This document shows, one piece after another, positions 1 through 29,910 of a stretch of DNA of 29,910 nucleotides. This DNA is from a virus (lineage: Duplodnaviria > Caudoviricetes). The notes under the pieces are model-generated. The model saw only the letters and a program-made list of their open reading frames with translations, did no database searches and was not told the DNA's origin. The DNA is taken from positions 1 through 29,910 of the IMG/VR virus record IMGVR_UViG_3300038317_000212; one strand, written 5' to 3'. The first letter of the stretch is position 1. Each line of letters starts with the position of its first letter. A program made the position numbers and the translations under genes.

Positions 1-2
1 GC

Positions 3-140
3 TGCAGGGTCGGAGAGTTTGATGAGGATTTAATCAGACGCTTGATACTTAGAATCAAGGTAATAAATGAATCCAAAATTGAAATCCACTTTAAATATGG
101 CATCATTATGGAACAAGAGATTGAGTTTTATGAAGATTAA
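3..140 (+). CDS. C-terminal fragment of a large serine recombinase (5'-truncated by window edge)
   Basis: Hand translation from base 3: CRVGEFDEDLIRRLILRIKVINESKIEIHFKYGIIMEQEIEFYED*. This matches the EFDE.L.RRLI..I.V...I.I.FK.G tail typical of Firmicute large serine recombinases. Confidence 0.7.
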   Translation, partial: CRVGEFDEDLIRRLILRIKVINESKIEIHFKYGIIMEQEIEFYED

Positions 141-185
141 TACAATCATGAAAACAACAATGAATGCTCCGGTGTGTAGAATTAG

Positions 186-268
186 GTAGGGGTGGGGTTC
201 CCGCTCCTACTGAAAACTACTAAGACCAAAATCCTCGGTCCGCTGTGGGTTTTATTTTTAGTAGTTTT
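186..268 (+). terminator. Double hairpin / probable terminator after the recombinase
   Basis: GTAGGGGTGGG/CCCGCTCCTAC stem (186-210), then AAAACTACTAA/TTAGTAGTTTT outer stem enclosing AAAATCCTCGG-TCCG-CTGTGGGTTTT, followed by a T-tract. Confidence 0.6.
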
Positions 269-315
269 TCTTTACAAATAATACATCGAAATATGGTAAT
301 TATTGTGTTATGATT
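213..315 (+). repeat. Copy 1 of a diverged ~100-bp hairpin+promoter direct repeat
   Basis: Aligns by eye with 2227-2332: AAAACT..TAAGAC.AAA..C.TC.GT.CGCTG.GGGTTTTATT ... TCGAAA-N17-TATRAT. Confidence 0.75.
286..314 (+). promoter_or_regulatory. Putative sigma-A promoter with extended -10
   Basis: TCGAAA (286-291), 17-bp spacer, TGnTATGAT (-10 at 309-314), upstream of the 491 gene. Confidence 0.5.
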
Positions 316-490
316 AATATGGCAATAGTGTAAAAAGATTTATCCGTTAAAGATTTCAATAAAGCAATTGCGGACATTATCTTTAGAATATTGATTTAAT
401 TTTAGTCAAATAAGTAGAATTATGTGAAGCAAAAGATTATTTATATTTGATGTGAAAAAGATAAAGTAAGCTTTGGAGGAGGATATGGCT

Positions 491-1042
491 ATGAAAAAGA
501 AAACAAAATTTATATGGATTTTAATTGTTTCGTTGCTTTTAATAGTAGTGGGGTATATGCGTTATTACCCTATAAAGCATGATACAATTGAATTGCGACA
601 TATCATTGAAGATAAGTTTGGTGTAAATACAGAAAAATTCACAAGCATTGGATTAAACAACAAAGATTTCTATTATTTTGTAGTGGCAGGAGATAATATT
701 GCTATCGTAAGAATGAAAATGGGTGTGTTTAATCGATTTCGATATCAGGGTATGTCTTATACTGGCGCAAATTTTGTAAACGGAGTTGTAGAGAGCAAGG
801 GAAATAAGTATCTTCTGGTAGGTGGTAAAAATCCAAATCACGAAATTGAAAAAATATCTTTTACCCTCGATAATATTCCATACGAAATAGACATTGTAAA
901 TCCTGGTGATACATTTTTTGAGTATATTCAAATTGATAATAAAACTTTTGATGACCATATCTTTTTAGACAACACAATCTTATATAACGGTAACGGAGAA
1001 GATATTACTACTACCATTGACACAAGTAGTGGTGGAGTATAA
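491..1042 (+). CDS. Hypothetical membrane-anchored/secreted protein
   Basis: GGAGGAGG RBS 8 nt before ATG 491; basic N-terminus plus hydrophobic helix (KKKTKFIWILIVSLLLIVVG); no recognisable family. Confidence 0.75.
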   Translation: MKKKTKFIWILIVSLLLIVVGYMRYYPIKHDTIELRHIIEDKFGVNTEKFTSIGLNNKDFYYFVVAGDNIAIVRMKMGVFNRFRYQGMSYTGANFVNGVVESKGNKYLLVGGKNPNHEIEKISFTLDNIPYEIDIVNPGDTFFEYIQIDNKTFDDHIFLDNTILYNGNGEDITTTIDTSSGGV

Positions 1043-1196
1043 GCAACAATAAATTTAGGATTGACAGTGAGATTATGTGCATAATCTGTATTTCAAGTTA
1101 AGATGCATTGTTTATATTATAAGTCACAATTATATGAAAATATGGCCTGCAAATTATTAAAAAGAACTGATAGAGAGGAATTTGGGGGTAGGAAAA

Positions 1197-2096
1197 ATGA
1201 ACTTTAAATCAAGCCGGTTACCGTCTTCATCGAAAGATGTTGAATGGTATTGGGATCGATGTGTGCGAAAAAATATAGAGTTCTCAAAAGTCACCATAAA
1301 GGAAAAACAAATTGATTTTACAAAGCCTGTTGATTATTTTGATCTTACAGATGGCGGTGCTGACGAGATTTCCTTTATTGGGAGACAGTTTGATTTTTTT
1401 TCACAGCAAGTTGCAATGATGGAATTTGAATTGAATATATTTAATAATTTGAACGCAGATACACAAATTGGTGCGCTGTTAAGCAGCGTTGAACATCTGA
1501 GCGTTGAATCGTCAGTATATGGTATGTATGCCACTTTCAAATATATTGATAAAGCTGTTTATTGTGCCTTCACAATTTGTTTTGTGGATAAAGATACTGG
1601 CATGGAAATGGAAACTGCCGTTATTGAAATCAGTCAGGACGAAAAACCGTATATTCAGCCTGTTTTCATTAGTGAAGAAGCTTTAGATTATTTGAACTAT
1701 GATGACATAGCAAAGATATCGTACTGGTTGGGAAATTTTTGGGTCGGAATTCAATATGAAATGAATAATCAGCCAGAAGAGATTAGAGTAATAGAACAGC
1801 GAGGATCAATATCAGGTAATAGTGGAGAGCTTAAAGAAGATGACAATATTGTTTTAGTCAGAAGGATAGTCCCTGTTGATGAAGATGGAAATATAATTAA
1901 GTATGGTGCTACTGGCTCTGGTCGCCAGTATAGTATTCCTTCATGGGGAGTCCGTGGGCACGATAGAACTCTACCAGATGGTAGGGTGATACACGTTCTT
2001 CCTTACCGCAAAGGAAAAGAGCGAAAAAACCCGGATGCTTTTGTTAAAAAAGGATATCAGTTTGTTGACGAAAAGATAGACTCAGATATCGATTAA
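1197..2096 (+). CDS. Hypothetical acidic protein with C-terminal W.VRGH.R..G..I...PY.KG motif
   Basis: 299-aa ORF. The C-terminal SWGVRGHDRTLPDGRVIHVLPYRKGK resembles a motif seen in uncharacterised phage/MGE proteins. Start could instead be TTG 1182. Confidence 0.75.
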   Translation: MNFKSSRLPSSSKDVEWYWDRCVRKNIEFSKVTIKEKQIDFTKPVDYFDLTDGGADEISFIGRQFDFFSQQVAMMEFELNIFNNLNADTQIGALLSSVEHLSVESSVYGMYATFKYIDKAVYCAFTICFVDKDTGMEMETAVIEISQDEKPYIQPVFISEEALDYLNYDDIAKISYWLGNFWVGIQYEMNNQPEEIRVIEQRGSISGNSGELKEDDNIVLVRRIVPVDEDGNIIKYGATGSGRQYSIPSWGVRGHDRTLPDGRVIHVLPYRKGKERKNPDAFVKKGYQFVDEKIDSDID

Positions 2097-2226
2097 TGTA
2101 ATGTTTGATGAATGATTTGTCTGAGTAGATAAATTTCAATTTAGCAAGGAGCTATAAAATGTGAAGCTAAGTAAAGACAGTGAAATAACACTACGGTTGA
2201 TGAAGCGTAGATCTTGTTCCCGCCAA

Positions 2227-2332
2227 AAAACTGTTAAGACTAAAACCTTCAGTACGCTGAGGGTTTTATTGTTGGCAGCTTTTATCTTTGCTAAATTCAA
2301 CTTCGAAAAATGAGAGTTGCCATGCTATAATT
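2227..2332 (+). repeat. Copy 2 of the hairpin+promoter direct repeat
   Basis: TAAAACCTTCAG-TACG-CTGAGGGTTTTA hairpin; TCGAAA (2303-2308)-N17-TATAAT (2326-2331) with TG extension. Confidence 0.75.
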
Positions 2333-2442
2333 AGCACAACCATTTTGTAAAAAACAAGTGTTGAGCGTTGGAATTATTGAAAATATACCTTGACGCCAAG
2401 GGGGTACCAGGCTCAATGGTCATCAGAATTGCAGCAACAAGG

Positions 2443-2484
2443 CATGTTGAGTGCGTAGTATTGATGTCAAGGGTGGAAAAATAG
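2443..2484 (+). other. rlmD: Orphan 3' end of rlmD/rumA (23S rRNA m5U methyltransferase); att-site remnant
   Basis: Translates HVECVVLMSRVEK*, preceded by T-R, matching the T.HVE.V.L.SR C-terminal motif of RlmD. There is no upstream rlmD body. rlmD/rumA 3' ends are known targets of serine-integrase ICEs and phi-m46.1-like phages. Confidence 0.8.
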
Positions 2485-2508
2485 GAGTGTTCAAAATACT
2501 GATAAATA

Positions 2509-2580
2509 AAGGGTTTCCAAGGTTGAAAGATTTTCTGTCAAATGTCTGGCAGTGCCTTTTAACCTTGGAAATCCTTGTTT
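2509..2580 (+). terminator. Long hairpin after the rlmD stop (terminator-like)
   Basis: 21-bp stem AAGGGTTTCCAAGGTTGAAAG (2509-2529)/CTTTTAACCTTGGAAATCCTT (2556-2576). Its only two non-WC pairs are G-U. Inner CTGTCA/TGGCAG stem, then GTTTTT. Confidence 0.7.
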
Positions 2581-2752
2581 TTGTTTATGAGGAAATAGGT
2601 CAACTGTAAAAAAATGTGTGTAGGGTTGAGTTGACAGGTTAGATTTTTTATTGGGGTTGAGGAGATAGGATAGATGTATAAAAAACAGGCTTAGAGGGTA
2701 AAGTCTGTATTTTGACTTTTACATATAAATATTCGAGAAATCAAAATAACTA

Positions 2753-2781
2753 TTGAAAAGTCGAAAGTAGTGTGATATAAT
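2753..2781 (+). promoter_or_regulatory. Sigma-A promoter of the RM operon
   Basis: TTGAAA (2753-2758)-N17-TATAAT (2776-2781) with TG extension. Confidence 0.75.
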
Positions 2782-2822
2782 TAATAATCGTATGACTTTA
2801 CCATGTAAACGAGGGGTGCAAA

Positions 2823-3035
2823 ATGGGAGTTAACTATAAAAAACTCTGGAAGAGACTGATAGATGAAGAGTTATGTGTATCGGATTTGCATCTTGCCACT
2901 GGCATTGCCCCTAGTACATTTTCCAAGATGCGTAAAAATGAATACGTCTCTCTTGATGTACTGGTGCGTATTTGTAATGAGTTAAATTGCCAGTTGAGTG
3001 AGATTGTTGAGGTTGAGCTCGACAATCGGTCATAA
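2823..3035 (+). CDS. Cro/C1-type HTH regulator (HTH_26-like), probable RM controller
   Basis: YKKLWK.LID...L....GI...T.SKM.KNE.VSLDVL.RIC..LNC...EIVE pattern; GAGGGG RBS; first gene of the RM operon. Confidence 0.85.
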   Translation: MGVNYKKLWKRLIDEELCVSDLHLATGIAPSTFSKMRKNEYVSLDVLVRICNELNCQLSEIVEVELDNRS

Positions 3036-3071
3036 GTACAACAACAAAATTTAAAGCAGAGGAAATGAGTT

Positions 3072-3797
3072 ATGGCTGATTCTATATTATATAATGAAGA
3101 CTGTATACGTTCTATGAAGCGTCTCGCTAATGGTTCTATAGACCTTATATTAACTGATCCACCATATAACTTAGGTAATTTTATGAAAGGTAGAGATACA
3201 AACCTAAAAAAGATGCGTGATAACTTTTTTGGTGATGCTGGTTGGGACGATTTAAGTTTTGAGGATTGGGAAAAATCAATGGATAACTTTTTCGAAGAAT
3301 CCGTTCGAGTGCTTAAAAAGGGTGGAGCTATGATTGTATTCATGGCTATTATTAAGGTAGAGAGTATTATTAAAATAGCAGAACGACATGGACTATATTA
3401 TAAGACTACTGGTATTTGGCATAAATTAAATCCTATGCCACGTAACATGAATCTACATTTTGTTAATTCGACGGAAGCGTGGGTTTATTTTACTTACAAG
3501 AAGAAAACAGGCACATTTAATAATGATGGAAAGGTGCTACATGACTTTATTGAAACAGGCGTTGCAGCAAACGGTGAGCGCAAGTTTGGTAAACATCCAA
3601 CACAAAAACCTGTACAATTGATGGAGTTCTTTGTTAAAGTGCTGACCAATGAAGGAGAGACGGTTCTTGATCCCTTTATGGGTAGCGGTAGTGCCGGTGT
3701 GGCTGCAAAATTAAATAATAGGAATTTCATAGGTGTAGAAATAAGTGAGGATTATTTTCAAATCGCTACACGCCGTATTCAAGAGGTGAAAGAATGA
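3072..3797 (+). CDS. Beta-class amino (m6A/m4C) DNA methyltransferase
   Basis: Motif IV DPPY near the N-terminus; HPTQKP and motif I DPFMGSGS near the C-terminus. Confidence 0.92.
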   Translation: MADSILYNEDCIRSMKRLANGSIDLILTDPPYNLGNFMKGRDTNLKKMRDNFFGDAGWDDLSFEDWEKSMDNFFEESVRVLKKGGAMIVFMAIIKVESIIKIAERHGLYYKTTGIWHKLNPMPRNMNLHFVNSTEAWVYFTYKKKTGTFNNDGKVLHDFIETGVAANGERKFGKHPTQKPVQLMEFFVKVLTNEGETVLDPFMGSGSAGVAAKLNNRNFIGVEISEDYFQIATRRIQEVKE

Positions 3798-4855
3798 AGC
3801 CAACAGTGATTGATTTGTTTGCGGGCGTTGGTGGTCTTTCGCTTGGGTTTGAAATGGCCGGTTTTAATATTGTGCTCGCAAATGAATATGACGAATCTAT
3901 AGCTAAAGCATATAAATTAAATCATCCAAATACAAAAATGATTGTTGAGGATATTAGAAATTTACCCATTGAAAAAATATTTCATGAGTATCGTAGAAAG
4001 GTAGATGTTATTATTGGAGGCCCTCCCTGTCAGGGGTTTTCCCAGAAAGGACAAAGAAAAACCATCAACGATGAACGGAACTTTTTATTTAAGTACTTTG
4101 TAGCTGTTGTTGATTTTGTACGTCCACGATATTTTGTAATGGAAAATGTACCGAATCTTTTAACTGCGGAGAATGGTTACTTTAAGGAAGAAATTATAGA
4201 TTTATTTGAGGGTTTAGGATATACATTGTCAACAGACACACTCAATGCCGCCGACTATGGTGTTCCTCAAAATAGAAGAAGAGCTGTGATTATTGGTAAA
4301 CAAGGAGAATCTGCAATTGCAATGCCAAGACCACTTGATTATAAGGTTACAATATGGGATGCAATTAGTGATCTAGCATATTTAAGTTCAGGTGAAGGTG
4401 TAGAATGTGATTCATATAGGTACCCTCCTCAAAGTGAATATCAACGTATGATGCGCGAAGGTAGCGATAATCTATATAATCATAAAGCGACAAAACATTC
4501 AGAGCTGGCAATTGAGAGATTAAAGATGATACCTCCAAATAGAGGGAAAGAGGTATTACCTAAAGAACATTTAACTAAATCAATCTATAGTGGAACCTGG
4601 ACTAGGATGGTCAAAGATGAGATATCTGTAACTATTACAACTAGATTTGATACTCCTTCTTCTGGTAAGTTCACTCATCCATTTTTACATCGAGCAATAA
4701 CCGTGCGAGAGGCTGCAAGGATTCAGTCGTTTCCTGATACGTTTCATTTTATAGGTACAAAAGGTTCACAGATGAAGCAAGTTGGAAATGCTGTTCCGCC
4801 ATTGCTTGCTAAAGCTATTGCAACGGTTGTTATGAATGATATAACAGGAGGATAA
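3794..4855 (+). CDS. DNA (cytosine-5) methyltransferase
   Basis: DLFAGVGG (I), GGPPCQGFS (IV), ENV (VI), QNRRR (VIII), REAARIQSFPD (IX), QVGNAVPP (X); ATGA overlap with the previous gene. Confidence 0.95.
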   Translation: MKPTVIDLFAGVGGLSLGFEMAGFNIVLANEYDESIAKAYKLNHPNTKMIVEDIRNLPIEKIFHEYRRKVDVIIGGPPCQGFSQKGQRKTINDERNFLFKYFVAVVDFVRPRYFVMENVPNLLTAENGYFKEEIIDLFEGLGYTLSTDTLNAADYGVPQNRRRAVIIGKQGESAIAMPRPLDYKVTIWDAISDLAYLSSGEGVECDSYRYPPQSEYQRMMREGSDNLYNHKATKHSELAIERLKMIPPNRGKEVLPKEHLTKSIYSGTWTRMVKDEISVTITTRFDTPSSGKFTHPFLHRAITVREAARIQSFPDTFHFIGTKGSQMKQVGNAVPPLLAKAIATVVMNDITGG

Positions 4856-4858
4856 AAA

Positions 4859-6844
4859 ATGTTAAGACCAGACAATATGGTTAAATATCCAGAAGTGGAT
4901 TTAAAACTAGGAATTAAATCTTCTTTACCAAGTGTAAAGGCAACCTTGGGATTATTAATGATGTTTTGGAGAGCATCAAACAATCCAGATGAACTTGCAT
5001 ACTCGAAAGAAGCAGGTAATTCAATAGAAGTTTCAGATGAGTTAAAAACTAGATTGATTGAAAAGTATCACCCTATTTATTCGTCTATTGGAATTTCCGA
5101 TGAACAGTTTCTTGAACGTGTGAATAATAACCAGTTGTTCAAATCACAGCTAGAATCATTGATTGTAGCATTTGAATTAATTTGGCGTGTTGCAAAAATT
5201 AAGTTTGACAACAATATGCCAGCATCATCTGAGAGAACTGGCGGTAAAAGATATCCTAAAACGCTCCTGTTCACAAAAAATATGGATATTCTTGATACAG
5301 TGCTATCCTCAGACGATGAACAGTATTCAAAAGTTCTCTTATCATGGATAGGGTTAAATATCCCTATTGAATCTACATTTGAAGAAGCTTTGTTGCATTT
5401 GCTTGTTTATATATCTGAGGAAGCGGTGTACAAACTAACTGATGGGGATCAAGATATCATCTTTAATATGAACAGTGTATATATGAAATTGCTGGAGGAA
5501 GAAGAATCTGCAGTTGATATTAACGATAGAAAAGAAGCAAAGGGTTCACTCCGTATATTAAAATCTGCACTATCGGATAAATTAAATCCATTTTTAACAT
5601 ATGGCAATGCAAATGGAGTTGCTATTAAAGATGGGTTAGGAGATAAGTTGAGGGCATATCAAAAGCGTGTCGATGCGTCTTTAAGCTTATCAAATACTAG
5701 ATATATTTTAACGCCTGAAGTTAGTGAAACAGAGAATATGTATCTTCGGGAAGGCTCAAGTGAATATACATACGAAACATCTAGGGTTGCTGGGGGGAGA
5801 AATATACTGCTTTATGGCGTTCCAGGTTCTGGTAAGAGTTGGACTATCGAACATGAGTATTGCAAGAAGGACAGTAATGTGGAACGATTGGTATTCCACC
5901 CTGATTACACCTACTCTGATTTTATTGGTCAGATTTTACCGGATGTATCGGAAGATGGACAAGTTAGCTACAAGTTTACCCCAGGTCCCTTCACTACTAT
6001 TTTGCATGATGCATATGTTAATCCTCAGAAAGAATACATTCTTATAATTGAAGAAATTAACCGTGGAAATGCACCAGCAATTTTTGGAGAAGTGTTCCAA
6101 CTACTCGATAGAAAAGTAGAAATTAAAGATGATGATGACGAGTTTCCTATTGGTACAAGCGAATATGGAATTACTAATAAAAATATAGCGCTTGAGGTTT
6201 ATGGGGATGCCAGACGCAAGGTTCGTATTCCATCAAACCTCTCTATTATAGGAACAATGAATACATCTGATCAAAATGTATTTACTTTGGATACTGCTTT
6301 TCAACGTAGATGGGAAATGCGTATGATCGAAAACAGTTTTGAGAGAGTGGATTCGAACTTTGCAAATGCAGAAATTCTAGATACAACGGTTACATGGAAA
6401 AATTTCTGTGTTTCTATCAATGATATTATTGTTGGAAACAACGCAAGGATGACTTCTGCAGAAGACAAAAGATTGGGTGCGTATTTTGTGCATTTGAGAG
6501 ATTTAAAGTATAATGCCGCATCTGAAGATAGGACAGAGGGTGAATATGAAAGCCTTTGTGAAAAAGAAAAGGAAGGAATTCTTACTTCTGAAGAAGAAAT
6601 GCGTCTTGTTGAAATCAGAGATGCAATGCAACAAAATCGTAGATTCCCAGAAAAGGTTATCAAGTACTTGTGGGATGATGCATTCAAATTCTCACGTGAG
6701 GTAATCTTTGAGACAAACGAATATCAAAGTTTAGAAGCAGTTATCCGTAAATTTATGCAATCTAAGAAATTTGAACGTTTTGAAATATTTAAACAAAATG
6801 TACGTGATGCATTTACAAATCAGAATAACACTAGGCAAAACTAG
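4859..6844 (+). CDS. McrB-like AAA+ GTPase restriction subunit (LlaJI R1-like)
   Basis: Walker A GVPGSGKS, FHPDYTYSDF, Walker B IEEINRGN, McrB signature MNTSDQN, AFQRRW. Confidence 0.9.
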   Translation: MLRPDNMVKYPEVDLKLGIKSSLPSVKATLGLLMMFWRASNNPDELAYSKEAGNSIEVSDELKTRLIEKYHPIYSSIGISDEQFLERVNNNQLFKSQLESLIVAFELIWRVAKIKFDNNMPASSERTGGKRYPKTLLFTKNMDILDTVLSSDDEQYSKVLLSWIGLNIPIESTFEEALLHLLVYISEEAVYKLTDGDQDIIFNMNSVYMKLLEEEESAVDINDRKEAKGSLRILKSALSDKLNPFLTYGNANGVAIKDGLGDKLRAYQKRVDASLSLSNTRYILTPEVSETENMYLREGSSEYTYETSRVAGGRNILLYGVPGSGKSWTIEHEYCKKDSNVERLVFHPDYTYSDFIGQILPDVSEDGQVSYKFTPGPFTTILHDAYVNPQKEYILIIEEINRGNAPAIFGEVFQLLDRKVEIKDDDDEFPIGTSEYGITNKNIALEVYGDARRKVRIPSNLSIIGTMNTSDQNVFTLDTAFQRRWEMRMIENSFERVDSNFANAEILDTTVTWKNFCVSINDIIVGNNARMTSAEDKRLGAYFVHLRDLKYNAASEDRTEGEYESLCEKEKEGILTSEEEMRLVEIRDAMQQNRRFPEKVIKYLWDDAFKFSREVIFETNEYQSLEAVIRKFMQSKKFERFEIFKQNVRDAFTNQNNTRQN

Positions 6845-6861
6845 TAGGGCGGTGATTCTAT

Positions 6862-8142
6862 ATGGAGAGAGATTTAGATATTAGAAGGCGCTGCCATGTA
6901 AATACGAATGAAGATGGAGATCGTTTTGTAGGAGTGAAGGCGGATTCCGATGATGCTATCGTCTATTTTCCATTAGGATATCAGTTGCCTGAAACAGATG
7001 CAGAAATTAGGACTGATATAAAGCATCTTTTTCAAGTGCTTTCGGAATTCACAGAAAAAAAAGACCGTGTGTTTGCAATGAATAAATTCGAGGCACCACA
7101 GACTGTGGACTTTCCCATCCATGCCTACTTAGAAGTAATCAATTATTACTTAGGAAAAGGCGGGCAGTATTACGTTGAAACAGATCCAACCTATGTAACA
7201 AGTGCAAGAGGTAGTGCTCATTGGCCCAAAACATTCCGGAATCAGACTCCGCTTGTACAACAAAAAGATGGTGTAAACTCGCTTATTTATACACAATTTA
7301 CAGTCCGTTCGGTTACACCTAATGAAACAAAACTTATAACCCAGATTAACAGGTATTGCGTTTATGAGAGCTTTGAAAAATTGGGTTGGTTATATGTTCC
7401 ATATATGCCGCCACCACCAGGTCCACATCCTGATATAAAAACATCAATTATCATAATCAATGATAAATTGATGCACACCTTCAATGATAAAGATAAGAGA
7501 TTATTTAAGGCTATGAAGGATATGCTAGAATATTTGGATGAAAAGACATCTGAAAAGCAATTTTACTTTGGTACAGATAACTTTGAAGGCGTTTGGGAGA
7601 GATTGATAGATAGAGTATTTGGAGAGAAGGATAAAGACAAATACTTTCCTCGAACTCGCTGGCTGCTTGACTATGGTAAATACAAAGAAAAGCGTCCGTT
7701 GCTTCCAGATAGTATTATGATATACAACGGTAAGTATTATGTATTAGATGCCAAGTACTATAAATATGGGCGAACTGGTAATCCAGACGACTTACCTAAT
7801 GCATCCTCGATAAATAAGCAGATTACGTATGGTGAGTATTTACATCAAACTCGAAAAATAGCTAATGATTCACTATTTAATGCTTTCATAATGCCATACA
7901 ATATGGCAGATAACTACTTTAACTTAGGGGAACCTATTGGAACAATAGGAGAGGCAGTTGGAGATTGGAAATCTAATAAATTAAACTATGAAAGAATTCA
8001 AGGAATTGTGGTAGATACTAGATACTTAATGTACGTGTATACTGGAAATCCTATAAAATTCAAAGTGCAATTAGCAGATTGCATAGAGGCGGTTCTTTCT
8101 AAAGGTGAAGTGCCGCCACCTAAATTACAAGAGAATAACTGA
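6862..8142 (+). CDS. LlaJI-family (McrC-like PD-(D/E)xK) restriction endonuclease subunit
   Basis: FVG...FPLGY N-terminus, FE.VWE.LID, PD-x-VLDAKYY catalytic motif, SSINKQITYGEY; directly follows the McrB-like gene. Confidence 0.85.
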   Translation: MERDLDIRRRCHVNTNEDGDRFVGVKADSDDAIVYFPLGYQLPETDAEIRTDIKHLFQVLSEFTEKKDRVFAMNKFEAPQTVDFPIHAYLEVINYYLGKGGQYYVETDPTYVTSARGSAHWPKTFRNQTPLVQQKDGVNSLIYTQFTVRSVTPNETKLITQINRYCVYESFEKLGWLYVPYMPPPPGPHPDIKTSIIIINDKLMHTFNDKDKRLFKAMKDMLEYLDEKTSEKQFYFGTDNFEGVWERLIDRVFGEKDKDKYFPRTRWLLDYGKYKEKRPLLPDSIMIYNGKYYVLDAKYYKYGRTGNPDDLPNASSINKQITYGEYLHQTRKIANDSLFNAFIMPYNMADNYFNLGEPIGTIGEAVGDWKSNKLNYERIQGIVVDTRYLMYVYTGNPIKFKVQLADCIEAVLSKGEVPPPKLQENN

Positions 8143-8144
8143 AG

Positions 8145-8190
8145 AAAGGCCTCTGTTATGCAGTTTAACTGTATAGCAGAGGCCTTTTTT
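8145..8190. terminator. Bidirectional intrinsic terminator between convergent genes
   Basis: AAAGGCCTCTGTTATGCAGTT/AACTGTATAGCAGAGGCCTTT stem followed by a T-run. Confidence 0.85.
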
Positions 8191-9395
8191 CATTCAAGTC
8201 GTTCTAGCTCGGAACGTTTCTTTTGTCGGTGTTTATGTTGCTGGAATCTGTTACGGCATTCATCTGAACAGTATCTTTTCCGTGTTGAAGTGGTTCTTAC
8301 AAGAAAATACACACCACAGTTTGGATTAGCACAACGGCGATATAATTCAGATTGAGTCATATAAAAAATTGAAAAGTAAAGTGCCGCCATCAAAGTATCA
8401 ATGTTCCAAGATGGAGACATTTTAACAGCATCGTATTGAGGGTGAATGCCATCAAGATTAGCATTTACTTCTTCCCCTAAAACAATTTGTGCAACTTTAA
8501 TTAAAGCATCTTTGAGAGGTTTATCAAAATTGTCTCTGTCTGGTGCTGTGAAATATTCTATGCCATTTTCATAGTCAATTGCTTTTATAATGCCAACATC
8601 ATATTGATAGTGAAATAGAAAATCAATGATTTCCCGGAGCCGTAGATCTTCATAAATTCCATTACAGTATAAAAGTGTTAGGTTCTTAAAATAAGGATTA
8701 TCAGACCCAATTTTGGATTTCATATAACCACCAACAATATCATTGTAGTCATTAATATCCAACTCATAAATTGGAGAGTAGATGGTATCACAAATCGAAT
8801 ATGTATATTTATCAAAACTTTCTTGACCTCGGTCTACTACTGGTAGATTAGAGGCGTTTTTTATTTTCTCTAAAAAAGGATGCTTACAAGTTGTATATGG
8901 GGTTTTCAGTGAAGGAAGGTCTAAAGCGATAGGCTCCGATAAAAGCAAATATAAAGTTAAGTGCAATATCCTGTCATAATCTCTACGGATCGCTGTAAGG
9001 GCACTCATAAGCTCTACGGTTGCTCTAATTCTACTAATTAATTCAAAGATTAATGCCCCGTCAATCTCCTCATATTCTGTACTGCTTACGTTAAAAAAGA
9101 AACCATTTCTTTTGAAAAAACTAAATAATTCAGCAGTGTCCCCACTTTTAATAGAGATTAAATTACCCAGTATATTCTTTTCAATTAATGCACCTTTGGT
9201 ACCAAGACGAACTAATCCTACATCACCAGCTGCGAAAGCAAAGTGAATGGTATCTGTTGGTACAGCTTGTATCTTTAAAACTCGTTTCTCTGGCTTCCCA
9301 GGTGCAGTATGAATGATATCTTCAACGCAATCACAGGAGCAACTGCCAAATCGAAATAAATTATTTTCAAAAAAATTTTCAGTATTTTGAGCCAT
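8190..9395 (-). CDS. CGNR zinc-finger domain protein (putative regulator)
   Basis: C-terminal RRCANPNCGVYF...RKRYCSDECRNR fits zf-CGNR; AAGGGGG RBS before ATG at 9395. Confidence 0.75.
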   Translation of the reverse strand: MAQNTENFFENNLFRFGSCSCDCVEDIIHTAPGKPEKRVLKIQAVPTDTIHFAFAAGDVGLVRLGTKGALIEKNILGNLISIKSGDTAELFSFFKRNGFFFNVSSTEYEEIDGALIFELISRIRATVELMSALTAIRRDYDRILHLTLYLLLSEPIALDLPSLKTPYTTCKHPFLEKIKNASNLPVVDRGQESFDKYTYSICDTIYSPIYELDINDYNDIVGGYMKSKIGSDNPYFKNLTLLYCNGIYEDLRLREIIDFLFHYQYDVGIIKAIDYENGIEYFTAPDRDNFDKPLKDALIKVAQIVLGEEVNANLDGIHPQYDAVKMSPSWNIDTLMAALYFSIFYMTQSELYRRCANPNCGVYFLVRTTSTRKRYCSDECRNRFQQHKHRQKKRSELERLE

Positions 9396-9617
9396 TAGCG
9401 CAACCCCCTTAACACTCAAAAGTAATGGTAATAGTAATCTATTATTTTAATTTTCCAAAATTAGTAATTATAAAAATAATTATAGGTTAATAATATCTCA
9501 TTTTCATAATCTTAACAATAACTATTAGAAAAATATTCTAAAAAAGTAATAGTTAATATGCTGACTATCAGTTACTTTTTGGAAGTCATAAAATGAAATC
9601 AGACAAAGGATAGGTTC

Positions 9618-9851
9618 TTTGTAGTCCGATAGGACGAGCCGATCCTGTCTACAAAAAAATATCAAATGCCTGATTTGCAATAAGGGCAAAGGATACATAT
9701 TGTTACGTTTCAGTCCGTTAAGGATTGTTATACGTTGCAATAGAAGTACCTTTCCTTGTTGCGCTCATTTTCAGGACAAAGGGTCTGTGTACTTCGAGGC
9801 ACAGACCTATTTTTGTATCCTTTGCCGCCAATGCAGTCCGGCGGAAAGGAT
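9618..9851 (+). promoter_or_regulatory. Structured leader of the sigma-like gene
   Basis: TTTGTAG/CTACAAA stem; GGTCTGTG/CACAGACC hairpin plus T-run (~9782-9815); ATCCTTT(G)CCGCC/GGCGGAAAGGAT hairpin covering the RBS (9817-9851). Confidence 0.5.
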
Positions 9852-9856
9852 GCAAA

Positions 9857-10390
9857 ATGAAAATTAGAATTATGTACGACAACAAACCTACCTATTTGGA
9901 GGTACCAGACGAGGATTGCACTGTAATGATTGATATGGACTATGAGGACAGGCTATCCTGTGCCGAAGATAAGGAAACTGTAACTCGTCGTTCGCCACAG
10001 GAGATTATGGACGAGCGTTTTAACAAGCCCGAGTACAATAACTGGCATAAATTTGACAGACACAGAGGGATGCCAAAAAAGCCCTTCCGCAAGGACGATG
10101 AATCCGAAGATGCTACGGATCATATGGACTATTTCCCTGATAACACCGATGAAGTGGCTCGGGATAAAAAAGAAGAGTATGAATACCTCTGTGAAGTTAT
10201 CCGCAAGACCCTCAAAGAAAAACAAGCAGAATTACTGATTGCTATATTCCTAGATGGTGTTTCTGTAACAGAGTATGCAGTGCGTGAGGGTGTTAGTAAA
10301 AGTGCCATTTCACATCGTTTAGATACAGCTAAGAAGAATTTCAAAAAAGTTTTTCCAGAATCCTCAACTTTCCCCTCTTGCCAGGGCTAA
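9857..10390 (+). CDS. Sigma-70 region-4 (ECF-like) HTH protein
   Basis: C-terminal LKEKQAELLIAIFLDGVSVTEYAVREGVSKSAISHRLDTAKKNFKK is a region-4 HTH; GAAAGGA RBS before ATG 9857. Confidence 0.8.
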   Translation: MKIRIMYDNKPTYLEVPDEDCTVMIDMDYEDRLSCAEDKETVTRRSPQEIMDERFNKPEYNNWHKFDRHRGMPKKPFRKDDESEDATDHMDYFPDNTDEVARDKKEEYEYLCEVIRKTLKEKQAELLIAIFLDGVSVTEYAVREGVSKSAISHRLDTAKKNFKKVFPESSTFPSCQG

Positions 10391-10400
10391 TAGGTAGAGG
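10359..10400 (+). promoter_or_regulatory. Bipartite motif copy 1 (candidate phage-sigma promoter)
   Basis: AATCCTCAAC-N16-GGCTAATAGGTAGAGG; same motif and spacing at 16894-16935. Confidence 0.6.
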
Positions 10401-10436
10401 GCAACACATAAACGCTCTCGGAAAGAGGTGAAGAAC

Positions 10437-10655
10437 ATGAAACACAACTTGAAAATCAGTGTTTCAAAAACTCCACAGACTGGCGGGATTGTTTCCTGTC
10501 GTAATGTCACCATAAGGGAGCGTTTCCTTCGTTTCTTACTTGGTGATAAGCAGAAACTGACTATCCTTGTTCCGGGTGACACCGTTCAGGAACTCGCCAT
10601 CAGTGAGATTAAGGAAGGAGGATTAAACCATGAGCAAAATCAAACTACTTCTTGA
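10437..10655 (+). CDS. Phage hypothetical protein
   Basis: AGAGGTG RBS, ATG 10437, overlaps the next gene. Confidence 0.75.
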   Translation: MKHNLKISVSKTPQTGGIVSCRNVTIRERFLRFLLGDKQKLTILVPGDTVQELAISEIKEGGLNHEQNQTTS

Positions 10656-10953
10656 TGTGGTTTCTGATATGCGTTCTTTGGCGGACAGTATACAAGCGGT
10701 TGCTGATGTAATGGCCGGCAATGAACCTGTGGAAACAAAAGAACCGACTACAACCGTAAAAGAATCTGCGCCAAAGAAAAAGGAAATCACTCTGGAGGAA
10801 GTCAGAGCAAAACTTGCTGAAAAAAGTCAGGTTGGCCTTACTGCCCAAGTGAGGGAAATCATCCAAAAATACGGTGGCTCTAAATTAAGCGAAGTTGACC
10901 CAAAACATTATGCAGATATGTTGAAAGATGCGGAGGTACTAGGTAATGAGTGA
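10630..10953 (+). CDS. Phage hypothetical protein (conserved upstream of DUF2800)
   Basis: AAGGAGGA RBS; TLEEVRAKLAEKS...YG..KLS.VDP..Y..L motif typical of this module. Confidence 0.8.
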   Translation: MSKIKLLLDVVSDMRSLADSIQAVADVMAGNEPVETKEPTTTVKESAPKKKEITLEEVRAKLAEKSQVGLTAQVREIIQKYGGSKLSEVDPKHYADMLKDAEVLGNE

Positions 10954-12094
10954 TCACGCAGTACTTTCCGCATCAGGGTCCCATAGGTGGCTTAATTGCC
11001 TTCCATCTGCAAGATTGGAACTAGAATTTGAAAATAGCGAATCCAATGCGGCCGCTGAAGGTACAGCCGCCCATGCTCTCTGTGAACATAAACTTAAAAA
11101 AGCACTTCACATGAGGAGTAAGCGTCCTGTCTCGGCTTATAACACCGATGAGATGGAAGAACACAGCGATGCCTATGTGGAATTTGTAATGGAGCAGCTT
11201 GAACTGGCAAGGCAAAGCTGTACGGACCCGTTAATACTTATTGAACAACGTCTTGATTTTTCCTGCTATGTACCACAGGGGTTCGGAATTGGTGACTGCA
11301 TCATCATTGGCGATAAAAAGCTTCATATTATCGATTTTAAGTATGGTATGGGTGTGCTGGTAGATGCGGTAGATAATCCGCAAATGAAATTATATGCCCT
11401 TGGAGCTTTGGAAATCTATGATAGCCTGTATGACATCGAGGAGGTTTCCATGACCATCTTCCAACCACGCAGGGAGAATGTCAGCACATGGACAATCCCG
11501 GTAAAGGAATTAAAAGACTGGGCAGAAAATGAACTGAAGCCAAAGGCGAAAAAGGCCTATGAAGGCGAAGGTGACTATCTTCCAGGTGAATGGTGTACTT
11601 TCTGTCGAGCGGCTGTTAAATGCCGTGCAAGAGCAGAAGAAAAGCTGAAATTAGCACAGATGGAATTTAAACTGCCACCCCTGCTTACGGATTCTGAAAT
11701 TGAGGAAGTTCTCTCTAAATTGTCCGATCTTACAAAATGGGCAAATGAAATCATTGCTTATGCCACGGATGCTGCCGTTAATCACGGGAAAGAATGGCAT
11801 GGTTTTAAGGTAGTCGAGGGCAGATCAGTTCGGAAATATAAGGACGAAGAGGCTGTGGCTGAAGCAGCCAAGGCAAATGGCTATAAAGATATCTACCGTC
11901 AGAGTCTCATTACCCTTACGGAAATGCAGAAGCTGATGAGTAAATCGAAATTCGAAGAAATCCTCGGTGGTCTCATACATAAACCACCAGGTAAGCCAAC
12001 GCTGGTTCCAATTTCGGATAAGCGGCCAGCTATGAATATATCAAACGTAAAAAACGAATTTAACGAAATAACGGAGGAATTGGAATATGAATAA
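10946..12094 (+). CDS. DUF2800 family Cas4-like PD-(D/E)xK exonuclease
   Basis: HAVLSAS..HRWLNC, EGTAAH, GD-x-IIDFKYG, QMKLYALGA, WCTFC....C (1+3 Cys staple). Confidence 0.88.
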   Translation: MSDHAVLSASGSHRWLNCLPSARLELEFENSESNAAAEGTAAHALCEHKLKKALHMRSKRPVSAYNTDEMEEHSDAYVEFVMEQLELARQSCTDPLILIEQRLDFSCYVPQGFGIGDCIIIGDKKLHIIDFKYGMGVLVDAVDNPQMKLYALGALEIYDSLYDIEEVSMTIFQPRRENVSTWTIPVKELKDWAENELKPKAKKAYEGEGDYLPGEWCTFCRAAVKCRARAEEKLKLAQMEFKLPPLLTDSEIEEVLSKLSDLTKWANEIIAYATDAAVNHGKEWHGFKVVEGRSVRKYKDEEAVAEAAKANGYKDIYRQSLITLTEMQKLMSKSKFEEILGGLIHKPPGKPTLVPISDKRPAMNISNVKNEFNEITEELEYE

Positions 12095-12635
12095 TCAAAA
12101 CAGAACTAAGGTTGTTACAAGCGTCAACACACGTCTTAGCTACTTTCACGGCTGGGAGCCCGTATCCATCAATGGCGGAGCGGAAAAGTACAGCGTATCC
12201 GTATTGATTCCCAAAACAGATAAGGAAACTATCAATGCTATCAATGCAGCAGTAGATGCAGCCATTGAAGAGGGCATTGCAAAGTTTGGTGGTAAAAAGC
12301 CGAATAAGGCTGCTATCAAACTGCCACTTCGAGACGGTGACGTAGAACGTGATGACGAGGCTTACAAAGGACATTATTTTGTAAATGCCAACAGCAAGAC
12401 TCCACCCCAAATAGTAGATAAAGCAGTCAGACCTATCTTGGATCGCAACGAGGTTTACAGTGGTTGTTATGCAAGAGTATCCCTGAATTTCTATGCTTTT
12501 AACTCTAATGGTAATAAGGGTGTAGCGTGTGGTCTTGGCAACATCCAGAAGATAAGAGATGGAGAGCCTTTAGGCGGAAGAACCAATGCAGCTGATGACT
12601 TCACAACTATTGAAGATGATGATTTTCTAGCATAA
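12087..12635 (+). CDS. DUF2815 family ssDNA-binding protein
   Basis: KYSVSVLIPK, LPLRDGD, YSGCY, GLGNIQK..DGEPLGG and an acidic tail DDDFLA. Confidence 0.88.
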   Translation: MNNQNRTKVVTSVNTRLSYFHGWEPVSINGGAEKYSVSVLIPKTDKETINAINAAVDAAIEEGIAKFGGKKPNKAAIKLPLRDGDVERDDEAYKGHYFVNANSKTPPQIVDKAVRPILDRNEVYSGCYARVSLNFYAFNSNGNKGVACGLGNIQKIRDGEPLGGRTNAADDFTTIEDDDFLA

Positions 12636-12645
12636 AGAATAAATA

Positions 12646-12686
12646 CAAACGAGGTGGTGGAGGTTGTTCTTCTGCCACCTCGTTTG
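12646..12686 (+). terminator. Hairpin between SSB and polymerase
   Basis: CAAACGAGGTGGTGGAGG/TCTTCTGCCACCTCGTTTG stem. Confidence 0.55.
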
Positions 12687-12707
12687 CATTGGAAAGGGCG
12701 GTAATAC

Positions 12708-14642
12708 ATGAATTCTATTTCTATTGATATTGAAACATTTAGTAGTGCCAATCTTCAAAAGTCTGGAGTTTACCGTTATGCCGAGAGTGATGATTTTGAA
12801 ATTCTACTATTTGGCTATTCGGTAGATTCTGGTGAAGTACAAGTTGTTGATCTTGCCTGCGGAGAGGAAATCCCAGCTGAAATTATAAATGCACTTATGG
12901 ATAATTCCGTTACTAAGTGGGCTTTCAATGCAATGTTTGAGCGTGTGTGTCTATCAAAATGGCTTAACCTTGAAGATTATCTTGACCCTGCATCCTGGAA
13001 ATGTTCCATGATATGGTCAGCATATATGGGACTACCTCTTTCTTTGGAGGGAGTCGGTGCAGTTCTAGGTTTAGAAAAACAAAAATTGACTGAGGGTAAA
13101 GACCTTATTAAATATTTCTGTACACCTTGCTCCCCTACAAAATCTAATGGTGGTCGAGTTCGTAATTTACCAGAACACGACATGGATAAATGGGAGCGGT
13201 TTAAAGTGTATAACATTCGCGATGTGGAATCCGAGATGTCTATACAACAGAGATTATCCAAGTTTCAAGTACCAGAGAATATCTGGGAGGAATATCATCT
13301 CGACCAGGAAATCAATGATCGTGGCATTGCCATTGACATTGCTTTCGTAAAACAGGCTGTTGTGATGGATGAACATTCCCGTAAAAAGCTAACGGCTTTA
13401 ATGCAGGATATAACTAATTTAGAGAATCCGAACTCTGTACAACAAATGAAAGACTGGCTTGCCGATAACGGGCTAGAAACAGATACCCTTGGTAAAAAAG
13501 CGGTTGCTGAGATGTTAAAGACAGCACCTGAACCACTAGGCACTGTTTTGGAACTTCGGCAACAACTTGCAAAATCATCGGTGAAAAAATACACAGCAAT
13601 GGAGAATGCGGTATGTAGTGACGGTCGTGCAAGAGGAATGTTTCAGTTTTACGGAGCCAACAGAACCGGCAGATTCTCTGGCAGGCTGATTCAGTTGCAA
13701 AATCTACCCCAAAACCATATGTCCGATTTGGAACAGGCTCGTGCTTTAGTTCGAAGCGGAAACTTTGATGCTCTTACTTTACTATATGATTCAATCCCAG
13801 AGGTACTGTCGGAGCTTATCCGTACTGCTTTTATACCACGAGAAGGTATGAAGTTCATTGTGGCAGATTTTTCAGCGATTGAGGCTCGCGTCATTGCTTG
13901 GCTTGCAGGTGAAAAATGGAGATTAGATGTATTCCAAAACGGCGGTGACATCTACTGTGCCAGTGCCTCTCAGATGTTTAATGTACCTGTTGAAAAGCAT
14001 GGTGTAAACGGGCACCTTCGTCAAAAAGGGAAAATTGCTGAACTTGCTCTCGGTTACGGAGGATCTATTGGAGCATTAAAATCAATGGGTGCTTTAGAGA
14101 TGGGAATTGAAGAAGAGGAACTTCAGCCTCTTGTAACGGCTTGGAGACAGTCCAATCCCAATATCACAAAATTGTGGTGGGATGTTGACCGTGCAGTAAA
14201 AACTTGTGTTAAGCAAAAAACTCCCACAGCGACACACGGCATTAAATTTATATATCAAAGTGGAATGCTCTTCATTGTCCTTCCTTCTGGTAGACGGCTT
14301 GCCTATGTGAAACCCCGTATGGGAGAGAACGTGTTCGGCGGTGAGTCGGTTACTTATGAAGGTGTCGGTGGGACGAAGAAATGGGAAAGAATCGAAAGCT
14401 ATGGACCCAAATTTGTAGAGAATATTGTTCAGGCAATCAGTCGTGACATTTTGTGTCATGCCATGCAGACATTAAAGAATTGTTCCATTGTGGCTCATGT
14501 ACACGATGAAATTATCATCGATGCGGATATGGGAATGTCACTTTCCGCTATTTGTGAACAGATGGCTAGGACACCAACATGGGCAAATGGCCTGTTACTT
14601 AGTGCTGATGGCTATGAGTGTCTGTTTTATCAAAAAGATTAA
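12708..14642 (+). CDS. Phage family-A DNA polymerase
   Basis: Exo I DIET; motif A DFSAIEAR; motif B RQKGKIAELALGYG; motif C HVHDE. Confidence 0.93.
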   Translation: MNSISIDIETFSSANLQKSGVYRYAESDDFEILLFGYSVDSGEVQVVDLACGEEIPAEIINALMDNSVTKWAFNAMFERVCLSKWLNLEDYLDPASWKCSMIWSAYMGLPLSLEGVGAVLGLEKQKLTEGKDLIKYFCTPCSPTKSNGGRVRNLPEHDMDKWERFKVYNIRDVESEMSIQQRLSKFQVPENIWEEYHLDQEINDRGIAIDIAFVKQAVVMDEHSRKKLTALMQDITNLENPNSVQQMKDWLADNGLETDTLGKKAVAEMLKTAPEPLGTVLELRQQLAKSSVKKYTAMENAVCSDGRARGMFQFYGANRTGRFSGRLIQLQNLPQNHMSDLEQARALVRSGNFDALTLLYDSIPEVLSELIRTAFIPREGMKFIVADFSAIEARVIAWLAGEKWRLDVFQNGGDIYCASASQMFNVPVEKHGVNGHLRQKGKIAELALGYGGSIGALKSMGALEMGIEEEELQPLVTAWRQSNPNITKLWWDVDRAVKTCVKQKTPTATHGIKFIYQSGMLFIVLPSGRRLAYVKPRMGENVFGGESVTYEGVGGTKKWERIESYGPKFVENIVQAISRDILCHAMQTLKNCSIVAHVHDEIIIDADMGMSLSAICEQMARTPTWANGLLLSADGYECLFYQKD

Positions 14643-14706
14643 ATTAATTGGTAATCGGATAATCGTGTGGGAGGAGGTTAAAAGACCTTCAATTTTTAAA
14701 TAATGA

Positions 14707-14752
14707 AAACAGGATAGCACTTATTTTATGACCGGCACGTGCTATCTTGTTT
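14707..14752. terminator. Hairpin / terminator after the polymerase
   Basis: AAACAGGATAGCAC/GTGCTATCTTGTTT stem followed by a T-rich tract. Confidence 0.6.
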
Positions 14753-14926
14753 GTTTAATAAACGCTCCATTTTTGTGGAATAAAGGGTTAAAATTCGAAT
14801 CTTGAAGAAATATAGTGAAAGAACCGATTTTGACTCCTCTCTCTATAAAGTTAATAATAAATCAAGGGGTAAGACTAAATCTATTAAAAACACATGGGAC
14901 AATAATTGATACATCGACCGATTAGC

Positions 14927-15526
14927 TTAATTGATTTTATTGCAGAGTGTCTCTAAATGATAACGAATAACTTCCTTCACCTTTTCTGGAGAGTATACAT
15001 CAGGTCTTAATAAAGCATGAATCGACAATCCCTCTATTAATGCCGTTAACCTACTCTTTTCTAATTCTGCATTCATTGAATCTGATAATACGCCTTTTAG
15101 AGCTAAGATTTCAATCATTGAATTTGCTAATTCATATGTACCGTCCGTCATTTCATCTTTTTTGTCCTTTATTGTATCACTTGTAAGTGAACGTAATGCA
15201 AGAATCCACCAAACACTCGTTTCAATTTTCTTTTCTTCATCTATTGGTACTAGCTCTAATAAAACTTCTTCTACTGCCTGCACTGGGTTTTCTGACCATT
15301 CTATATTTTGAGAACGTTTTTTCCCTTCTTCTAAGTAGTAATTCATAATAAATAATAACATTTCATCTTGAGTTGAAAAATAATGTCTTAACGCACCAGA
15401 AGACATCCCTGCCTCAGCTGCAACTCTTCGTATAGACGCTTTCTCAACCCCTTCTTTCCCAATAATATTCCATGCAGCCTCAGCAATTTGTTTGCGCTTT
15501 TCATCATGATCAACAATTTTTGGCAT
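14927..15526 (-). CDS. TetR/AcrR family regulator (BetI-like C-terminus)
   Basis: MPKIVDHDEKRKQIAEAAW..I...G...ASIR.VA.EAG.S.GALRHYF TetR HTH. Confidence 0.92.
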   Translation of the reverse strand: MPKIVDHDEKRKQIAEAAWNIIGKEGVEKASIRRVAAEAGMSSGALRHYFSTQDEMLLFIMNYYLEEGKKRSQNIEWSENPVQAVEEVLLELVPIDEEKKIETSVWWILALRSLTSDTIKDKKDEMTDGTYELANSMIEILALKGVLSDSMNAELEKSRLTALIEGLSIHALLRPDVYSPEKVKEVIRYHLETLCNKIN

Positions 15527-15548
15527 TATAAAAATCACTTCCTTTATT

Positions 15549-15589
15549 TAGCACAGTGTGTTATTATCTTTTTATAGCACGATGTGTTA
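15549..15589. promoter_or_regulatory. Two palindromic TetR operator candidates
   Basis: TAGCACAGTGTGTTA (15549-15563) and TAGCACGATGTGTTA (15575-15589) lie between the divergent genes. Confidence 0.7.
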
Positions 15590-15629
15590 AATAGATAATA
15601 CCACAACATTTAAAGGAGGACTAGTTTGT

Positions 15630-16343
15630 TTGATCGAAACTATTGAAGCATTGATGCCTTCTTCATCATTAGACATTTCTTCAGCATTAATGATTATTTT
15701 TTTGTGTGCTTTAATTGATATTTTAAGTCCCGGTGTACTGACTGTAACAGCCTATTTATTACTGACACAACCGAATCAGTTATCTTCTCGTTTATTTGTG
15801 TTTTTATTCATCACGCAGTTAGGCTATTTCATCACGGGTTTATTACTCTACTTTGGTGGAAATTCATTATTGAAGAGAATAGAACAATTGTCTCAGTTTG
15901 ACTTTATCAATTGGTTTTATATCCTACTTGGAGCAGTTCTTGTTCTTATAAGCTTCAGTAAACCAAAAGAGACTACAAAAAAACGTTTAATTTCATTTAT
16001 CCCCAATAATACAACTATTAAAGGGATGATTATATTAGGGATCATTGTTTTCCTAATTGAATTTGTAACGGCACTGCCTTACTTCTATTCAATCTTTTTA
16101 ATGTATCATCAAACAATTGAGACTACACCTGCTATCTTAATAATTATTGGATACAATCTAGTAATGGTGCTTCCTTCTCTATTACTATTAGGGGTTAATA
16201 TTATATTTAAAGAAAGGTTGCAACAAATTCTTGTTAAAATGAGGTCAAAATTAAATGAAGCTCCAATCTCTTCACTCTTGGTAGCGATAGGAGTCATAGG
16301 TGCAGTTTTTTTTAATATCGGTCTTAGAGGCATATTAAATTAG
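15630..16343 (+). CDS. GAP/Sap (LysE-superfamily) multi-pass membrane protein
   Basis: AAAGGAGGA RBS with TTG start; about 6 hydrophobic segments; ALID.LSP, EF.TALPY and YNL...LP motifs. Confidence 0.7.
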   Translation: MIETIEALMPSSSLDISSALMIIFLCALIDILSPGVLTVTAYLLLTQPNQLSSRLFVFLFITQLGYFITGLLLYFGGNSLLKRIEQLSQFDFINWFYILLGAVLVLISFSKPKETTKKRLISFIPNNTTIKGMIILGIIVFLIEFVTALPYFYSIFLMYHQTIETTPAILIIIGYNLVMVLPSLLLLGVNIIFKERLQQILVKMRSKLNEAPISSLLVAIGVIGAVFFNIGLRGILN

Positions 16344-16368
16344 AAAAAATATTAAAGAGGTGTTCATC

Positions 16369-16587
16369 ATGAAAGAAATTATCAGTGGACTCAGCCTACT
16401 TTTTATTATTCAGGGAGTAGGAGGATTAATCAATCATTTGACTAATGGAGGAAAAAGTTGGTTTTTAGTAAATTATATTGATGCGTTTCAAGGGTTGGAA
16501 ATCGTTTTGGACATTGTATTTATTGCAGTTGGTGGGATCATAGCTTTAGCCACTCGTAAAATAACATCAAGTAAAAGCGATAAGTGA
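16369..16587 (+). CDS. Small two-helix membrane protein
   Basis: AGAGGTG RBS, ATG 16369, two hydrophobic segments. Confidence 0.75.
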   Translation: MKEIISGLSLLFIIQGVGGLINHLTNGGKSWFLVNYIDAFQGLEIVLDIVFIAVGGIIALATRKITSSKSDK

Positions 16588-16595
16588 ACGATGCA

Positions 16596-16644
16596 AAAAT
16601 AAAAAATACAGAGTGAGAATTTCTCGCTCTGTATTTTTTATTTT
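16596..16644. terminator. Bidirectional terminator
   Basis: AAAATAAAAAATACAGAGTGAGAA/TTCTCGCTCTGTATTTTTTATTTT. Confidence 0.85.
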
Positions 16645-16893
16645 AATTGATTCTCCTCAGACTCTACCAACCTTACTCATCCAGGTCATAGATAAAATAT
16701 GATACCAAAATGACTGTTTTTCTCTTTTCCTATTAGCCCCAAATCACTATAGGCCTATTACTGTTTACGTTACCATTTCTTGTTTATCAATCTAGTCCGT
16801 TTGTTAAAGTAGAAAATTACTGAATCAACTGTTAAATCTATTTTACATACTCAAATTCCGAAAAACAATCGGATGTATAATTTATTTTTTTTA

Positions 16894-16935
16894 AATCCTC
16901 AACAATCATTACCTCCTGTGGCTATTAGGTAGAGG
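16894..16935 (+). promoter_or_regulatory. Bipartite motif copy 2 (candidate phage-sigma promoter)
   Basis: AATCCTCAAC-N16-GGCTATTAGGTAGAGG just upstream of the antirepressor RBS. Confidence 0.6.
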
Positions 16936-16971
16936 AACTTTCCTCTGACTATATTGCAGGAGGTAATTCGT

Positions 16972-17724
16972 ATGGACGAATTAGTAAAAATCAATTATGA
17001 AAATCAACGACCAACCGTACTCGGTCGTGATTTACATGAAGCCTTGGATGTAAAGACCGCTTATAAAGATTGGTTTCCAAGAATGTGTGAGTACGGATTT
17101 GAGGAAGGATCAGACTTTAGCTCATTTTTGAGCGAAAGTACTGGAGGCAGACCAAGCATAGACCATCAGTTAACAATTGACATGGCAAAAGAGCTGTGCA
17201 TGATACAGCGTACTCCAAAAGGGAAAGAGTGCCGTCAATACTTTCTTGAAATAGAAAGAAGATGGAATTCCCCAGAAGCGATCATGGCAAGGGCACTTCA
17301 GATTGCCAATCAACAGCTAACTCAAGTAAGGAAACAAAATAAAATGCTTGAAGGTACGATTGCTGTTCAGAATCAGCAAATTGCAGAAATGAAACCGAAA
17401 GTGTCTTATTACGATGTGGTTTTAAATTGCAAAGACCTCATTTCCACATCAGCAATCGCCAAAGATTACGGTAAGTCAGCTATTTGGATGAACCGCTATC
17501 TTAATAAAAAGGGCATCCAATTTAAACAAGGTGGTATCTGGCTTTTATATCAGAAGCATGCGGAAAAAGGATACACCAGTACTAAGACACATAGCTACCT
17601 TGGCAGTAACGGTGAACAGCATACAAAGGTCCATACATATTGGACTCAAAAAGGCAGACTCTTCATTTACGAACTTATGAAGGCGGACGGTATTTTGCCT
17701 CAGATAGAAATGGAGGGTGTGTAA
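16972..17724 (+). CDS. Phage antirepressor (AntA/AntB plus ANT/KilAC)
   Basis: GRDLHEAL.V.T.YKDWF.RM.EYGF, MAKELCMIQR, KPKVSYYD, TYWTQKGRLFI. Confidence 0.9.
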   Translation: MDELVKINYENQRPTVLGRDLHEALDVKTAYKDWFPRMCEYGFEEGSDFSSFLSESTGGRPSIDHQLTIDMAKELCMIQRTPKGKECRQYFLEIERRWNSPEAIMARALQIANQQLTQVRKQNKMLEGTIAVQNQQIAEMKPKVSYYDVVLNCKDLISTSAIAKDYGKSAIWMNRYLNKKGIQFKQGGIWLLYQKHAEKGYTSTKTHSYLGSNGEQHTKVHTYWTQKGRLFIYELMKADGILPQIEMEGV

Positions 17725-18158
17725 TGGGAATCAACAAATTTAACCATGAAGGATACCATGACCCAACTCCCCATGAAGCACTAACCAACATAATGAGAAA
17801 GGAAAAGGCAGAGAAAAAATCTGCCTTTAAGCCGCTTGTATATATCTGTTCTCCCTATTCCGGTGATGTAAAAGGAAACGTTAAAAAGGCTCGTAGTTTT
17901 TGCAGGTTTGCCTTAGACCAAAACTGTATTCCGATTGCTCCCCATCTTATGTTTCCACAGTTTATGGATGATGAAAACCCAGAGGAACGAGAGCTTGCCA
18001 TATTTATGGACATCGTGCTTATGGGCAAATGCTCCGAGGTGTGGGTGCTGGGCAATACCATCTCAAGCGGTATGGCGAGGGAAATTGAAGTAGCCAAGAA
18101 ACGCAGACAAACGGTCAGGTATTTTAATCCGGAGCATGAGGAGGTTGAAAGCTTATGA
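17724..18158 (+). CDS. DUF4406-like / nucleoside deoxyribosyltransferase-fold protein
   Basis: YICSPYSGD, PIAPHL.FPQF, C.EVWV.G..IS.GM..EI; TAATG coupling to the previous gene. Confidence 0.75.
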   Translation: MGINKFNHEGYHDPTPHEALTNIMRKEKAEKKSAFKPLVYICSPYSGDVKGNVKKARSFCRFALDQNCIPIAPHLMFPQFMDDENPEERELAIFMDIVLMGKCSEVWVLGNTISSGMAREIEVAKKRRQTVRYFNPEHEEVESL

Positions 18159-20521
18159 AAATTGCAGTAGGCAATAGCCGGATGGATAGAAAATGGAAAA
18201 ACAAAGATATCTCCTGGGAGGATTTTTGCTCCCGTGTAAAGACGACGCAACGTACCACGGAAACAGTAGAAGAATATCGGAAACTTAAAAGAGGTCAACA
18301 AGATGATATCAAGGATGTGGGCGGCTTTGTTGGAGGGCATTTAAAAGAAGGAAGGCGAAAGAAGGGCAATGTTTTATGCCGTTCTTTGCTTACCCTTGAT
18401 ATGGATTACGGTAGACCAGATATTTGGGAGCAAATCAGTATGCTTTTCGACTACAAATGTTGTGTTTACTCCACTCATAAGCACACACCAGAAAATCCGA
18501 GACTCAGACTTATCGTTCCCCTTGCTCGTGAGATCAGCGAAGAAGAATATGCAGCTGTTGGACGTATGGTGGCAAAAGAAATTGGTATTGATCTTTTCGA
18601 TGATACGACATATGAAGCCCATCGCCTTATGTATTGGCCATCCACTTCCTCTAACGGTAAATTTGTCTACGAAGAGCAGGATGGAGCATTACTTGACCCG
18701 GATATTTATCTTGCAAAATATGAAAACTGGCGAGATACATCAACTTGGCCCGTATCAAGCAGGCAGTCTGAAGTTATTAAACGTAGTCTTAAAGAACAAG
18801 CCGATCCGCTTTTAAAGGAAGGTGTGGTAGGAACTTTCTGTCGAGCCTATTCCGTTCGTGAAGCAATTGATAAATTTTTAGGTGCAGTTTATGCACCATC
18901 TGCTATGGAAGGGCGCTATGACTATATTCCAGCTGACAGTAGTGCGGGTGTGATTATCTATGATGATAAATTTGCATACAGCCACCATGCCACCGACCCG
19001 GCAAGTGGTCTGCTCCTCAATGCTTTTGACCTCGTTCGTATTCATAAATTCGGCTCTTTAGATGATAGAGCTTCCACTACTACGGCTCCTGGCAGGATGC
19101 CGTCTTTTGTGGCAATGTGCGAGTTTGCTATAAAAGACGATGCAGTGAAAGCTGAGTTTGCCAAAGAAAGACAGGCTCAAGCTGAAGAGGAGTTTAGCGA
19201 TGAAGATTGGCAGACGGGATTGGAACTGGATAAGCAAGGGCGAATAAAAGACACACTGGACAACATCGTTCTGATTATTCGGCATGATGAGGATTTACAA
19301 CATATAGCTTTTAATTGCCACCGTGATGGTATCGATGCCAAAGGTGGTCTGCCTTGGGATCAGATCAAGGCTGGTTGGAATGATTCGGACAATGCACTTC
19401 TTAAGGTGTACTTAAGCAGCAAATATGGAGTCTATTCTCCTACCAAGACCAAGGATGCTGTGTTAGCGGTAGCATCAGAACGAGCATACCATCCTGTTAA
19501 GGAGTACCTAGACTCCCTGCCAAAATGGGATGGTATTAGTCGAGTAGAGAATCTGCTCATTGATTATTTCGGTGCTACAGATAATTCCTATACAAAAGCA
19601 GTCATTCGCAAAACGATGGTTGCGGCGGTAGCCCGTATTTATAGACCAGGCACAAAGTTTGATAGTGTTCTTATCTTAAACGGTCCTCAAGGCATCGGTA
19701 AGTCAACCTTCTTTGCCAAGCTTGCCGGAGATTGGTTTTCAGATAGTTTGACCATTACGGACATGAAAGATAAATCAGGTGCTGAAAAACTTCAAGGATA
19801 TTGGTTGTTGGAACTCGGTGAGCTTGCAGGAATGCGTAAGACGGATGTGGAGATTGTGAAGTCCTTTATTTCGAGGGCGGATGATAAGTACCGTGCCAGT
19901 TATGGGGTCAACGTCGAAAGCCATCCCCGTCAATGCGTAATTGTAGGTTCTACCAATGCCGAAAGTGGCTTTCTTCGGGATATTACGGGTAACCGTAGAT
20001 TCTGGCCAGTCCGCATTAGTGGCAACAGTAAAAAGAAAGCTTGGCAGATGACCAAAGAGGAAGTACAGCAGATTTGGGCAGAGGCTCTAGTTCTTTATGA
20101 GAAGGGCGAAAAACTCTACCTTGAAGGTGATGATGTATCCATGGCAACTAGTGAACAGGCAGATGCCATGGAAACAGATGAACGAGAAGGACTGGTTCGT
20201 ACTTACTTGGATACGCTCTTGCCAGATGATTGGGACACGATGTCTTTATACGAGCGTAGAAATTTCCTCGGAGGTAGCGAATTTGGCGGCGGCACCCGTG
20301 TTGGAACAGTAAAAAGGACCCTTGTCTGCAATATGGAAATTTGGTGTGAGTGTTTCGGTAAAGAGGCATCAATGTTAAAACCATCAGATTCCTATGCTAT
20401 CGGTGCCATTATGAGAAAGATCAGTGAGTGGAACAAGTACACTGGGAACAAGAATGGTGTTGTAACGTTTCCTGTCTACGGAAAGCAACGAGCTTATTCC
20501 CGAGTCGAGGAACAACGCTAA
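18155..20521 (+). CDS. Primase-helicase, VapE (virulence-associated E) family
   Basis: N-terminal primase-like LDMD/YSTHKH/PRLR; C-terminal Walker A GPQGIGKST, ELGEL, FLRDITGNRRFWPV. Confidence 0.9.
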   Translation: MKIAVGNSRMDRKWKNKDISWEDFCSRVKTTQRTTETVEEYRKLKRGQQDDIKDVGGFVGGHLKEGRRKKGNVLCRSLLTLDMDYGRPDIWEQISMLFDYKCCVYSTHKHTPENPRLRLIVPLAREISEEEYAAVGRMVAKEIGIDLFDDTTYEAHRLMYWPSTSSNGKFVYEEQDGALLDPDIYLAKYENWRDTSTWPVSSRQSEVIKRSLKEQADPLLKEGVVGTFCRAYSVREAIDKFLGAVYAPSAMEGRYDYIPADSSAGVIIYDDKFAYSHHATDPASGLLLNAFDLVRIHKFGSLDDRASTTTAPGRMPSFVAMCEFAIKDDAVKAEFAKERQAQAEEEFSDEDWQTGLELDKQGRIKDTLDNIVLIIRHDEDLQHIAFNCHRDGIDAKGGLPWDQIKAGWNDSDNALLKVYLSSKYGVYSPTKTKDAVLAVASERAYHPVKEYLDSLPKWDGISRVENLLIDYFGATDNSYTKAVIRKTMVAAVARIYRPGTKFDSVLILNGPQGIGKSTFFAKLAGDWFSDSLTITDMKDKSGAEKLQGYWLLELGELAGMRKTDVEIVKSFISRADDKYRASYGVNVESHPRQCVIVGSTNAESGFLRDITGNRRFWPVRISGNSKKKAWQMTKEEVQQIWAEALVLYEKGEKLYLEGDDVSMATSEQADAMETDEREGLVRTYLDTLLPDDWDTMSLYERRNFLGGSEFGGGTRVGTVKRTLVCNMEIWCECFGKEASMLKPSDSYAIGAIMRKISEWNKYTGNKNGVVTFPVYGKQRAYSRVEEQR

Positions 20522-20718
20522 GTTGTACCTTACCTTGTTCCCATGCTGGTTCTTTCCCTAAAGTTAGTAATGATAAGGAAAATCAACGGTTCGGAACAAG
20601 TGGAACAAGAAGTATCCTATTTATTTATAAATAGTAAAAAGAAGTAATAGTAGCCTGTGCATACACGCATACGCGCGCGTATAGGAAAATTGGGTTAAAG
20701 TTGTTTTCTTGTTCCGAA
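20430..20718. repeat. Putative replication origin with GGAACAA iterons
   Basis: GGAACAA at 20430, 20445, 20509, 20593 and 20602; TTGTTCC at 20535 and 20709; AT-rich core; alternating purine-pyrimidine tract at 20656-20683. Confidence 0.6.
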
Positions 20719-20741
20719 GCCTTTTTATATGGGAGGTATTT

Positions 20742-21023
20742 ATGCTTGAAAAATATATAGAAAAGAAACTGGTAGCGGAGGTAAAAAAGATGGGAGGCAT
20801 TGCGGCGAAGTTTGTTAGTCCAGGTTTAGATGGGATGCCAGACCGCCTTGTGCTTTTACCTTATGGGAAGATGGCTTTTGTGGAAGTAAAGGCTCCCGGA
20901 AAGAAACCTCGCCTGTTACAGATTAGAAGAATAAAGCAATTACAGAAGTTAGGCTTTACCTGCTATGTCATTGATGATGTTAAGCAGATTGGAGGGATAC
21001 TTGGTGAAATACAATCCTCATAA
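20742..21023 (+). CDS. VRR-NUC domain nuclease
   Basis: EKYIE, G.PDR, FVEVKAPG, LQ motifs; GGAGGT RBS. Confidence 0.88.
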   Translation: MLEKYIEKKLVAEVKKMGGIAAKFVSPGLDGMPDRLVLLPYGKMAFVEVKAPGKKPRLLQIRRIKQLQKLGFTCYVIDDVKQIGGILGEIQSS

Positions 21024-22365
21024 ATATCAGACCTATGCAACGAACTTCATACTTGAGCATCCCATCGCTGCGGTGTTTTTAGAAATGGGTCTTGGCAAAA
21101 GCGTCATTACTCTAACGGCTATATTTGACTTATGTCTTGATCGTTTTGAAATTGGAAAGGTTCTGGTCATTGCCCCACTTCGAGTAGCAAGGGATACTTG
21201 GCCAGCTGAGATAAATAAGTGGGAACATTTAAAAGGACTGGAGTTTTCGGTAGCCATCGGCACAGAACAGGAGCGATTGGCGGCTCTTAGAAAACCTGCA
21301 AGTGTCTATCTTATAAATAGAGAAAATATTGACTGGTTGGTAAACAAAAGTGGCATCCCTTTTGACTATGACATGGTGGTAATCGATGAGCTATCATCCT
21401 TTAAGTCCTATGGTGCAAAAAGATTCAAAAGTCTACTAAAAGTCAGACCAAGGGCAAAACGGATTGTGGGTCTTACGGGTACACCATCGAGTAATGGGTT
21501 AATGGATTTGTGGGCAGAGTTTCGTATTCTCGACATGGGTAAAAGACTCGGCAGGTACATAACTCACTACCGCAATTCCTTCTTTACACCGGATAAACGT
21601 AATCAGCAAATCGTATTTTCATATAAACCATTGCCAGGTGCTGAAGATGCCATATATCGGCTCATTTCGGATATCACCATTTCCATGAAATCAGTGGACT
21701 TTCTGAAAATGCCAGAATGCATGATTAATGAAGTGCCTGTGTATCTAAATAACAAAGAACAATCCGTATATGATCGCTTTCGTGAAGAGATGGTTCTTGA
21801 ATTTGCTGATGAAGAAATAGATGCCATGAATGCAGCCGTCCTTTCAGGCAAACTTCTGCAAATGGCAAACGGTGCGATCTATGGTGATGATAAAAATCCC
21901 CATATTATCCACGACCGCAAGCTAGATGCTCTTGAGGATTTAATTGAAGGTGCTAACGGAAAACCTGTGCTTATTGCCTATTGGTATAATCACGATTTAG
22001 AGCGTATTAAGGCAAAATTCAATGTCAGAGAAATTAAGACTTCCAAGGATATCAAGGATTGGAACAATGGCGATATTTCTGTAGCGGTTATCCATCCTGC
22101 ATCTGCGGGACACGGCCTTAACTTACAAAGTGGTGGTTCAACGCTTATCTGGTTTGGACTTACTTGGAGTCTTGAACTCTATCAGCAAACCAATGCGAGA
22201 CTTTGGAGGCAAGGTCAAAATGATACAGTGGTTATCCATCACATTATTACTAAAGGTACGATTGATGAAGATGTGATGAGAGCCTTGAAACGAAAGGAAA
22301 AGACACAATCTGATCTTATCAATGCGGTCAAAGCAAATCTTGGGAAAGCGAGGGATGCTGTTTGA
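21004..22365 (+). CDS. SNF2-like helicase
   Basis: MGLGKS, DELS, LTGTP, GHGLNLQ, QTNARLWRQGQ; GTG start after GGAGG. Confidence 0.92.
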   Translation: MKYNPHKYQTYATNFILEHPIAAVFLEMGLGKSVITLTAIFDLCLDRFEIGKVLVIAPLRVARDTWPAEINKWEHLKGLEFSVAIGTEQERLAALRKPASVYLINRENIDWLVNKSGIPFDYDMVVIDELSSFKSYGAKRFKSLLKVRPRAKRIVGLTGTPSSNGLMDLWAEFRILDMGKRLGRYITHYRNSFFTPDKRNQQIVFSYKPLPGAEDAIYRLISDITISMKSVDFLKMPECMINEVPVYLNNKEQSVYDRFREEMVLEFADEEIDAMNAAVLSGKLLQMANGAIYGDDKNPHIIHDRKLDALEDLIEGANGKPVLIAYWYNHDLERIKAKFNVREIKTSKDIKDWNNGDISVAVIHPASAGHGLNLQSGGSTLIWFGLTWSLELYQQTNARLWRQGQNDTVVIHHIITKGTIDEDVMRALKRKEKTQSDLINAVKANLGKARDAV

Positions 22366-22583
22366 TGGACGCTTTTGAAAAACTAGCAAATGCCATTATT
22401 CTACAGGCGGTCAAGGATTATCGTTTTGCACTGAAAAGACTAGCAAAACACCCTCGCAATGATTCTGCTTTATATACAAAACGTGAGGTTGAGTACTTCT
22501 TTCATTCTGGATTGTTTAATGTCCTCACCTCCCTAAACCCTGACATGTTAATTCAACAGCTACAAGAGGAGGTGGTGCGATGA
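22362..22583 (+). CDS. Phage hypothetical protein
   Basis: LANAIILQAVKDYR motif; translationally coupled. Start may be ATG 22365. Confidence 0.8.
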   Translation: MMDAFEKLANAIILQAVKDYRFALKRLAKHPRNDSALYTKREVEYFFHSGLFNVLTSLNPDMLIQQLQEEVVR

Positions 22584-22993
22584 TGACAGCTAAGGAATTC
22601 TTAAAGCAGGCTTATCGCTTGAATGAATTGATTAATTCCGACCTTGAAGAGTTACAAAACTTAAGGGAACTATCAAGAAGTGTTTCATCCCCCGTTCTTG
22701 AGGAAAAAGTCAGTAGAACCAAGAGTACTGACCCACCCTTTGAAAAATATGTGATTAGGATAGTAGATTTGGAGCAACAGATACAACAAGAGGTTGAGCG
22801 ATTAATAAAGCTGAAATCAGATATCCGTGAAGCAATTAACCAGATGGAAAATGTGGATGAGAAGCTACTTCTTCGCTACCGATACATTAACTTTCTTAAC
22901 TGGGAAGAAATCTGTGTCAATCTTAATGTTTCTATGAGAACCGTGCATAGACTCCATTCATCCGCTTTGCAACATTTAAAGGTACCTAAATAA
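22580..22993 (+). CDS. DUF1492/ArpU/RinA-like late transcription regulator
   Basis: TAKEFL.Q N-terminus; LLRYRY....WEEI...L..S.RTVHRLH..AL HTH; located just before the packaging module. Confidence 0.82.
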   Translation: MMTAKEFLKQAYRLNELINSDLEELQNLRELSRSVSSPVLEEKVSRTKSTDPPFEKYVIRIVDLEQQIQQEVERLIKLKSDIREAINQMENVDEKLLLRYRYINFLNWEEICVNLNVSMRTVHRLHSSALQHLKVPK

Positions 22994-22995
22994 AA

Positions 22996-23061
22996 GTTGG
23001 CACACCGTGGCACAGTTTGGCATACGGTGACACTGTTTGTCCGTAGTGAAAGTTATATAAT
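22996..23061 (+). promoter_or_regulatory. Activator-dependent late promoter with 10-bp-phased repeats
   Basis: TGGCAC 22998, TGGCAC 23008, TGGCAT 23018, TGACAC 23028, then TATAAT 23056-23061 with no consensus -35. Confidence 0.7.
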
Positions 23062-23147
23062 GGTAGTATGGAATATTAGCAAACAGAAGCCTTCATGGGA
23101 GCATTTCTCCTGCGAGGGCTTTTTCTATGGGCAAAAGGAGGTGCAGT

Positions 23148-23507
23148 ATGCCAAAGAAACCTAAGCGACCGTGCTCTTACCCTGGTTGCCCAGAGCTGAC
23201 TGACAGTCGCTTTTGTGAAGAGCATGGTAAGAAGGAAGCTGCACGGTATGAAAAGTATGATCGTGACCCAGCAACCCGTAAGCGTTATGGTCGTGCTTGG
23301 AAAAGGATACGTGACCGCTACATTGCAGCCCATCCTCTTTGTGAGGAATGTAAACGACTAGGAAAGCTAAACCCAGCAACCGAAGTGCATCACATTCTTC
23401 CTCTTGCAAGAGGGGGGACTCACGATAGAAGTAATCTGATGGCTCTTTGTACTCCTTGCCACTCTGCAATCACTGCAAGAGATGGAGACCGTTGGGGAAC
23501 CCGGTAG
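23148..23507 (+). CDS. HNH endonuclease (packaging-associated)
   Basis: PLCEEC, EVHHILPL..GG, NLMALC..CH; AAGGAGGT RBS. Confidence 0.9.
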   Translation: MPKKPKRPCSYPGCPELTDSRFCEEHGKKEAARYEKYDRDPATRKRYGRAWKRIRDRYIAAHPLCEECKRLGKLNPATEVHHILPLARGGTHDRSNLMALCTPCHSAITARDGDRWGTR

Positions 23508-23618
23508 GGGGAGTCAGATCTCCACAGCTTTTCATTTGTGTAACGGGCGTGGGGTAACGCGTGAAAATTCGCGGTTTCAAACGGGGTAATAGGCCCATCG
23601 ACGAAAAGAGGTGAGTGA

Positions 23619-24170
23619 ATGGCCAAAGATGGAACAAATCGTGGCGGCGCCCGTATAGGCTCCGGTCAAAAAAAGAAACCACTTGCTGACAAAATTGCAG
23701 AGGGGAACCCTGGTAAAAGAAAACTTGAAGTCGTTGAGTTCCAAAATACCGCTGACCTTAAGGGGCAGGAAATGCCAAAGCCAATGGCCATGCTCTCCGC
23801 AGTGCAAAAGTATGGAAAAACCCTAGTAGCGAGTGAAATCTATGAAATTACATGGAAATGGCTTGAGGAGCGAGGCTGTGCTCACTTGGTACTTCCACAG
23901 CTTCTAGAGCGATATGCCATGAGTGCGGCCAGATGGATACAGTGTGAGGAAGCAGTAACCGAGTTTGGCTTTCTAGCCAAGCACCCAACCACCGGCAATG
24001 CTATTCAAAGTCCTTATGTAGCGATGAGTCAGAACTTTATGAGTCAGACAAACAGGCTATGGATGGAGATATATCAAATCGTTCGAGAGAATTGTGCTAC
24101 AGAGTATTCTGGTTTAAATCCACAGGACGACGTGATGGAGCGACTGCTATCTGCCCGCAGAGGAAAATAA
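23619..24170 (+). CDS. Terminase small subunit (P27 family-like)
   Basis: RGGAR.G.G.KKK...GNPG N-terminus; LERYA...ARWIQCE; SPYV; follows HNH. Confidence 0.82.
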   Translation: MAKDGTNRGGARIGSGQKKKPLADKIAEGNPGKRKLEVVEFQNTADLKGQEMPKPMAMLSAVQKYGKTLVASEIYEITWKWLEERGCAHLVLPQLLERYAMSAARWIQCEEAVTEFGFLAKHPTTGNAIQSPYVAMSQNFMSQTNRLWMEIYQIVRENCATEYSGLNPQDDVMERLLSARRGK

Positions 24171-24190
24171 AGATAAGGAGATATGATGTA

Positions 24191-25366
24191 ATGAGTAAAA
24201 GGTACTTAACAGCAGAAAGTGTATGTGCTGGACATCCTGACAAACTATGCGACATCATTGCAGATAGCATTTTGGAAGCTTGCTTACGTAAAGATAGGGC
24301 GTCAAGGGTGGCTTGCGAGGTAATGGCAACCAAGGGAAAAATTATCGTGGCGGGCGAGATCTCCTGCAGCGAGAAAATCGACATCCGATACATTGTTAGA
24401 AATGTCTTAAAAGAGATTGGATACAACCCTCTAAAATTTTTGATTTATGTATATGTACATAATCAAAGTGTAGATATTGCTGCTGGTGTAAATACCGCAC
24501 TGGAAGCACGAAATGGAATAAACGAACAGTACGGTTCCATAGGTGCTGGAGACCAGGGAACTATGTATGGCTATGCTACAAAGGAAACAAGGGAAATGCT
24601 TCCCCTCCCTCTTGTACTGTCTCACAGAATAGTAAAGAGACTGGATGATTGTCGCAAAGGAAAGCTAATAAAAGGGATTCTTCCCGATGGTAAAGCACAA
24701 GTAACGGTGGAATATGAAGCTGACACTCCAGTGAGAATAAAGGCGATCGTGATATCGGTACAGCACGAGAAGAATAAAACAAAGGAAGAACTTAAGGCAG
24801 ATATCCTTAACAATGTCTTATGGCAGTGCTTTGAGGACTTCCCCTTTGATGATGAAACAGAACTTCTCATCAATCCATCAGGTCAGTTCGTTCTTGGTGG
24901 TCCCGCTGCCGATACGGGTTTGACTGGAAGAAAAATCATGGTTGATACCTATGGAGGGCTTGCATCTCATGGAGGTGGTGCTCTTTGTGGTAAAGACCCA
25001 ACCAAAGTTGACCGAAGCGGTGCTTACATGGCTCGGTATATTGCCAAGCATATTGTTTGGTGTGGTTATGCAAAGAAATGTGAAGTGAGTATTTCCTATG
25101 CCATTGGTAAGGCAAACCCAGTAGCCTTTACTGTAAATACCCTTGGTACTGGCACTGTTTCTGATGAAATATTAACTCTTGCTGCCCAAGAGATTTTTAA
25201 CTTAAGACCCGCAGCCATCATTGAAAAACTGCGTCTTAGAAATGTGATTTACTCTGACACCGCGGCTTATGGTCACTTTAATAGTTGTCTGTTCCCGTGG
25301 GAGGATGTAAATAAATACAGTGAATTTAGAAAGGCGGTGGAAAAGTATGTTGATAGAGAAGATTAA
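24191..25366 (+). CDS. metK: S-adenosylmethionine synthetase (phage-encoded)
   Basis: ESV..GHPDK, GAGDQG, DGKAQVT, D.GLTGRKI.VDTYGG, GKDPTKVDRS. Confidence 0.95.
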   Translation: MSKRYLTAESVCAGHPDKLCDIIADSILEACLRKDRASRVACEVMATKGKIIVAGEISCSEKIDIRYIVRNVLKEIGYNPLKFLIYVYVHNQSVDIAAGVNTALEARNGINEQYGSIGAGDQGTMYGYATKETREMLPLPLVLSHRIVKRLDDCRKGKLIKGILPDGKAQVTVEYEADTPVRIKAIVISVQHEKNKTKEELKADILNNVLWQCFEDFPFDDETELLINPSGQFVLGGPAADTGLTGRKIMVDTYGGLASHGGGALCGKDPTKVDRSGAYMARYIAKHIVWCGYAKKCEVSISYAIGKANPVAFTVNTLGTGTVSDEILTLAAQEIFNLRPAAIIEKLRLRNVIYSDTAAYGHFNSCLFPWEDVNKYSEFRKAVEKYVDRED

Positions 25367-26588
25367 AACGAAACAACTCATCCCCGCTGAATATAACCCA
25401 AGGAAAGATTTAAAACCGGGTGATCCAGAATATGAAAAACTTAAACGTTCCCTTGAGGAGTTTGGGTATGTAGAACCCGTTATATGGAATAAGACCACAG
25501 GCAGAGTTATCGGAGGGCATCAACGCTTGAAAGTCCTGCTGAGTATGGGCATGGATGAAATAGAATGCGTAGTTGTCGAAATGGATGAGCAAAAGGAAAA
25601 GGCTCTGAATATTGCACTAAATAAAATAAGTGGCGATTGGGATAAAGATAAATTGGCACTTCTCATTACAGACCTAAATGCTTCTGATTTTGATGTTTCT
25701 CTTACAGGATTTGACCCAGGAGAGTTGGAGGATCTTTTTAAAGATTCCCTTAAGGATAATATAAAAGAAGATGAATTTGATGTAGACAGCGAGCTGAAAA
25801 AGCCCGCTGTTTCGCATTTAGGGGATGTTTGGATACTTGGACAGCATCGATTAGTCTGCGGAGACAGTACAAAGAAAGACACCTTTGATGTCTTGATGGA
25901 AGGGAAAGCTGCCAATCTGGTAGTTACGGACCCTCCATATAACGTTAACTATGAAGGCACTGCCGGAAAAATTAAAAATGACAATATGGCGAATGAAGCG
26001 TTCTATGATTTTCTGCTTGCGGCATTTCAAAACACCGAAGCAGCGATGGCAAAGGACGCTTCTATTTATGTATTCCATGCTGATACGGAAGGACTCAATT
26101 TCAGAAGAGCATTCTCCGATGCAGGATTTTATCTTTCTGGTACTTGTATATGGAAAAAGCAGTCACTTGTTCTCGGTCGCTCTCCTTATCAATGGCAACA
26201 TGAACCTGTACTCTTTGGATGGAAAAGGAAAGGCAAGCATCTCTGGTATTCAGACCGTAAGCAGACCACCATCTGGGAGTTTGAGAAACCGAAGAAAAAC
26301 GGCGACCACCCAACCATGAAACCAGTGGCACTTGTGGCATACCCCATTATGAATTCGAGCCTTAGTAACTGTATCGTGCTTGATCCCTTTGGAGGTTCAG
26401 GAAGTACACTGATTGCCTGTGAGCAGACAGATAGAATTTGTTACACCATTGAACTGGATGAAAAGTACTGCGATGTCATCGTGAAAAGGTATATTGAGCA
26501 AGTTGGAAACTCTGATGGTGTGTTTCTTTTAAGAGATGGTTCGAAATTCAGATATTGTGATTTGCCAGAGGTGAGTGAAGATGAGTAA
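25347..26588 (+). CDS. ParB-N domain plus beta-class amino DNA methyltransferase
   Basis: YNPRK...GYVEPVIWN...GGHQR (ParB/Srx); DPPY; HPTMKP; DPFGGSGST. Confidence 0.9.
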   Translation: MLIEKIKTKQLIPAEYNPRKDLKPGDPEYEKLKRSLEEFGYVEPVIWNKTTGRVIGGHQRLKVLLSMGMDEIECVVVEMDEQKEKALNIALNKISGDWDKDKLALLITDLNASDFDVSLTGFDPGELEDLFKDSLKDNIKEDEFDVDSELKKPAVSHLGDVWILGQHRLVCGDSTKKDTFDVLMEGKAANLVVTDPPYNVNYEGTAGKIKNDNMANEAFYDFLLAAFQNTEAAMAKDASIYVFHADTEGLNFRRAFSDAGFYLSGTCIWKKQSLVLGRSPYQWQHEPVLFGWKRKGKHLWYSDRKQTTIWEFEKPKKNGDHPTMKPVALVAYPIMNSSLSNCIVLDPFGGSGSTLIACEQTDRICYTIELDEKYCDVIVKRYIEQVGNSDGVFLLRDGSKFRYCDLPEVSEDE

Positions 26589-28740
26589 ATTGACACTTGG
26601 TTCCCTCTTTGATGGCAGTGGTGGTTTTCCTTTAGGTGGTTTGCTTTGTGGCATTGAGCCTTTATGGGCATCTGAAATTGAGCCGTTTCCTGTACGGGTT
26701 ACGACCAAACGCATCCCTCAGATGAAGCATTATGGGGATATCAACAAATTGAATGGTGCGGAGCTTCCGCCTGTAGATATTATAACCTTTGGCTCTCCCT
26801 GCACAGATATGAGTGTGGCGGGGAAAAGAGCTGGTCTGGATGGAGAGCAATCCGTCCTTTTTTATGAAGCAATCCGAATTATCAAGGAAATGAGGTGTAA
26901 GACCAATGGACAATATCCAAGGTATGCAGTATGGGAAAATGTCCCCGGCGCATTCTCATCAAATAAAGGAGAAGACTTCAAGGCAGTCCTCGAAACGGTC
27001 ATCAGCGTCAAAGAGCCGAACACCTCGGTGCCTTTACCTGAAAAAGGACGATGGCCTTACGCAGACATCTATATGGGAGACGGATGGAGTGTGGCTTACC
27101 GAACTATCGATGCGCAATATTTCGGAGTCCCCCAACGTCGTCGTAGAATCTACCTTGTCGCAGATTTTGCAGACAAATGTGCCGGAGAAATACTATTTGA
27201 GTCCGAAGGCATGCCAAGGGATTTTACGCCGAGCGGCAGCCCGTGGCAAAGAACTGCCGACAATGCTAAAAACTGCACTGGAAAAACAGGCGATAGCATA
27301 ACTTGCCTAAATGACCAAGGCGGAAGAGTGATGTCTGTTTCTAAAGATATTACAGCAACACTTCGAGCAGAGGAACATGGACATCAGCCTTGCATAATGC
27401 AGTCAAGCGGATTTTGTACTGAACACAGTGCCAAGAGCAGAAGTGTAGGATATGAGGAAGAACGCTCCCCTACACTTAGAGCAGGTGTTGTCCCGGGTGC
27501 AGTCATGTCCTTTGAACCGGGCGCTGCTTCTCGAGTTGGTGGCCATACTGACGAAAACTTAAGTGGATCACTTCGTGCAAACATGGGAGATAATCAAACA
27601 GCTGTAGTCATAGAAAACCATCCAACTGATAGCCGTGTGAAACTCTCGGAGGATAATAAAGTACAGACGCTGACTTCTCGGATGGGAACTGGTGGCGGGA
27701 ATGTACCCCTTATTATGAACACTCCTAAAACGTTAAAAATCCGCTCCGGCTGTGAAGGCGGTGGTAAGGGTGCATTGATACAAGATGATAAGTCTGCAAC
27801 TCTTGGATGCAATAATGATCAAACCGTTTTTGTGCCTACCGCATATGGAATCTGCTCTGATAAAAGCAATTCCATGCAGTCAAGCAATCCACATAGCGGT
27901 ATATATGAAGCGGATACTTCTCGAACTATTGATGCCAATGGAGGAAATCCAGGGTGTAATCAAGGTGGTATTGCAGTGGTTGCTCTGCAAGGCTCGATGA
28001 TTGGAAGAGAGGATAAAAACGGTCCCCAAGGAAGCGGTATAGATGAAGATGTTTCTTTTACGCTTAATACCGCTGATCGCCATGCTGTTGCCTATGCCAT
28101 GACTACCGGAGCCTATGCACAGGTCGAAGAAGATAAAGCACCTACTCTATTGTCGAGAGATTACAAGGATGCCCCTGTAGTGACTCAGCCCTCTTACGGT
28201 ATTGATCGGGCGGCTTTTAATCAAGGAAAGAACGCTCTATTTAAACCGACTATAGATGAAGAACAGCAACCTACGCTCACAGCAAAAGGTCCTGGAGCAG
28301 TGGCGCACCCAGCTTCGTTTTATCCTCAGATGAAAGCTGAAAGTCAATGCTACAGACAGGACGATACATCAAATACGATTATCAATGGTACCAATCCAGG
28401 CTATCAAAATGGATTGGTTGAGCCGGACTATATTGTTCGAAGGCTTACGCCAACGGAATGTGCAAGATTGCAAGGTTTTCCCGATGATTGGTGCGATGAT
28501 CTTGGTACGGAAAATCCTAAAGAAGATGAAATTTCATTCTGGACGCAGGTTTGGGAAACTCACCGCAAAATTATAGGTAAAAGCAAAAGGCCAAAAACAA
28601 GAAATAAGATTATAAAATGGCTTAACAATCCTCATTCCGATGCAGCTGAATATAAAATGTGGGGTAATGGCGTAGCACTTCCATGCGTTTGTTTTGTGCT
28701 GACTGGCATTGTGTTATCTACACAAAATACCGCCGATTAA
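26581..28740 (+). CDS. Large DNA (cytosine-5) methyltransferase with expanded variable region
   Basis: SLFDGSGG (I), GSPC (IV), ENV (VI), QRRRR (VIII), roughly 430 aa of variable region, RRLTPTECARLQGFPD (IX), GNGV (X). Confidence 0.92.
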   Translation: MSKLTLGSLFDGSGGFPLGGLLCGIEPLWASEIEPFPVRVTTKRIPQMKHYGDINKLNGAELPPVDIITFGSPCTDMSVAGKRAGLDGEQSVLFYEAIRIIKEMRCKTNGQYPRYAVWENVPGAFSSNKGEDFKAVLETVISVKEPNTSVPLPEKGRWPYADIYMGDGWSVAYRTIDAQYFGVPQRRRRIYLVADFADKCAGEILFESEGMPRDFTPSGSPWQRTADNAKNCTGKTGDSITCLNDQGGRVMSVSKDITATLRAEEHGHQPCIMQSSGFCTEHSAKSRSVGYEEERSPTLRAGVVPGAVMSFEPGAASRVGGHTDENLSGSLRANMGDNQTAVVIENHPTDSRVKLSEDNKVQTLTSRMGTGGGNVPLIMNTPKTLKIRSGCEGGGKGALIQDDKSATLGCNNDQTVFVPTAYGICSDKSNSMQSSNPHSGIYEADTSRTIDANGGNPGCNQGGIAVVALQGSMIGREDKNGPQGSGIDEDVSFTLNTADRHAVAYAMTTGAYAQVEEDKAPTLLSRDYKDAPVVTQPSYGIDRAAFNQGKNALFKPTIDEEQQPTLTAKGPGAVAHPASFYPQMKAESQCYRQDDTSNTIINGTNPGYQNGLVEPDYIVRRLTPTECARLQGFPDDWCDDLGTENPKEDEISFWTQVWETHRKIIGKSKRPKTRNKIIKWLNNPHSDAAEYKMWGNGVALPCVCFVLTGIVLSTQNTAD
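26906..27301 (+). CDS. Nested +1-frame ORF within the m5C MTase (EcoHK31I beta-like polypeptide)
   Basis: 131 aa; GAGGTG RBS ~10 nt upstream of the ATG; C-terminal LSQILQTNVPEKYYLSPKACQGILRRA..RGK.LP..L..AL. Confidence 0.6.
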   Translation: MDNIQGMQYGKMSPAHSHQIKEKTSRQSSKRSSASKSRTPRCLYLKKDDGLTQTSIWETDGVWLTELSMRNISESPNVVVESTLSQILQTNVPEKYYLSPKACQGILRRAAARGKELPTMLKTALEKQAIA

Positions 28741-28790
28741 TGGAACCGTATTTTCAAACCGTATTTTCTACAGAAAGATGCTCTAAATGA

Positions 28791-28822
28791 CTTGATATTA
28801 ACAGCTTTTAGAGTGATATATG
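28791..28822 (+). promoter_or_regulatory. Putative promoter for the downstream accessory genes
   Basis: CTTGATATTAACAGCTTTTAGAGTGATATATGT: TTGATA -35-like box and TG-extended AT-rich -10-like box. Confidence 0.4.
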
Positions 28823-28847
28823 TACGTACCGAAAGTAGAAAGGCGGT

Positions 28848-29546
28848 ATGAAAATGCAGATTAACTATAATGTTACAGGACCAAAAAGAAAAGCACTGGT
28901 TAACGCAATCAGCCAAGAACTAAATGCCCCTGTAAAATATCTCGGAGCACCTACATTTGCATATGAGGTGGCAGACTACAATGTTAACAAAAACGGAGTT
29001 CTAAGTGGACCAGACAATAAGGAACTGGTCGATGATCTATTGAGATTTCACGATTTCAAAGCAATTTCAGAAGAATTTGACACACCACTTCCGAAAGCAG
29101 AAGTAAATGAAAGGGAAGAATCTATCAATCTGATAATTCAAATGCCACGGGCGGATTTTACCGACACGGCAATCGAGAACCTAAAAGGATTAGTAGAAAG
29201 TAAAGCTACTCTTATAAAGAAAGCAATTGATACGGATTCCATTCCCATCATTGTATATGAGGAATTTGTAGCATTCCCTTGGTTTCAAGGTGAGTGCTCC
29301 TCAGAGGAGGTTAAGGCATACACCCATTTTGTCACGGCACTTTGCGAAATGGCGAAAAAACAGACCCGTGTCAACTCCACCGAGAAATCAGTAGAGAATG
29401 AAAAATATGCTTTCCGTTGCTTCCTGCTAAGGCTTGGTTTTATCGGACCAGAATATAAGATGGAACGAAAGATTCTCCTTTCCAAGCTTTCAGGTAGCTC
29501 CGCTTTTAAAAGCGGAACGGCCAAGCAGGAGGTGAGTGAACAATGA
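28848..29546 (+). CDS. Conserved phage protein (often labelled virulence-related protein)
   Basis: RK.LV.AI, YLGAPTFAY, FPWF, NEKYAFRCFLLRLGFIG.EYK..RK.LL..L.GSSAF. Start is 28848 or 28854. Confidence 0.8.
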   Translation: MKMQINYNVTGPKRKALVNAISQELNAPVKYLGAPTFAYEVADYNVNKNGVLSGPDNKELVDDLLRFHDFKAISEEFDTPLPKAEVNEREESINLIIQMPRADFTDTAIENLKGLVESKATLIKKAIDTDSIPIIVYEEFVAFPWFQGECSSEEVKAYTHFVTALCEMAKKQTRVNSTEKSVENEKYAFRCFLLRLGFIGPEYKMERKILLSKLSGSSAFKSGTAKQEVSEQ

Positions 29547-29770
29547 ATATCATTCACCCAGAAATGCTAAAGCAACTTAGAAGCTATTACACTCCAGGAA
29601 CACGTGTGATGCTACTTAAAATGAACGACCCTTATACTAAACTTCAGCCTGGATCTAAAGGTACGGTTACTAGTGTTGATGACATAGGAACGATTCATGT
29701 CAGTTGGGATTCGGGTGGTTCCCTTGGAGTAGCCTTTGGTGAGGATTTATGCAAGAGAATCGAAGAGTAA
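29543..29770 (+). CDS. DUF4314 domain protein
   Basis: GTRV.L..M.DPY....G..GTV..VDD.GTIHV.WD.G.SLG...GED. Confidence 0.82.
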   Translation: MNIIHPEMLKQLRSYYTPGTRVMLLKMNDPYTKLQPGSKGTVTSVDDIGTIHVSWDSGGSLGVAFGEDLCKRIEE

Positions 29771-29793
29771 ACATGAATCGGAGGAGGTAATAA

Positions 29794-29910
29794 ATGAATG
29801 AGATAATCAAAGAACAAATCCTTTCCATCCGAGAAAGTGGAGTCACAAATATGTTTGATGTGGACCGAGTACAGTATGAGGCAAATGAACGAGGGTTTTA
29901 TGAATTGGTA
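29794..29910 (+). CDS. DUF5049-like protein (3'-truncated by window edge)
   Basis: GGAGGAGG RBS; MNEIIKEQILSIRESGVTNMFDVDRVQYEANERGFYELV. Confidence 0.75.
   Translation, partial: MNEIIKEQILSIRESGVTNMFDVDRVQYEANERGFYELV

Follow-up and report, generated by a model that had tools for sequence, protein, structure and literature searches.

The window, that is, the whole 29.9-kb virus record analyzed here, carries genes for a primase, a helicase, an HNH protein, a small terminase, a SAM synthetase, a ParB-fused N6/N4 methyltransferase and a C5-methyltransferase. As presented in Table 1, the C5-methyltransferase gene, whose product is called the alpha chain below, lies in a prophage packaging region, and its start is overlapped by the stop of the ParB-N/N6/N4 methyltransferase gene. 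We found no restriction gene adjoining it, the neighbors being the ParB-N6/N4 methyltransferase gene and an amidoligase-like gene; the McrB/LlaJI-type genes of the window (4859-8142) have methyltransferases of their own. The alpha chain probably starts at ATG 26581 rather than at GTG 26575, because the anti-SD pairing is -11.7 kcal/mol at the former and -5.2 kcal/mol at the latter. Promoter and terminator scans of the window stayed at chance level (9 vs. 14.3 and 9 vs. 7.4, respectively). Two raw-read RNA runs gave 0 and 1 matching read, too few for a test, and the region is present as contigs in two RNA-library assemblies, which informs on neither strand nor translation.

Table 1. Features of the methyltransferase locus, in positions of the window; motif residues and main codons are counted from GTG 26575.
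Feature	Position	Strand	Remarks
ParB-N fused N6/N4 DNA methyltransferase (upstream neighbor)	25347..26588	+	PF01555, PF02195, phrog_498
C5-cytosine DNA methyltransferase (alpha chain)	26581..28740	+	719 aa from ATG 26581 (721 from GTG 26575)
Motif IV, catalytic Pro-Cys, P75-C76	26797..26802	+	invariant in 57-sequence alignment A2; aligned to HhaI
Shine-Dalgarno GAGGTG of the nested gene	26892..26897	+	main codons ATG-AGG-TG (M106-R107); 8 nt 5' of the ATG
Nested +1-frame gene, EcoHK31I-beta-like small subunit without motif IX (predicted)	26906..27301	+	131 aa; intact in 80/80 loci, hhalign, co-fold
Motif VI, ENV	main codons 121-123		
Motif VIII, QRRRR	main codons 187-191		
Nested residues 84-99, LSQILQTNVPEKYYLS	27155..27202	+	post-motif-VIII segment of single-chain C5-methyltransferases, read in the +1 frame
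Variable region, 10 T[LI] modules spaced 32-45 aa	27337..28404	+	candidate tandem target-recognition domains
Motif IX, VRRLTPTECARLQGFPDDW, residues 621-639	28435..28491	+	aligned to HhaI 271-289
Motif X core, YKMWGNGV, residues 693-700	28651..28674	+	main frame

By its motifs and predicted fold, the alpha chain is a C5-cytosine DNA methyltransferase. Motif names follow the usual convention for these enzymes, and the motifs were positioned by alignment with M.HhaI. Motifs I (FxGxG), IV (PC), VI (ENV), VIII (QxRxR), IX and X are present together with a HhaI-type fold, in the order motifs I-VIII, a long variable region, IX and X. The chain matches PF00145 with an E-value of 3e-41 and TIGR00675 above its cut-off, and its AF2 model resembles M.HhaI (Z 23.5, rmsd 2.5, 232 aligned residues). 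The pLDDT is high at residues 1-207 and 620-719, while the middle is not folded: the variable region with its T[LI] modules was modeled at low confidence and without a confident fold. Between 5 and 11 such modules occur in each of 63 homologues, their number tracking the length of the region (r 0.77), and the ten modules of the window suggest several candidate target sites.

Within this gene, we observed a second ORF that begins with ATG at offset +1 to the 721-aa ORF (26575-28740). It corresponds to main codons 112-243 and covers motifs VI, VII and VIII as well as about 50 codons past VIII, so that the 131-codon ORF with a good ribosome-binding site described in the earlier note is indeed there. 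The +1 frame is closed upstream by TGA 26891-26893, five codons 5' of ATG 26906. When the window alone was recoded synonymously, a +1 frame of this length stayed open in 893 of 20000 recodings with codon weights and in 166 of 5000 with uniform codon choice. The case from this single sequence is modest; it is the homologue data that place the nested ORF far beyond chance. Neither Pfam nor NCBIfam holds a family for the nested protein, PHROGs returned a single weak match (phrog_16143, E 4e-4), and the nested-family profile hit nothing meaningful among PDB sequences (best E 0.68). The 772 homologous proteins that we collected are gene-caller predictions and were not counted toward expression.

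Relatives of the locus were chosen with main-frame residues 1-242, and the choice is hence blind to the nested frame. The sample consists of the best 80 of 572 confirmed stretches, at 69-98% identity, from Bacillus, Clostridium, Tissierella, Oscillospiraceae and others. Frequent interruption of the frame among homologues, which the earlier note had named as evidence against a second gene, was not seen: the main ORF contains the nested ORF at offset +1 in 80/80 of these loci, one of them cut by the contig end. After removal of identical starts, 75 sequences including the window were compared. Stop-codon avoidance and suppressed synonymous variation, the two signatures proposed at the outset, were both observed. 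In the overlap, none of the 775 optional +1 stops (those depending on a synonymous choice) was used (0/337, 0/184 and 0/254 by part), against about 25% elsewhere, namely 359/1419 upstream, 615/2573 in the variable region and 198/805 at the C-terminus. Four-fold-site entropy was 0.86 in the overlap (22 sites), compared to 1.59 upstream (29 sites) and 1.72 at the C-terminus (20 sites). Of the 75 sequences, 73 begin the nested ORF with ATG and 2 with GTG, and all have GAGG upstream; R107, whose codon is part of this GAGG, is encoded by AGG in 75/75, whereas the other Arg columns examined have mixed codons. Residues C42-L43 of the nested protein are invariant or nearly so.

The direction of the substitutions was also informative. 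Across main codons 201-240, amino-acid identity over 600 sampled pairs was 0.77 in the +1 frame and 0.51 in the main frame. Among 18 close relatives, alleles silent in the main frame but changing the +1 product made up 3 of 75 possible at codons ~201-241, compared to 84/195 upstream, and alleles silent in the +1 frame but changing the main product made up 24/81, compared to 10/189 upstream. Two apparent stop-creating alleles (1/15 and 1/34) came up at codons 112-200 when alleles were classified base by base against the codon of the window; they are most likely multi-base codon changes, since the frames of those loci are open. The homologues share common ancestry, and these counts are not independent events. 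Taken together, the alignments show that the nested ORF, its start codon and its Shine-Dalgarno sequence are conserved and under protein-level selection, and a single simple cause, selection on a second protein, accounts for the pattern.

The C-terminal part of the nested protein, hereafter beta, carries an L..IL...V.EKYYL segment, which the earlier note had likened to one that follows motif VIII in many single-chain enzymes. We scanned viral contigs for DILE..V.EKYYL and obtained at least 120 loci. Among the 120 matches listed, 75 had the segment in the reading frame of a single-chain enzyme, downstream of its motifs VI and VIII, 34 had it in the +1 frame over motif VIII and are further nested genes, and 11 were unplaced or ambiguous. 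Judged by these placements, the segment lives in two states, in frame or nested in +1. The +1 frame after motif VI was open in only 1 of the 75 single-chain loci among these matches. In the window, the main frame codes for something else at the segment's place. The observed resemblance thus stands as to its nature; its location needs correction, as it lies at residues 84-99 and not at the very end, with 32 residues following LSQILQTNVPEKYYLS. The segment is not recognizable in every single-chain enzyme, because an HMM of the beta C-terminus had no match in six unselected single-chain methyltransferases; it had none in two nested-type alpha chains either. An hhalign comparison of beta with single-chain enzymes (94%, E 1e-7) was set aside as inflated, those enzymes having been selected by the motif, and the split between in-frame and +1 placements was used instead.

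Beta also occurs fused to the remainder of the enzyme. A search for longer proteins gave 1587 matches among 7998 scored candidates, and 15 of the 17 longer proteins read carry the whole N-terminal beta in frame with the variable region and motifs IX-X. The other 2 are fusions to unrelated proteins that look like assembly chimeras. At the DNA level, in-frame beta-IX-X fusions were found at six loci (L087, L088, L095, L107, L142, L169). Some of these fusions may be frameshift errors or broken alleles; their sequences nonetheless show that beta belongs naturally to the enzyme.

M.EcoHK31I, the prototype with a subunit encoded in an alternative frame, was reportedly described by Lee, Kam and Shaw in 1995. 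It comes from E. coli HK31 and has the site YGGCCR, according to PMC2836561 and PMC3404938. As stated in PMC2836561, its beta is required for activity, alpha without beta being inactive, and N-terminal trimming of beta that leaves motif IX intact lowers both binding and activity. We located an EcoHK31I-type locus with a primer from supplement 1 of that paper, which matched 81 of 5426 E. coli genomes. The locus retained, L245, encodes an alpha of 309 aa and, in the +1 frame, a beta of 176 aa in which residues 17 and 26 are Met; it has primer-matching ends and is adjacent to a NotI-family endonuclease. Because Met17/Met26 and the primer-matching ends agree with PMC2836561, we infer that L245 is the EcoHK31I system or a near-identical allele. 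Residues 10-130 of the nested protein align with residues 15-111 of this beta (hhalign probability 98%, E 2.7e-13, 39% identity), and EcoHK31I-type alpha 6-183 aligns with main residues 3-209 at 35% identity. Residues 151-169 of the EcoHK31I-type beta, which hold motif IX, align to the main chain of the window at 621-639 (12/19 identical). The main frame retains motifs IX (621-639) and X (693-700), as the earlier note had stated, unlike the described prototype, in which beta holds IX. In the 80 window-like loci, motif IX lay in the ORF bearing motif VIII in 67, in beta in 0 and in another ORF in 3, and went unseen by the regex in 10. By these alignments, the nested protein is a beta without motif IX. 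For this very reason, the proven cause of the need for beta in EcoHK31I is not directly transferable.

Modeled by itself, beta was poorly predicted (pLDDT 59) except for its C-terminal helices, and residues ~1-36 have no confident role. Co-folding of both chains, one of the checks initially set, predicted an association: with alpha 1-280, alpha 590-719 and beta as input and with custom alignments, a setup outside the calibration of the tool, ipSAE reached 0.83/0.82/0.83 compared to 0.02 for the best of 3 controls. The runs agreed in at least 69% of contacts, with a partner pLDDT of 70-71. The mark applied is reached by 116 of 157 solved complexes and by 2 of 215 mismatched pairs, and the pieces of a split enzyme can pass it through likeness to solved single-chain methyltransferases. 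With alpha counted from ATG 26581, the predicted contacts place beta 96-98 and 88-89 on motif IX (alpha 619-626), beta 70-76 on the motif VIII region (alpha 175-180 and 206-207) and the conserved C42-L43-Y44 strand of beta on alpha 162-166. These modeled contacts fit the sequence evidence.

Homologues of the nested protein were found in Bacillota, Proteobacteria and mycobacteriophages. The protein matches 214 phage records and 535 plasmid records, 450 of them from Escherichia, and most of the plasmid matches listed lie under a gene annotated as a Dam-family methyltransferase in P1-like plasmids. In phage P1 itself (NC_005856, AF234172), dmt contains an unannotated 162-aa +1 ORF with 34/70 residues identical to the nested protein. 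When P1-like loci were picked with P1 Dmt residues 1-240 and the best 80 of 373 were kept, a +1-frame beta match (HMM domain E <=0.05) was present in 80/80; regex counts miss some of the betas found by HMM (12/80 of the P1-like loci). In mycobacteriophages Omega and Dove, the nested ORF lies inside a gene for motifs I-VIII and motifs IX-X are in the next gene. The expectation that standard annotation misses the nested gene was borne out in P1 and in other records. Our literature search found no description of the nested frame in phage methyltransferases; an earlier mention is possible in older papers, the P1 genome paper or REBASE. The available sections of PMC3706429 and PMC11855218 do not describe it, the latter treating an out-of-frame HNH insertion, which is a different thing. 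We considered dmt-B as a name for the nested P1 frame and rejected it, since dmt-A/dmt-B in PMC10695390 denotes a split allele in P1vir.

Overall, we propose, with a probability of about 0.85, that the nested gene encodes a 131-residue beta that binds alpha and completes a two-chain DNA cytosine methyltransferase. This is the two-chain reading raised in the earlier note, now supported by the homology to EcoHK31I beta 15-111 and by the presence of the post-VIII segment in single-chain enzymes. Ribosomes would start its synthesis at the internal ATG 26906 of the mRNA shared with alpha. In the model, beta 37-47 would pair with an insertion of alpha between motifs VI and VII, beta 69-89 would run along motif VIII and beta 88-98 would clamp motif IX, a predicted clamp that would reconnect the catalytic domain with the small one. 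By analogy with EcoHK31I, alpha by itself would be inactive or weak; it may be partly active alone, because all ten motifs are present and AF2 folds the catalytic domain without beta. Since no restriction gene adjoins, the enzyme could be an orphan that shields phage DNA against restriction by the host, perhaps at several target sites through the tandem T[LI] modules. Such an anti-restriction role of an orphan phage enzyme is described in PMC12707154.

Three other readings of the nested frame were weighed against the two-chain enzyme. If the +1 frame were untranslated, being a by-product of main-frame codons, a relic or a constraint at the nucleic-acid level, its openness in 3-4.5% of recodings of the window alone would be unsurprising. 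Nevertheless, the substitutions track the +1 protein and not the bases (at codons ~201-241, +1-silent changes are frequent, 24/81, and +1-changing ones rare, 3/75), the +1 frame after motif VI of single-chain enzymes is open in only 1/75 among the matches listed, and homologues extend over Bacillota, Proteobacteria and mycobacteriophages, all of which make this reading very improbable. A translated frame could also be reached by frameshifting. A +1 shift near motif VIII would give a short alpha(I-VIII)-beta(84-131) isoform, and a -1 shift where beta ends would give a beta-variable region-IX-X chain. The natural beta-IX-X fusions, two single-contig proteins that join alpha N-terminal motifs to the C-terminal part of beta (P0010, P0025) and the A5 runs at 27041, 27268 and 27282 are in line with such events. 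The 5' half of the ORF is, however, as free of stops as the 3' half (0/337 and 0/184 optional stops), the start codon and Shine-Dalgarno sequence are conserved in 75/75, and C42-L43 is (nearly) invariant. In addition, the sole X XXY YYZ heptamer lies at 26933, far off motif VIII, a short isoform would be without motifs IX and X, and 68/68 scored loci keep motifs VI and VIII in frame. We therefore consider frameshifting very unlikely, and the short isoform suggested in the earlier note as an alternative falls with the conservation of the 5' half, the start codon and the Shine-Dalgarno sequence.

It is less easy to set aside a nested protein that is made and bound by alpha and acts as a dispensable modulator, affecting stability, T[LI]-module specificity or inhibition, rather than as an obligatory subunit. 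None of the ten motifs is missing from alpha, the prediction of its catalytic domain is confident without a partner, and co-folding is blind to the difference between an activator and an inhibitor. On the other hand, single-chain enzymes contain the beta segment in frame as an integral element (75 of the 120 matches listed), and beta is present in 80/80 window-like loci (best 80 of 572) and in 80/80 P1-like loci (best 80 of 373). In EcoHK31I, furthermore, a beta trimmed at its N-terminus with motif IX intact shows less binding and activity, according to PMC2836561. A modulator thus appears unlikely, and the two-chain enzyme remains our preferred reading.

We also regard as reasonably probable a broader proposition, according to which the cytosine methyltransferases of phages and prophages, ranging from Bacillota prophages to P1 and cluster J mycobacteriophages, include a large and widespread class of obligate two-chain enzymes. 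Their hidden +1 subunit would be a relocated part of the enzyme core, the post-VIII clamp on motif IX, and not motif IX itself, EcoHK31I would be a derived offshoot, and the overlap would allow modules to be handed over between chains, as in beta-IX-X fusions and circular permutation, with a poly-G tract switching both frames in some lineages. Clearly selected nested protein-coding genes are rare in prokaryotic annotation; the present one is conserved across phyla and sits inside a phage gene that is very common. If the proposition is true, phage enzymes including that of coliphage P1 are two-protein enzymes whose second gene annotation has missed. If beta is needed, a codon-optimized or synthetic version of the annotated ORF would silently lose activity, and such loss by recoding may partly explain the 'perhaps' that the annotation of P1 Dmt still attaches to its cytosine activity. 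The conserved core of beta is a segment other than motif IX, which refines the textbook view of M.EcoHK31I as an enzyme whose beta 'contains only motif IX'.

Compared with known systems, the alpha chain shares the ten motifs and the fold with single-chain C5-methyltransferases (M.HhaI, M.HaeIII and the phage Dcm-type enzymes with DILE..V.EKYYL), and the post-VIII segment is shared with beta. They differ in that the segment stands in frame, 31-61 aa after motif VIII among the loci listed, and the +1 frame is closed. P1 Dmt resembles the enzyme of the window by its N-terminal C5-methyltransferase half, whose main frame holds motifs VIII and IX, and by a nested +1 ORF, but it is fused to a Dam-type adenine methyltransferase and has no more than a 'perhaps' in the annotation of its C5 activity. 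The multispecific Bacillus phage methyltransferases, such as SPR and phi3T, are likewise orphan phage C5-methyltransferases with a long, modular and length-variable region between motifs VIII and IX; they are single chains, and the T[LI] modules here are only candidate target-recognition domains. The principle of tandem target-recognition domains is set out in PMC12707154.

As in M.EcoHK31I, the beta gene of the window lies wholly within the alpha gene, in the +1 frame and with its start ahead of motif VI, and the RefSeq entry for the E. coli locus likewise lacks an annotation of beta. The two differ in that the EcoHK31I beta has 176 aa and ends in motif IX, which its alpha does not have, whereas the beta of the window has 131 aa and motif IX is in alpha. 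The EcoHK31I alpha is 309 aa long, compared to 719 aa with ~10 T[LI] modules here, and the E. coli locus contains a NotI-family endonuclease, whereas the present gene belongs to the packaging region of a prophage and has no restriction gene beside it. M.AquI is a natural two-polypeptide C5-methyltransferase cut once, in the variable region, according to PMC3404938. It is thus also made of two chains, the second chain of the window being predicted, but it is divided into motifs I-VIII and distal variable region-IX-X, whereas the second chain here is an internal segment in an overlapping frame. The small chain of M.AquI comprises the distal variable region and motifs IX-X, and the nested chain has neither motif; the M.AquI layout is approached by the beta-IX-X fusions of relatives.

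In the relatives of the homologous protein P0176 (loci L086-L164), the main ORF is circularly permuted, motifs III-VIII being followed by the variable region, IX, X and then I-II, and the nested +1-frame ORF (beta) is retained. The reading frame between motifs VI and VIII was broken in 11 of the 52 scored loci of this permuted group, and all 11 possess a run of G8-G11 within the overlap of the two genes. Runs of G7, G8 or G11 were also observed in several permuted loci with an intact VI-VIII frame. This frame was kept in all the scored window-like loci (68/68, among the best 80 of 572) and P1-like loci (76/76, among the best 80 of 373), selected by the main-frame and P1 Dmt N-terminal regions, respectively. 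The poly-G tracts of the permuted group look like sites of slipped-strand phase variation, homopolymer assembly errors being a possible alternative. If phase variation is indeed at work, a single slip in the G-run would disrupt the main (alpha) and beta frames simultaneously.

In the window, the variable region of the C5-MTase contains ten T[LI] modules. Homologues have between 5 and 11 of them, which points to a putative multispecific TRD array. Together with a SAM synthetase and the ParB-N6/N4 MTase, the enzyme forms a phage methylation module that directly follows the small terminase gene and has a methyl-donor supply of its own. The record's left end carries a LlaJI-type restriction-modification cassette. 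The TetR/SfLAP gene pair, which interrupts the replication module, is probably a cargo insertion.

Coordinates of the features in the window and in related loci
Feature	Location	Remark
SAM synthetase, ParB-N6/N4 MTase, C5-MTase	window 24059-28740	clustered
10 T[LI] modules	window 27337-28404	variable region; 32-45 aa spacing
N6/N4 MTase, single-chain C5-MTase, McrB-like AAA protein, LlaJI-family endonuclease	window 3072-8142	consecutive
TetR-family regulator, divergent SfLAP-family membrane protein gene	window 14927-16343	splits replication module
Circularly permuted examples	L090:2182-3660; L103:2152-4086	
Permuted loci out of frame VI-VIII	L094, L102, L115, L125, L127-L130, L135, L151, L157	
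Apparent three-piece mycobacteriophage loci	L081:1634-2938; L082:1625-2743	Omega, Dove

The nested state extends beyond the window-type family, since shorter nested +1 proteins were observed in other phage families (L272, L283, L285, L301, L349 and others). These short proteins stop a few residues past the EKYYLS segment, without the RRA..RGK.LP helices. In the mycobacteriophages Omega and Dove, the enzyme is apparently in three pieces, corresponding to motifs I-VIII, the nested beta and, in the next gene, motifs IX-X.
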